A DNA stretch of 64,000 nt, taken from contig OY969767.1 of assembly GCA_963702895.1 (NCBI GenBank), forward strand, positions 1,184,001-1,248,000, in the 5' to 3' direction. This document shows positions 1 through 64,000 of this stretch, one piece after another. This DNA is from an uncultured Elusimicrobia bacterium (GTDB lineage: Bacteria; Elusimicrobiota; Elusimicrobia; 2-01-FULL-59-12). The notes below the pieces were generated by a model, which had not been told where the DNA came from, did no database searches, and worked only from the letters and a program-made list of their open reading frames with translations. Made by a program: the position numbers and the translations under genes. How positions within the stretch are numbered: position 1 is the stretch's first letter; each line of letters opens with the position of its first letter.

Positions 1-333
<333 letters not shown>

Positions 334-375
334 TCACCGCTTGAGATACTGTAGGAATCTGGCGGGATGGGGTGC

Positions 376-404
376 ATTCTATCAAAGGTCCCGTGCCAGA
401 ACAA
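376..404 (-). promoter_or_regulatory. Putative sigma70 promoter for gap
   Basis: Minus strand TTGTTC-17 nt-TAGAAT with TG extended -10 (TGaTAGAAT). Confidence 0.5.
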
Positions 405-1131
405 GCCCAGAAATCGGCCCTATTCCGGCTTTGCGCAGAGTGCTCGCACACGCTTGGAGCGTGCTGGTTGTGGTACAAACGTCGTCGATGAGTAAAAGGG
501 GCATGCCTTTGAGCCTGGCGCGCAGCGCTTGTGCTACAGGGTCAAGCGCAAAGGCTTCATGGACGTTCGTTTGACGATGGGCCCTGTCCAGAGTGGTCTG
601 TGAGACGGTCTTCCTCATTTTCTCAAGCAGGCGTAAGACGGGTCGCCCAATGTGACGACCGAGTTCCTGTGCCAAGAGATCAGCCTGATTGAAGCCGCGC
701 AAGCGTTCTTGCCGCTCAAAGAGTGGGACGGGAACAAGGCCCACCGTGGCGCCTAAGTCGGCATGGCACCGAAAGGCTTGGGATAAAAGTACCCCGAAGG
801 GAACCGACAGAGACTTCCTTCCTAAATACTTGAAGCGATACATCGCTTTCGCGACCGCTCCCTGATAGACCGTGGCCGCTCGTACCCGTAAGGCGGGAGG
901 GAACCTCTGACAGACGTAACACCATCTTCCCCCTTCGGGCAGAGGGATCCCACAAGCCTGACAAACGAGACCCTGAATCCGCGGGAGGTTCAGCCAGCAC
1001 GTGCCGCAGAAGCCTTCATCTTCGAGGCACGATAAAGGTGTCCGGCAGCCGGCGCAAGCCCACGGCAAGAAGAATCTTAAGAGATGAGAAGCAAGAAACG
1101 AGAGCTGAGAGACAGCTCTTCGACCTCTCAT
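382..1131 (-). CDS. comF: ComF family protein (double zinc ribbon + phosphoribosyltransferase-like)
   Basis: CAGC...FCGTC...CQACG...CYVC, RGFNQA, LLLIDDVCTTTSTL; ATG at 1131 overlaps the upstream stop (ATGA). Confidence 0.9.
   Translation of the reverse strand: MRGRRAVSQLSFLASHLLRFFLPWACAGCRTPLSCLEDEGFCGTCWLNLPRIQGLVCQACGIPLPEGGRWCYVCQRFPPALRVRAATVYQGAVAKAMYRFKYLGRKSLSVPFGVLLSQAFRCHADLGATVGLVPVPLFERQERLRGFNQADLLAQELGRHIGRPVLRLLEKMRKTVSQTTLDRAHRQTNVHEAFALDPVAQALRARLKGMPLLLIDDVCTTTSTLQACASTLRKAGIGPISGLVLARDL
1079..1124. repeat. Short GAGA-heptamer array (5 units) inside the comF 5' end
   Basis: aagagat gagaagc aagaaac gagagct gagagac agctcttcgac; same units as 1602-1776 and an inverted relative of the 50-bp unit at 1811-1960. 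Confidence 0.8.
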
Positions 1132-1523
1132 GTCGGTTGCTTCTTTTCGCGTTTGGCGTTTGCTTGTGCTGTGCGAACGGAGGCTACTAGGATGGCGGTT
1201 AATTCGCTGCACTCTCGTCGTAGCGCTTCCAAACCGGGTTCTTGGACGAGAGCAGACTCCATAATCAATGCGAGCCAATAGCCGGACTCCCGCATTTCTT
1301 TGAGCGCGATATGCATTTTGTGAATAAAATCTGCGCGTGACTCTGCAGAGCGTGCTTCTTGGGCATTTGCACCACACGATGTCGCGGAGCGCGAGAGTTG
1401 CTCAGCGATTGACTTTAGATCGGAGATTTGTCGCAAGGCAGAAGTGAGGCGTAAGATGGCGACACCAAAGTCTAGGCAACGTTCATGAAATCTCTTCTTG
1501 TTAGTTGGCGATACGTTCATCAT
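1128..1523 (-). CDS. Four-helix bundle protein (TIGR02436 / 23S rRNA IVP / Avd-like family)
   Basis: QLSRSATSCGANAQEARSAESRADFIHKMHIALKEMRESGYWL matches the family signature QL.RS.TSIGAN..EA...S..DF..K..IALKE..ET.YWL; 131 aa. Confidence 0.92.
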   Translation of the reverse strand: MMNVSPTNKKRFHERCLDFGVAILRLTSALRQISDLKSIAEQLSRSATSCGANAQEARSAESRADFIHKMHIALKEMRESGYWLALIMESALVQEPGLEALRRECSELTAILVASVRTAQANAKREKKQPT

Positions 1524-1601
1524 GGACTTCTATCCCTTAGATGCAAATCCACGCACTTTATTCACTTTATCGTCGGAGAGACTCGAATCCTGGTGAAGAG
1601 C

Positions 1602-1776
1602 GATAGCAGAGAAACAAGAGTAGAGAAATGAGAAGCGAGAGCAAAGAAGCGAAAGCAGAGAAGCGAGAGCAGAGAAGCGAGAGCTGAGAAGCGAGAGCTG
1701 AGAAACGAGAGCTGAGAGGCGAGAGCAGAGAAACGAGAGCTGAGAAACGAGAGCAGAGAAGCGAGAGCAAAGAAAG
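1602..1776. repeat. Tandem degenerate heptamer array (~25 in-phase units, mostly alternating GAGAGCW/GAGAARC)
   Basis: Direct reading, e.g. gagaagc gagagca gagaagc gagagct gagaaac...; 7-nt phase kept without indels for 175 bp. Confidence 0.95.
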
Positions 1777-1810
1777 CAGAGTGGACACACGTCATTGTCT
1801 CTTAACTCGC

Positions 1811-1966
1811 TTGTCGAGCGAGCCGCTGTCGTCTCTCGTTTCTCTGCTCTCGTTTCTCGCTTCTCGAGCGAGCCGCTGTCGTCTCTCGTTTCTCTGCTCT
1901 CGTTTCTCGCTTGTCGAGCGAGCCGCTGTCGTCTCTCGTTTCTCTGCTCTCGTTTCTCGCTTCTCG
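1811..1966. repeat. 3 x 50-bp tandem repeat built from the reverse-complement heptamers
   Basis: tt(g/c)tcgagcgagccgctgtcgtctctcgtttctctgctctcgtttctcgc at 1811-1860, 1861-1910, 1911-1960; only one variable base. Confidence 0.95.
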
Positions 1967-1971
1967 TATTC

Positions 1972-4900
1972 TTAGAACTGGATGGTCAGCAGGGTGTTGA
2001 CTTCGTAGCCGTAGGTGTTGGCGTCGGAACTGACTTTGTTGGCCGTGTAGAAATAGTTGCCGCCGAAGCTCAAACGGATGTTGGAGGTCATTTCATAATC
2101 ATTCGACGTCGAAATCTTGTAGGTGTCCGTGTTGCTGTTGAGCTCATCGATCTTGGACCTTCGCATATCGACAGAAAAGTTTTCCGTCGTTCGAATGCGG
2201 TTGGAGAAGACCACCAGGTCCGCGAAGGGCAATTTGAGCCCGGCGGGCAAGTAGAGATCCGCGTAGGCCTGCAGGGCGGCGGTTTTTGTCCGGAGGTCGG
2301 CTGTTAAACGGCCGGAAGCATCCTCTGTTTCGCGCGAGGTCTGATCATACTTGGGTGAGAGGCGCCATTTGCCGACGTTAAAGCCCAATTGCATTCCGAG
2401 GACCGAACCATGTGTTTGGGATGTGGTCACGCTGTTGATACGGTCGTAGGAGCTGTCCGAGGTCCTTGTGTAGGTGGTATAGAGATCGAGTTTGCGAAGG
2501 ATGGTAAAGCGCCAGTCACCGCCATTGGTCGACGCCTTTTGCAAAGAGATCCCTGCGGTGTCCACCTTCTTGTGTTGCGTCTTCAAGTTCAACTGGCTGT
2601 TGGACATCCAGCGGCTCGCGAGGAAGAGATGTTCGGTCTGGGCGAATCCCATCAGCAAGTCTGGGAAGACCTGGGTGATGATTTTCGTTGGGGTGCCCGT
2701 GGTCTCCTGGCGTTGCCGCGTGTCCGTGATGTTCGACGTGAGCGACATCGTCCGGATCGTGCGTCCTGGTCCTGTCCATTGCGTGGCCCAGTCAAAGGGA
2801 CTCAGGCGCTGTGTGGAGCGAACGGTTTCCCGGATGGTCAGATTGGTTCTTGTCCCTGAACCCAGGCTGTTTCGGACACTGATCGAATTCAAGCTGTTGT
2901 AGCCGCCTTCAACCTCCTTCCAGCTGTCACCGTTTTCTACAAGGTAAGTTGTGACGACATTCATAGACTGCAGTGGACGCAGGCGCCGTGTTAAATCACG
3001 CCAGGCGAGATCCCATCCCGCCTCGGCGGTCGAGGTGCGGTCCACTGTCTTTCGGTCAGCGGCAAGGAGGTTGGCGGCCAGTGGCAGTCCAAAGGTCTCA
3101 CGGTTGGTGATGGTGTAGCGCATGCGGGGAGAGAACCACCGGCGGAAGCTAAAGACACCATCCAAGCCCAGTGTTTGCGTCTTGAGTTTGTCATATTCCA
3201 CCGTTTGCGTCGAAACATTGATGCCGGTCGATGTTGAGAAGAGCACATCTTTTGCCTCGTGTGTGATGGACCGTGAGAAGCTGGGGTTGATCGAGAAGCC
3301 GCTGGCAGGCTGGAAGCTCAGTTTAGCGTTGATGTCCTGCGTGTTATTGCGCGTGTTCGAAACGGAGAAGGGGTCGCTTGCATTGGTGAGGGCTCCATCG
3401 CCGAAATTGAGTCGCAACCGGGAATACCGATAGCCCATGGAGATATTTCGCGGCAAGAACCGGCTGCGTGCCGGGACATCGTAATCCATGGTGATGCCGT
3501 AACGATCGGCCTTGTCCGTGCGAAAAATCTGGGAGGAGACAGTTTTGTTGGCGTCGTAGAAAAGGCCAAATTTGGGGAGTCGCGGGATTTGGAGTGTGCC
3601 CGATCCTGAAAAACTCTTGTCCCGTACGTCTCCTTCTTGGAGGTAGGACACAAGGGTTGAATTCACCGTGTTGATGGCCGGCGTGATGGTATGGCGTTGG
3701 CTGCCTGTAAAGGCCATCGGAAACCAACTCAGGCGAGTGAGGTTCAAGGTCGCGGTCTGCTCATGGCGGTCCTGGTTGGTGATGGCGCTCGTGAATGTTT
3801 CGAAGTTCCGGTCGATATTTCTGGCAGATCCGGTCAGCGAGCCCCATCCGAAAAGATCCAAGCTGGCCTTAAAGGAGGACGCATAGCCTACGCGGCTGAT
3901 GACATCAGCCCCATAGACCTCGTTGAACCACAATTCACCTGATCTTGTCGCGGCCGTGGTGGTATCGACGCCAAACTTGAGCTGTGCAATGGACGACAGG
4001 TTGGGGTTACCCACGGCTCGAACGGTCCCGTCGGGGACACCGGAAACCCAAAGGTTGGGTCGCTCACCACCCGTCTGGTCAATCTTGATCTGCGTCCAGA
4101 CGTCTGCCACAAGGCTGTCGATCGGATAGGAAAACTCCCAATAGTCTGTGTCGGATCCAGCCCTGAAGACAAGATTAGCCTCTTGGCCTGAGCTTGTTTT
4201 GGCCGCATTCTTTCGAACAAAAAAGCGCACACTCCCATAAGGTGTAAAGTCCATGGGGGACACGGTGACATTCTTGGCCAGGACCGTTCCCGAGGCGATG
4301 TCATAGCTGTAGTTGACTGCCAAGGACTGCTCCTTTCGGTTGGTGGGCGTGGGACCTGTGAGGGCGGTGTTGATTTGGTTGAGATCATCAAAATCCGGGT
4401 CGCCGGCTGGCGAGACATAGCTCGCGTCGTCTTCCGTATTGATGGCCGTAACACTGATGGTCGAGCCCACGACGGTGGGGTCTTCTGGTAACCATCGGTT
4501 CCCGACGATGGCGATTTTGGCGATATGGATTGTCCCGGTTTTGGTGGCTGTTCCCCCAGGCTTGAGTGATAGGCGTAGCTCTTTGATGGCTGACCAGTTG
4601 GATGCTGTCGAAGAGCTGATGTTGAGCGGCACGCGGACAAATTTCCACCCGCTAAAATCAACACGATTCTCAGGCTCACCAGGAAATGTGATGGAACTGA
4701 TCGGGTCGGTCAGAAGATCGGCGTCGTATCCGATGTTTCCGCCAATGAGTATGTTTTCGGTATTGAGGACCCCGTTGCGGTCGAGGTCGTTCGAATCAAT
4801 ACGCAAGTTGTTTGCTCCGAGCGTGGCAACGGTTGAATCTGGGTTGATAAAGGGAATGCCGGTGTCTTCGCTGGCATCGAGGGTGTTATTGCCATTGGCG

Positions 4901-7368
4901 TCTTCTGTTTTGATGCTCGAGTCACCGGAACCATCAAAATCTTCGCTGATTTGTCCGAGTGTTATATTGATCCGTGTTTCACTGGGAGTTGGAGTTGTGC
5001 CGGCAGCCGTGCCGTCTCCCATCATCCACATCTCCAGATACTGCTTTTTGGAGAAGTCCACCCCACCTGTTTTTAGCACGGTCGCGATAGAGGCTTCTGT
5101 CGATAGTGTGAGGTCGTACCTGACGCTGAGGACTTGGGTCTGGTCATCCTCGAGCGCGGCCGCATTAGGGTTGATATCGAGTGTCCTAACGAGATTATTA
5201 GTGAGATTGTCTCCCGGTTGATTGACCAAGGAAACCTGACCAATGGCATTTAGGTATTGCCCGCCTGTGCCAGCACTGGTTGGATTCGCCGCAATCTGCC
5301 AGCCCAGTTTGCTGAGGCTGACCGATGTTTCATCTTTGATGCCTTCCATGTTCTCAATCAGGGCCTTTCCAAACGTGTTGGGATTGCGCACGCTGCGCGC
5401 GACTTCGGCGGAGAAACTTGATTTAAGTGTCGGCAGCGGATTGAAGATGAGGTCTCTCAAGTGAATGTCGCCTTCTAGGATAAGCCAGCTTCCGGAGGTC
5501 TGCCGGATGTCCGGAGCCGCCGTTTGCTTCGGCGCAAAATCATAAATGACGGTCGAGCCCAGCAAGCTTGAGGCAAGGATGGGGTGCACCGGCGCGAAAG
5601 AGACTTCACCACGAGCGCCGACCAGGGTGTCCTGTTGGGTGCCGGCGATCCCGAAGGGTGAGAACTCGTAGGTGGCTTGGATGCGGGTGGTTTCAGTGAT
5701 CTGGTCCTCATTAAAAAAGGTCAGAAAACCCGACGCATAATCCAAGAAATAATCGATATCACGGACCAGGGGTCTGCCGTCTAAGGTGATGCGTTCGCTG
5801 TTGATCACGATATTGGGGCGCAGGGTATAGGTTTTGACGCGCGCGCGATATTCGATGAAGAAGCTGGATTGGGTCGTGGGTGTAAAGAAGTAGACCGGCG
5901 CGAAGCTGGATGCAGGATCACCATTATCCAGGCGCCTCGTGAGAGCAAAAGAACCCGCTTCGAAATCGACAACGATCTGCCCGGAGTTATTCGGCAAGTA
6001 CAGGATTCCTACGGCAGGGCCAATGAAGTTGTTGCCGAGGTCTCTTAATTGGAGTGTAAAGTTGCCTTGATTGTTGTCTCGGACGATCTTGTTGCTGCCA
6101 ATATTGTAGTGGGTGAGTTCTTCCGTAGCAGGGATCAGGGTGATTTGGCTTTCGTCCCATTTGATGGCTTTGGGCATTCCCACGATGCCTCGCGAAGTGC
6201 TCAGCAGATCCGTGGTTCCGGGGATTGTGTAGTCGATGGCCACAACGCTGGTATTGGTCAAGGGTGTTCGAAACGTGACGATCCCCGAGCTTGGATCAAC
6301 AAAATAATCGATTCCCTGCGCCAGGAGGAGGAAGCGCCCTTCGTAAGTCGTGCTCGATGTGACCGGACGGTTGGGGATAAGGGTTAAATCGACGGTTGTG
6401 GTTGTGTACTGCGGACCAGATCGTGTGGTGTCTTGTGTGTCGAGATAGATCTTAACTGTTGAAACGGCCACATTGTTGTCATCGGGGCCGGTCAAGCTCT
6501 TGTAATTATAAAAGCGCCTGCGGACATAGCTGGTGTCAGGGATGTTGACTCTCTGCAGCTGGACATTGCCAACAAATTCTTTCGTCTCGGTTTGACCTTT
6601 GGTCCGGCTGCCAATGAAATAGCCCTTCAGGGCCTTGTATTTGAGCTCCGCGGCTGCGCCAAAGACCTGTTTCGTGTAACCGGCAAATTCTGTTTGGGGC
6701 AAAGACATGTTGATGTCCCCGAAGGCCGCCCTTTGAACCACCTCATCGGGGTCACCCTTGTAAACGATCGAAATATCTTTTTTGTCTGTTTTGGTGTCGT
6801 CAAAGTCGACATTGACCGTCACTTTTCTCCCAATCTGGCCATTGATGCGCACCTGCAGGGACTGGAGGAGCTCAAAGGAACTCTGGGTGTTGGAGACCCC
6901 TTGTGTGGTGGCATAGCCGCTGTTGGAATATTTCGTGCTGCGGAATATCATCCCGATGGTTTTGCGGCCGGAGACCGTGAGCCTCGATTCGTAAGGCAGT
7001 TGGACGGTGAATCCCGGAGGAGGAGGGACCGCGGGTGCCAGCCTTCCAAGGGGCGCGGTGGACAAGGCGATTTCTGATGGCAACGGCATGAACAGAGGCT
7101 GGCCGGCTTCAATGAGCCGGCGCATCTCGTTCCAGCGCTCCCGCTCATTGCGAAGTTCCTGGTGGGGCTGAAGATCGAGAGAGGCCGCTTCAATGGCCTG
7201 GGTGCTAAGAGCGTCACTCAGGTCAGGAAGAAGGTCTTCGATCGGTTTTTTAAGGAGGCGGATAGACTGCAGCACATAATCGGGAAGATCAGCCTCACCA
7301 TAGAGCGTGTAAAACGCGCTACATACGAGCCCGCAGAAAAAGACAAAAATAGCGAATTTACGGCGCAT
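1972..7368 (-). CDS. sprA: SprA/Sov-like very large outer-membrane beta-barrel (T9SS translocon homolog), ~1800 aa
   Basis: Signal-peptide-like MRRKFAIFVFFCGLV...; LQVRINGQIGRKVTVNVDFDD...IVYKGDPDEVVQRAAFGDINMSLP...VFG; SERITLDGRPLVRDIDYFLDYASG; LGQISEDFDG; TEDANGNNTLDASEDTG; GELWFNE; C-terminal beta-signal ending in F. Confidence 0.75.
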   Translation of the reverse strand: MRRKFAIFVFFCGLVCSAFYTLYGEADLPDYVLQSIRLLKKPIEDLLPDLSDALSTQAIEAASLDLQPHQELRNERERWNEMRRLIEAGQPLFMPLPSEIALSTAPLGRLAPAVPPPPGFTVQLPYESRLTVSGRKTIGMIFRSTKYSNSGYATTQGVSNTQSSFELLQSLQVRINGQIGRKVTVNVDFDDTKTDKKDISIVYKGDPDEVVQRAAFGDINMSLPQTEFAGYTKQVFGAAAELKYKALKGYFIGSRTKGQTETKEFVGNVQLQRVNIPDTSYVRRRFYNYKSLTGPDDNNVAVSTVKIYLDTQDTTRSGPQYTTTTVDLTLIPNRPVTSSTTYEGRFLLLAQGIDYFVDPSSGIVTFRTPLTNTSVVAIDYTIPGTTDLLSTSRGIVGMPKAIKWDESQITLIPATEELTHYNIGSNKIVRDNNQGNFTLQLRDLGNNFIGPAVGILYLPNNSGQIVVDFEAGSFALTRRLDNGDPASSFAPVYFFTPTTQSSFFIEYRARVKTYTLRPNIVINSERITLDGRPLVRDIDYFLDYASGFLTFFNEDQITETTRIQATYEFSPFGIAGTQQDTLVGARGEVSFAPVHPILASSLLGSTVIYDFAPKQTAAPDIRQTSGSWLILEGDIHLRDLIFNPLPTLKSSFSAEVARSVRNPNTFGKALIENMEGIKDETSVSLSKLGWQIAANPTSAGTGGQYLNAIGQVSLVNQPGDNLTNNLVRTLDINPNAAALEDDQTQVLSVRYDLTLSTEASIATVLKTGGVDFSKKQYLEMWMMGDGTAAGTTPTPSETRINITLGQISEDFDGSGDSSIKTEDANGNNTLDASEDTGIPFINPDSTVATLGANNLRIDSNDLDRNGVLNTENILIGGNIGYDADLLTDPISSITFPGEPENRVDFSGWKFVRVPLNISSSTASNWSAIKELRLSLKPGGTATKTGTIHIAKIAIVGNRWLPEDPTVVGSTISVTAINTEDDASYVSPAGDPDFDDLNQINTALTGPTPTNRKEQSLAVNYSYDIASGTVLAKNVTVSPMDFTPYGSVRFFVRKNAAKTSSGQEANLVFRAGSDTDYWEFSYPIDSLVADVWTQIKIDQTGGERPNLWVSGVPDGTVRAVGNPNLSSIAQLKFGVDTTTAATRSGELWFNEVYGADVISRVGYASSFKASLDLFGWGSLTGSARNIDRNFETFTSAITNQDRHEQTATLNLTRLSWFPMAFTGSQRHTITPAINTVNSTLVSYLQEGDVRDKSFSGSGTLQIPRLPKFGLFYDANKTVSSQIFRTDKADRYGITMDYDVPARSRFLPRNISMGYRYSRLRLNFGDGALTNASDPFSVSNTRNNTQDINAKLSFQPASGFSINPSFSRSITHEAKDVLFSTSTGINVSTQTVEYDKLKTQTLGLDGVFSFRRWFSPRMRYTITNRETFGLPLAANLLAADRKTVDRTSTAEAGWDLAWRDLTRRLRPLQSMNVVTTYLVENGDSWKEVEGGYNSLNSISVRNSLGSGTRTNLTIRETVRSTQRLSPFDWATQWTGPGRTIRTMSLTSNITDTRQRQETTGTPTKIITQVFPDLLMGFAQTEHLFLASRWMSNSQLNLKTQHKKVDTAGISLQKASTNGGDWRFTILRKLDLYTTYTRTSDSSYDRINSVTTSQTHGSVLGMQLGFNVGKWRLSPKYDQTSRETEDASGRLTADLRTKTAALQAYADLYLPAGLKLPFADLVVFSNRIRTTENFSVDMRRSKIDELNSNTDTYKISTSNDYEMTSNIRLSFGGNYFYTANKVSSDANTYGYEVNTLLTIQF

Positions 7369-7487
7369 ATTTCGAACTATTGTTGTCCGAATTAGGCTAA
7401 ACTGCAAGACTTTTTAAGCAAAAACGAAAATTGGCACAATCTGTAACGTTTCTAAAAATCATGCCGCAAACACGTATAATTCCTGCC

Positions 7488-8576
7488 ATGAAGATCCTTT
7501 CACGCTATATCCTGAAGGAATTTCTCGGCAATGTGTTCTTGGGGTTGCTGATCTTCACGTTCGTTCTGCTCCTGGACCACCTCTTTGAGCTGATCGACCT
7601 TCTGCTGGGGAAAGGGGTTGGACTGGGGCTCACCCTCAAACTTCTGACCCTCCTTCTCCCCTCCACCCTTTCCCTGACCCTGCCCATGTCCATTCTCCTG
7701 GCGTCTCTCTTGACGTATGGGCGACTGTCCGAACACAATGAAATCACAGCCGCACGCGCGAGCGGCCTTAAGGCGTGGAGCTATGTCAAAATGCCGTTGC
7801 TCATCGCCCTCTTGGCGGCGGCCTTTCTTGTCCCTTTTAACACGCGTTGGGCGCCGCGTGCGCATGCCTCCTTCCGCAGTATTTACGTCCAGCTCCTCAA
7901 ACGCAACCCCTTGGTGCGGATCGAAGAGCGGACGTTTGTTGAAATTGGCGAGTATCATCTCTACATCGAGCATAGGGAAAAAAAGAAGGGCCTCATGCGG
8001 GGTGTGACCATTTACAAACTTCCCACCAGCGGCGCAGGGCTGCGTATTTTCGCCGAACGCGGCAAGGCCGCTTATGAAGAGGGCAAGGGGCTCACGCTGC
8101 TCTTGTCCCAGGGGCGAATCGAGAAAGTGGATGCGGCCGCCCCGGAACGTTGGATGAACACAGAATTTAAGGAGTATCAGTTTTTTATTCCACTGGCGAG
8201 TGCTCAAGCGAGCTCCGAGAGGTCCATCGAAGAAATGGACAATCGCGAACTCCGTAAAGAAATTACCGTGCTCAAAAGCAAAGGGCTTCCTTACCCCATC
8301 CTGGCTTGTCAGATCCAACTTCGTTGGGCGCTCGCGATGACACCGCTTCTCTTTGCGGCCCTCGGCATACCGCTGGCCATCCGCATGCAGCGCGGTGGAA
8401 GGTCGATTGGTTTCGGCATGAGCCTCATCATCATGGTGCTCTACTACATCTTGCTCATGGGCGGCACCGCCTTGGGGCAGCGTGGTTCATGGCCTCCCTG
8501 GATCGCGGTCTGGATGGGCAATAGCGCGCTTCTTGCTTCGGCATCGTTTCTTTATTGGAGGATGACCCGGCGGTGA
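7488..8576 (+). CDS. lptF: LPS export ABC transporter permease LptF
   Basis: MKILSRYILKE...LPMSILLASLLTYGRLSEHNEITAARASG; ALGIPLAIRMQRGGRS; tandem with LptG-like gene. Confidence 0.88.
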   Translation: MKILSRYILKEFLGNVFLGLLIFTFVLLLDHLFELIDLLLGKGVGLGLTLKLLTLLLPSTLSLTLPMSILLASLLTYGRLSEHNEITAARASGLKAWSYVKMPLLIALLAAAFLVPFNTRWAPRAHASFRSIYVQLLKRNPLVRIEERTFVEIGEYHLYIEHREKKKGLMRGVTIYKLPTSGAGLRIFAERGKAAYEEGKGLTLLLSQGRIEKVDAAAPERWMNTEFKEYQFFIPLASAQASSERSIEEMDNRELRKEITVLKSKGLPYPILACQIQLRWALAMTPLLFAALGIPLAIRMQRGGRSIGFGMSLIIMVLYYILLMGGTALGQRGSWPPWIAVWMGNSALLASASFLYWRMTRR

Positions 8577-9644
8577 AAATTGTCGATCGTTACCTGATCC
8601 GATCGTTCCTTGTCCCTTTTGGTGTTTGCGTCCTGATCTTTGGTGTCTTGGTCACGCTGGGAAGGTTTTTCGACAAAATGGGCATTTTCGTACGCTTTCA
8701 CGCCCACTTCGAAGACATCGTCAAAGTCTTGCTGCTGGGACTCCCCTTTTGGCTGAATCTCGTTCTGCCGATTGCCACGATGCTGGCGCTTCTTTTTTCG
8801 CTGGGCCAGCTCCAGCAACGCGGCGAGTTTAACGCCTTTCGTGGAGCGGGGATCCCCTCCTGGCGGCTTTACCTCCCCTTTGTGGCGACCGGGTTTTCCC
8901 TGGCCCTTTTTTCCCTTGTGGGCGGGCTCACGTTTCTCCCCAAGCTGAACTTCGAATCGCGAAAGATCTACCGTGTGGAGATCAAAAAGCGCGATGTGCT
9001 CGAATATCAGAAAGACAATATTGTCGCCGCGGGCCGCCATCGCCGGCGCTTCACGATCGGCTGGCTGGACGTGGAGAAGGGTCTCATCAAAGATCTGATT
9101 GTCGATCGGTTCGACGATCAGTTCGCCTGGCTGGAGACGCACTCCGCCAAAACCGCCCTCTATCAAAACGGAAGCTGGCTTTTAAAAGACGGTGTGTGGC
9201 GCTCAAAAGATCCCCTCGCTTCCATGGGCATTCGGGAGGTTCCGTTTACAGAGAAAACGGTGGACATCCCAGAGAAGCCGTCGGATTTTGTCATGGAAGA
9301 CAAAGAAACGGATGATATGACAGGCCAGGAGCTGGTCGAACGCGCGAAGCGCTTAAAGCGAAGGGGCGCGCCCGTTTATAAAGAAAAAGTCGCGCTGCAC
9401 TTGAGGCTCGCTCTCCCCTTCGCCAATGTCGTGGTCATCCTGCTCGCCATACCCTTTGCCCTCCGAAGCGGTATGCAAAGCCGGACACAAAACTTTGCTT
9501 ATGCGCTCGCGCTCGCCTTTCTCTATTGGGGCTCGATCTCGATTTTTCAATCCATGGGTGAACAGGGGAGGCTGCCGGCCTGGGTGGCCGCGTGGATGTC
9601 TAATTTTCTCTTTACGGGACTAGCCGCGTGGAAGCTTTTCCGAC

Positions 9645-9652
<8 letters not shown>
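8573..9652 (+). CDS. lptG: LPS export ABC transporter permease LptG
   Basis: VKIVDRYLIRSF...LPIATMLALLFSLGQLQQRGEFNAFRGAG; LPAWVAAWMSN; GTG overlaps lptF stop (GTGA). Confidence 0.88.
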
Positions 9653-13896
<4,244 letters not shown>

Positions 13897-14023
13897 AACG
13901 TGTCCTTTCGTGTTGCGGGAAGCGCAAGGTCGCGCTTCCACGAATGCGGCAAGGATATCATTTTGAATTACGACGGTTCCAGATGGACGACTCAAAGAGC
14001 AGCAGGCAATATTTGAGGGTCCA

Positions 14024-14208
14024 TGTCGTGGGGGAGGGAGGCATCTCACTCCAGCGCTCCCGGACACCCCGGCTGGGTGGTTCGCGCAGCCTGCGGAACT
14101 CGCCTCCTCCCTGTAGATCAGTGGTCGAGGCTCACCCATCCTCGGCTGGACGCGCTCTCCACCCCGCCTCCGTCCGCGAGTCGTTCGCTGCCCCCCTCCC
14201 CCACGACA
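14024..14208. ncRNA. Candidate structured RNA: 185-nt rod-like hairpin
   Basis: Ends tgtcgtgggggagggaggca / tgcccccctcccccacgaca pair 19/20 (the mismatch is G.U on minus strand); nested stems ctcccggac/gtccgcgag, ggctgggtgg/ccaccccgcc, cgcg-cagcc/ggctg-cgcg, gcctc/gaggc, ctg/cag. Confidence 0.45.
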
Positions 14209-14238
14209 AGGAATCTTCACGCTTCCAAGGGATGGAAC

Positions 14239-14276
14239 CTCTTTCCCTGGAGCAGGAGCCTGCTCCAGGAAAAGAG
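14239..14276. repeat. 38-bp near-perfect palindrome
   Basis: ctctttccctggagcagg-ag-cctgctccaggaaaagag, 17/18 arm match. Confidence 0.85.
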
Positions 14277-14345
14277 AAAAAAGCACACCCCTAATGTTTT
14301 TCTGCTTGGAGCTCTAAGCCAATGCAAGACAGCCAACGTCCTGCG

Positions 14346-15380
14346 CTAAGAAGTCGCGAGAAGGATGCCTCCAAAGACAGAGATGTTCTCTTTGACCACC
14401 GTGTTGTGGCCCATGACGCAGCCCTCCAAGTGGACATGAGGGGCGACATGAACATGATCCCAGAGCGTGCAATGGCGCAAGGAAGAGCGCGCTCCGACAC
14501 GTGACCCGTGGCCAATGACCGCGTAGGGACCAATGTGGGCCCCGCGCGAGATGTGGGCCCTGCGCCCGATCAAACAGGGGCCTTCCAGGCGCACGCCAGG
14601 CTCAATCGAAGCCCCCTCCTCGACCCAGATCCCACGACGTATTTGCCGACCGGGGAGCTTGAATAAGAGGTGGCCCTCAAGGAAGTTCAGCTGCGCTTTT
14701 TGATACTCAGCGATGTTGCCAACATCACACCAGTACCTCTCTGTCAGCCTGCCGTAGATGGGCTTCTTTTGGGAGAGTAAAGCAGGCCATACATCATGAC
14801 CGAAATCATAGACTCGGCGGGCCGGGATCGCTGAAAGGATGGACGGCTCACAGACATAGATCCCGGTGTTGACTTGATCGGAAAAAACATCCCCCCAGTA
14901 CGGTTTTTCAACGAACTTTTGGATACGTCCCCCCGCCCGCGTCAGGGTCACGCCATAATCAAAGCGCGCGGTCATCTTTTTGAGGGCCATGGTCGCGATG
15001 GCGTGCTTACGTTTATGGAAGGAGATGAGGTCCGTGAAGTCAATGTCGGTGAGCCCATCGCCTGACGTCACGACAAAGGTCTCCTTCTGAAAGAAGGCGC
15101 TGGCTTGACGCACGCCGCCTGCGGTGCCCATAAGTTTGGGCTCATGCGAATAGGAGATCCGGACCCCCCATTGCCGACCGTCGGAAAAATGCTTTTTGAT
15201 GAGTTCAGGATGATGGTGGAGATTCAGGACGATGTCCGTGATGCCATGGCGCTTCAGGTTTTCGATTGTATATTCCATCACGGGTCGATTGGCGATCGGG
15301 ACCATCGGTTTGGGCACATCGACCGTTAAAGGCCGCAAACGCGTGCCGGCGCCCGCGGCCATGACCATGGCACGGACCAT
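14346..15380 (-). CDS. NDP-sugar pyrophosphorylase (mannose-1-phosphate guanylyltransferase-like) with left-handed beta-helix
   Basis: AMVMAAGAGTRLRPLT..PKPMVP, GTAGG, FVEKP, YWCDVG, C-terminal hexapeptide repeats. Confidence 0.9.
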   Translation of the reverse strand: MVRAMVMAAGAGTRLRPLTVDVPKPMVPIANRPVMEYTIENLKRHGITDIVLNLHHHPELIKKHFSDGRQWGVRISYSHEPKLMGTAGGVRQASAFFQKETFVVTSGDGLTDIDFTDLISFHKRKHAIATMALKKMTARFDYGVTLTRAGGRIQKFVEKPYWGDVFSDQVNTGIYVCEPSILSAIPARRVYDFGHDVWPALLSQKKPIYGRLTERYWCDVGNIAEYQKAQLNFLEGHLLFKLPGRQIRRGIWVEEGASIEPGVRLEGPCLIGRRAHISRGAHIGPYAVIGHGSRVGARSSLRHCTLWDHVHVAPHVHLEGCVMGHNTVVKENISVFGGILLATS

Positions 15381-16792
15381 CAGAAGGCCACCGCGACTTT
15401 CTGCGCCCACTTGAGGAGGCACTCTGTCTTCTGGGGTGACTCGGATTCAGCGTAAGTGCGCATGAGCGGTTCCGTTCCGGAAGGACGCAAAAGGACCCAG
15501 GAGCCAGATTTCAGAATCACCTTAACGCCATCGCGCGTCCTCACTTCAGAGACCTCTTCGCTTGCCAATTTCTCAGGAACGCGTGACGACGTGTCCTGGC
15601 CAAAGCGCGCTTTGTCTCCAATGGGTTGCTCCAGGTGCAGGTCGACCCGTTTGAAGCACGCTCGCCCGAATCGTTTCTCTATGGCATCTAAGAGCTGCGA
15701 GGGGGTCTGGCGACGGGCGGCGAGCATCTCGAGGAAGAGGAGGCCGTTCAAGATACCGTCGCGTTCAGGCAGCCCTCCCCGCACGGCGTATCCGCCCGAT
15801 TCCTCACCGCCCGCGAGAAAATCATCCTGGAGCATACGCTCCGCGACATGTTTGAAACCGACAGGAACCTCTTCAAAAGGAAGTCCAAACTCTCGGGCGA
15901 TCCGTTCGCTCAAATAGCCCAGAGAGACGGCCTGGACAATTTTCCCTTTCCATCCTTTGTGCTCGATGCAGTGCAAGACGAGCATGGGAAAGACCTGATG
16001 AGGGGTCAGGTAGCGTCCTTGTTCATCGACGACGCCCAAACGGTCTGCGTCGCCATCCAAGGCAATCCCGACAGCGGCTTTGCGGCGGCGGACCGCGTGG
16101 CATAAAGCATGGAGTTGGCTCTCCACGGGTTCGGGGTGCAATCCTCCAAAGAGAGGGTCCTCCTCCGCGTGAAGGGCCACGGACTTAACGGAAGATCCCA
16201 TAAGCACACGCTCCGGGATCCCGGCGCCGACACCGTGCAAATAATCAAAGACCACCGTTTTCTTGAATGCCCGCAGGAGCTTCGCGTCAAGGCGGCTTCG
16301 GAGGTACTGGATGTACTCCTTACGGTCGTCAAAAGTCTTGAGGGGTAGATCAACCGCGGCGCTCGATGTGGCTTGGACACTGGCAAAGGCTTCGATCTCA
16401 CGCGTGACCTCAAGCGGTGCCGAGCGACCGAGGGCGTCTTTTATTTTAAAACCGTTGTAGAACGCGGGATTATGGCTGGCGGTGATCATAATGCCCCAAG
16501 AGGCTTTGTGCTGGACGACGCTAAATGAAAGGGCGGGGGTCGGCAGGGGAGTCTCCGAGAGCCTCGTAGGGAACCCTCGCGACATGAGAACGTTCGCGGC
16601 AGCCCTGGCGAAGGCACGCGACAAAAAGCGTCTGTCATAGCTTACGAGAACGGTGCCATCGCCCAGAGAAGGATGGGCCGTCATATAGGCGGCGCAGGCA
16701 GCCGCCGCTTGCCGGACCTTCTCGAACGTGAAATCCTCAGCGATAAGGCCGCGCCAACCATCAGTGCCAAAACGGATGGCGCTATCGGCCAT
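15380..16792 (-). CDS. Phosphoglucomutase/phosphomannomutase
   Basis: IRFGTDGWRG, ITASHNP, DGDADR, GGEESGG, RPSGTEP. Confidence 0.95.
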   Translation of the reverse strand: MADSAIRFGTDGWRGLIAEDFTFEKVRQAAAACAAYMTAHPSLGDGTVLVSYDRRFLSRAFARAAANVLMSRGFPTRLSETPLPTPALSFSVVQHKASWGIMITASHNPAFYNGFKIKDALGRSAPLEVTREIEAFASVQATSSAAVDLPLKTFDDRKEYIQYLRSRLDAKLLRAFKKTVVFDYLHGVGAGIPERVLMGSSVKSVALHAEEDPLFGGLHPEPVESQLHALCHAVRRRKAAVGIALDGDADRLGVVDEQGRYLTPHQVFPMLVLHCIEHKGWKGKIVQAVSLGYLSERIAREFGLPFEEVPVGFKHVAERMLQDDFLAGGEESGGYAVRGGLPERDGILNGLLFLEMLAARRQTPSQLLDAIEKRFGRACFKRVDLHLEQPIGDKARFGQDTSSRVPEKLASEEVSEVRTRDGVKVILKSGSWVLLRPSGTEPLMRTYAESESPQKTECLLKWAQKVAVAF

Positions 16793-17132
16793 AATCATCC
16801 TCGAGACGAACGATATCGTGGACCTGCGGCGTCGACACCTCAAGAATCCAGGCGGACTCGAAAGGGGCCTCAAAGCGATGGATGACCCCCGGTCGAATGG
16901 TGGCGGTATCCCCCGGTTTCATGACCCGCCTCTGGCCCGCGATTTCAAGGACCCAACGGCTCTTCTCGGAGTAAACAGTCTCATGCTTAAAGCGGTGGTA
17001 CTGCTTGCTCAGGCGCTGGCCTTTCCTAACGTAAATAATCTTGCCAACGTAATGCGGGCAATGGGCATACCAAAGCTCCCAGCCCCAGGGCTTGTTGACT
17101 TTTTTTGTGCGCGTTAATGATCGAGAAGCCAT
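16782..17132 (-). CDS. Cupin protein (mannose-6-phosphate isomerase-like)
   Basis: KPWGWE, LSKQYHRFKHET, HRF, EVSTP, DIVRLEDDYGR. Confidence 0.85.
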   Translation of the reverse strand: MASRSLTRTKKVNKPWGWELWYAHCPHYVGKIIYVRKGQRLSKQYHRFKHETVYSEKSRWVLEIAGQRRVMKPGDTATIRPGVIHRFEAPFESAWILEVSTPQVHDIVRLEDDYGR

Positions 17133-17133
17133 A

Positions 17134-18048
17134 TTATTTCTTGAAAGACTTGAGGGTCTCCGCCAAACCTTTCTCCAGCGTCATCGCAGGCTTCCATCCC
17201 AAAATCTTTTTAGCACGTTCGAAGTGCAAAACACTTCTCGCCAGCTCTCCTGTTCTTGCGGGCGCCATGGTGGGCGGTGTGGAGACACTTTCAAGGCGAG
17301 CCATCTTCTGGTAGAGGGTGTTGACGCTGGTGGGCACACCGGTCGCAATGTTCAAGATCGTGTTTTCCCCTTTCGTGAGAGCGGCCACATTGGCTTGGAC
17401 CACGTCACCGACATAGACATAGTCGCGCTCTTGTGAACCGTCGCCGAAGATGGTCACAGGTTCGTGTTTTAAAAGCTTTCCGGCAAAAATAGCGACGACG
17501 CCTGCCTCTCCGTGGGGATCTTGTCGTGGTCCATAGACATTTGCGTAGCGAAGGATCGTGTAGGGCAAACGATAGGCTTGCCCGTAAAATTGGATATAGC
17601 GCTCAGCGGTCGCTTTGCTCAAACCATAAGGGGATTCCGGACGCACTGGATCCTCTTCCCGGGCGGGCTCTTGGCCACATTCGCCGTAGATCGTGCCGCC
17701 AGAAGAGGAGAAGATGAATTTGCGCACGCCATAGGAGCGGGCGCATTCCAGCAGTCTCAAGGTACCCAGAATGTTCACGGATGCATCAAAGAAGGGGTCT
17801 TGTACTGATTTTCGGACATCCAATTGTGCGGCGAGGTGATTCACAATTTCAAAGCGCGCCTGGGCAAATAGAGTGCTCACGTTGGGGTCCCTGATGTCCG
17901 AGGTGATGAGGCGCGCCCGGCTATGGATGTTCTTCTTTTTGCCGGTGGACAGATCATCAAGAACCGTGACGTCGTGTCCAGCCTCGCTATAGGCATCCAC
18001 AATATGCGACCCGATAAACCCGGCGCCGCCGGTGACGAGGATTTTCAT
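17134..18048 (-). CDS. NAD-dependent epimerase (UDP-glucose 4-epimerase-like)
   Basis: ILVTGGAGFIGSH, SSGGTIYG, YGLSK, RYANVYGPRQDPHGEAGVV. Confidence 0.92.
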   Translation of the reverse strand: MKILVTGGAGFIGSHIVDAYSEAGHDVTVLDDLSTGKKKNIHSRARLITSDIRDPNVSTLFAQARFEIVNHLAAQLDVRKSVQDPFFDASVNILGTLRLLECARSYGVRKFIFSSSGGTIYGECGQEPAREEDPVRPESPYGLSKATAERYIQFYGQAYRLPYTILRYANVYGPRQDPHGEAGVVAIFAGKLLKHEPVTIFGDGSQERDYVYVGDVVQANVAALTKGENTILNIATGVPTSVNTLYQKMARLESVSTPPTMAPARTGELARSVLHFERAKKILGWKPAMTLEKGLAETLKSFKK

Positions 18049-19433
18049 CAGTATGCCCCTTCTTTGGCAAAGATGGCGGGGATGGTTCGCAGCAGGATCT
18101 TAAGATCGAGGCCCAGGGACCAGTTTTCAAGATAAAAAATATCCAGATTGATCATTTCTTCGTAACTCAGGGCCGCGCGGCCGCTCACTTGCCAGAGCCC
18201 GGTTATCCCGGGTTTGATGCGCAGGCGCTTTTTGGCGTGATCGTCGTAGGCGGCGGCTTCCCATAACACTTGGGGCCGAGGTCCTACGAGGCTCATGTCG
18301 CCTTTCAGGACGTTCAATATCTGTGGGAGTTCGTCCAAGCTAAATTTGCGGAGCCATCGACCCACACGGGTGAGGCGGGGATCATTCTTCATTTTAAACA
18401 CGGGGCCTGAGCGGTCGCTTAGGTGTTTAAGTCTTTCAATGTGCAGGTCTGCGTCAGCAACCATGGTCCGGAATTTGTAGAGCTTAAATTTCTTACCGTG
18501 AAAGCCCATGCGATCCTGGGTGTAGAGAGCCCCGCCAGGACTGTCGAGACGAATGAGGATCGCGATGATCGCGAACGGCACAGAAAAAAGGATCAGTATC
18601 ACAAGACTCACGAAGATATCAAAGCTTCGTTTCTGAACGTAGTTGCTGCCATACAAGGACAGAGACTTGATCGTAAAAGTGGGAAGGCCGCAGAACCTGT
18701 CCATGATAATCTCGCCACGGCGCATCTCGAGCAGGTCGGGAACGACTTTACAGGGGACGCCGAACTGCTCGCAGATTTGTGCGGCGCTAAGAATGGCCTG
18801 TGGATTCAGCGGCCCCTGCAAGAGGATGACTTCGGAGATGTGCGCTGAGCGCCGCAAACTCTCGAAGCCTTCGCGTGCTGGAAAATGCTCCATGTAGGTG
18901 CTTTTGACAAAAGGCTGCCGGGAAGCCATCTCTTTGATCGCCCCGATCATTTTTCCTTTTCCAATCACGAGGACGCCTTCGGGACCCGCGAGCTGAAAGT
19001 GCAAAAACCGAAAAATCGCCTTATGGACCTCCCTCAGGATGTAGATGAAGAGAACGCCATAGGCTGCCCATAGGGCAACGACAAGACGAGAGAATTCCTT
19101 CCCACGGTACGACACAAAGCTCATCGCCATAGCCAAGAGCATGCATTGCGTGACGCCTCGTAGGACCAGAATCAGCTCATCGTAAGCGCTCAGCATCGAT
19201 TCTTTGTAAAAGCCGGCGTGGAAGAATACCGCTAAGCAGACAGGCAATAAGAGCATTAACGCTTGATGGTAAACGGATATCTCCGGTATGCCCTTCAGAA
19301 CGGGGAAGAGCGAAACAAAGGGTGACCAATAAAATCGTGTCCAGTAGGCTGCCTGGAATGCCATGACCAGTCCCGCAATGTCCATGCATAGAATGCCGGC
19401 CAAGAAGGAGAGTCGGAAGGTGTATCGCTTCAC
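18048..19433 (-). CDS. Polyprenyl-phosphate glycosylphosphotransferase (WcaJ/WbaP-type initiating sugar transferase)
   Basis: N-terminal TM helices; KRSFD, FKLYKFRTM, DPRLTRVGRWLRKFSLDELPQ, GDMSLVGPRP, KPGITGLWQVSGR. Confidence 0.95.
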   Translation of the reverse strand: MKRYTFRLSFLAGILCMDIAGLVMAFQAAYWTRFYWSPFVSLFPVLKGIPEISVYHQALMLLLPVCLAVFFHAGFYKESMLSAYDELILVLRGVTQCMLLAMAMSFVSYRGKEFSRLVVALWAAYGVLFIYILREVHKAIFRFLHFQLAGPEGVLVIGKGKMIGAIKEMASRQPFVKSTYMEHFPAREGFESLRRSAHISEVILLQGPLNPQAILSAAQICEQFGVPCKVVPDLLEMRRGEIIMDRFCGLPTFTIKSLSLYGSNYVQKRSFDIFVSLVILILFSVPFAIIAILIRLDSPGGALYTQDRMGFHGKKFKLYKFRTMVADADLHIERLKHLSDRSGPVFKMKNDPRLTRVGRWLRKFSLDELPQILNVLKGDMSLVGPRPQVLWEAAAYDDHAKKRLRIKPGITGLWQVSGRAALSYEEMINLDIFYLENWSLGLDLKILLRTIPAIFAKEGAY

Positions 19434-19457
19434 TGAGACGGATTTTAGGACAATTCC

Positions 19458-20555
19458 CTACTTATATTCAACGAAATACGCTTGAAAAGCAGCCGCGCAA
19501 CGTTGTCGATCGAAAAGGCGTGCTCGGTCACGGATGGTCTGGGAGGAAAAACTCATGGTTTCAAAGCGTTGGATGGCATCCGCGAGAGATTTTACGGTCG
19601 GTTCATTAAAAAAGATCCCGGTTTGGTTTTCGACGACAGTTTCAAGCGCCCCTCCTTTTCGCAGCGCAATGACTGGACACCCCGCCGCCATCGCTTCAAC
19701 GGGCACGATGCCGAAATCTTCCTCTCCAGGGAAGAGAAGCGCGCGCGCCTGAGCGTAGTGCTTTCGCAAGTCATCACTCGAACCCCACCCGAGAAACTCG
19801 ACTTGATCGCCAGCCATTTGCCGCAAAGCTTTTCTTTGCTGACCGTCGCCAATAATGATCAGTCGTCTTCCGAGGTGTTGGAGCGCTTCGATGGCGAGTT
19901 CAACGCGCTTGTAAGGCGCCAGGGCGCTCACCAATAAATAAAAATCATCAGACCGGCGATGGGATGTCCCTTGGCTGAAGAAGTCGACATCGGTAGGTGG
20001 ATAGATCACGACAGACTCGCGGTGGTAAATTCGCTGGATCCGCTCGCTGACATTCTTAGAGTTGGCGATGAATCGATGAACACGCGGCAGGGTGGTCAAG
20101 TCCCACCGCTGGAGTGCTGGCCGTAAGAGCCGCATGGTAACCCGAACAGGCCATGAAGCACGGCCCGGCCCGAAGTAAGAATCGTATTGGTCCCAGATGT
20201 AACGCATGGGCGTATGACAGTAGCACACGTGATGCGCCCCGGGGCGCGGTTTGGCCATCTTGGCGACGCAATGGCTTGTGCTAATCAGAAGATCATAGGG
20301 GGAGAAGTCAAAGCCCTCCATCGCGATGGGCATGAGCGGCAAAAGGTGACGGTAGTATCGCTGCGACTGAGGGAGGTGCTGCAAAAAAGAGGTGTGGATA
20401 GGATGTCGCTCGATCATAGGACTGACGGTGCCGGGGACATGCAACAGTGTAAAAAGATCGGCGGCTGGGAACAGCTCGCAGAGTACCTCGAGCACCTTTT
20501 CCCCACCGCGCATGCCGGTGAGCCAATCATGAATGATCGCAACGCGCTGTGGCAC
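19458..20555 (-). CDS. Glycosyltransferase family 4 (WbaZ-like mannosyltransferase)
   Basis: VAIIHDWLTGMRGGEKV, YCHTPMRYIWD, EEDFGIVPVEAMAAG; GTG start with SD AGGAG. Confidence 0.92.
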   Translation of the reverse strand: MPQRVAIIHDWLTGMRGGEKVLEVLCELFPAADLFTLLHVPGTVSPMIERHPIHTSFLQHLPQSQRYYRHLLPLMPIAMEGFDFSPYDLLISTSHCVAKMAKPRPGAHHVCYCHTPMRYIWDQYDSYFGPGRASWPVRVTMRLLRPALQRWDLTTLPRVHRFIANSKNVSERIQRIYHRESVVIYPPTDVDFFSQGTSHRRSDDFYLLVSALAPYKRVELAIEALQHLGRRLIIIGDGQQRKALRQMAGDQVEFLGWGSSDDLRKHYAQARALLFPGEEDFGIVPVEAMAAGCPVIALRKGGALETVVENQTGIFFNEPTVKSLADAIQRFETMSFSSQTIRDRARLFDRQRCAAAFQAYFVEYK

Positions 20556-20591
20556 TTCAGCTCCTTTTGCTAGCCAGAATCCTGCCGTTGG

Positions 20592-20665
20592 CGTCACCCC
20601 GGCGAAAGCCGGCCCTCCACACAACCGGCGGGCCGTCCGCCCTGCCGTGTGGCGGACGGGGTCTA
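20592..20665. repeat. REP-like hairpin interrupted by two short palindromic insertions
   Basis: cgtcaccccggcgaaagc-CG-[gccctccacacaaccggcgggc]-CG-[tccgccctgccgtgtggcgga]-CG-gggtcta; removing the inserts restores accccggc-gaaa-gccggggt. Confidence 0.65.
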
Positions 20666-20703
20666 TCATGTTTCGACGTAAAACTCCAATAGAAGACCTC
20701 CGG

Positions 20704-21468
20704 CTAGCTTTTCTTCTTGAGAATAAAATACCAGTTCTGCGTTATGGCCGGAAAGATCTGGCTCAGCAGGTCGTCTATGGCGTCCAGCGCGCGGCAAAGC
20801 CACCGTTGGTTGGCCACAGCCTTCGGGAGGCGATTCAGGGAATTCCTCGGGATGCTATTGTAGCGGCCGGATTCGATAATCTCGAAAGACGTGCCGTAGA
20901 GGAGTTGCTCGAAGGACTTTCTCGAAAAGAGCTTGCTGTGAGCATGCTTCTGGGTGTTCGCTGAACGCTTGATCGTGCGGACGAGGAATTCAATCCATGA
21001 GTTGCTGTTAGGCAAATGAAAAATGAGAAACAGGCCTCCAGGTTTAAGAAGCCGCTCGATTTCTCGAAGAGACCTTGCCTGATCGCCACCGCGCTCATGG
21101 ACGTGTTCTAAGACTCCCATGCTAAAGACCGCGTCAAAGGACGCGCTGTTGTAGGGCAGGGAGAACGGATCTGATGTCTGTCCTTGGGTATGGCTAAACG
21201 TCGGCTGCCTTGCGAGGAAACGTGGAATGGCTTCGAAAGAATAACCTTGGGTCGTGAAGCCTGATTGCGTCAGGAAATAAGCGAAATGCCCATTTCCACA
21301 TCCCCAATCAAGACAAAGGGACCCCTTCGGGACATAGTGCAAGGTTTTGGTGTAGGGAAGACGATACTGCGCACACGACGCTAGCGAGCCCCATTGCTCT
21401 ACGAAGGAGCTGAGATTGTTCTCCAGAACCTTGTTGTAGAAAGTTGCGGCAAGTTCGGTTTGTTTCAC
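20704..21468 (-). CDS. Class I SAM-dependent methyltransferase
   Basis: CLDWGCGNG, LPYNSASFDAVFSMGVLEHV, LLKPGG. Confidence 0.9.
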   Translation of the reverse strand: MKQTELAATFYNKVLENNLSSFVEQWGSLASCAQYRLPYTKTLHYVPKGSLCLDWGCGNGHFAYFLTQSGFTTQGYSFEAIPRFLARQPTFSHTQGQTSDPFSLPYNSASFDAVFSMGVLEHVHERGGDQARSLREIERLLKPGGLFLIFHLPNSNSWIEFLVRTIKRSANTQKHAHSKLFSRKSFEQLLYGTSFEIIESGRYNSIPRNSLNRLPKAVANQRWLCRALDAIDDLLSQIFPAITQNWYFILKKKS

Positions 21469-22511
21469 GACGTTGCCTTTAAGAGATCCATCGCGGCCTC
21501 AGAGGCTGATTGGACCGAGAGATGGTCCATGCATTTCAGTTGGTACGGGCATGGCGGCGCGTAGCCGTGTTTATAACAGGGGCTGCAGGGCTCTTGTGAG
21601 TACAGCAAACGGTACGGCAACCACAATGGCATTTTACCATGCGGCGAAGTCGGGCCAAAAAAAACGAGAGACGGCGTTCCGGCAGCGCCAGCGATGTGAA
21701 ACAGACCTGAATCATTTCCGATAAAGAGTCGACAGCTTTGAATCACAGCAGCTGTTTCTCGAAGGGTGATTTGTCCCGAGAAATTCTTGATCTGGCTTGG
21801 ATATTTCTCAATCAAAGGCTTCAGGAGTCCCGCTTCCGAGGCGTCACCGACCACCAACAAGGTTGCTTGCTGGTTTAAGATCAACTGTTCACCGAGTTGA
21901 ACGAAACGTTCAGGCAGCCACCGCTTTTGAGGCATGACAAGTTTTGGGTTATGACCCCCTCCGGGGGCAATCGCGATAGGGCATCTATGGAGGCTAATGA
22001 GGTTGCGAGCGAAGGATTTCTCATCGGATGAGAGAAAGAGTCTCGGTGTTCTGCTGGGAACGGAAGAGACGTGATAACGATCGGAAACGGCCGCTAAATA
22101 CTGTGAAATCTCATGGGCTTCTGGATGAGCTTCGACGTAGGAGCTCTGGCGCGTCAGCGCGGAGGCATGACGGTCTCTGGCAAATCCCCAACGATCCGCT
22201 ATGCCGATAGCTTGAAAGAAACGATGGAACAGGGGCGACCAGTGAAGGATATAGACTTTACGGAACCTTTGGCGTCGAAGTCTTAGGGCGAGTTCGATCA
22301 AAGAGAAGACCCTTTTGTGCCAGAAGATGTTCTCATCGATGATCATGAGCTCGTCTACGGCCGGATGGCCTTGAAGGAGCGGCGCGCCGATGCGTCCGAT
22401 GAGGAGCGTGAGGTGATCGCTCGGGTTTTCCTCTCGAATGGCTTCGATCGCGGGGAGCGAGAGTACCACATCTCCGATCGCGCCGAGTTTAACGATGAGA
22501 ATCTTATTCAC
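21465..22511 (-). CDS. Glycosyltransferase family 9 (heptosyltransferase-like)
   Basis: ILIVKLGAIGDVV, KRW, FIGNDSGLFHIA, FGPT, CSPC. Confidence 0.92.
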   Translation of the reverse strand: MNKILIVKLGAIGDVVLSLPAIEAIREENPSDHLTLLIGRIGAPLLQGHPAVDELMIIDENIFWHKRVFSLIELALRLRRQRFRKVYILHWSPLFHRFFQAIGIADRWGFARDRHASALTRQSSYVEAHPEAHEISQYLAAVSDRYHVSSVPSRTPRLFLSSDEKSFARNLISLHRCPIAIAPGGGHNPKLVMPQKRWLPERFVQLGEQLILNQQATLLVVGDASEAGLLKPLIEKYPSQIKNFSGQITLRETAAVIQSCRLFIGNDSGLFHIAGAAGTPSLVFFGPTSPHGKMPLWLPYRLLYSQEPCSPCYKHGYAPPCPYQLKCMDHLSVQSASEAAMDLLKATS

Positions 22512-23718
22512 GGCTTAAATGATGAAGGACAATGAAGTTCGCAACTTCGCTTATGAGAAGGGCGTAACAGGCGCCGCTCACGCCAAATCGGGGAACGAGA
22601 AGGGCGGCGAACGCCAAATTGACCAAGCAGGTGGTCAGCGCGCTGGCGAAGAGCTTGCGTTCGCGGTTTTGAGCGATCAAAAACTGCATCCGGGTGTAAT
22701 TGATCCCGCAAAGGAAGAGGGCCGGCGCCAGGAGCTGCAGAAGCGGGACCGCAGGCCGGTAGGCCTCTTGATAAATATGGACGATCAACCAGTCCGCCCC
22801 GAGGTACAGGCCGGCGGCGAGGAGGCTTGTAGACAAGGCGAGAAAGGTCAGTACACGACGGGCTTTCATGCGATAGGTCGTCGGATCCGTGAGGTGGAGT
22901 TTCGAGAGGGCCGGGAAAAAGACGCCGATGAGAAGCACAGGGTACATGCGCAGGACATCAATCATCTTGATGGCCGAGGCGAAGTAGCCGATGTCCGCTT
23001 GGGGCTGACGAAAGAGATTGAGGATCACGATATCCTGGCTTTCGTAAAGGATCCAAAAGACCGCGGAAGCGAACAGGGGCATCGAAGTCTTCAGCAGGCT
23101 TTTGATGAAGGCCATATCCTTCTTAAAACCAAAAGCGCCGAACCGGCTCTTGAGGATAAGAACAGAGACGCCGTAACCGGTAAGCGACCCCATGGCCATA
23201 GCCGTCGCAATGACGCCGAGCGGCTTGCCCTGAAAGAGCGGGACGAGGCCGAAGATCACGGATAAGGAACGAGAAATGGTCTTTAAGGTCGCTTCCCATC
23301 CCATTTCCTCAATGCCGCTCAGAAGTGAGCTGAAGTAGTCGGTTAAGGCCTGACTGACGGAGAAAAGACCGAGACACAGCGTCAGATAGCGCACCTCTTC
23401 CGTGAGGCCGGCCGCGTAGGTGCCGGCCCAAAGAAGAAGCATCGATCCAAGGGAGGCGGAGACCTTGAGCAGGTGGCTGGACTGATAGATTGAGATGCGT
23501 TCGCTGGGGCGACGCGCGATTTCTCTGGTGAGAATGGCGTTGGTTCCCAAGTCGACCAAGATGACCGTGAGGCTGGCATAAGCCAGGGCTGATGAATAAA
23601 GGCCGAACTCCTGGGCGCCCACGCGCCGTGCCAAGAGGAGCACAAAGCCCGTGGCAAAAAGACGCACACCCGTTTCACCTAAGACTTTTTGTGAAAACCT
23701 ATAAGCGGAGGCCCTCAC
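22504..23718 (-). CDS. Wzx-type oligosaccharide flippase
   Basis: Polytopic; LARRVGAQEFGLYS, DLGTNAILTREIA, IGYFASA, FFPALS, LVPRFGVSGA. Confidence 0.85.
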   Translation of the reverse strand: MRASAYRFSQKVLGETGVRLFATGFVLLLARRVGAQEFGLYSSALAYASLTVILVDLGTNAILTREIARRPSERISIYQSSHLLKVSASLGSMLLLWAGTYAAGLTEEVRYLTLCLGLFSVSQALTDYFSSLLSGIEEMGWEATLKTISRSLSVIFGLVPLFQGKPLGVIATAMAMGSLTGYGVSVLILKSRFGAFGFKKDMAFIKSLLKTSMPLFASAVFWILYESQDIVILNLFRQPQADIGYFASAIKMIDVLRMYPVLLIGVFFPALSKLHLTDPTTYRMKARRVLTFLALSTSLLAAGLYLGADWLIVHIYQEAYRPAVPLLQLLAPALFLCGINYTRMQFLIAQNRERKLFASALTTCLVNLAFAALLVPRFGVSGACYALLISEVANFIVLHHLSRE

Positions 23719-23730
23719 CTGATTTTGCAG

Positions 23731-24588
23731 TTATTCGTTATCTCGCAGTAGACGATGGGACTTAAGACGCAAGTATTCACGGAAGAGAGCGGAAAGATAG
23801 ATGGCATTGCCTAGGAGATATCGTTTCCATAAGCGACGAGGTTCACACCAGAGGCGATAGAGCCATTCAAGACCATATTGCTGAAGCAGCCTTGGGGCAC
23901 GCGGGATACGTCCCGAAAGAAAATCAAAGGCTGCACCGACGCCTATCGATACAGGGACATGCAAGGCTTCCAGGTTCTGTGCAATCCAAAGCTCCTGTTT
24001 CGGCGCCGACAATCCCACAAACAAAATATCGGGCTGGCATGCTTCCAGTATGGCCAGGATCTTGAGATTTTCTACCGTCGTCATCTGATCTGCGATGGGT
24101 GGGCTGTAGGTGCCTACAATCTGAAGGCCTGGCGTATAGGCTATGAGCTTCTTGGCTAAGGCCTCCAAGTTGTCTTGGGTGCTGCCTAAAAGAAAGATCT
24201 TGTAGTGTTTGGCGGACGCTCTTACACAAAGCGCGCGCATGAGATCCGGGCCTGCGATCCGACCCGGCAGTCGGACATCGACCCATCGGCTGCCCCACAC
24301 AATCGACATTCCGTCTGCGAGAAGGAGGTCTGCACGATTGAGGACATTCCGGTAGGCGGCGTTGAGCCTGCAGAGTGCGACGGTATAGGCATTGCTGAGG
24401 CAAATCTGGTGAGACTTGCCATCGCGGATGAAGACATCGATGATGTGGAGAGCTTGGTCCATGGACACAGCGTGGAACTGGGCTCCTAAAACCGAATGAC
24501 GCAAAACGCCCTGAAGAGGACTGGCCACAGTTTCTCTTGGGACCTGAAGGACGGAATTGTTTTCAACGACTACGGTGGAAGACGCCAT
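23731..24588 (-). CDS. WecB/TagA/CpsF family glycosyltransferase
   Basis: ADGMSIVW, RIAGPDL, PDILFVGLSAPKQE, GVGAAFDF, GLEWLYRLWCEPRRLWKRY. Confidence 0.95.
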   Translation of the reverse strand: MASSTVVVENNSVLQVPRETVASPLQGVLRHSVLGAQFHAVSMDQALHIIDVFIRDGKSHQICLSNAYTVALCRLNAAYRNVLNRADLLLADGMSIVWGSRWVDVRLPGRIAGPDLMRALCVRASAKHYKIFLLGSTQDNLEALAKKLIAYTPGLQIVGTYSPPIADQMTTVENLKILAILEACQPDILFVGLSAPKQELWIAQNLEALHVPVSIGVGAAFDFLSGRIPRAPRLLQQYGLEWLYRLWCEPRRLWKRYLLGNAIYLSALFREYLRLKSHRLLRDNE

Positions 24589-24602
24589 AAGAAATCGCTG
24601 AC

Positions 24603-24631
24603 ATTATAGCCCCGTCGCCCTATGAGCGCAA
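24603..24631 (-). promoter_or_regulatory. Putative internal sigma70 promoter upstream of the WecB/TagA gene
   Basis: Minus strand TTGCGC-17 nt-TATAAT. Confidence 0.55.
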
Positions 24632-25783
24632 TACGGATTCGTAAAGCGCAAGCCGATTAGCGATCGCACGCCCTTTGGAAAATCTTTGAGAGGCATGGTC
24701 CTGGCACCTCGTTCGATACGCGAGTTGTTGGGCTTGGGCGCTAACGCTCTGAATCGCACTCAAGAAGCGATCAGCGTCATGCGGCGGAAAGGTTTCACCG
24801 TTTGTCCCTGCCTGGATGAGCTCTGGGAATGCCCCATGAGAGGGCGCAACGACAGGCACCCCGAGCAGGTTCGCTTCCATCAGAGCCAATGGGAAATTTT
24901 CGTAACATTCCGACGGCAGCACAAGAAGCATGGCATGACGAAGGAGTTCTTGCTTTTCATCACCTTTGACGAAGCCTCGATATTCAATGGCAGCATGGCT
25001 TTGATTCGTTAGCTTATGTTTGAGCGGACCATCGCCGGCAACGATTAATTTCAGCGGACCAGCTGAAGTTTTGAAGCACTCCATTAACCACAAGATCCCT
25101 TTTTCTTCCGAAAGGCGGCCCAGGTAAAGGGCGTAAGGGGAGGGAGGGCAAGGGAGAGGATGATGATCAATCGGTGAGAAATGGCCCTGAACCACAAGAC
25201 GATCTTTGAAAGGCAGAAATTGCTCATATTTGCTTTTTAAGAATTGGCTGGGCGCAATAAACAGATCGACTTCACCGTACCACTCTCTTTGGTGCGCCGC
25301 CCATAAATGGGCAGCCATGCCGATGCTTTGAGCACGACTGCCGCGATAGCAGCCTCTTAGGATTCCTGGTCCATAGTGGCCCGGCCTACATCTCTCACAT
25401 AATTCGCGGCTGGGTGTCATAAACAACCCGTTCAAACAGATCGGGCGGAAATTGTGCAGGGTCTGAATCGTTTTTGAGCCGTGGTCATGGGCGAATTTAA
25501 AAACCCTTGGGGAAAGCAGCGGAAACAGATTGTGCGCATGAACAAGATCTGGCTTGTCGTGCTGGATGAGCTTCTCAAGTTCTGCTTGAGGACCACGCCC
25601 CCAAGGAGATAACAGCGCATCGCGTTTCGTGGAAAAACTGGAATCGTTGTTGACGATAAAGGATTGAACGTGGTACCCCGAGTCGCGAAGAGCCTCCATC
25701 TCATTGGAAATACAAGCGTCTTCACCGCCTGGATGAATGTAGCGGTTGTGAACGATAAGGAGACGTTTCAACGAAGTTCCCAT
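24620..25783 (-). CDS. Glycosyltransferase family 4
   Basis: VHNRYIHPGGED, HAHNLFPLLSP, TLHNFR, GRLSEEKG, ENFPLALMEA; start uncertain. Confidence 0.9.
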   Translation of the reverse strand: MGTSLKRLLIVHNRYIHPGGEDACISNEMEALRDSGYHVQSFIVNNDSSFSTKRDALLSPWGRGPQAELEKLIQHDKPDLVHAHNLFPLLSPRVFKFAHDHGSKTIQTLHNFRPICLNGLFMTPSRELCERCRPGHYGPGILRGCYRGSRAQSIGMAAHLWAAHQREWYGEVDLFIAPSQFLKSKYEQFLPFKDRLVVQGHFSPIDHHPLPCPPSPYALYLGRLSEEKGILWLMECFKTSAGPLKLIVAGDGPLKHKLTNQSHAAIEYRGFVKGDEKQELLRHAMLLVLPSECYENFPLALMEANLLGVPVVAPSHGAFPELIQAGTNGETFPPHDADRFLSAIQSVSAQAQQLAYRTRCQDHASQRFSKGRAIANRLALYESVLRS

Positions 25784-26736
25784 AGGTGACGAAGGCAAGC
25801 GGCGCTTTGCGAGACGAACTTAGGGAAAAGACTCAAGGCATAGAGGAATGATTTCATCATAACTTCAGAAAGTGAACGAGCGGATGATTGACGCAAGCAT
25901 GAACGAGCTTGCGATCTGTGGCCTGCTTTGAGGAGCTGCGTGGCCTGTCCGATCAAGAGGTTTTCGGTTTGGCCTGTTTGCGGAGGAATCTTGAAGGCAT
26001 CAATCGCCCTTTGATCCGCCAGACCTTGTCGTCGTAATGAAGCGCAGGCTCTGCTTAAAGACGCGTAGGCCTCTTGTTCGATTAACTTTGTGCGACCAAT
26101 GCCAGCCTGTGTGAGTCGGAGGTGATAGAGCGGTGCGGGCACAACTGCCATCTCCTCCTTTTCGAGCAGCCTGAGGAGAAGGTCATAGTCCTGCGCGTAG
26201 GCAAAGAATGGACGATACCCTCCGACGTTGCGATAGCTGCTCGCGCGGATCATCAGGGATCCATGGACAATCGGGTTACGATGGCGCAGTTGACGTTTGA
26301 GCAAAGGTGTCGATGAGAAGGTCTTTGATAGTCCGAGATCATGGCCTTGATCGTCGTGCATGGCGACCCATGAGCTGACAACGCCAACCGCAGGTCTCGC
26401 CTGAAGGACCTGAGATTGCATGTTCATGCGCTCAAGCGCTGACCAATCGTCAGCATCTTGCCGCATGAAATACTCGCCGCGCGCCTCAGCGGCGAGTTCG
26501 ATGAGCGAAGGGGTCAAGCCGAGCCTGTTCGGATGCCTGTACCAATGAATACGCGGATCACGAGCAGCAAAAGTGGCGAGGATTTCGCGTGTATCGTCCG
26601 TTGAACCATCCTCCATCACTCTTGCTTCCCAGTCCTGAAAGCTTTGAGCGCTCAAAGATCCAAGCGACTGAGCCAGGGTGGTTGAGGCGTTGTGCGCGCT
26701 CATGAGGACGGTGATGAGCGGTCGTTCGGGACTCAA
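25768..26736 (-). CDS. Glycosyltransferase family 2
   Basis: ITVLMSAHNA, EDGSTD, RQDADD, AQDYDL; TTG start inferred. Confidence 0.9.
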   Translation of the reverse strand: MSPERPLITVLMSAHNASTTLAQSLGSLSAQSFQDWEARVMEDGSTDDTREILATFAARDPRIHWYRHPNRLGLTPSLIELAAEARGEYFMRQDADDWSALERMNMQSQVLQARPAVGVVSSWVAMHDDQGHDLGLSKTFSSTPLLKRQLRHRNPIVHGSLMIRASSYRNVGGYRPFFAYAQDYDLLLRLLEKEEMAVVPAPLYHLRLTQAGIGRTKLIEQEAYASLSRACASLRRQGLADQRAIDAFKIPPQTGQTENLLIGQATQLLKAGHRSQARSCLRQSSARSLSEVMMKSFLYALSLFPKFVSQSAACLRHLWELR

Positions 26737-29381
26737 GGGTGTATGCTCTCGGCCTTGGCCTTGTCTGGTGAAGGTGGGATCAGGCACAGGCCAAGACTTC
26801 CCCAAAAGAAGATGGATTTAAAGGGACTCTCGAGGACGACATCACTGAGCATATGGAACAGGATGTAGAGCGTAAAGAGGAAGGCGAAAATCCAGACAGG
26901 CCGTTGTGGCGAAGAGGATGCATCATGAAGGATTTTGTCGTAGGTCAAACGGAGGATGCTGATCACTAAGCCAAGGAATCCGATGAGTCCCAAGATGCCC
27001 GTTCTGTAGAGGACCGCGACAAAGGAGTTGTGCGGATCATACCGCGGAACATCGAGCCAATAACTCACCTGGGCAGGCACGAACACTTTGCCCATGGGCA
27101 TGCCAAAAAGCAGCCGGATCAGGGGCCATGACGACAGATCGACCATGGCTTTTTTTACTCCCGGTTCAAGTGGTCTGGCCCAGCCGGCCAAGGGGTCTTC
27201 CAACACGCGTTGCCACAGGTCGGGGTCCGTAACATGGTTTTGTCGACGTGAAGGAATACGTCCTGAGCGCTCCATCGATTGCTTTCGTGCATCAAATCGC
27301 TCCTGGACATCGGGCTTTGTGGTTTGTTCACGGGAAGTCCTGCCAATCAGAATTTCCTCATATGCGGATTGCCACATCCAAAAGCGAGTGTGGACATTAC
27401 CCATACTGCTTCCAGCCATGGAAGGAACGAATGCAACAAGCGTCCTGAGATCTGATAGCAGAGGTTTCATCAGTCTGTTTGGCTGAATCAGGGACAAAAG
27501 GATAGCGATGCTGATACTTGCGGGAATGACGCCAATGAGAAAATGACAAAAACGTGGGAAAAAGATATTTTGCGCGTGCAGGACAATGGTCACAGAGAGG
27601 ATGAGAAGCCATGCCAACCAGGCTGAGCGTACGGTGACAAGAAAGAGCATCGAGACCAGCAGAATCTGAGCCCCATAATAAAGCCATTTCTTGTGGGGCT
27701 TGATGGAGTGAATAGCCAGAATCAAAAGACCAGACATATACATGGCACTGCAAGCCGGTTGCAGCGGTAAGTGACTGTCTAAAAAAAGGTTGCCTAGGAT
27801 GCTCAAAAGTCGCGCGCCAATAACGAAACAGGCAGCATATTGAACCAGCCGGATAAGGGCAGGGGAGAGGGTGCGAACCTGCGTGACCAAAGCGAAAACA
27901 AGGTATCCCGCGAGCATATACCCAATCAGCATGGCATCACGCATGGCATCACGCATCCCATAAATGATCACACCGCGCAGAAGTGAAAGGCTGAAGGATA
28001 GGGCGAGCATTCCTGTCAGCCACTTCGCAGGGAGTCGCCACGGCCGTGCGCGCCCGGACAAAAGGAGAGTGAAAAGACTCAGCGCTAACAAGGTGTCCGT
28101 GATATATACAGGACGACCCGCTACTGAAAAATGGATATAGGCAAATGTTTTATCCAAAAGGATGTTTCCCAGGAAAGCGGCGCTAAGACAAAGGAACGAA
28201 ACCTGGAGGAACCAGGAAGCCCTGCTGTATGCAAGCTTTGACGTTGCAGCCAGGTCCTCGAGCAAACGAATTTCATCCTGGATAAGTCGCGAGAGATCAA
28301 ATCGGGTTTCAACCATCGTTCTGGCATTCCTCGTGATTTCTTCGGACGCATCAGGATTCTGGAGCGCCGTGCCGAGCGCTCGAGCGATGGCCTGGACATC
28401 CGTTGGTGGGCATGTATAAGCCGTACGACCGTGGGAGGTGAGGTCTTGGTTCCCTTCGCACTCTGAGACGACACAGGGGACTCCGGCGCTCATGGCTTCT
28501 ATGAGTATTTTCGGATGACCCTCGATGTGTGACACAAGTGCGAAGACGTCAGCTTCACGAAACACTTCTGGAAGCTTGGCATGGGGAACCGGGGGACTTA
28601 TCGTCAGATTGACATCATGTGCTCGAGCGAGCGTTTCGAGGGATTCTCTTTGAGAACCATCTCCTATCCAGAGAAGCTTGACCGGCATCATTTTCTGGAG
28701 TACGGCAGTTCCGAGAATCAGATTCGCGAGATTCTTTTGCTTTTCAAGTCGTCCGATATACAGGATCGTTTTTGTTTTCGAGCGAGCGCGTGTCGTTGTT
28801 GACGGGTCAAACTGTTTTAGATCGACACCGTTTGGAATTAAGGCAACACCCTCATGTCGGCGCCATAAGGCAATTCTTTCGTAGAGGATGCGCGTGGTGA
28901 CAAGGGCGATGCTTGAGCGCCATGCGGCGATGCGTTCCAATGCCATCGTCGTCCAGACTTTCCATCTTGGTTTTCCTTCGACTTTCGCAAATTCAGAATA
29001 GGAATATCCAAAGGTCACAAGACATTTCGCGCTTTGTGACCAAGGACCCAAGAACGGCAAAATCCCTGTGGCTTGGAAGACCCGGAACACGGCGCATTGC
29101 CGGAATTCCTTCCAATAGGCGATCGGCATCAAGAGGCCATAGAGAAACGGATGGATATTCCATCGACGCGGTAGCACCTGGACTCTGGAAAGAATCTGAG
29201 GATCGCTCGTAAAGTCTTCGAGCCGTTCCGAAAAGTAGCTGAAATAGTAGATGGTCTGGAAGGAAGTTAAATACGCTTTGATGTATTTTTCGATAAGCCT
29301 GGCATCTTGTCCCGTTGTACGCAAAGCGGTCAATCCGCTTTTGTAGGATGCGACCAGGCCCAAAGTAAGGTTTCTTGACAT
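26733..29381 (-). CDS. Fusion: GT4 glycosyltransferase + O-antigen ligase/Wzy-like polytopic domain
   Basis: N-half IPNGVD, GRLEKQKN, EGHPKILIEAMSAG; C-half many TM helices, RSAWL, RFWMW, DPHNSFVAVLYRTGILG. Confidence 0.8.
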   Translation of the reverse strand: MSRNLTLGLVASYKSGLTALRTTGQDARLIEKYIKAYLTSFQTIYYFSYFSERLEDFTSDPQILSRVQVLPRRWNIHPFLYGLLMPIAYWKEFRQCAVFRVFQATGILPFLGPWSQSAKCLVTFGYSYSEFAKVEGKPRWKVWTTMALERIAAWRSSIALVTTRILYERIALWRRHEGVALIPNGVDLKQFDPSTTTRARSKTKTILYIGRLEKQKNLANLILGTAVLQKMMPVKLLWIGDGSQRESLETLARAHDVNLTISPPVPHAKLPEVFREADVFALVSHIEGHPKILIEAMSAGVPCVVSECEGNQDLTSHGRTAYTCPPTDVQAIARALGTALQNPDASEEITRNARTMVETRFDLSRLIQDEIRLLEDLAATSKLAYSRASWFLQVSFLCLSAAFLGNILLDKTFAYIHFSVAGRPVYITDTLLALSLFTLLLSGRARPWRLPAKWLTGMLALSFSLSLLRGVIIYGMRDAMRDAMLIGYMLAGYLVFALVTQVRTLSPALIRLVQYAACFVIGARLLSILGNLFLDSHLPLQPACSAMYMSGLLILAIHSIKPHKKWLYYGAQILLVSMLFLVTVRSAWLAWLLILSVTIVLHAQNIFFPRFCHFLIGVIPASISIAILLSLIQPNRLMKPLLSDLRTLVAFVPSMAGSSMGNVHTRFWMWQSAYEEILIGRTSREQTTKPDVQERFDARKQSMERSGRIPSRRQNHVTDPDLWQRVLEDPLAGWARPLEPGVKKAMVDLSSWPLIRLLFGMPMGKVFVPAQVSYWLDVPRYDPHNSFVAVLYRTGILGLIGFLGLVISILRLTYDKILHDASSSPQRPVWIFAFLFTLYILFHMLSDVVLESPFKSIFFWGSLGLCLIPPSPDKAKAESIHP

Positions 29382-29382
29382 G

Positions 29383-30594
29383 TTACGACCGGGACAGAGC
29401 GCGCGATGAGAGTACCGAAGAATCTGATTTGACATTCTCACGAAGAGCGTCGTACTGCTTACCGTAGGCGGTGGTGATGGTCTCCCAATTGAAATAGGCT
29501 TCCACTCTTGCGCGATTCGCATGTCCGAGCGCAAGCATATGCTCAGGACGAGCCAGGGTTCCAAGCATGAGGTCGGCAAACGCGCCAGAGTCACGTGGTT
29601 CGACCATCGTCCCCGTATCGTCAGTCATAATGTCCAAGGTCCCGCCGGCGCGTGTTGTAATGACGGGCTTGCCAGAGGCCATCGCTTCCAGTAGGACAAT
29701 CCCGAATCCTTCGTGAAGGGTATGGAATGCAAAAAGGTCGCATGTTTGATAGTAAAGCGGCAGGTCCTCATCAGAAACACGTCCGGTGAAACAAACATGG
29801 CTCGCAATACCCAGCGCTTGCGCTTTCTTCTCGAGCAACTTCTTCTGCGGCCCTCCGCCGACGATAACAAAGTAAAGATCAGGCCTGGCGCTTAGGGCTT
29901 TAGCGATCGTATCCAAGTAGTAGGCAACGCCTTTACGCTCGTGAAGACGCTGTACCGTCAAAATGATCGTGCGGGATGTCGGAAGATTGAGCTGCAGGCG
30001 CAATCTCTGGATTTCGGCTTGAGACACAGGTCGGAAACGATGGACGTCAACGCCATAGGGAATAACGGACAGTTTGCTCGCAGGGACTCTGTATTTGGAT
30101 TCCAGCACACGACGTACAAATGTAGATGCCGCTACAATTCGATCGGCATGACCCAGTAGCCACCGGTTTAAGGGACTCAAGAACGAGCAGGGAATATAAT
30201 ACGGATCGTAAATATCATTCCCAACGAGCGTGACCATGGTGGGTCGATGATTCTTCACGCTCCAAAGCATTCCGGGATACCCGGTAAAAAAGAGGTAGTG
30301 AAGATGAACAAGATCGGGTTGAAAGCGATTCAGGCGATGAAAAACACCCGGAACAGCCTGTAAGGAATGTGCCACTTCAGATAGACGACGCAAACCCGAC
30401 GGCGCCAGGGAGATATACCGCTCAATGCGAAGACCCTCCATTTCTTCTGCTTCAGGCCATTCGAGCCGATAGCGTGGTGTGATGATGAGCACTTCGTGGC
30501 CACGCTTGACGAGCCGCCGGCCCATCTCCCATGCGCCGATTTCAGCGCCGCCACGGTTGGGTAGAAACCAAGGGATGAGAAGTGCGATTTTCAT
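29383..30594 (-). CDS. Glycosyltransferase family 4
   Basis: GGAE, IPYGVD, RLHERKG, EGFGIVLLEAMASG. Confidence 0.92.
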   Translation of the reverse strand: MKIALLIPWFLPNRGGAEIGAWEMGRRLVKRGHEVLIITPRYRLEWPEAEEMEGLRIERYISLAPSGLRRLSEVAHSLQAVPGVFHRLNRFQPDLVHLHYLFFTGYPGMLWSVKNHRPTMVTLVGNDIYDPYYIPCSFLSPLNRWLLGHADRIVAASTFVRRVLESKYRVPASKLSVIPYGVDVHRFRPVSQAEIQRLRLQLNLPTSRTIILTVQRLHERKGVAYYLDTIAKALSARPDLYFVIVGGGPQKKLLEKKAQALGIASHVCFTGRVSDEDLPLYYQTCDLFAFHTLHEGFGIVLLEAMASGKPVITTRAGGTLDIMTDDTGTMVEPRDSGAFADLMLGTLARPEHMLALGHANRARVEAYFNWETITTAYGKQYDALRENVKSDSSVLSSRALSRS

Positions 30595-31589
30595 GGGATA
30601 CGGGCCTGTTGTTTTACCGATGGCTTTACATTATCGCGCCAGTAATCTAATAGGTCCCGGAGCGTCTGTTTGAAAGGTATGACCGGCTCCCAGGCTGTTA
30701 ATTTGCGAAACTTGCTGCAATTGCCATAGACCATCGGAAGATCAGATGGTCTAAGGCGGGCAGGATCCACTTCAGTGGCTATGGATACACGCGTCAGCTC
30801 AAGGAGCTGATCTAAAATATGTCGCATGCTGAGCGGACGACCGGAACAAATGTTGTAGGCTTCCCCGGGTTCCCCTTTTTCGAGAGCCAAGACGTACGCG
30901 TGTGCGACGTCGCGGACGTCGAGATAATCTCGCTGGGCCTCAAGGTTTCCCACGTGTAAGACTGGCAAGGATAAGCCCGCTTCGATGGATGCAATCTGTT
31001 TGGCAAAGTTAGAGATCGCATACTGGTCTGGGCGCCCCGGACCGGTGTGATTAAAAGCGCGTGTCGTTAAGATGGGGAGGTTGTAGGATCGGAAATACTG
31101 AAAGGCCATAAGATCCTGTGCCACTTTGGAGACAGCATAGGGAGACACAGGCCTAAACGGTGTCTCCTCATGAACTGGCAGATCCCCTGTTCGCACTGCG
31201 CCGTATTCTTCAGAAGAGCCTGCGACAAGAACCCTGGGGGTCAAGCGATGCTTCCGCAGTAACTCGAGGAGATTCAGTTGGCCGAGTACATTGTTCGTAA
31301 AAGTCTCGTGAGGGTGCGTCCAGGACCGTGCAACTTCAGCTTGACCTGCCAGGTGGAAAATCCAGTCCGGATGAACCTCCATTAGGATTCTGTCTATGTC
31401 CGCTGTATCGAGAAGATCGCCTTGCACGTACCGTTGCGGATCCAGCGGCAGCTGTCGCGGCAAGGGTCGTGTCTGATGCCATCCCCAAATCTCAGTGTAG
31501 CCCTTGGTGGATAGCGCATTCACCAAATGGGAGCCGACAAAGCCGGTGGCCCCTGTAATTAAGATGCGAGGTTGTTTACCGTCTATCAT
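30591..31589 (-). CDS. GDP-4-keto-6-deoxymannose reductase (Rmd)/GDP-mannose dehydratase-like SDR
   Basis: ITGATGFVGSHL, GSSEEYG, SPYAVSK, RAFNHTGP, VGNLEAQRDYLDVRDV. Confidence 0.85.
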   Translation of the reverse strand: MIDGKQPRILITGATGFVGSHLVNALSTKGYTEIWGWHQTRPLPRQLPLDPQRYVQGDLLDTADIDRILMEVHPDWIFHLAGQAEVARSWTHPHETFTNNVLGQLNLLELLRKHRLTPRVLVAGSSEEYGAVRTGDLPVHEETPFRPVSPYAVSKVAQDLMAFQYFRSYNLPILTTRAFNHTGPGRPDQYAISNFAKQIASIEAGLSLPVLHVGNLEAQRDYLDVRDVAHAYVLALEKGEPGEAYNICSGRPLSMRHILDQLLELTRVSIATEVDPARLRPSDLPMVYGNCSKFRKLTAWEPVIPFKQTLRDLLDYWRDNVKPSVKQQARIP

Positions 31590-32302
31590 GCAAGACGTCT
31601 TCTGTGGTAATTGAACCATGTTTGGAAATTGGCCATATGGGGCGCACAAAAAGCAATGACTTTAGCCAGCCAGCGATAGGCGGTCCGAGACATATATTCC
31701 TTGGGGACATGCACAATGGCCAGACCTTCCGGAACTTTGGATGAGATCTCCGTTGTGCAGCCATACAAATGCGCGAGGATCCGGCAATATCGCCAAGCCC
31801 AACGCGCACGGCCCAGGACATCATGAAGAAGGATGATGCCGCCCGGAGCGCAAGTCCGTTGGCGTAATACGGTTTCTAGTTCGCGGGGATAGAGCGCTTT
31901 CAGATGGTCAATCAAAATGAGATCAAAGCTCTGGCCGGCTAGTTCGTGTAATTGAGTGGCTGCATCCCCGTGCCGGAATTCATAAACCTCAGGAATCCCT
32001 TGCGCTGCAAGGTACTTCCCGATCATTCCGCCATCCACGGCATTCGAATAGGCCAAGGAATCGATGCCCACGTACTTGAACTCTTTGCAATGATGCATTT
32101 CAATAATCACTGGTACCGCAAATCCGCCAGCCTGGAATCCAATTTCAAGCACTCGTGAGCGCTCGTTCAGCTTGAGCCATTCGACGGCGAACTGTTCCAA
32201 GGAAGGGTGCTCGGCGCCGATGTGCCATCGGTCTTTTGGTAGTCCAATCTCTGTGTAGTGATCTACCAAGAGTTTCACGGGATCCTCTGTGCAGCCAGAC
32301 AC
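31586..32302 (-). CDS. Class I SAM-dependent methyltransferase (Methyltransf_24-like)
   Basis: RVLEIGFQAGG, FDLILIDH, PGGIILLHD. Confidence 0.75.
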   Translation of the reverse strand: MSGCTEDPVKLLVDHYTEIGLPKDRWHIGAEHPSLEQFAVEWLKLNERSRVLEIGFQAGGFAVPVIIEMHHCKEFKYVGIDSLAYSNAVDGGMIGKYLAAQGIPEVYEFRHGDAATQLHELAGQSFDLILIDHLKALYPRELETVLRQRTCAPGGIILLHDVLGRARWAWRYCRILAHLYGCTTEISSKVPEGLAIVHVPKEYMSRTAYRWLAKVIAFCAPHMANFQTWFNYHRRRLA

Positions 32303-33330
32303 TTACGGATGGCTGTCACATATGCTTCGCACATGCGCTCTCCGGAAGGCGCGTTCGCCAAGACCCTTTGCCGAAGTGCCGCGTACTTGGACATCATTTC
32401 AGAGAATGCCTCTGTCAAGTTATTGCGAAAGCCGATGCCGAACTCCCGTCCAAGCTCGGGAATCGCGCCTCCGTCGGAATGGTAGAGGAGCGGCAAGCCG
32501 CATTGCAAACCTTCGATGAAATGCATCCCACCAGGCTCCCAGCGTGAGGCCGTGATGTAGACATGGCAAGAGCGAAGCAAATCGGCTAAAGCGGAGCCGT
32601 ACCGTGGAGGATGGCATTCCGCTGATTTCCATCGAACCGACGAAGGCCACCGGCCAATGACCACCAACTGAATCCCTGGGAGCTCGCCCGCGGCAATCAT
32701 GCGGTCGACCATCTGGTATTCCTCGAAACCTTTCATGGGATTATCGGACCAGTGGTGAGTGACGACGCGCATTACGGTTCCCGGTTGCCAGGGACGATTG
32801 CCTGTCGGATGAAAGATGCGCGGATCGGCTCCGTTGAGGATCACCTCATGCGGCTTGGATTGATCAAACCAGCGCGACGCATGGTAATCGCGTAACCAGC
32901 TCGAAATAAAAATCGTATAGTCTGCCGTCCTATTGGCATCCTGCAGGGACGCATCCATGAAATCTGTGCCTTTTCGCAGATCGTTTTCATTGACCCGGTG
33001 CAACACGGTAGTGTTCGAATGTGCCTTTTTGTACTGCCCTATGTCGTCGACGCCAAAGCTCGCCCTGGAAGAAGGACGGGCGGCCACCAATAAGATGCAG
33101 TCGACAGGTCTTTGCAGATCAAAACGTACGGAATAGCCCATCTTGCGTAGATGCCGTGTTATTTGGACAAGCCATTGATTGCCACCACCCCAAGGTTGTT
33201 CGATGGGTTGCATATTCAGCGCGACACGGGCGATTGGATCCTGAGGATCTGGGAAATCATTCAGAGATCCATCGGATCTGAGCGTAAGTGACCTAAATTT
33301 GGAGATTATGTTTCGGGAAAGTTTGATCAT
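32275..33330 (-). CDS. Glycosyltransferase (GT-B, GT4-like)
   Basis: PWGGGNQ, HRVNE, ILNGAD, THHWSDNPMKG, SRWEPGGMHFIEGLQCGLP. Confidence 0.8.
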   Translation of the reverse strand: MIKLSRNIISKFRSLTLRSDGSLNDFPDPQDPIARVALNMQPIEQPWGGGNQWLVQITRHLRKMGYSVRFDLQRPVDCILLVAARPSSRASFGVDDIGQYKKAHSNTTVLHRVNENDLRKGTDFMDASLQDANRTADYTIFISSWLRDYHASRWFDQSKPHEVILNGADPRIFHPTGNRPWQPGTVMRVVTHHWSDNPMKGFEEYQMVDRMIAAGELPGIQLVVIGRWPSSVRWKSAECHPPRYGSALADLLRSCHVYITASRWEPGGMHFIEGLQCGLPLLYHSDGGAIPELGREFGIGFRNNLTEAFSEMMSKYAALRQRVLANAPSGERMCEAYVTAIRKCLAAQRIP

Positions 33331-35786
33331 AGGGTGTTACAACTTTCAATGACTCGCCCCATGGCGTTTGCGAGGTGCTGCTCGCTAAAATGGTTGACGA
33401 CAGCTTCCCGCGCGCGCAGACCGATGCTGTGTAAGCGTTCCGGTTGCCGCCAAAGCGTATGAATGGCTTCTTTCAATGCTCGCACATCACCCGGAGGGAC
33501 AAAAAGGCAATGAACTCCGTCTTGTAAAAAGTCCCCCCCCCACCAACCGCGGGTCCGTGTCACGATGACGGCTTTGCGGCAGGCCATGGCTTGCAGAACC
33601 GAGCTTTGTCCGGAAGGCTGATCTTGGTCGTGCAGAGGAATAACAATGAAGCTTGCTTCCGAATACATTTTTCGCAGTTCAACAGAGGGATGACGGCTGG
33701 TCTGACGAATGTTTGGGTATAGGTCAATTCGCAAGCGTTGGCGGCTGATGATATGGAGAGGCAAGCCTTGAGACGCTTCAAAAAGTGTCGGATAATCGCG
33801 ACCCTGATCTGAGCCGACGCTGAGAATTTCCCTTGCGGTGGCGGTCGTTCCGGTATGAGCCCAAAATTGGGTGTCGACACCAAATGGAATTACCTCAATG
33901 TGCCCGGGGTCAAGCCGCAAACAATCTGAGAGGCCCTGACGGGCTCCCTGCCCCAGTACGACGAAACGATCGACTTCAGAGTTGAGCAATCGGATCACTT
34001 GACGTGATAGCCATTTCTCCAACCCATAACGCTGAAGGCGGTCGCTTAAGCCTTGGCTCATGTAAACTAATCGCGTCCGCAACAAGCCAACTTTCTTTAG
34101 AAGAGCCACAGGCAGACCACAAGCATCGTTTGTCGCGATCACCACACGGGCCTGCCGAAAGGCATCGATGTGGCGTAGTGCCATCGGAAGGGCACAGCCT
34201 AACCCTACACGACGGCTAAAGATTTTCTCGATCGGATGCCAGAAGATCTGAAACGGATTCCATCCGCCATCTTCCGCGAAGGCCGTGCCATAGTGTCTCG
34301 CCAAGGACATCATTCCGTAAAAGAATTCCGAACCTTCTTCACCCTTCTCAAAGTTAGCCAGCCGTTCCTTGCGTCCCCGGCGATAAACCCAAAGGACACG
34401 GGAGGGGTTTTGGGTGGACAAAGATCGCGACTGCAACTGCTGACCGATCAAGGCATTCAATCGCTCACCATACGGCGCGGCGCTAGTCTCCACAAAAAAT
34501 CGGCACTGTGCTTTTAGGCGTTCGGGCAGACCAGGCGTGTTGGTCATTTGGAGAAGGCGGGAACAGTCATCCACCAGTTTCTCTCGAACTTCCACTTTAA
34601 TGCAGTCAACCTGCTCCAGAAAGTCTTTGAAGTGGGCCATATTCGCCATTGTGAATAGGAAGGTGTTCGCGCGAAGGTCCTCATCAGGAATATAAACCGC
34701 GATCGGCTTCCCATGCATCGCCGCTTCAAGGAGCATTGTGGATAGTGGCGAGATGACAGCATCTACTGCATTCAAAACGACATGGGTATCTTCATAATCG
34801 GCTAATTCCACATACATCCGCTCACCAGAGCGTCCTTGTCGATAGCACTCTCCCATATGAGGGTCCATAAGTACATTTTTAAAATGCACCTTAAAGAAAT
34901 CCTTTTCTTCGGAGGGGTACTGACGCCATGGGTGGGGTCGATAAAGGATCCGGCAGGTTGGCATGCGGCCTTCTGTGACGGCTTGGTCCAGGATCTCTAG
35001 ATGCCGTGCTTCATTCAGTCCCTTGCTCGAGCCCGCATAGAGAAGGACTTTCTCTTCAGGGCCGATACCTAACCGTCCGCGGAAAGACGCGCAATCCTCT
35101 TTGGGAGGTCGTTGATAGACATCAAACTGCGCACCCCCCAGACAAATAATCTTTTCGGCTGGGATTCCGAGGCGTGTGATAGCGAGATGCTTCGAATGTT
35201 CACCCCAAACAACGAGTCGATCAGGTGAGCCCACCATCATCGCTTTCGTCGCGGGGTTGTCCCATGAGTTCATGAGGAAAATAGTGGGTGTCCCATGTGC
35301 TTGTCCCCATCGCAGTAGATCTGACACGAAAAGGCCTTCCAAAACGGTCGGATGGAGTAGTAAAGACGGCTTCTCTTCCGTCAAGAGTTGTTCAAGGGGC
35401 AGGTTTCGACCGATGCGAGCGAGCAGCTGTCTGCGTCGTAAAGGGAAAGTGACGGGCCACGAAAAGAGCCAGGCTTTGAAAAAGTCCCGCCGTCCAAGAC
35501 TATCTTTCCAGAATTGGAAGGCGGATCGTTTGTCGGGTGTACGACGCATGCGCTTCAGTACAGCGGAGTGATAAAGGCGTCGATACAAGATGACGCGGTC
35601 GTTGGAGACGGCGAGTGTGCGGTATCGGGGAATAGGGAGATTTCCGAGATTGCTTTTCACCCGTTTATGGTTTTCGGGAAAGATATAAACCACCTCATGC
35701 TCCCGCTCAAGTGGAGCGAGGACACGGTTCAGCACAAAATGCCGGATCATAATATCGTGGTCTATGAAAATCGCGATCTTAGCCAT
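33327..35786 (-). CDS. Two-domain GT-B protein: TagF/CDP-glycerophosphotransferase-like N-half + GT4 C-half
   Basis: N-half NSWDN, VVWG, GGAQFD, YRPHP, STMLLEA; C-half IPFGVD, RDYPTL, SGQSSVLQAMAC. Confidence 0.7.
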   Translation of the reverse strand: MAKIAIFIDHDIMIRHFVLNRVLAPLEREHEVVYIFPENHKRVKSNLGNLPIPRYRTLAVSNDRVILYRRLYHSAVLKRMRRTPDKRSAFQFWKDSLGRRDFFKAWLFSWPVTFPLRRRQLLARIGRNLPLEQLLTEEKPSLLLHPTVLEGLFVSDLLRWGQAHGTPTIFLMNSWDNPATKAMMVGSPDRLVVWGEHSKHLAITRLGIPAEKIICLGGAQFDVYQRPPKEDCASFRGRLGIGPEEKVLLYAGSSKGLNEARHLEILDQAVTEGRMPTCRILYRPHPWRQYPSEEKDFFKVHFKNVLMDPHMGECYRQGRSGERMYVELADYEDTHVVLNAVDAVISPLSTMLLEAAMHGKPIAVYIPDEDLRANTFLFTMANMAHFKDFLEQVDCIKVEVREKLVDDCSRLLQMTNTPGLPERLKAQCRFFVETSAAPYGERLNALIGQQLQSRSLSTQNPSRVLWVYRRGRKERLANFEKGEEGSEFFYGMMSLARHYGTAFAEDGGWNPFQIFWHPIEKIFSRRVGLGCALPMALRHIDAFRQARVVIATNDACGLPVALLKKVGLLRTRLVYMSQGLSDRLQRYGLEKWLSRQVIRLLNSEVDRFVVLGQGARQGLSDCLRLDPGHIEVIPFGVDTQFWAHTGTTATAREILSVGSDQGRDYPTLFEASQGLPLHIISRQRLRIDLYPNIRQTSRHPSVELRKMYSEASFIVIPLHDQDQPSGQSSVLQAMACRKAVIVTRTRGWWGGDFLQDGVHCLFVPPGDVRALKEAIHTLWRQPERLHSIGLRAREAVVNHFSEQHLANAMGRVIESCNTL

Positions 35787-36489
35787 GGCTTGAATGCATT
35801 TCTGTTTCCACGCGAGCAAAATCCTCAAGAGTGTCAATGCTAATCAGCGGTTCACGGATAATGACGGCGCCCGTTTTACGGCCCTTGATCGTCTTTTGTT
35901 CTAAAAGGCATGCGCGGGTTAGCGCATAGGCCGCACCATTGCGATGGTAAACGGCTGAGAGTTGCTGTCGAGCAATAATGTCAGCCGCGCGTTGGTCGTA
36001 ATACTCCAAAGAACCATGAGAGTCCACCAGCAGCTGCTTGAGGGGGTGGTATTTTAGATCCGTCTCTGAAACTGTCCAAACAGAGTCGTAACTTTCTGCC
36101 ATCAGTTTCTCGACCACGCTTTCGATATGGCGAGCCCTGCGTAATGGAGAAGTGGGTTGCAGGAGCACGATAATGTCATAAGTTCGTTTATCGAATCGTT
36201 CGACTTCCCCCAAGGCATGGCGGAGAACCGCATAATCACTGATGAGATCTCCAGATAAGTCCTGGGGACGCATAAAGGGGGCCTCGAGTCCATATTGCAT
36301 GGCCACAGCGGCGATCTCAGAGTCATCTGTTGAAACAATAGCCCGATCGAAGATCCCCACCTCGCGGATGATGTCGGCAGTGTAAGCGAGTAGGGGCTTG
36401 CCGCATAAGGGGTGAATGTTTTTACGTGGAACACCCTTGCTGCCACCACGAGCGGGTACGATCGCGATCACGTGGCTATTTCGATACAT
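35779..36489 (-). CDS. neuA: Acylneuraminate cytidylyltransferase (CMP-nonulosonate synthetase)
   Basis: IVPARGGSKGVPRKNI, VSTD, LQPTSPLR, RQQL, NGAAY, IDTLEDF. Confidence 0.93.
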   Translation of the reverse strand: MYRNSHVIAIVPARGGSKGVPRKNIHPLCGKPLLAYTADIIREVGIFDRAIVSTDDSEIAAVAMQYGLEAPFMRPQDLSGDLISDYAVLRHALGEVERFDKRTYDIIVLLQPTSPLRRARHIESVVEKLMAESYDSVWTVSETDLKYHPLKQLLVDSHGSLEYYDQRAADIIARQQLSAVYHRNGAAYALTRACLLEQKTIKGRKTGAVIIREPLISIDTLEDFARVETEMHSSHG

Positions 36490-36724
36490 GGTGAAAAGGT
36501 GTTTCCGAGTGTTGAGGCTTCATCTCAGGGAGATCTACTAAAACTAACTGTTCGGGGTTTAAACTCAACAAACGTCGAGATTCAGGCCCATCTTTGGAGC
36601 TGATCTCAAGAATGCGACGTATCGGCAACTGGCCACGCACAACCTGTATTTCTTCAAAAAGAAGTTTGCGGTACTCCCACGGATCTTGTGGTGCGCGCAA
36701 GGCTCGCCAAATCATTTTACGCAT
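36476..36724 (-). pseudogene. Truncated methyltransferase-like remnant (82 aa)
   Basis: RILEISSKDG resembles a degenerate SAM motif I, followed by LVLVDLPE; overlaps both neighbours; far too short for a full fold. Confidence 0.4.
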
Positions 36725-37370
36725 AGACAGTATTTTCCTGGGCCAGAAGGCCTGGTAGCTGGCGGAGCGATTGGATCAAAGTTGGTGGTCGGCTCTTGAA
36801 ATCGTTGAAAGAATTCTCGAGACCAGCAAAATGACAACCGACGAGCACGGCGGCGTTCCAATCGGTCTGATGGTCTCCGATGAAAAGAGAGTCTCGTGGC
36901 GCTGTGCCTGCGTCCGCTAAAATCGAGTGTAGATTTTGGGCTTTGGACTCGGGCCGGCCTCGGATAGCGCGGAACCAACTCTCCCAGCCCCTTTGACGGA
37001 TAATACGTACAAGGATCTTGCGTGGTGTGTCCGAATTCACCGCGGTCACGTATCTTCTTGCCAAATCCGGCAGGATCTCAGATGCGCCGTCGATCTCAGG
37101 GCACTTCACTGTCGATTCTTCGCAGAGTTCATTGTATTGCGCTGCGAGAGATTTCAAAAGGTTGGCAGACTCTTTTGCCAGCCAGTGTCTATTGCTCAGC
37201 ACCGCACGGATGACTCCGAAGCGATCCGCGTGAGGATGGGATCGAATCGTTGCTTCGACAACTTCCGCTGGCACATTCAAAGGCTTAAAAATATGGAGAT
37301 AAGCATTCTGTTTGATCGCATTGGAATCCACCAGGACGCCGTCAAAATCAAATATAAGCGTACGGATCAT
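36717..37370 (-). CDS. HAD-superfamily phosphatase
   Basis: LIFDFDGVLVDS, PESK, LFIGDHQTD. Confidence 0.9.
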   Translation of the reverse strand: MIRTLIFDFDGVLVDSNAIKQNAYLHIFKPLNVPAEVVEATIRSHPHADRFGVIRAVLSNRHWLAKESANLLKSLAAQYNELCEESTVKCPEIDGASEILPDLARRYVTAVNSDTPRKILVRIIRQRGWESWFRAIRGRPESKAQNLHSILADAGTAPRDSLFIGDHQTDWNAAVLVGCHFAGLENSFNDFKSRPPTLIQSLRQLPGLLAQENTVYA

Positions 37371-38932
37371 TGGTTCTGAGTGGTCGATGCTGGTAGTGGT
37401 GAGAGGTGCTCCGGAGCAATTTGATAGCGGCCCCAGTTGTTTACGACCGTCTTGCGCGCTGAACGTTCTAACTTGTTAATGTCCTTGTCTTCATAAAATG
37501 AATCGTCGTTGAAGTGCGTGGATGAGATCTCTTCGAATATCGCACCTTGGTCAGACCAGAACCGATGCCATACGCCCTGTGGGACAAGTTGAATATCGCC
37601 GGGATAGAGTGTGCGTGCATGCCCTTCCACCTCAGTCTCAAGGATGCCATGGAGGACTTGGAAGGTTTCTTCCTTGCGCTTGTGGAAGTGAAGTGGATGC
37701 TTCTGACCAGGCAGCATGATCAAGAGCTTTTTGCAGTAATCGCGATTTATGCATTCGATGATCGTCGTACCGAATTTCGGGAACTCTGTTATACCGTAGT
37801 GGTGTGAAAACTCCGCCTTGAAATCTGTGTTTAGCGCAATGCGTGCTTCGTTGAGCATCCCCTTGATGCTATGGATAGCCGTATAGAGAACCTGAGCATC
37901 TGGGTTATGAGGAATCTTGACCTTTGCTCGCACGATCGCAGAGTCTGCCGTGACGGGTTCAAGCGGTATCATCCCCTCCTTCCACTCGCCAGCAGGAAGC
38001 TGTCCGTCGACGAGGGGCATTGCAAAATAAACTCTATCGCGGCGGATAATCTCTCCAGGTTTCAAAGACTGTTGTGCATAAATGCCTCTCTTTAACGAGG
38101 CGAGACTCTCTATTTCTTCAGGAATGACGAGTCTCTCCCGTTCACCGCAGATCTTCTTGGCCTCGAGCGCAGCTTGAACCCATCGGTCCACCTGTTCTGG
38201 TGTGCTCGAATAGTGATTAAGCTGAATGGAATCCGTTGGAAGACCGACGTGTCGTTCGAAGATCTCAGCACCCTTTGAGACTGCAACCTGCACCGGCAGC
38301 ATCCATTCGGGGTTTTCATGAGACGAAAGGCCGATCGTCTGATTGGGGTATCGTTGTCTGAGAAAATCAATCTGATTGAGCTGAAGCTTATCTGCTGGTG
38401 TCGGATAAAGGGCGACACAATGCATAATCGCAAAGTGAACTTTGCGGTGGTCAAAGAAACTGACCAGATCATCAATCTGCTTCACGCTTAAACCGCCAGT
38501 AGAGAAAATGACGGGCTTGTTAGTTCCGGCGATCTTCTCAATGAGAGGCCAATCCGTGGCCGAGCAGCTGCCAACCTTGATGACTTCTATGCCCTGCGAC
38601 ATAATCTCATTCACGGAGGCTTCATCAAAAGGCGTGCAAACAGAAATGAGTCCAGAGCGCTTAACCGCTTCCAGCATGGTGGCAAACTCAGGCGAGGAGA
38701 GTCGTGTGGAGACAAAGCGTGAAATGTGTTTGTTGTTGGAGGCCTGTCGGTGGCTGGGGTGGATCATGGTGTCAAGACTTCGGAATTGGAACTTGACTGC
38801 TCCTCTGATGCGGTGATGCTTGGCGATTTGCGACATCGCCTGGATGATGCGCAATCCGTGCTCAACGCTTCCCTGATGGTTGTTGGCCATTTCAAAGATA
38901 AATAAATTACGAAAATCAAAATATGTATTCAT
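37367..38932 (-). CDS. NeuB-family nonulosonate synthase with SAF and C-terminal cupin (D-lyxose isomerase-like) domains
   Basis: FEMANNHQG, VKFQ, TPFD, KVGS, STGG, MHCVALYP, SHE, FERH; C-term YCKKLLIMLPGQKHPLHFHKRKEETF...WHRF...FEEIS. Confidence 0.9.
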   Translation of the reverse strand: MNTYFDFRNLFIFEMANNHQGSVEHGLRIIQAMSQIAKHHRIRGAVKFQFRSLDTMIHPSHRQASNNKHISRFVSTRLSSPEFATMLEAVKRSGLISVCTPFDEASVNEIMSQGIEVIKVGSCSATDWPLIEKIAGTNKPVIFSTGGLSVKQIDDLVSFFDHRKVHFAIMHCVALYPTPADKLQLNQIDFLRQRYPNQTIGLSSHENPEWMLPVQVAVSKGAEIFERHVGLPTDSIQLNHYSSTPEQVDRWVQAALEAKKICGERERLVIPEEIESLASLKRGIYAQQSLKPGEIIRRDRVYFAMPLVDGQLPAGEWKEGMIPLEPVTADSAIVRAKVKIPHNPDAQVLYTAIHSIKGMLNEARIALNTDFKAEFSHHYGITEFPKFGTTIIECINRDYCKKLLIMLPGQKHPLHFHKRKEETFQVLHGILETEVEGHARTLYPGDIQLVPQGVWHRFWSDQGAIFEEISSTHFNDDSFYEDKDINKLERSARKTVVNNWGRYQIAPEHLSPLPASTTQNQ

Positions 38933-38941
38933 GGAGCTCTC

Positions 38942-40099
38942 CTAGGATGTTGAAATGAAAGGCATGCTTAAGTCTGTCTTTGCTTCTGCCCGTAAGGCAT
39001 CGTTCGTGAAACCTTGATCATAATCCAGATAAATTGTGGATCCATTGGCTGCTGATTGGTGACTGGCAGCCAGAACCAGCATTGTCTCAAGCCCGCGCTC
39101 AAGACCTAAAGGTGAGGTCTTGGACGGATTCTCAAGATGCTCCTGTAGATGTTTAAGCTCTTCGAGGAAATCATCGGGCCTTGTCTTTGGAAATATCTGA
39201 ATCTGATCTGCTTGACCTGGACGGCGGTGGATGACGGCATCGCCTTCTGCGCTATAGTTGATCGCCCACTCAAGGCTTGATTCCGTTCCCTGGACAAGCA
39301 CGCGTTTCCTGGAAGGAATTGTGACCACATCCTGAACAACGCGCCCCAAAAGACCGTCTTCGGTGCGCAGGGTGGCGAAATAAAGTTGGTCATACTCAGC
39401 TTTCCCTTCTTTCGCGTATTGCATACAGGCACTCACAGCTTGGACGCGGCCAAATCCAAGCGCATGCGTAAAATGTTGCCATAGATTGAGTGCGTGTGAG
39501 TGCTCACCGCTAGCACCACCTCCTTGCTCCCAGTATCCGAGATAGGTATCTTCGGGTCCACGAAGCCAGGGATGGGCCTTAAAGATTCCGGCCCAATGTT
39601 CTCTGAATTCCACGTCAAGCGTTAACACGCGACCCAACTGACCTTCGCGGAGGAGCCTTTCTACATAGCGTGAGGCTCGACTGACGACATGATCGTAACC
39701 AACGAAGATCTTTGTTTGGGACCGAGCCGAGGCTTCATACAACTCTTGTGCGCCGATCAAGGAGGGCAGACAGAGTGGTTTCTCAATCATGATGGCCCGA
39801 GGGTTCTCATGAAGGGCCTGTAACGCAAGCGGGACATGATACGGTGGAGGAGTCCCGATCAGAATAAGGTCATAGCCTCCTCGAGGGGCAGAGTCATTAA
39901 CAAACTGCTGAATAGTCTTGTCCCAAGAACCGTAGCGCAAGGGGTAAATGTCCTCCCTCATACGCAACAGCGCAGCTTCACTTACATCACAAACGGTCAC
40001 CTCCCACCCCAGGCTTCGCGAGGCATGCGCCAAATGGTTGCCAATCGATCCAGCGCCGAAGATCTTTACTCGAATCATGTGGTCTTTTGAATGAAGCAC
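38942..40099 (-). CDS. Gfo/Idh/MocA family oxidoreductase
   Basis: GAGSIGNH, IGTPP, IEKPL, GGGASGEHSH. Confidence 0.88.
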   Translation of the reverse strand: MLHSKDHMIRVKIFGAGSIGNHLAHASRSLGWEVTVCDVSEAALLRMREDIYPLRYGSWDKTIQQFVNDSAPRGGYDLILIGTPPPYHVPLALQALHENPRAIMIEKPLCLPSLIGAQELYEASARSQTKIFVGYDHVVSRASRYVERLLREGQLGRVLTLDVEFREHWAGIFKAHPWLRGPEDTYLGYWEQGGGASGEHSHALNLWQHFTHALGFGRVQAVSACMQYAKEGKAEYDQLYFATLRTEDGLLGRVVQDVVTIPSRKRVLVQGTESSLEWAINYSAEGDAVIHRRPGQADQIQIFPKTRPDDFLEELKHLQEHLENPSKTSPLGLERGLETMLVLAASHQSAANGSTIYLDYDQGFTNDALRAEAKTDLSMPFISTS

Positions 40100-40147
40100 A
40101 TATGATCTAGGCTAAAGGCTCTGTATCCCATATATCTTTCCTTAAAC

Positions 40148-42019
40148 TCATGATAGCGGTTGCACTGGTGTTCGCCCGAATTCAGATGCCATCTGTTGGA
40201 AAACTGAGACGTTGGCTTGCAGAGTGTGGTACGTTCCCTCTCCGGCGAGGCGTCCATGGTCCAAGACAAAGATTTTATCACAATCCATGATCATCGTCAG
40301 ACGATGAGCGATGATAAACAAAGTCATCTGCCCACGCAGCTCTTTGAGAGTCTCTAAGATCTCACGCTCGGTTATGGCGTCAAGTGCACTCGTTGCCTCA
40401 TCAAAGATTAAGACGTCGGGGCGGCAGTACAGAGCCCTAGCGATGGCGATCCGCTGCCTTTGCCCTCCGGAAAATCGAATGCCGCGTTCACCTAAGCGGG
40501 TGCTCGCGCCGTCCGGCAGCGTCTGGACAAGAGACGTTAAATGCGCCGTGCGTATACATTGGTCCAGCCATGCCTCATCCACCGCCGAAGGTGCCACCCC
40601 GAAGGCAATATTAGCCCTGAGGGTATCGTCCAATATATAGGGGGATTGCGAGACATACCCAATTCGCTGTTGCCAGGTGCGGCGATCAAACTCATGGAGC
40701 GACCTTCCGTCTATTAGCAAACGTCCTTCAGAAGGCTCTAGTAAACCCACTAAGATATCGACTAGCGTGCTTTTGCCTGCGCCAGAACGTCCGACAAAGG
40801 CGTAGTATCCGGCTCGTTCAAGGGTCAATGAGATCTTTTGCAGTGCCCACTCGTCGGTGTCGGGGTATCGATAACTGATCTCGGATGCCTGGAGCGTATG
40901 CCAGTTGTGAATCGGCAATTTGTTTTCGTTGTCGATAGCTTCTAGCGCTTTCGAAGATTCAATACTTTCTAGAATCGCATGAATACCTTCGATTTGCGGC
41001 AAGGCATTGGCCAGGATGGTCCAAGATCTAGAGATATTGCTAATTGAAGGGATGATCTTTGAAATGACGATAACCAACAATGCCAATTGTGCGGCAATCT
41101 GCCCGGGTGTCAGACCAATGCGCCAGAAGGTAAGCGAAATGCCGATGAGGGTCAATTGCCCTAGCGTGACGAGAATAATACCGGGTGTCTCTTGGCCTAC
41201 CGTCAAGTAAGAATTCACTTTCGATAAAATGTCAAACGATCGCTCAAAGAGTCCTATAAAGAAACTTTCGCGTGAGCTCAGCTTTACGTCTCTCATTCCT
41301 GCGAGAGCTTGTTGCACCGAAAGCATAGAGTCGTCGACGGCTTTTCGCTTAATCATGCTCCAGCGCCGCAGAATGGGCCTCACGAATGCGAACCCAAGCA
41401 GGGCTAAGGCGCTGATGACCGCAAACGCGATTAACCCGATCTTTGGTGAGAGTGTGATGACCAGCCCTAATGCTAAGAGACTTGAGACTACATCGTTTCC
41501 ACTGATTAACGTACGCTGAATGAAGGAGCGGCTCCACGTCAGAGCATCTTCATAAATGAGACGCGACAAGACAGTGCTGTTGCGTGAGAGAAACCACGCA
41601 TAGGGAGCGTGAATGCATCTCTTTAATAAGTCGCAAGCCAAGCGAGTCTGGCAAGCGGCAACATAAAGATTCAACGCATAGATGAACAGCCATTTACACG
41701 CCGTGCCGACCAGGATAATGCCGATTAACACGAGCCCAAGAGCTGGCATCAAGTGCTCAAGAGCAGGACTTCCCAGCCGGGCATACAGATTAGCTAGGCG
41801 ACTATTGGTCTGCAGGCTTTCCGGCTGGATAAGAATATTGATAAACGGGAATATGCAGGCCACGGCAAGGAGTTCCAAGAAACTGCTGATAACAGCGGCG
41901 ACTGACAGCGCGATCCCTTGTCGGAGTTCCTTGGGTGTCCATAGGTCATAACCCATGCGCAAGGCTTTAAAGAATCGTCGGTGCCAAGATGCTCTTGCGA
42001 TTGATTCGCTGTTATTCAT
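40148..42019 (-). CDS. ABC transporter, fused permease/ATPase (PglK/HetA-like glycan exporter)
   Basis: N-terminal TM domain; GRSGAGKST, FSGGQRQRIAIARA, IFDEATSALD, IAHRL. Confidence 0.92.
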   Translation of the reverse strand: MNNSESIARASWHRRFFKALRMGYDLWTPKELRQGIALSVAAVISSFLELLAVACIFPFINILIQPESLQTNSRLANLYARLGSPALEHLMPALGLVLIGIILVGTACKWLFIYALNLYVAACQTRLACDLLKRCIHAPYAWFLSRNSTVLSRLIYEDALTWSRSFIQRTLISGNDVVSSLLALGLVITLSPKIGLIAFAVISALALLGFAFVRPILRRWSMIKRKAVDDSMLSVQQALAGMRDVKLSSRESFFIGLFERSFDILSKVNSYLTVGQETPGIILVTLGQLTLIGISLTFWRIGLTPGQIAAQLALLVIVISKIIPSISNISRSWTILANALPQIEGIHAILESIESSKALEAIDNENKLPIHNWHTLQASEISYRYPDTDEWALQKISLTLERAGYYAFVGRSGAGKSTLVDILVGLLEPSEGRLLIDGRSLHEFDRRTWQQRIGYVSQSPYILDDTLRANIAFGVAPSAVDEAWLDQCIRTAHLTSLVQTLPDGASTRLGERGIRFSGGQRQRIAIARALYCRPDVLIFDEATSALDAITEREILETLKELRGQMTLFIIAHRLTMIMDCDKIFVLDHGRLAGEGTYHTLQANVSVFQQMASEFGRTPVQPLS

Positions 42020-42180
42020 GGCAGACTTCAGAACTTCTTTCCGGGCTAAACGTGCGCTGGATCTCATTATGTGCGAGACCTTGCCGGTCTGAGTAGCGGA
42101 GATGCTTATAAACGTTATAGCTTCTGACTTCGGAGGCTACCCAGGACTCCTTCATGTTCCGTTCCTTCCTCATGTTGTTT

Positions 42181-43836
42181 TTATTCCGCCAAATCCATTT
42201 TATACGTATTGTAAAAGCGGTGTGCTGAAGCGTACCATTCGCGAAGGCTAGTAGCTTCGCGATTTAGCGCGTCTGGGCATGCGCGCAACATATGGCCGAG
42301 AGGCTCGTAGAGGTCGCATTTTAATGAGTCATCTTTCATCAACAGCTGACCTTGCCAAGAGGGATGTCCAAAATACCAGCCCGCGAATGTACGTGCTCGC
42401 TTCGTGGTGTCTTCTAGTGATAGCGATTCCCACCAAGGTCCAGCGAGCGCGCTGAGATATTCCTGGCGTGATTTAGGCCAAAATGCAAATCCCGCATCAT
42501 GGTACCAGCCCCGATCCGATAGAAGGACAGGTTTTCCTAAGGCTGCAGCCTCGATACCTACGGTCCCATGATACGTCACGACGCCATCAAGCGCACGGAG
42601 CAAATCCCCCCCATTCCATGCGAGCTCTGCCAGTGCTATATGTGGTAGTGGGTTCGCGGGGAAGAGGTCACAAAGCGTGCTCCCACCGTACCATGCGTCG
42701 CAAGGGTGCCCTTTGAACAGCCAATAAACCTCTTTGTTTTCTTCAGCTATCTTCAGTGTCGTGTCAAGCCAATCGCGAAAATCACGGAAATGGGTCATGC
42801 CCGAGCTGTGTGGATAATCAAACCAGTTCGATGCATATACGCCGACCACTTTGCGCCGTTCATCCCAGCCCAATTGCTTATAAAGCAACTGCTTGTTGAT
42901 GAGCTGCTTAGGTGACTGATAGGCGTATCGGCTTCCGATGTCTTGAGTCGAGCCCCCTAGACGCATCTGGAGGTATTGCCAGCCGATCCTTTCAAAATCC
43001 TTCTGGCGATCCGGAGACAGTCCATTCAATTCCTCGCCGCTCGGCCGATCGATCATATCCATGATGTCCGCTGGTACATTTAAGCGAGCAAAACGTGGGA
43101 CACCGTAATTCCCAGAAAGAATGATGACCGACACGCCACGTTGAAGAGCCGTCCAGGCAAGAGCGCCGCACTCCAGATTGATGGCATGGCTGAGCAGGAC
43201 AAGGTCAAAATCGGTTTGTTGAAAGATCTTTTGAGCGATGTCGAGATACCCCAGCGATTCTGCTACATCGGATTGGATATGAGGATGATGGAGATCAACG
43301 ACGGCTGAACGCTGGCGCTTGAGCAAAGCATCATAAACCCAGCTTGCCGGAAAGTGCTCTGGGAGCTGCCATTGAAGAATGTCGCCGGGATCTGATGTAT
43401 GGGCGAGATAGCTTTTGGCTTGTTCGCGGAACTGATCTAGAGAGGACTTCCATTGCAACAAGCTTCGGGTGCTTTGTATCCCGAATCGCTCAAAGGTCCG
43501 TTGGCAATTCATGGTGTTATAGCGCCCGGTGATACCGATTTCGTGTGCCTGCGATAAACCCAATGCCCGCCGGACGAGCATCACGCGATACCAATAATTG
43601 GGGTTGTCCCACGTACCATCTACGAGGATGGTGCGGGCCAAAGGTTTTTGATCGGCTGTCTTGCTGAGACTGGCGAGCAGATGTTCTGTTTCTTGACGTT
43701 TACGAGAGGTGCGGTAATTCCCATAGAAGCGCGATGGACTCCAGGTTCGCAAACGGCGCACCAGCCCTTCCGCCATTCGGCGAGGGCTCTTAATCGGATG
43801 TAGCTTTCGAGGCGTTGTCAGCATCATCGATTTCAC
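42181..43836 (-). CDS. Capsule-biosynthesis-like protein (KpsS/LipB-like GT-B, putative ulosonate transferase)
   Basis: WLFKGHP, GVVTYHGTVGIEAAALGKPV; context among nonulosonate genes. Confidence 0.55.
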   Translation of the reverse strand: MKSMMLTTPRKLHPIKSPRRMAEGLVRRLRTWSPSRFYGNYRTSRKRQETEHLLASLSKTADQKPLARTILVDGTWDNPNYWYRVMLVRRALGLSQAHEIGITGRYNTMNCQRTFERFGIQSTRSLLQWKSSLDQFREQAKSYLAHTSDPGDILQWQLPEHFPASWVYDALLKRQRSAVVDLHHPHIQSDVAESLGYLDIAQKIFQQTDFDLVLLSHAINLECGALAWTALQRGVSVIILSGNYGVPRFARLNVPADIMDMIDRPSGEELNGLSPDRQKDFERIGWQYLQMRLGGSTQDIGSRYAYQSPKQLINKQLLYKQLGWDERRKVVGVYASNWFDYPHSSGMTHFRDFRDWLDTTLKIAEENKEVYWLFKGHPCDAWYGGSTLCDLFPANPLPHIALAELAWNGGDLLRALDGVVTYHGTVGIEAAALGKPVLLSDRGWYHDAGFAFWPKSRQEYLSALAGPWWESLSLEDTTKRARTFAGWYFGHPSWQGQLLMKDDSLKCDLYEPLGHMLRACPDALNREATSLREWYASAHRFYNTYKMDLAE

Positions 43837-44540
43837 CGTTGATAGGCGTATCGGCCCAGGGCCAATTTCTGAACGACTTCTTCCATCACCTTGGACTCGA
43901 TCACTTTGAAATAACGACCGCTTCCCTGCGCCGGCAGTTGCTTGACGGACAACCCTTCATCCACAATTCGACGAACCCCTTTTGCCAGGAGATGTAGGGC
44001 ATGTTGATAGACTTTCACACGGACATCGACATAGGTGTCGGTTCGTCGGAAGGTTAATCCCTCTTGCAGCACAATAGGACCTTCGTCGATGCCTTCGGTC
44101 ATGAAGTGGACTGTGTTTCCGATCTGCTCGTCCAGATAGACCGCCCATTCCACACAAGTACAGCCACGGAACTGAGGGAGTAGGCCAGGATGACAATTCA
44201 CGACGCCGACGCGTGGAGCGCGTAAGATCGTGTTTGTGAGAATCCGAGGTGTTCCCGCATTGATCAGTAAATCGATGTTGAGTCGCGCGACCAATGCTGC
44301 TGTGATCGGAGATCGATGGTCATCGACAAAATAAAAAGGGATTCCTTCTTTAGCGAACTGATGAAGTGGGATTTCAGGGAAATGCCCCGCGGTCCTCTCC
44401 TGGAAGATCTGGAGGTCTTTGTCACTCATGACTTTCGAGTCCATGAGGATCGCATGGATGGCAGTGTTTTGCTTTAAAAGTTCTGCGATCTGGTAGCCCA
44501 AGAGCGGCTCGCGATTATTACTCAGAAGGGCAATTCGCAT
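43833..44540 (-). CDS. Formyltransferase family protein (sugar N-formyltransferase)
   Basis: VVNCHPGLLPQFRG, TVHFMTEGIDEGPI. Confidence 0.88.
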   Translation of the reverse strand: MRIALLSNNREPLLGYQIAELLKQNTAIHAILMDSKVMSDKDLQIFQERTAGHFPEIPLHQFAKEGIPFYFVDDHRSPITAALVARLNIDLLINAGTPRILTNTILRAPRVGVVNCHPGLLPQFRGCTCVEWAVYLDEQIGNTVHFMTEGIDEGPIVLQEGLTFRRTDTYVDVRVKVYQHALHLLAKGVRRIVDEGLSVKQLPAQGSGRYFKVIESKVMEEVVQKLALGRYAYQR

Positions 44541-45715
44541 TAACGTAAGGCCTCTTGAACAATGGTGTTTTTGACACATTGAGCGACTCGATGAGCGGCT
44601 CCGTCGACGTTCAGGGGCTTTTTCGGGATCGAGCGAAGGCTGTCCCAGTTCCCTGAGGCGAATTCCCCGGCGGCCCAACGAAGAGCGGGGAGATCTTGAA
44701 TGAGACGCGTATACCCGAGAATGTTACTCACGCACGGGTCTGCCTCTTGGGAATCTTGAAGACCGATTTCGATACTCACGGATGGACGCCCAGAGACAGC
44801 CGCCTCTAGCAAAACAATCGACATCATCCCGAAAACTGCGTTTGATGCAGCAATCCACTCCGCGGGTTTTCGATCTGTGCGAATACTGGTGGTGAGACTG
44901 TTGCGCGATCGTTCTTGGAGCACTTGTCGTAACGGTGACTCCTCTTCCATGGGATGGGGCTTGACGATCACATGGCATCTTTGATGCGCTGATTCAAACG
45001 CGCGGGAAAGCTCGTCCAGACAAAGTCTTAACATGCTGGTGGATGTATAGCCATAGCGAGAATGAAGCGGGTCTTTCATGAGCCCCCCCACACCTAGCGA
45101 TGGCTGTCCGTCCGGTTTTAAAAAGAAGGGGTCGGAGAAGAATGTCAACACAGGGACTTGAGAATTGAAGCCTTCATCTCGCCGAATCTTTTCCGGCGAG
45201 ATCGCGGCCACTTGTTTCTTGCTGTATTCTAAATTGACGGGGCCTGTCATAAGGACCCGTTGTATCGGAAAGCCCATGGTGATGATCCCCAATCGCGAGA
45301 TGTCATCCATCGCGCACACCCAATCTGGCCATGAACGCAAGAGACCCTCGGGTGTGGAGCGTTGGAAACGGTCTGGGTAATTCAACCAGGAATCGAGGAC
45401 AGCAATGACAGGAATGGATCGTCTTTGGGATGCCATCCGGACGGTATGTTCTAATCGATTGTAGAGGCCGCTCCCTGAAACAACTGCTGCAGCTCTCGAG
45501 CCGGCAAGCAAATCAAGCGCATCGTCTTCATTCAAATGATCGGTAACTTTACGAGCCGGTATCTCTGGCCATTCATGTGACCATATGTCATAGGCCGGTC
45601 CCGCTAAGAAAGGCTCGATCGCGAATCCGTCCTGCAATAATTCTTGCGCCACTGGGAGGATGGCGCGCGCCGATCCTGCATCGTGTGCGACAAAAACAAG
45701 CGTCATGCGATTCAT
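44540..45715 (-). CDS. GT-B-fold glycan biosynthesis protein (putative nonulosonate transferase)
   Basis: AHDAGSA, VLDSWLNYPDRF, PDWVCAMD, VKPHP, GMMSIVLLEA. Confidence 0.55.
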   Translation of the reverse strand: MNRMTLVFVAHDAGSARAILPVAQELLQDGFAIEPFLAGPAYDIWSHEWPEIPARKVTDHLNEDDALDLLAGSRAAAVVSGSGLYNRLEHTVRMASQRRSIPVIAVLDSWLNYPDRFQRSTPEGLLRSWPDWVCAMDDISRLGIITMGFPIQRVLMTGPVNLEYSKKQVAAISPEKIRRDEGFNSQVPVLTFFSDPFFLKPDGQPSLGVGGLMKDPLHSRYGYTSTSMLRLCLDELSRAFESAHQRCHVIVKPHPMEEESPLRQVLQERSRNSLTTSIRTDRKPAEWIAASNAVFGMMSIVLLEAAVSGRPSVSIEIGLQDSQEADPCVSNILGYTRLIQDLPALRWAAGEFASGNWDSLRSIPKKPLNVDGAAHRVAQCVKNTIVQEALR

Positions 45716-47025
45716 GCCCGCGAAGTCTCCAGAAGTGATGCACGTTGTTCGTAGACTTTTTGGAAGGCTCGAACGACATCTTTCATGTCCTCAACCGTCG
45801 AGGGAGGTCGCATAAATTCGGTTTCGATGATTCGATGATCTTCAATTTCTTCGGTGATCGGACAACTCCCCTTCCGATAACTCTTGAGTGTTGAGTCCTG
45901 GGCGAGTTGGAAGGGAAATCCGGAGCGTCCCATGGCGATCCTGTTTTGAAACATGGGCAGAAAGTAAAGAGGTTTGCCATAACCGGCGTTGATCAGTGGC
46001 CAATCTCGGTCTGTGGCGGTCGGCAGTTCAGCAACGATGGCATTCACAAATTGATGACGAGGCACGCCAATTGTCTCCTCATCGAACAGAAACGCTTGCG
46101 TGTAATAGACATGTTTGCATCCGGGTCGAACAACCGGGGGGTGAATCCCGGGGAGTTTCTGAAGTTCTTGGGAAAGATACTCTGCATTGCGAAGGCGTGC
46201 TTCAAGCAAAGATGGTAATTTCTTCAGCTGCTCGATGCCAATGGCAGCGGTAATCTCAGTCATTCGGAAATTGAATCCGTAGGTGTTATCAAGTCGACCG
46301 ACACCTTTATCTTGGACAACAGCTTCCCCGTGATTCCGAATGAGTTGAAGACGTTCCGCGAGCTCGGCATTGTTGGTCGTCACCACCCCTCCTTCGCCTG
46401 TGTGAATATGTTTATGGTAATTCAAACTAAACACGGTCATATCCCCAAGACCACCAACCAATCGCCCTTTATACACTGCACCGGGCGCTTGTGCTGCATC
46501 CTCAATGGTGAGGAGATGATGTTCGCGGGCGATTGCAAGTATCGCATCCATATCGGCGGGATGACCGAAGAGGTGAACCACCATAATGGCCTTGGTTCTA
46601 GGTGTAATCTTTCGCTGGACATCGTTTGGGTCCAAGCAGAACGTGTCGGCTTCAATGTCAGCAAAAACGGGCAATCCCCCATAAGCGATGATGGCGGTGG
46701 CAGTCGCGGACATGGTGTACGGCGTGCAAATGACCTCATCCCCTGGCCCTATGCCAGCAGCCCCCACAGCGGCCAAAAGACCTGAAGCAGCCGAATTGAC
46801 AGAGATCGCATGACGCACTCCAAGGAAATCCGCCCAGGCGTGTTCGAAGCCTTGAACACGCGCTCCTCCAAAGAAGTCCGCGTGCCAGGCACCCAGAAAG
46901 CGTGATAAGACCCCGCTCTCTAAGACTTCAAGGGCTGCTAATCTTTCTTCACGGCCTATAAAGTTCGGAGCGGGGAAGGGTGTGGTACGGATCGGTTTCC
47001 CGCCAAAGAGCGCCAGACGTGTCAT
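45712..47025 (-). CDS. DegT/DnrJ/EryC1/StrS sugar aminotransferase
   Basis: VHLFGHPAD, IEDAAQAPG, FSLNYHKHIHTGEGG, GFNFRMTE. Confidence 0.93.
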   Translation of the reverse strand: MTRLALFGGKPIRTTPFPAPNFIGREERLAALEVLESGVLSRFLGAWHADFFGGARVQGFEHAWADFLGVRHAISVNSAASGLLAAVGAAGIGPGDEVICTPYTMSATATAIIAYGGLPVFADIEADTFCLDPNDVQRKITPRTKAIMVVHLFGHPADMDAILAIAREHHLLTIEDAAQAPGAVYKGRLVGGLGDMTVFSLNYHKHIHTGEGGVVTTNNAELAERLQLIRNHGEAVVQDKGVGRLDNTYGFNFRMTEITAAIGIEQLKKLPSLLEARLRNAEYLSQELQKLPGIHPPVVRPGCKHVYYTQAFLFDEETIGVPRHQFVNAIVAELPTATDRDWPLINAGYGKPLYFLPMFQNRIAMGRSGFPFQLAQDSTLKSYRKGSCPITEEIEDHRIIETEFMRPPSTVEDMKDVVRAFQKVYEQRASLLETSRA

Positions 47026-47996
47026 GAAAGAGCCTCCGTTGAAAACTGTTGTGAGTAATTCGCAAATCTTCGAATAAAACGCTGGGAGCGCATTTCGCGT
47101 TCTAGGCAGTCGGAAGCGTAAACGGGATCTTGGATCGATTGATGAACATCGTTCAAGACAGAATTCAGGAGCGACCCAGCTTCCATGTCAAAGACACCTA
47201 CTGTCCGAAAGACATGGAAGTCATGATAAAGCGGGTGCGGAAAAGATTCAGCGAAAAGCATTTTCTCAGGGCTCTGCGAGATCTCGACTTTGCCGTGTGT
47301 GCCATAGGCATGTAATTCAAAGATATATGGAATATGTGCAGACGGTTCCAGAAGGACCAGGGGCAGAGCGATATTGCCCTGGTGAAGCTCAAACGTCTTC
47401 ACATGTTTCGCTTCATGAATGAAACGGACTTCCCAGTCTGCACCCCACCACTGTGCGAACAAGTCAAGAAGATGGATCCCGTTGTGCAAAAGACCATTGG
47501 AGTAGCTCATGACTATGGCTGTGGCTTTGCCAAAATGGCCGCCTCGGATCCATTGAGCTATTTCGTGTGTTCCAGGATGGTGTCGTCGTGGACAGTTCAT
47601 CATGACAGGGATCTTTGCGTGCGTGAGGACGTCCAAGAGACCATCAATGTCGTCAGCGTCCGTCGTCAGAGGCTTCTCGATCAGAATCGCTTTCGGTCGT
47701 GCGGCCAGAGCGTCAAGAAGATCGAGTTTATGATGGTCATCCGGTGTCGCAATATAGATGACATCCCAAGGTTCCTTGAGCCAAGTGGAACGGTCTCGTG
47801 GCGATAGGGGGCAATGCCAACGCTCTTCTGCCGCCAATGTGCGCGAAGAATCCGTGTCAAAGAACCCGCCCAGGTGAAAGTGGGAACTCTTGGAAATCGC
47901 GTGGGCCATACTCAAGACATGATCGTCACCAGGATGGTCATAGCCCTGCGCGATCTGGCCGGCTCCCAATATCCCTACGGAATAAGAGGTTGTCAA
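47022..47996 (-). CDS. Gfo/Idh/MocA family oxidoreductase
   Basis: VGILGAGQIA, IATPDDHH, IEKPL, NGLLHNGIH; TTG start with GGAGG 8 nt upstream. Confidence 0.85.
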   Translation of the reverse strand: MTTSYSVGILGAGQIAQGYDHPGDDHVLSMAHAISKSSHFHLGGFFDTDSSRTLAAEERWHCPLSPRDRSTWLKEPWDVIYIATPDDHHKLDLLDALAARPKAILIEKPLTTDADDIDGLLDVLTHAKIPVMMNCPRRHHPGTHEIAQWIRGGHFGKATAIVMSYSNGLLHNGIHLLDLFAQWWGADWEVRFIHEAKHVKTFELHQGNIALPLVLLEPSAHIPYIFELHAYGTHGKVEISQSPEKMLFAESFPHPLYHDFHVFRTVGVFDMEAGSLLNSVLNDVHQSIQDPVYASDCLEREMRSQRFIRRFANYSQQFSTEALS

Positions 47997-48036
47997 ATGT
48001 GTGTCCTCCACGACGGCTCGTAAGTGTGCGGAATGC

Positions 48037-48822
48037 TCATGAATGTCCTGCGATGGGGCTCCATGTCGTTCGTTCTCGTACGCGACGGCATGCATTGTGC
48101 AAATCGGGATGAGCCCTGATCCATGAGGCGATCTCCTCGACACCATACTCTTGGCGTTCGCCGCTAAGGTCTTCGTGCAAAGCGCGAATGAGCTCATAGT
48201 CTTCGCGATAATCCAGCGTGACGAGCAAGTCTTCGGTGCCACGTGCGCGGTCGTGTGTAATGAAGCGGGGTTTGAATCGAGTTCCAGATTCCGGCCGATA
48301 GAAGCCGTAGGAAACGTGTTCTCGATCGAGTGGATCCTGTGTCTCATCATTGAGCTGGTAAAGAGCATTGGCCTTAAACACTTGGACATCCAGGCCTGCT
48401 GGAACGGATCGGTGAGGATCGGAATTGCTGACATACGGATGAATCGAACGTGTCGCAAGATAGGCTTCGATGGCCTCCTGGACGATTGCGGGATCCGTAA
48501 GCGGACAATCCGCTGTGATCTCGACACAGACATCAGCCTGTGTTGCCTGCAGAGCGCCGCATACACGTGCAAGCACATCGTTTTCACTCCCCCGATGGGG
48601 CGGTATGCCAAGATGAGCCGCCAACTGAGCAATGGGTTCATCCACTGCGTTGAGAGTTGTTGCGATAATGATGCCGTCCAGGCGCCTCACGCGCTGTAAT
48701 CTCTTGATCAGAATCTGCAATAAAGGCTCTCCGCCTGCGGTCATCAAGACTTTCCCAGGCAAACGTGTCGATGCCATGCGTGCTTCAATCGTTGCGATAA
48801 CTCTTAAGCGATCATGTTCCAT
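48037..48822 (-). CDS. SpsF-type cytidylyltransferase
   Basis: IEARMASTRLPGKVL, RGSENDVL, ITADCP, REHVS, VTLDYREDY. Confidence 0.9.
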   Translation of the reverse strand: MEHDRLRVIATIEARMASTRLPGKVLMTAGGEPLLQILIKRLQRVRRLDGIIIATTLNAVDEPIAQLAAHLGIPPHRGSENDVLARVCGALQATQADVCVEITADCPLTDPAIVQEAIEAYLATRSIHPYVSNSDPHRSVPAGLDVQVFKANALYQLNDETQDPLDREHVSYGFYRPESGTRFKPRFITHDRARGTEDLLVTLDYREDYELIRALHEDLSGERQEYGVEEIASWIRAHPDLHNACRRVRERTTWSPIAGHS

Positions 48823-49889
48823 GTCAATGCAGTACCTTCCAAGATATCTTGTGTAGCCTTCTTCCCAATCACTGTGTCGTAATACTTCGGAGGTAATCCC
48901 AGGCCCGGACGGATCACACGCACATTCTGGGGAGTCAATGTTTCACCATTCTTAATATTCTTCGATACATAGATCGAGCGGCGATAGATAAGCGACATTT
49001 GCTCGGATGGGGTTGGGCCGAACTGAACGTGCCCGATAGCCTCCCAGGCCGACTTGGATTCGCGGACCAGCTGCTTGAGTTCATGCGGTTCTAATGAAAA
49101 TGGCGCATCAACCCCACCGTCGTGACGGGCCAAGGTGACATGCCTCTCAATAACCTCAGCGCCCAAGGCAATGGACGCAAGCGATGCGCCGAGTCCCAGG
49201 GTATGGTCTGATAAGCCAACATGACACCGGTACCGCGAGCGCAGTTCTGGGATGGTACGAAGATGGGAGTCGCTTGAAGGCGCAGGGTAAGAGCTGGTGC
49301 ACTTGAGTAAAACCAGCTCTCGGCACCCGTTGTGTCGTGCTGCGTCAACGGCCTCGGTAATTTCCTCCGTTGTGGCCATTCCGGTTGAAAGGATGATGGG
49401 TTTGCCGGTCTGTGCGACGTAGCGAATCAGTGGCAGATCAATATTTTCGAATGATGCAATCTTATAGAGAGGCACACTAAGCTTTTCAAGGTAATCCACA
49501 GCGCGTGGATCAAAAGGTGTGCTGAAGCCAATAAGTCCAAGCTCGCGGCATAGAGAAAAGATAGACTGATGCCATTCCCACGGCGTATGCGCTTTTTGGT
49601 AGAGCTCATAAAGGCTCTGGCCGTTCCATAGACTTTGTGGGTGATTGATGAGAAATTCTCCTCGCTTGATATTGAGCGTCATGGTATCTGCGGTATAAGT
49701 CTGAATCTTAAGTGCTTGTGCACCAGCCTCCGCTGTCTTGCGGACGATCTCTAAGGCACGTTCGAGGGATTGATTGTGATTGCCCGACATCTCAGCGATG
49801 ATAAAAGGTGCGCCATGACTGCTGATGCGGATATCTCCGAAGACGATGTCAGAAGTTGTATCGATAGTATTCCCTAAAGAGTTAGACAT
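48804..49889 (-). CDS. pseI: Pseudaminic acid synthase
   Basis: IIAEMSGNHNQ, KIQTYTADT, AHTPWEWH, KIASFE, KCTSSYP, GLSDHT, RRSIY, SAF tail. Confidence 0.92.
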   Translation of the reverse strand: MSNSLGNTIDTTSDIVFGDIRISSHGAPFIIAEMSGNHNQSLERALEIVRKTAEAGAQALKIQTYTADTMTLNIKRGEFLINHPQSLWNGQSLYELYQKAHTPWEWHQSIFSLCRELGLIGFSTPFDPRAVDYLEKLSVPLYKIASFENIDLPLIRYVAQTGKPIILSTGMATTEEITEAVDAARHNGCRELVLLKCTSSYPAPSSDSHLRTIPELRSRYRCHVGLSDHTLGLGASLASIALGAEVIERHVTLARHDGGVDAPFSLEPHELKQLVRESKSAWEAIGHVQFGPTPSEQMSLIYRRSIYVSKNIKNGETLTPQNVRVIRPGLGLPPKYYDTVIGKKATQDILEGTALTWNMIA

Positions 49890-50436
49890 GGGCATGGCTC
49901 CAGAGTTCTTTTGCAAGGTTCATGCTATACATCTGCCACCTTGCTTTTTGAAGGACAAGACGTATCACGAGCTCAGTTTTGCCTTGCTTTATTTGATGGA
50001 GTTCATTATTTGTTTTTTGGAAGCCGAGATTCTCTTGAAATCGAAGTGCCCGTGAGTTGAACGCAAAAGTATCTGCGAAGATGCGCTCGACCTGTAATCG
50101 CGAAAAGCCAACCTCGAGCCCTAAGAGAGCCATCGCCTTACCAACGCCTGAGGTCGCCGTCCGTGCCAGGTAGAATCCCCAAAAACAAGATGACCGTGTG
50201 TCATCCATCTTGTTAAACGAAACGGTTCCAAGAGGAGTCTTGCAATACTCAAAGATCAGGCATAAGTCGGTCGGGCTCGTTGCGAGACGTCGATACCATG
50301 CTCGATGTTCTTCGGGAGTGATCAGGTGATCAGAAAACATCACATCACGAATCGCGTCAGAGTTCCTCCAGAGCAAGACCTGGTCCAGGTCGGACTCTTC
50401 AAGAGGTCGTATGAGGCAATCTTCACGCCTGAGCAT
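49882..50436 (-). CDS. pseH: UDP-4-amino-4,6-dideoxy-AltNAc N-acetyltransferase (GNAT)
   Basis: WRNSDAIR...ITPEEHRAW, WGFY; between pseG and pseI. Confidence 0.85.
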   Translation of the reverse strand: MLRREDCLIRPLEESDLDQVLLWRNSDAIRDVMFSDHLITPEEHRAWYRRLATSPTDLCLIFEYCKTPLGTVSFNKMDDTRSSCFWGFYLARTATSGVGKAMALLGLEVGFSRLQVERIFADTFAFNSRALRFQENLGFQKTNNELHQIKQGKTELVIRLVLQKARWQMYSMNLAKELWSHAHV

Positions 50437-51532
50437 GGTGGAATTCCATAATCTTTCCTGCCACAAAGTCCGCGCCCTTGTAATGAGCTCCGCCCATCAG
50501 CCCCCTGGCGGCTTGACTCATCGAGTGTGCTTGCTCTGGCGACCGGAGCAATCTCCTGAGCGTCTCTACGATCGCTTCCGTCTGGAGGGAGGCGTGCCAT
50601 CCAAGGTTGATCGCCGCGCCGCATGCGGCGACGGATTCGGTGACTTGTTGTTGATTCTTGGCAAGGATGATGCTGATGGAAGGTAAGCCCATCATGCAAC
50701 GTTCCCAAGTCGCGGTCCCGCCGCCCCCAATGGCGAGATCGGCATGAGCCATAAGGTCCGCCATGGTGTTGATGCTTTGGAATACCCGAATATGATGCTG
50801 GTCTGAACATCTCATTTTGATTGATGTCGCGTTGGGATTGGCGGCGCCAAGCACGAGATCGACCGATATCTCCTGGTCCGTGAAATGATCAAGCGCATCA
50901 AGCACCTTCGCGGTGGCGTTGTCGGGATCGACCCCGCCAAGAAAGACGAGGATCTTTGGAGGGGTATGGTAATCGGTTCTTCGCGCAGGACGGGTTTTCA
51001 GGAATTCCTCCCGCAGAAGAGCATACTCGGGCCCGAGCAAGATTTCGCAGGTGTTCGGAACCAGCTTGTCATAACGATGACCGTCTTTGCCGATGTTTTG
51101 ATCGAGCAACAGATTGCATGCGTGGCGGCGGTCTGCCAGATCATCAATCACCATCAGTTTTGGGACTCTTTTCGAGAGTCGTCTTTCCCATCGCGCATCG
51201 AGACCATAGTGATCGACGATCAGCCAATCGATCTCTAGCGAGGCGTGCCGGATCGTATCCTCCGTATCTTGCGCATCTTTTTCCCAGGTGGCATTGAGCC
51301 AACGGGCGTAGAGCAGGTCCCCTGCTGACGCGTCATGGGAAGTGCGCTCAGGCAAAAGAATATAAGGAATATGGGCGTGACGTAGAGGCTCCGTAATCTC
51401 TGGACTTGTTGGCTGCAGAAGAAACTGGACCGCTGCATGATGCTTTTGCAGTGCTAAGGCTAACGTCAGACAGCGTGTGAAGTGTCCGAGACCTGTTTGT
51501 GGCGTGGCGTCGACCCTAAAGAGAACGGTCAT
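50423..51532 (-). CDS. pseG: UDP-2,4-diacetamido-2,4,6-trideoxy-altropyranose hydrolase
   Basis: FRVDA...GLGHFTRCLTLA, IVDHY, IDDLADR, LLDQN, GGVD, GGGTATWER. Confidence 0.92.
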   Translation of the reverse strand: MTVLFRVDATPQTGLGHFTRCLTLALALQKHHAAVQFLLQPTSPEITEPLRHAHIPYILLPERTSHDASAGDLLYARWLNATWEKDAQDTEDTIRHASLEIDWLIVDHYGLDARWERRLSKRVPKLMVIDDLADRRHACNLLLDQNIGKDGHRYDKLVPNTCEILLGPEYALLREEFLKTRPARRTDYHTPPKILVFLGGVDPDNATAKVLDALDHFTDQEISVDLVLGAANPNATSIKMRCSDQHHIRVFQSINTMADLMAHADLAIGGGGTATWERCMMGLPSISIILAKNQQQVTESVAACGAAINLGWHASLQTEAIVETLRRLLRSPEQAHSMSQAARGLMGGAHYKGADFVAGKIMEFHHAQA

Positions 51533-52320
51533 GGAGTCGCCACCTCTACCGTTTGAGTTTTTGAAGAGCGGACAGGAAGACCCCTTTGATGTAAATATTG
51601 CTTGGCTCCGAGTGGTGTTTGCTCTGTAAAGTGGAACAAGCTCGCAGCGGCAACAGCGGAGACATTCCCCACCGTTAAGGCCTCATGCATATGCGCGTAA
51701 TTGCCAGCGCCACCGGAAGCGATCACGGGTATTTGAACAGAATCCGTGATGGAGCGGATTAACGCCAGATCGTATCCGTCCATTGTGCCATCGCGATCGA
51801 TCGATGTGATCAGAATCTCGCCCGCTCCACGGTTCTGCATTTCTCGTGCCCACGTGGAGGGGCTTACGCCTGTTGGCCTGGTTCCGCTACGCGAATAGCA
51901 TTCGTAGGAGCCATCCGGGAGGAGTTTGGCGTCGATACTTGCGACGATGCATTGAGAACCGAACCGTTGAGCTGCTTCTTCAATCAAGGACGGCGCTTCG
52001 TAGCAAATGCTGTTTAAAGCGACCTTATCTGCCCCAGCCAAAAGCAGTTGACGGATGTCTTCGATCGTTCGCACGCCGCCGCCGACGGTCAGAGGCATAA
52101 AGCACTCACGGGAGAAATCTGCGACGGATTCATAATCGGGCCGGCGTCCCTCAGCGGTCGCCGTGATGTCGAGAACGATGAGTTCATCAACTTCTCGTGT
52201 GTTATAGACTTTGATCGCAGGCAACACGGTGCCCACTCTGCGCCAACTATCAAAACGAACCCCCTTCACCAGACCCACTTGCTTCCATAAAAGCGTTGGG
52301 ATGATCCGATGCTTAAGCAT
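51529..52320 (-). CDS. HisF-like cyclase subunit (WbuZ-type, glycan amidination)
   Basis: RIIPTLL, VDELIVLDI, PLTVGGG, GAGEILITSIDRDG, in a glycan locus. Confidence 0.9.
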   Translation of the reverse strand: MLKHRIIPTLLWKQVGLVKGVRFDSWRRVGTVLPAIKVYNTREVDELIVLDITATAEGRRPDYESVADFSRECFMPLTVGGGVRTIEDIRQLLLAGADKVALNSICYEAPSLIEEAAQRFGSQCIVASIDAKLLPDGSYECYSRSGTRPTGVSPSTWAREMQNRGAGEILITSIDRDGTMDGYDLALIRSITDSVQIPVIASGGAGNYAHMHEALTVGNVSAVAAASLFHFTEQTPLGAKQYLHQRGLPVRSSKTQTVEVATP

Positions 52321-52951
52321 GAAAAGTGCGCGCCATTTGAACGAAATTACTCAAAAACCGAAGTCCTGGTTTCTGACTCTTTTCCGGGTGGAACTGAACG
52401 CCGATCAAGTGGTCGCGCTGAACCGCAGAAACGAATCCACCCGCATAAGCTGTCGTCGCAAGGGTATGTTCTGTTTGGGACGGATGAAATTGATAACTGT
52501 GCACAAAATAAAAGTCTGTCATATCCGTAATACCCTCAAAGAGCAGAGATGACTTGAGTTGCCGAACTTCATTCCAGCCAACGTGAGGTATTCTTTCATC
52601 CCTAGAGGTGGCTGCTAGTCGATTCACATATCCGGGGATGAGCCCAAGGCCTTGTGTCCGGCCCCCTTCTTCTCCCCAATCGGACAATAGCTGCATTCCT
52701 AGGCAGATGCCCAGGAGAGGCACGTTCCGTTCGAGGACCGTCTTCTTCAAGATAGGGATCCAACCAGCGTTGCCCAAACGTTTCATGCCATCGGCGTAGG
52801 CTCCGACACCTGGCAAGACAATGGCGTCCGCACTTGTGAGTGCATGGGGATCGTTTGAAACCATGGGGCAGGCACGGCACTCCTCAAGAGAGCGCTTTAA
52901 TGAACCCAGGTTCCCCATCCCGTAATCGATGAGGATGACTTTCATTGGCAT
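52313..52951 (-). CDS. HisH-like glutamine amidotransferase (WbuY-type)
   Basis: IDYGMGNLGS, LPGVG, GICLGMQ, PHVGWN, YFVHSY, QFHPEKS. Confidence 0.92.
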   Translation of the reverse strand: MPMKVILIDYGMGNLGSLKRSLEECRACPMVSNDPHALTSADAIVLPGVGAYADGMKRLGNAGWIPILKKTVLERNVPLLGICLGMQLLSDWGEEGGRTQGLGLIPGYVNRLAATSRDERIPHVGWNEVRQLKSSLLFEGITDMTDFYFVHSYQFHPSQTEHTLATTAYAGGFVSAVQRDHLIGVQFHPEKSQKPGLRFLSNFVQMARTFHA

Positions 52952-54104
52952 GATTCGCCTCGTTGTCGTAATTGATCTTGGTCAAATGACCATTCTGATC
53001 TTTCAGAAGGTTGCCTTTGGCGTCCTTAAGAAACAGCTTCTTATTAGTAAACCGGTCACAGATCTGGACAAACGTCTCAAGACTGAGATCAAGCGGTTGT
53101 AAGATCTCTTCCAAGGGTTTGCCTAAATAGGTCCAAGGAAACTTTCCGTCATGCTTCCGGACCAGATCCATGGCATCTTTCCTCAACAGGCGGCCGCGTC
53201 GGATGTGGAGGGAGGCGATGTCGCTGGCGCGTCCAAAGCCAAACTTCAAGAATTTAAAATAATCATGGATGCCGGTCTGATGATTGTCGAGGTTTTCATA
53301 ATTCACCAAAGAACCTTCGACCGTTGTCACGTGTGTTCGAAAGCCGTAGGCTTGCGCAACCAAGGCATTGGCATAACCATCCCAAGGGACGAAATAACCG
53401 AGGAAAAGGCCCGTGACACCGACTTTTTCGAGCTCCTGATCGGTCGGGTATTGATAGGGAATTAAATCGCGGAGTTGAATGCCGTCCTGGCCCACGAGGT
53501 CGGAGACTCGCAGTCCTAGCAATCCCCCAAACTCTTCCAACCATCGTCGATTCAGGACCCGGCCCTCACTGGCTGTCGCCGGCCCACCGTATTCATTTTG
53601 GGAGTTTTCTCCCCAGATGAGAAGCCGAATGCCAAATCGGACAGCCAATGATACGGGGAGGGTGAAAATCCCGACATGCTCAGGCCAGGAAATGTCTCCG
53701 ACCAACTCCAGCCCTATACGGTTGAGCTTCCTCCGGATGATGGGGTCTGGCGAAAAGGCGACATGATCGACCCCAAGGTTTTTAAGATTTTCGATATTCT
53801 GTCGACCGATCTCTGAGAGATTGCAGGTGGTCGAGGTCACACAAAGGGGCTTCATTCCATACTGCAGCATACGAATAACCTGATAAGTGCTGTCTTTACC
53901 TCCGCTTACAGGAATAATGCAGTCCCACGTCTGACCGTGGCTGCGGTATGGATCAAGGACCGAAAGCAGTTCCTTTTCTCGTGCGTTCCAATCGATGGAC
54001 TGCCGTTGTTCGTAGCTGCGGCATGCGTTGCAGATCTGCTGATCATCCATTCGGAGATCAGGTTTCGTGTCGGGCATCACACAACGTCGACAGTAGTGAA
54101 TCAT
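52884..54104 (-). CDS. N-acetyl sugar amidotransferase (WbuX/PseA-type)
   Basis: CRRCVMPDTKP, CNAC, PP-loop SGGKDS, WGEN..EYGG, HDYFKFLKFGFGRA. Confidence 0.92.
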   Translation of the reverse strand: MIHYCRRCVMPDTKPDLRMDDQQICNACRSYEQRQSIDWNAREKELLSVLDPYRSHGQTWDCIIPVSGGKDSTYQVIRMLQYGMKPLCVTSTTCNLSEIGRQNIENLKNLGVDHVAFSPDPIIRRKLNRIGLELVGDISWPEHVGIFTLPVSLAVRFGIRLLIWGENSQNEYGGPATASEGRVLNRRWLEEFGGLLGLRVSDLVGQDGIQLRDLIPYQYPTDQELEKVGVTGLFLGYFVPWDGYANALVAQAYGFRTHVTTVEGSLVNYENLDNHQTGIHDYFKFLKFGFGRASDIASLHIRRGRLLRKDAMDLVRKHDGKFPWTYLGKPLEEILQPLDLSLETFVQICDRFTNKKLFLKDAKGNLLKDQNGHLTKINYDNEANHANESHPHRLRDGEPGFIKALS

Positions 54105-54751
54105 GAGCATACCTCCGGGGACATGGAAGAAGTCCTTTTCTCGAGCAAAAACCACGTGAGATCATCTTGAGGAAAGGAAGGATCACGATGGTAAACAAAA
54201 CCATAGTCGCGCAGATGGAGATCGCGGAAACGTTCTAAGAGTTCACCCGCAAAATCACGTTTAAAGAGCTTGCCCTTGTGTCCACGATAGGGGATTTCGA
54301 CGGGTGTTGGGTTGTAGTACTCGACCACGCAGAGAAAGCGCCCGGCACACTGGTGCAAGAGATCATAGGTTTGAGAGAGCCGTTCGGGTGCCATATGGAT
54401 GAGGACGCCTTTGACCAGCACAAGATCTCTCGGATAATCCGGTTGAAAAGCGAGTATCGATTGGGGATAGACCTTGATGTCTTTGATCTTGCGCAGCTCG
54501 GCAGTTGCCGATGGATTAATTTCAATTGCAGAGAGCTTGACGCACGGGATCAACTGTCGGATCGCCATCAAGTTAAGACCGATATTAGAGCCAAATTCGA
54601 GGACGGAACGCACCCCGGTCGCATGCCTCAGAATCTTTGAGAAAAGAGCGACATTGCTGGATAAGAGGTTCTCTGTCTTATTGCGTTTCACATAGTCTGT
54701 GCCGAATTTGCCAGCCCAGAATCGCTCTTGGTCTGTCGTAAATGTTCTCAT
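54101..54751 (-). CDS. Pseudaminic acid biosynthesis-associated methylase
   Basis: QERFWAGKFG..Y..RN, LEFGSNIG, KGVLIH, EYYNPTP, YRGH, LFKRDFAGE. Confidence 0.88.
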   Translation of the reverse strand: MRTFTTDQERFWAGKFGTDYVKRNKTENLLSSNVALFSKILRHATGVRSVLEFGSNIGLNLMAIRQLIPCVKLSAIEINPSATAELRKIKDIKVYPQSILAFQPDYPRDLVLVKGVLIHMAPERLSQTYDLLHQCAGRFLCVVEYYNPTPVEIPYRGHKGKLFKRDFAGELLERFRDLHLRDYGFVYHRDPSFPQDDLTWFLLEKRTSSMSPEVCS

Positions 54752-55485
54752 AGGGTTTTTTGCTCCACGTGCGCATTGATTCGAACGAGTTCGGGATGGT
54801 TGGACAGCCAAGCAACGGCCTCTTTCCACGTGAACAAGGGGTTCTTCGGGATGAGGGCTTCGAGCATCTGTTTCACCAGTTCAAAATCCTCAAGCGTGTC
54901 AACCGCCCAGCGATAATGGCTCCAATCATCAGGTTGTTTATAGCTCCGGAGTCGAAATGATTCCGGGTGTTTGTAAATATAAGGCGTGACATGCTCTCGC
55001 TCCGATGGCAGGGTCGCATGCTTGTGAGCTTGTCGCAAGGCATGGATACTGAAGACTTCGCAATCAAGCCCTCGTGGATAGCTTCGCTCAAGGACATTGG
55101 ACGCATAATCGCATGGAGGGTTGACGCTCACATAATCACCGACGAGCTGATCGATAAGTCCCGGGTCAATCAACGGGCAATCGGACGTGACACGCACGAC
55201 ATGGTCAGCTTTGTAGGCTTCAGCCGCACCCAGGAAGCGCTCGAGGACATCATGTTGCGATCCACGATAATAAGGCTGATGGTGTTTCTCGCAAAAGTCG
55301 ACCAGGGGCGCATCGGATTCTTCTCGCGTCATGGCCACGATCACCCCATCCGCACGCCGGGTAGATTTCAGCCGTTCTAAATGGTGTTGGAGCAGTGGCT
55401 TTCCCAAGACCATCTTCAGGACTTTGCCAGGAAGGCGCGTTGAGTCCATGCGTGCCTGGGTGATGATGATGGTTTTCGGCGACAT
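54748..55485 (-). CDS. SpsF-type cytidylyltransferase (probable PseF role)
   Basis: QARMDSTRLPGKVL, GSQHDVL, RVTSDCPLID, YPRGLD, REHVT, VDTLEDF. Confidence 0.9.
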   Translation of the reverse strand: MSPKTIIITQARMDSTRLPGKVLKMVLGKPLLQHHLERLKSTRRADGVIVAMTREESDAPLVDFCEKHHQPYYRGSQHDVLERFLGAAEAYKADHVVRVTSDCPLIDPGLIDQLVGDYVSVNPPCDYASNVLERSYPRGLDCEVFSIHALRQAHKHATLPSEREHVTPYIYKHPESFRLRSYKQPDDWSHYRWAVDTLEDFELVKQMLEALIPKNPLFTWKEAVAWLSNHPELVRINAHVEQKTL

Positions 55486-55488
55486 GGA

Positions 55489-56502
55489 TTAAAAGACCGG
55501 AGAGGCAGCTTTGATATGCATCTCAGCAGCCACGTTGTTGATGAGTGCATCAAGATCATCACCGGAAAGCCACTGGGTGTTTTGATCACTTGAATAACGG
55601 AAATGGTCTGGGAGTTTCTTCCCCCCTTTCCAATGATCGCCGCTCCACCAATCATGCTCTGGCTCGATAATGTACTTGTCAGCCAACTCAATACTGTGTC
55701 GCGATTCTTCTTCCGTCAAAAGGACTTCGTGAAGTTTCTCTCCAGCGCGTATGCCGATTTCCTTGATGCTGCAGTCGGGGCCGATTTTCTTTGCCAAGTC
55801 AATCATTCGTAGACTTGGAATCTTAGGGACAAAGATTTCTCCGCCGTGAACATGGGCCAGAGCATCCAAAACCAGTGCAATCGCCTGGTCCATCGTGATC
55901 CAAAAACGAGTCATACGCTGATCGGTCAAGGTCAGTTGGCCCGTGGCGCGTTGTTTTAAAAAAAGCGGAATCACACTCCCACGGCTCCCCACGACATTGC
56001 CATAGCGAACGATGCCGAATCTGGTGGGCGCGCCTCCAATATAAGCATTGGCATCGACGAAAAGCTTTTCAGCGCACAATTTTGTCGCGCCGTACAAGTT
56101 GCAGGGGTTGACCGCTTTGTCTGTACTGAGCGCGATGACGGTCTGGACTCCGCAGTCGATGGCGGCATTGATAATGTTTTGAGCTCCGAGGACATTGGTC
56201 TTGATGGCTTCGAAGGGGTTGTATTCGAGGGTAGGGACTTGTTTGAGGGCAGCCGCGTGTATGACGCAGTCCACGCCTCGAAAGGCCCGATATAAACGTT
56301 CGCTGTCACGAACATCACCGAGAAAGAAACGCAGGGCTGGGTGTTCCCCATACTGCTGCTTAATCTCAAACTGCTTCAGCTCATCACGACTGAAGATAAT
56401 TACTTTCTTGGGGTAGTGTTGGGTCAGCAGTGTCTGGATGAACTTCTTCCCAAAAGAGCCGGTCCCTCCAGTCACCAAGATGGTCTTTTCTTTGAGGTTC
56501 AT
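55489..56502 (-). CDS. pseB: UDP-GlcNAc 4,6-dehydratase (inverting)
   Basis: TGGTGSFG, SRDELKQ, HAAALKQVP, LSTDKA, NLYGATK, RYGNVVGSRGSV, MTRFW. Confidence 0.95.
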   Translation of the reverse strand: MNLKEKTILVTGGTGSFGKKFIQTLLTQHYPKKVIIFSRDELKQFEIKQQYGEHPALRFFLGDVRDSERLYRAFRGVDCVIHAAALKQVPTLEYNPFEAIKTNVLGAQNIINAAIDCGVQTVIALSTDKAVNPCNLYGATKLCAEKLFVDANAYIGGAPTRFGIVRYGNVVGSRGSVIPLFLKQRATGQLTLTDQRMTRFWITMDQAIALVLDALAHVHGGEIFVPKIPSLRMIDLAKKIGPDCSIKEIGIRAGEKLHEVLLTEEESRHSIELADKYIIEPEHDWWSGDHWKGGKKLPDHFRYSSDQNTQWLSGDDLDALINNVAAEMHIKAASPVF

Positions 56503-57671
56503 CGGGTACCTCCATGAGTTGGGAGTGACACAGCGTCTGTGATGCATCGAAGAACGTGCTCGGCCATGGCGTGTGTCATGGTCGGAAAAATAGGGAGAGA
56601 CAGAAGTCGTGAAAAGGTGGCTTCACTCTGCGGGCAATCGCCTGGTCGCCAACCCATACGATGATAATAGGAATGCAGGTGGATCGGTCTGTAGTGTACA
56701 TGGACGCCAATCCCTTTGGATCGCAACTGAGAAAACACTTCATCCCGCTCGAGACCCAGTTGTTCGGTCAATAGGCGAATAATGTAGAGGTGCCAGGCAT
56801 GTTTATCCCCAGGACGCGCGTGGGGTGGGCGCTGGATGGCTTTGATCTTTCCAAGGCCCTCATCGTAGCTCTTCGCGATCGTTTCACGGCAGTCCAGAAA
56901 GCGGTTCAACTTGCAAAGTTGTGAGATACCCAGCGCGGATTGAAGATCAGAGAGGCGATAGTTATATCCAAGCTCGGTCATGTCATAGCGCCACGATTGT
57001 CTGGCATCTCGATCTCGAACATCGATATCAATGCCGTGGTGGCGGAATTGGCGCAAACGACGGGCCAGATCGGCGTGAGGTGTCGTGACCGCTCCCCCCT
57101 CAGCGGTGGTAATGGACTTGACCGGATGAAAACTGAAGACGGTCATATCGGAAATGGAACCGATCATTTTGCCTTGGTGGATGGCACCAAAGGCATGCGC
57201 TGCATCCTCAATCACCAGAAGTCCTTGTTCTTGAGCAAAACGATGAACGGCGTCCAGATCGACAGGTTCTCCAGCAAAATGCACAGGAACGATCGCCTTG
57301 GTCCGAGTGCTGACCTTTCTTCGCGCATCTTCAAGGTCAAGGTTAAAGCCGTCACGAACAGAATCGACAAAGACAGGTTTAGCCCCAACATAGAGTGCCG
57401 CGTTGGCGGTCGCCAGAAAAGACATGGTTGGCACCAGGATTTCATCCCCTTGCCCAATTCCTGCAACCGCATAAGCCGCGTGAAGTGCAGCCGTACCGGA
57501 CGAGAACGTGACGGCATGCGCTACAGAAAGTCTTTGTTCGATGACCAATTCGAATTCTCGGACTTTAGGGCCTGTGGTGAGATAAGCAGAGCGCAGCACG
57601 TCGACGACTGCTTGCACGTCATCTTCTTCAATCGTCTGGCGCCCGTAAGGGATGAAATCAGGGGGATTCAT
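56499..57671 (-). CDS. pseC: UDP-4-amino-4,6-dideoxy-AltNAc transaminase
   Basis: IPYGRQ, LTTGP, EDAAHA, FSFHPVKSITTAEGG, GYNYRLSD. Confidence 0.92.
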   Translation of the reverse strand: MNPPDFIPYGRQTIEEDDVQAVVDVLRSAYLTTGPKVREFELVIEQRLSVAHAVTFSSGTAALHAAYAVAGIGQGDEILVPTMSFLATANAALYVGAKPVFVDSVRDGFNLDLEDARRKVSTRTKAIVPVHFAGEPVDLDAVHRFAQEQGLLVIEDAAHAFGAIHQGKMIGSISDMTVFSFHPVKSITTAEGGAVTTPHADLARRLRQFRHHGIDIDVRDRDARQSWRYDMTELGYNYRLSDLQSALGISQLCKLNRFLDCRETIAKSYDEGLGKIKAIQRPPHARPGDKHAWHLYIIRLLTEQLGLERDEVFSQLRSKGIGVHVHYRPIHLHSYYHRMGWRPGDCPQSEATFSRLLSLPIFPTMTHAMAEHVLRCITDAVSLPTHGGTR

Positions 57672-58255
57672 CGTATGTCTCGCGTGGTCGCTCGAGTTCC
57701 TTGCACCTTCAACCTCTCCGTCAGTGTGCTCATAATATTGATCGTATTTCTGGAATCGCTTAAATTGGGCTTCTGGTTTGTCGAAGCGTCTATGACGAGC
57801 GTCTTATCGTCTTGCATGGCAGGCGGTTGTAACGAAGAATCAACGATGCAAGCAGTGCCCGAACAAAGCTCTTGTAAGATCGTTCGTACGAGATCCGCAA
57901 GATCCCCTTGGCCAACCACAATGATTCGACGAATGCCGGGATGGAATTCTTCTTGGAGAAGACTCCGGATCTGGGCTCGGATGAGGCCAAAGCTCTCGAT
58001 GGTCTTGAGCGTGTAGTGATAGGTCTTCTGAGCCTTTTGGGCTATGCTGCGAGGCGTGACGAGGTATTCGACTTTCTTACGGTTGAGCTGCTTGATGCGC
58101 AGAAACCCTTTCGTCGCAAGACGTCTTAAGAGAAGATTGGTCATCCCCAGAGATAATCCGACATGATGGGACAGTTCCCTCTGATTGGCGCGAAAGCCAT
58201 CAGCGAGAACATTGATAATCTCGAATTCTTTTTCAGTGAGTATCGTTTTGTTCAA
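57668..58255 (-). CDS. MarR-family EPS-associated winged-helix regulator
   Basis: NQRELSHHVGLSLGMTNLLLRRLATKG...YLVTP; TTG start. Confidence 0.88.
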   Translation of the reverse strand: MNKTILTEKEFEIINVLADGFRANQRELSHHVGLSLGMTNLLLRRLATKGFLRIKQLNRKKVEYLVTPRSIAQKAQKTYHYTLKTIESFGLIRAQIRSLLQEEFHPGIRRIIVVGQGDLADLVRTILQELCSGTACIVDSSLQPPAMQDDKTLVIDASTNQKPNLSDSRNTINIMSTLTERLKVQGTRATTRDIR

Positions 58256-58270
58256 TGAGTGAACATTATA
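58249..58270 (-). promoter_or_regulatory. -10 box (TATAAT) plus palindromic operator TGTTCA-N5-TGAACA over the regulator start codon
   Basis: tgttca atgag tgaaca at 58249-58265; attata at 58265-58270. Confidence 0.65.
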
Positions 58271-58427
58271 TTAAAAATACGAGTATAACGGTGCAGTAAA
58301 CAAATAGAAATCGAAACGGTGGTCACATGTACATCTGGAAATACGCTATGCACGCCCTAGACGATAGAACGACAGTCCTTTATGAAGAAGACGACAACCA
58401 GATAGAAGTAGGAATACTGCAGGAAAG

Positions 58428-59495
58428 TTAAAGATCATGCCTCGAAGTGGACTTTTTCAAGAACAAGACGATCGAGTCCATGCTTAGCGCTGCTAAGAGC
58501 GAAGCAAATGGCATGACCCAAACAAATTGTCTTTGAAGGAACCAATAGGATCCCTTGATATCTTGAAGGAACAAGATGGCAATAGGAATGGCAATCAAAC
58601 AGATCATATAGAGAATACGCCTGCTTCGGCCTGGCAGAGGCAGGGCGACGCCTCCTGCGATCAGGAGCGCAGGCAATAGCCAGCCATAGCGGATGGAGAT
58701 ATCACCGAGATTGGCGACGACGAACTTCAAAACCGACACCGCACCTTCTCCGGAAAACTCGAAAGTATCGACACCATATTGGAATCCAAATGAAGACCGT
58801 ATGAAATACCAAAGTGGGAGCAGGCTGATGAAAACCCCGGCGATCGTGGGGGCAAGAAGACGCTTGAGAGCTTGGAGTCGGTCTGCACGTGTGTGATTGT
58901 AAGCCCAGACGGAATAGCCAACCACAACCAGGCACATCCAAAGCCCGTACGCATGAAAAAGGAGCGTGAAGGAGACGAGTGCCGCCCAGGCATAAGGCAT
59001 GGGTTTTGACCAGGAGCGCCCCACCGTATTCCATTGACTCGAAACCCAATACAGGCAGAGCGCAAGCGCGGGGAGAACGGCATACGGGCGTAGTTCGAGC
59101 GCATGGAAAATGAGATTGGAATTAAAGGTGAATAGACTCAAGGCCACGAACCGACCCGGCAGAGTGACAATATCGCGTCGGACAATAAGAAAATACAAAC
59201 CGTAGGTGATCAGCAAGGCGCTCGCGTGGGGGATGGCCAGAACCCACTTGTTGGTCGAAAATTGCGCTAAGGGCTATGTCAACAGATAATCACCGGGGTA
59301 ACCGCCCGGGATGCCGGGCAGATAAACGGTCAAGAGATTGCGCAGGGGCATCGCCAGGCTGCGTAATTGCTCTAGTTCGTCTACCCATAGCGAACGGCCA
59401 TAGAGACTTTGCCAACGCAAGAATAGACCAATGGGCGCCAATGTGAGAAACATGGCGTTGTAGGGGTCTTTTAGACGAAGCCAGAGGCGTTTCAT
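58428..59495 (-). pseudogene. GT-C-like (PMT/ArnT-type) membrane glycosyltransferase interrupted by one in-frame TAG
   Basis: ORFs 59274-59537 and 58428-59216 share a frame; ...RSLWVDE...GDYLLT*PLAQFSTNKWVLAIPHASALL...ELRPYA...; stop at 59274-59276. Confidence 0.75.
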
Positions 59496-61075
59496 GAGGA
59501 TGGCCCATCGTAAATCGGTAGCTCGGGCAGAATCCACATCGTGTCTCGGTCTACGACCCGGACCATGGACTCCGCATACGCTGCTTCTTTCCTATCCACA
59601 CGGAGACGAGCACCTTGCGGCAGCTTCTCGGTCGTTTCTTTAAGCTGTCTGTCAACGGCTCGAATTGGGAGGGTGGGTAAGCGCAGGACATCATCACCAT
59701 GCGTCCGATAGACTGAAACGGAGGTCATCAAGAGGGCGAGGGAGAGGCCCCAACGCATCAAGAATCGATCAGAAAATAATCTTTCTGAGAGTGTCAAGAT
59801 CAACATCAGCAGTAAGGAGACGTAGAACCAGCGTGATTGCTGACTTCCCATCCACCATGTGGCCCACCAGAAGACCACGATCCAAGCAAAAAACGACAAT
59901 TCCCGCTGCTTGAGCGATCGCAGGAACAAGAAAACGAATGGGCCAAGGCAGAGTAAATAAGGCAGACCAAGTGGATAATCAAAACGATTATTGACACCTT
60001 GCTTGGGTACGGCCAGCGCCCAGAAGTGGCTCAAGAAAGCTTTTAACGATCTGCCTTCACCATAATCGTCACGTGTTTGGTGGTGAGATCGGGCTGATTC
60101 AAGCACGGCTTGTTTGGTGACGGGTGATTCCGACAATTTCCCATTCCAATGGAAAGTGGCAAAGGGAAACAGGGGTGTCCCAACTTCTCTCATGGACTTG
60201 GCGATGAAGGGGCCGCCAATGAATAAACTCAATATGGCCCAGACCAGCAAGACTCGTCGCCAAGGAATCGATGGCAATGGCCTATGCTCCTGAAATCCTA
60301 GCATCCACCTCCCATCCATGAATCGCCGGGTCATCTCCAGAGCGAGAAAGCCCAGTAACAAAAGAGTGATTTGAATCGGCATGAAGGCTTTGGACCAGAA
60401 TAAGAATGTGAACTCGACACTGCCGATGATCCAATTCTTATTGAGGAGGCTATCGAGACAGGCCAGAGCAAGGTAGGCAATGGAGATGTCCAGCATAGCA
60501 AGACCAAACTGGACCGCAAGACCATGTGATCCTACGATGGCGCTCAGGAGCAAGAGGCTGGGAGGGTTCTTTTGAGGCGCTACTTTGCGAAGCATAGAGA
60601 GACTCACCAAAAGTAAGCCAACAAGAAAAATGAACTGTGGGAACTTGTTTGGCCATGGTGTGGAGAACCAAAAGGGGGCCAGCGAGAACTGTAGAGGCAA
60701 TGGCCATAAATCGGCTATGGCCCAGGGCATGTGTTCAAAGGTGCCAGAAATGAGATGCTGCCGTGGCATCGTGAGGTGGTAATTCAAAGCATCGATTTCT
60801 TGAATGAGATGGGGTGGCAAAAGAGAGGCCACGCATGCGATCGTAAGAATCACAAGAATTAAGAGGATATTCAGGTGGTCAGGTATCGTTCGACGAGCGT
60901 GTGACTTTAGGAGTGGGATGACTCCTTTATCTTTCCAGCCTACATGGACGGCCACGAGCAGGAAGAGGGCGGGCGCAAGGGCCGAACTGTGCGCTCCCGG
61001 GCGGAGATACATCTCGAGCCAAAAGATGGGATAGCCAATGATTAAGAGCCACGTAGGTAGATGCCCGATTCTCAT
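59492..61075 (-). CDS. Polytopic membrane protein, GT-C-like
   Basis: Many TM helices; DALNYHL..P, SQQSRW motifs; start uncertain. Confidence 0.6.
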   Translation of the reverse strand: MRIGHLPTWLLIIGYPIFWLEMYLRPGAHSSALAPALFLLVAVHVGWKDKGVIPLLKSHARRTIPDHLNILLILVILTIACVASLLPPHLIQEIDALNYHLTMPRQHLISGTFEHMPWAIADLWPLPLQFSLAPFWFSTPWPNKFPQFIFLVGLLLVSLSMLRKVAPQKNPPSLLLLSAIVGSHGLAVQFGLAMLDISIAYLALACLDSLLNKNWIIGSVEFTFLFWSKAFMPIQITLLLLGFLALEMTRRFMDGRWMLGFQEHRPLPSIPWRRVLLVWAILSLFIGGPFIAKSMREVGTPLFPFATFHWNGKLSESPVTKQAVLESARSHHQTRDDYGEGRSLKAFLSHFWALAVPKQGVNNRFDYPLGLPYLLCLGPFVFLFLRSLKQRELSFFAWIVVFWWATWWMGSQQSRWFYVSLLLMLILTLSERLFSDRFLMRWGLSLALLMTSVSVYRTHGDDVLRLPTLPIRAVDRQLKETTEKLPQGARLRVDRKEAAYAESMVRVVDRDTMWILPELPIYDGPSS

Positions 61076-61091
61076 GCCATGGAGCTCGATG

Positions 61092-62567
61092 CTAAGGTTT
61101 TTCAGCAATAATAAGGACAGACAATCCGAAGGGAGGGCTGACATAGCGTTCCATGCCTAAGAGGAGGATGATCAAGTCAAAAAGACGGATTTGGCGACTT
61201 GGGATCAGCTTTTTCCGCAAGAGGCGCCCGTTCACGAACCATCCGATCGCTCCAATCCAATTCAGATAGCGGCTACGGATTACTTTGAACCCGGCATTTT
61301 CTAAGACGCACGACAAACTATTTTTCGTATAGCGTCGGAAGTGACCCAAATGGCGGTCCATTTCAGAAAACAACCAGGCATGCGCCGGCACAAGAATCAC
61401 CAGGCGACCTTTCGCGGGCAGCAGACTATACATATGCTTGACGGCAAGCTGATCGTTCTCGATGTGTTCCAGCATGTTCATCGACAATATGGTGTCGATA
61501 TCCTTTGGGTGGCCAAATCGCTTCACAGAATCTTCCTTCGTAAGATCAAGAGCTGCAATCTTGAGGTTTTGGAAGTGCCAGAATTTGCTGCGCAGCTCTG
61601 AAACATACTCGTCGGAAAAGTCGGTGACGACCACCGAAGGCTTATGAAGGAGGAGCTTGGTGATATTTCCGACACCTGCTCCCACCTCAAGGACATGCTC
61701 GCCCAGATGTGGCTTGCATTGATCAAAGAGCCAGCGGTTATAGGCTCCAGCGCCTTCCATGATACGTAGGGTGCGCAGGCCAGCGGATTCTCCATAAAGA
61801 TCATCCACGAGCCAGAACCAGAGCATCACGAAGATGGCCTTGACACCATCCCACGCCGTGATCTTTTTCCCCTCTTCGTAGCTGCGGCCGTAATACGAAA
61901 TGGGCACCTCATAAATACGGCAGCGCAGCTTCGCTAGCTTAGCCGTGATTTCGGGTTCAAATCCAAAGCGGTTCGAACGGATCGGGATGGATTGGAGGAT
62001 GGACGTGCGGAACATCTTATAGCCGGTCTCCATGTCCGTTAAGTTAAGGTCCGTGAGGATGTTGGAAAAAAGCGTCAGCATTTTATTGGCTACGGCGTGC
62101 CAGAAAAAGTGAATACGGGCTGTTTCCCCTCGGAACCGCGAGCCGTAGACCACATCAGCATGTCCAGATTGGATGGGTTTCAGGAGCTTCACGTAATCCG
62201 TCGGATCATATTCCAGGTCCGCATCCTGGATGATGGTGATTTGGCCTGTGGCGTGGGCAATGCCCGTACGAATGGCAGCGCCTTTTCCCTGGTTCTTTTC
62301 ATGGAAAACAATCTTGAGCGTCATCGGGGCACTCGCCTGGGACGGGAAGTGAGCCTCGGGGTGTTCCTGGAGACGCTTAAGGAATTCACGCGTGCCGTCG
62401 GTTGAGCAGTCGTCCACAATAATGATTTCTTTGGAAATGGGGACTTCCTGAACGCGTCTTAAGATCTCACCTATGAATAAGACTTCGTTGTAAACCGGAA
62501 TGAGGACGGTCAGGATATCCGAGACGCCTCTCGAAGGTCCCTGATGGGCAGTCCCTTTGAGCGTCAT
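61092..62567 (-). CDS. Bifunctional GT2 (polyprenol-phosphate glycosyltransferase-like) / class I methyltransferase
   Basis: LIPVYNE, VDDCSTDGT, IQDADLEYDP, DMETGYK, FGFEPE; C-term VLEVGAGVG, NMLEHI, GHFRRY; start uncertain. Confidence 0.88.
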   Translation of the reverse strand: MTLKGTAHQGPSRGVSDILTVLIPVYNEVLFIGEILRRVQEVPISKEIIIVDDCSTDGTREFLKRLQEHPEAHFPSQASAPMTLKIVFHEKNQGKGAAIRTGIAHATGQITIIQDADLEYDPTDYVKLLKPIQSGHADVVYGSRFRGETARIHFFWHAVANKMLTLFSNILTDLNLTDMETGYKMFRTSILQSIPIRSNRFGFEPEITAKLAKLRCRIYEVPISYYGRSYEEGKKITAWDGVKAIFVMLWFWLVDDLYGESAGLRTLRIMEGAGAYNRWLFDQCKPHLGEHVLEVGAGVGNITKLLLHKPSVVVTDFSDEYVSELRSKFWHFQNLKIAALDLTKEDSVKRFGHPKDIDTILSMNMLEHIENDQLAVKHMYSLLPAKGRLVILVPAHAWLFSEMDRHLGHFRRYTKNSLSCVLENAGFKVIRSRYLNWIGAIGWFVNGRLLRKKLIPSRQIRLFDLIILLLGMERYVSPPFGLSVLIIAEKP

Positions 62568-62666
62568 AGGCGGTCTCGCAAGGTGTTCCATCGTGAGACG
62601 AGATAACACGTCGCGACGATGAAGAAATAGAGATTCCACCAGAACGAGGCAGGAAGCTTCTTCATA

Positions 62667-63626
62667 TCAAAGCGGTCCATTTCCCCCATGGCTTTGAATA
62701 TACCAGTCCATGGTTCGCTTCAGGCCAGTCGTAAGAGGGGTCTTAGCACGGAAACCGAAGGATGATGCGGCGCTTGTATCCAGCCGGCGCTTCATCTGTC
62801 CATCCGGCTGGGACGTATTCCATCGGATCTTGCCCCCATAGTGAAGCAAAGAACAGATCTCGTGAACGAGCGCCTTAATGGTGATAGCCTTCCCGGTGCC
62901 CAGGTTGACCGGCGCGGCACCGTTATAGCGCTGGGCCGCTAGCAAGATTCCTTTTGCGGCGTCATCGGCATAGAGAAATTCCCGGCTTGCCCGCCCGGTG
63001 CCCCAGACCTCAATGCTTGCTTTGTGGTGGATCTTGGCTTCGTAGACCTTGCGGATGATCGCTGGAATGACGTGGGATGACTTGGGATCGAAATTATCGC
63101 CCGGTCCGTAAAGGTTCGCGGGCAAGAGATAAATGGCGTTAAAACCGTACTGGGTGCGGTAGGCCTGTGCTTGAACGAGCAACATCTTCTTGGCAAGCCC
63201 GTAAGGGGCGTTCGTTTCCTCGGGATAGCCCTTCCAGAGGTCGGACTCTTTGAAGGGAACAGGCGTAAACTTGGGATAGGCGCAAACCGTGCCCACCTGG
63301 ACGAATTTCTTAACGCCATGGCGGCGTGCCAATTCCATCAACTGAATGCCCATCACCGCGTTATCGTAGAAGAGCTCTCCCGGACGCTCCCGGTTTTTTC
63401 CAATCCCACCGCAATTAGCAGCCAAGTGAATAATCAGGTTGGGTTTGACGGTAGACAGGTAGCGATCAATGACTCGGGCATCGCGCAGATCAGTCTTGTG
63501 ATGCTCGGGGATGCTGATGTGCCTGCACCCGAGATTCTTGAGACCTTCTACAACATAGGATCCGAGGAATCCTTTGCCTCCGGTGACCAGCACGCGCTGG
63601 GAGGACCAATGGAAGGGTAATGACAT
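62667..63626 (-). CDS. fcl: GDP-L-fucose synthase
   Basis: HLAANCGGIG, GTVCAYPK, PEETNAPYGLAKK, NLYGPGDNF, SHVIPA, WGTG. Confidence 0.93.
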   Translation of the reverse strand: MSLPFHWSSQRVLVTGGKGFLGSYVVEGLKNLGCRHISIPEHHKTDLRDARVIDRYLSTVKPNLIIHLAANCGGIGKNRERPGELFYDNAVMGIQLMELARRHGVKKFVQVGTVCAYPKFTPVPFKESDLWKGYPEETNAPYGLAKKMLLVQAQAYRTQYGFNAIYLLPANLYGPGDNFDPKSSHVIPAIIRKVYEAKIHHKASIEVWGTGRASREFLYADDAAKGILLAAQRYNGAAPVNLGTGKAITIKALVHEICSLLHYGGKIRWNTSQPDGQMKRRLDTSAASSFGFRAKTPLTTGLKRTMDWYIQSHGGNGPL

Positions 63627-63628
63627 GC

Positions 63629-64000
63629 TTAGGGTTGCCGAAGGGGTGCCGTCATCTTGCGGGTGCCGTCCAGCTCGGTTTGCACGCGTTGGAGGTCCGC
63701 GTCAACCATGAGTCGAACAAGTTCCTTGAACTTCACACGAGGCGTCCACTTGAGCAGGTTCCTCGCTTTGGTTGCGTCACCGATGAGGAGATCCACTTCG
63801 GTCGGGCGGAAGTAGTGAGGATCGATCCGGACATAAGTCTTCCAATCCAACCCGACGTACGAAAAGGCTTCCTGGCAGAACTCTTCTACAGTATGCGTCT
63901 CACCGGTGGCAATGACGTAATCATCCGGCCGGTCCTGTTGGAGCATGAGCCACATGGCCTCGACATACTCCGGTGCGTAACCCCAGTCACGCTGAGCTTT
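63629..64000 (-). CDS. gmd: GDP-mannose 4,6-dehydratase (3' part; begins outside window)
   Basis: [36 protein letters not shown]...[13 protein letters not shown]. Confidence 0.95.

Follow-up and report, generated by a model that had tools for sequence, protein, structure and literature searches.

The window analysed here is a 64,000-nt stretch of contig OY969767.1 (GenBank assembly GCA_963702895.1) from an uncultured Elusimicrobia bacterium. Near its start, on the minus strand, a gene for a four-helix-bundle protein is found between sprA, the host gene upstream, and comF, which is followed by gap as the downstream host gene (Table 1). The gene is bracketed by heptamer repeat arrays, and the order read from the original prediction (sprA stop codon, purine block, gap, pyrimidine heptamers, ORF, five further heptamers) was recovered in full, with every element located as claimed. 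The sprA stop codon adjoins the left outer arm, in which each 50-bp unit consists of five purine-rich heptamers and a 15-nt tail; judged from their 97% identity, these units probably arose by recent tandem amplification. A 34-nt gap separates the left outer arm from the pyrimidine-rich array. At the other end of the cassette, the comF start codon (1131) overlaps the stop codon of the four-helix gene as ATGA, and the right-arm heptamers lie in frame within the 5′ end of comF, where they would be translated as the N-terminus of ComF.

Table 1. Features at the sprA-comF junction, in window coordinates.
Feature	Position	Strand	Description
SprA/Sov-like outer-membrane protein gene (sprA)	1972..7407	-	1811 aa; TIGR04189 E 2.5e-50, below curated cut-off
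Left outer arm	1806..1966	-	3.2 tandem copies of a 50-bp unit, 97% matches
Pyrimidine-rich array	about 1601..1776	-	~25 heptamers, 14-bp period, complementary to left arm
Promoter-like bipartite motif TGAATA-N15-CATCTAA	1537..1564	-	putative promoter
Four-helix-bundle gene	1128..1523	-	TIGR02436 / PF05635, 131 aa
Right arm	1079..1113	-	five pyrimidine-rich heptamers, complementary to left outer arm
comF	382..1131	-	double zinc ribbon and phosphoribosyltransferase
gap (glyceraldehyde-3-phosphate dehydrogenase), 5′ part	1..312	-	

Both pairings that had been proposed for the left arm, with the adjacent array or with the copy beyond the ORF, are present: the inner arms match over up to 41 nt at 80%, and the outer arms (1075-1113 with 1938-1976) over 39 nt at 79%. 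Together, the left arm and the pyrimidine array make up a foldback of ~380 nt. The folding z-scores against shuffled sequences were -8.06 for positions 1590-1975 and -6.1 for positions 1060-1980, with a stem enclosing the ORF in the latter. The non-heptamer tail said to be shared between the right arm and the 50-bp unit proved to be a weak likeness, in which pieces of 5 nt and 3 nt match by eye beyond the heptamer and the gap between them differs. Arrays of the same kind also occur away from the locus, as a scan for the unit family found 19 arrays in the genome (14 of them elsewhere) and 0 in each of three shuffles. A sigma-70 promoter scan returned 0 sites, and the two terminator-like sites equal the number found in shuffles.

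The 131-aa ORF matches TIGR02436 with 83.8 bits (cut-off 24) and PF05635 with 63.1 bits (cut-off 33.8), and its product is basic (pI 9.4), with four helices in an AlphaFold2 model (pLDDT 90). The closest structure is BT_0352 (2RLD; rmsd 1.6, E 3.8e-7), followed by Xcc0516 (2GSC). The 2RLD homolog has five chains and Xcc0516 has been described as a homopentamer (PMC4990558), by analogy with which the window protein may also form a ring. Avd of diversity-generating retroelements (DGRs; 4DWL, 8UB7), reported as pentameric (PMC10053308; bioRxiv 10.1101/2023.10.23.563531), is likewise basic and has a related fold, with a weak match to 4DWL (TM 0.63 by query, 0.74 by target, E 0.33); unlike Avd, to which it has 16% identity, the window protein has no reverse transcriptase (RT) gene beside it and is closer to BT_0352. 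Profile matches of the protein revealed no recognisable catalytic family and no HUH (Y1) nuclease.

The earlier view that the locus is neither a DGR nor an rRNA intervening sequence (IVS) holds. No RT gene is found nearby, and Rfam gave no match above the gathering score in the window, the weak matches to miRNA models being attributable to the hairpin. The sole 23S gene of the genome (581316-584326) is of normal length and matches the model over its full length, and three 507-aa RT genes occur at 230, 464 and 1,963 kb, more than 700 kb from the window locus at 1,185 kb. No template/variable repeat pair was detected in positions 1-3000 of the window. The window gene is a member of PF05635 that is not part of an rRNA IVS, a DGR or a RAYT system by their defining features.

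The association of gene and arrays extends well beyond this genome. A purine-rich heptamer run precedes the gene in 14 out of 14 distant homolog loci (from Patescibacteria, Bacteroidota, Alcanivorax and others; a 15th locus lacked the upstream flank), and a clear complementary run follows it in 12, the exceptions being L047, where the run is weak, and L051, which meets a contig end. The repeat units differ between these lineages. For a larger survey, 174 loci were pooled and reduced to 137 at 80% protein identity, 122 of which had both flanks; this sample is biased towards the subfamily of the window protein. A significant period of 7 or 8 nt was found upstream in 89 of the 122 loci, downstream in 87, on both sides in 76 and on either side in 100, with periodicity peaking at lags 7, 14 and 21. 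The two flanks pair in 82/122 four-helix loci, as against 3/122 mismatched pairs of flanks and 1/150 small control genes from the window's own genome. The window locus itself scores as having no inverted arms, its purine arm being too distant for this 200-nt test, and one well-sampled clade of 15 homologs has no bracketing arms. Given this enrichment at four-helix genes, the refuting condition set in the original prediction (scattered arrays with no such enrichment) does not hold, though the arrays are also found genome-wide. The gene with its arms can thus be regarded, as had been proposed, as a self-contained unit that is IVS-like in layout, and the window locus is likely one copy of a widespread cassette.

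Gene and arms also vary together. Protein identity is tracked by arm similarity (Mantel rho 0.45, p 0.001, n=80), and the correlation was also observed (rho 0.41) in 2,330 pairs of loci whose neighbours are unrelated, the 69 loci representing 57 contexts, with the gene-arm association spanning phyla.

The junction between sprA and comF has a varied history among relatives. By tblastn, sprA lies upstream of comF in 26 out of 30 loci, and most relatives have sprA-comF-gap without a cassette. Empty junctions, which the original prediction had named as a comparison to make, do occur, and nine out of ten same-family relatives have no four-helix gene there; eight of these have sprA directly upstream and one (L013) has another gene. 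In G001, a genome of the same genus, a four-helix gene with 8-nt arms occupies the same junction, but it belongs to the other main branch of the tree and has no tblastn match to the window protein. The junction in G004 carries a left 8-nt arm only, while that in G006 has both arms and, between palindromes, a short remnant that reads as GIY-YIG-like. It appears from these differences that the junction has repeatedly gained, lost or exchanged its contents. A 5-nt word at both ends was considered as a target-site duplication and rejected, since conserved comF coding sequence makes up the right copy, and no such duplication could be defined at the window junction.

The genome carrying the window, a single contig estimated to be 98% complete, has ten four-helix genes, and no four-helix remnants were found beyond these. 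De novo clustering yielded 18 repeat families of three or more arrays each (small or degenerate families may be merged or missed), and no linked pair was obtained from shuffled DNA. A genome-wide repeat family flanks eight of the ten paralogs, a different one in each case and with 8-nt and 21-nt families among them, an outcome with p ~0.02 under an abundance-weighted draw alone; the other two paralogs have no genome-wide family. The window's own family (family 3), which is somewhat mixed as delimited de novo, comprises 34 arrays at 25 sites, several of which fold as gene-less hairpins. Two abundant families (53 and 13 arrays) adjoin no four-helix gene, PIN and ATPase-like genes have flanking arms as well, and altogether 215 of the 2,084 called genes (~10%) have a family array near one end. 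Co-inheritance as a cassette alone explains both the co-divergence of arms and protein and the differing arms of the paralogs.

We also compared genomes of the phylum with and without the gene. Gene-free stretches of six gene-bearing genomes contained 73 heptamer arrays in 1,180 kb, compared with two in 1,173 kb from seven genomes in which the four-helix family was not found; one stretch of G024 was left out of the sampling. Two of the gene-bearing genomes had only 0 and 2 heptamer arrays in 200 kb. Counts at the control lags of 5, 10 and 11 were low, apart from one genome with 3.9 per 100 kb at lag 10. With the window's own genome added, a one-sided rank test gave p 0.005, a value that overstates the difference since related genomes are not independent.

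This organisation is similar to that of RAYT/REPIN systems, in which each repeat group has a distinct gene with its own flanking repeat, and gene and repeat co-diverge (PMC3116915). The likeness lies in the one-to-one pairing of paralogs and families described above, in the gene-less inverted doublets of the window's family and in the tandem higher-order clusters beside the gene. Unlike RAYTs, the window protein is a four-helix bundle with no match to HUH nucleases; unlike REPs, which are palindromic, the cassette arms are 7/8-nt periodic arrays; and unlike in RAYT/REPIN systems, the four-helix gene itself changes location.

A further element, which the original prediction had missed, is located downstream of the inner array and ahead of the four-helix start codon. 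It is a bipartite motif (Table 1) with a layout that we take to be ECF-sigma-like. The strict pattern GAATA-N15-CATCTAA is found in 34 copies in the genome at a spacer of 15 and in none at spacers of 13, 14, 16 or 17, and a weight matrix built from the 34 copies gave 40 sites, compared with 0 in a shuffle. The motif is enriched over a reversed control in all 11 genomes of the bacterial family. In the window's own genome it precedes recA, comEC-nadK-recN (recN being the third gene of the comEC operon) and yraN-comM-dprA, where comM, nadK and recN were named from a reading of their translations. Within the family, it was found before comF in 10/10 relatives (in one with a spacer of 16), before recA in 9/10, before comEC in 7/10 and before yraN in 5/11 (own genome included), while 0/19 genomes outside the family have it before comF. 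It is absent within 1.5 kb upstream of uvrA, ssb and lexA in the own genome.

ComEC, ComF, DprA, ComM and RadC are competence-associated proteins, and we infer that the motif serves competence rather than the SOS response, as a promoter for an alternative sigma factor. Competence regulons with a dedicated promoter element include those of the ComX cin-box and of CRP-S. Like these, the motif set has one element before comEC, comF, dprA, comM, recA, radC and toxin-antitoxin genes; unlike these, the motif is of a different sequence, is bipartite with a 15-nt spacer and occurs in one bacterial family among the genomes searched. The genome encodes five ECF-type sigma factors as candidate regulators, and none of the five genes has the motif directly upstream. 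No clear comEA match was obtained with PF12836, only a single weak match in a secretion/pilus-like operon, so that the uptake machinery may be incomplete.

Four-helix genes are themselves preceded by the motif in 7/10 cases in the own genome and in 16/24 cases in family relatives. The two closest relatives of the window gene (53-56%) have no motif of their own and lie behind radC, with a motif 0.9-1.0 kb upstream; in the own genome, neither radC nor GxxExxY was found. A scan of 30 motif-downstream ORFs identified five YhcG, three ORF6N, two BrnT and two Gp49/RelE-like proteins, along with PIN, Phd, an antidote protein and a truncated Y1 transposase; two more had other matches, and nine fell into no family. 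Since toxin-antitoxin, YhcG and ORF6N genes are also preceded by it, the motif could be a general mark of accessory genes in this lineage. The window copy corresponds to the old comF element and, with its flanks, is most similar to that of the paralog L006 (38/50 positions; next best 35); it may have come with the cassette or may just be the old comF promoter. Outside the bacterial family, the strict motif was found at 0/130 four-helix loci, and among 96 neighbouring ORFs the only ones related to DNA uptake or recombination were a prepilin peptidase, recA and a XerC-like integrase, the others belonging to ordinary operons. The competence link is therefore not general: the association with the promoter-like motif does not extend beyond this bacterial family. 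Binding and mobility are predictions.

We tentatively favour a reading, to which we give somewhat less than an even chance, in which the cassette (repeat arm, promoter-like motif, gene and complementary arm, set before comF) is a protein-repeat pair similar to RAYT/REPIN, whose ring would engage the periodic arms of its own cassette, as single-stranded DNA, while the cell is competent, with host enzymes doing the copying. The four-helix protein would be dedicated to the repeat family that it accompanies. When uptake and recombination genes are on, the basic ring is predicted to bind the periodic arms on single-stranded DNA, and the arms, which could pair in any 7-nt register, would serve as short homology or foldback handles. 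Host recombination of the RecA/DprA/ComM type would then copy gene-less hairpins and, rarely, swap a gene-bearing cassette into a site. Cutting and joining are assigned to host enzymes because the four-helix protein has no recognisable catalytic family. The ATGA overlap would couple ComF translation to the inserted gene, thereby helping its retention. A point against this reading is that the family member encoded in the Coxiella 23S IVS is apparently not produced in vivo (PMC4990558).

Two alternatives place the action in RNA. The cassette could be an mRNA intervening sequence, from which RNase III would cut the arm stem and release the cassette, with the ring binding or protecting the RNA, which is possibly also copied by an RT in trans, as with Avd. 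A precedent is the 23S IVS of Coxiella, which has tandem heptamers before an S23p ORF, a 28-bp terminal stem and an RNase III cut at the first repeat (PMC4990558). The 23S rRNA IVSs of Coxiella and Leptospira share with the window cassette the protein family, terminal inverted repeats and sporadic occurrence among relatives, as well as tandem heptamers ahead of the ORF (PMC4990558), and the common design of the Coxiella IVS makes ORF-bearing IVSs look like cassette copies that landed in rRNA. Unlike those IVSs, the window cassette lies between protein genes, has an internal promoter-like motif and a right arm that would be translated as the ComF N-terminus, and carries an extra inner array and the 50-bp triplication. 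An intervening sequence would also fit the strand polarity of the arms, with the left arm on the mRNA strand purine-rich in 54/82 cassettes and pyrimidine-rich in three, as well as the strong foldbacks at the window, the Avd-like fold of the protein (Avd binds structured DGR RNA; bioRxiv 10.1101/2023.10.23.563531) and the three RT genes elsewhere in the genome. However, arm mismatches over the 82 cassettes are G-U on the mRNA strand in 134 cases and in the mirror orientation in 149 (32 loci and 31 loci, respectively), with 46 and 68 for own-family arms, and the inner foldback at the window is more stable on the antisense strand. The internal motif divides the arms between two transcripts in this bacterial family, a cut at the outer stem would fall within the comF reading frame, and the RT genes are distant. 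We consider excision from mRNA rather unlikely. The original prediction had suggested TRAP-like binding of 7-nt-periodic RNA or single-stranded DNA; in a regulator of this kind, the ring would wrap 7-nt-periodic leader RNA and control its own translation or sprA read-through into comF and gap. The protein family is indeed basic and ring-forming, the right arm extends over the start region of comF, and periodic arrays adjacent to start codons in other bacteria have been proposed as regulator sites (PMC4679880). The motif is nevertheless downstream of both large arrays, so that the periodic arrays, although present in sprA read-through RNA, are absent from the transcript that would begin at the motif (near 1530), and this transcript folds like shuffled sequences (z -0.09). 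Together with the lack of a G-U bias on the mRNA strand, these observations make both selection for an mRNA stem and autoregulation of the TRAP type less likely, though not decisively so, given that the purine arm comes first in most cassettes and that the rRNA copies are processed as RNA. Cassette neighbours are, moreover, unrelated housekeeping genes that change between relatives, most of which keep sprA-comF-gap without the cassette. Of the original prediction, we therefore retain the self-contained unit that is neither DGR nor rRNA-borne, and regard TRAP-like translation control as improbable.

It is also conceivable, if rather unlikely, that the hairpins spread without this protein, through slippage, gene conversion or a lost transposase, and pick up small genes between two arms, with the four-helix gene as their commonest cargo and the motif as a native comF promoter and a generic accessory-gene promoter. 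Such a passenger role would agree with the comF motif of relatives that have no cassette, the GIY-YIG-like remnant between similar arms at a relative's junction, the arms around PIN and ATPase-like genes, the two abundant families without a four-helix partner, and the single Y1 transposase gene left in the genome, which is truncated. It is harder to reconcile with the near absence of arrays from genomes in which no such gene was found and with a gene-arm association that holds across phyla and 57 contexts. The resemblance of the window motif and its flanks to those of L006 likewise suggests that the motif came with the gene.

To our knowledge, no function has been assigned to PF05635 in three decades, nor has an explanation been given for the heptamer arrays of bacteria; the cassette ties the two together. 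Genome-wide intergenic 7-nt arrays, often in convergent inverted pairs, have been described in Xanthomonas, Nostoc and Beggiatoaceae (PMC4692102; PMC4679880), and they resemble those of the cassette family in being intergenic, 7-nt periodic and inverted, while the main texts of these two papers make no mention of four-helix or S23 proteins. In the literature searched (supplements and subscription papers aside), the PF05635 family was not linked to competence, nor to repeat arms other than those in rRNA, and a four-helix protein with heptamers was encountered in one rRNA IVS only. What is new here is the promoter-like motif, the separate repeat family of each paralog, the swapped cassette at the same site, and the scarcity of arrays where the gene is not found.

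Binding of the ring to its own arms is open to a direct experiment in this genome, where ten paralogs, eight of them with distinct arms, provide a matrix of cognate and non-cognate combinations. The site itself adds two different cassettes at one orthologous junction, in the window genome and in G001. The motif shared with uptake and recombination genes is a first clue to timing, and it outlines a candidate competence regulon in an uncultured lineage, which was not described in the literature searched. A wider proposal, which we hold to be unlikely as it stands, is that PF05635 proteins are sequence-specific, non-catalytic drivers of transposase-free mobile repeats, each paralog recognising its own 7/8-nt array as single-stranded DNA and recruiting the recombination machinery of host natural transformation to copy it, and that in this bacterial family the genes have been wired into the competence regulon. 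If true, a single mechanism would account for heptamer repeats, ORF-bearing rRNA IVSs and the origin of DGR Avd.

At the sprA-comF junction, three relatives from the same family carry a different four-helix cassette, a single repeat arm, and arms accompanied by the putative remnant of a nuclease gene, respectively (see table). The downstream arm, one of the complementary periodic repeat runs that bracket four-helix genes, is absent from one clade of homologs (L093, L153, L161, L201, L129, L166 and L088); in some of these loci a heptamer hairpin lies entirely upstream of the gene, and in others a different repeat is found. At a further homolog locus, L120, one side of the cassette is the end of an integrase-like gene, and the other flank looks, from its sequence, like a putative integron attC site.

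Features at the sprA-comF junction of relatives and elsewhere in the genome of the window (G000)
Feature	Genome	Position
Different four-helix cassette, sprA-comF junction	G001	L012:1005-1520
Single 8-nt arm, sprA-comF junction	G004	L019
Arms and putative nuclease-gene remnant, sprA-comF junction	G006	L020
507-aa reverse transcriptase frame, three copies	G000	C1:230277, 463860, 1962540
Predicted secreted M6-like metalloprotease ORF (HEFGH motif, C-terminal sorting-type domain)	G000	window:9645-11402

Within G000, a tandem array lies downstream of a four-helix paralog (L006, C1:1170659-1171700); its units, of which there are five or more, are 120 bp long and almost identical, and every one is a small hairpin of heptamers. 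Arrays of four repeat families are densely clustered at C1:1843000-1857700, where several read in frame as gene N-termini, and the cluster adjoins a very long ORF (~8,500 codons). The reverse transcriptase frames are probably group II introns. The putative metalloprotease ORF adjoins apparent lptF/lptG-like genes and the SprA-like gene of the sprA-comF junction.

Two divergent, overlapping copies of a promoter-like bipartite motif (TGAATA-N15-CATCTAA) occur at C1:687763-687812 and could drive yraN-comM-dprA in one direction and a RelE-like ORF in the other. Three tandem YhcG/DUF1016 genes, 1.55 kb apart and two of them truncated, each have their own copy at C1:2035268-2039541.

Genome-wide, G000 has 34-40 sites of this motif, which is conserved in all 10 same-family relatives. 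Across these genomes, genes downstream include recA, comEC, comF, yraN-comM-dprA and radC, together with many toxin-antitoxin, YhcG and ORF6N genes, and we propose this motif-preceded set as a candidate competence regulon with a predicted cognate sigma factor.
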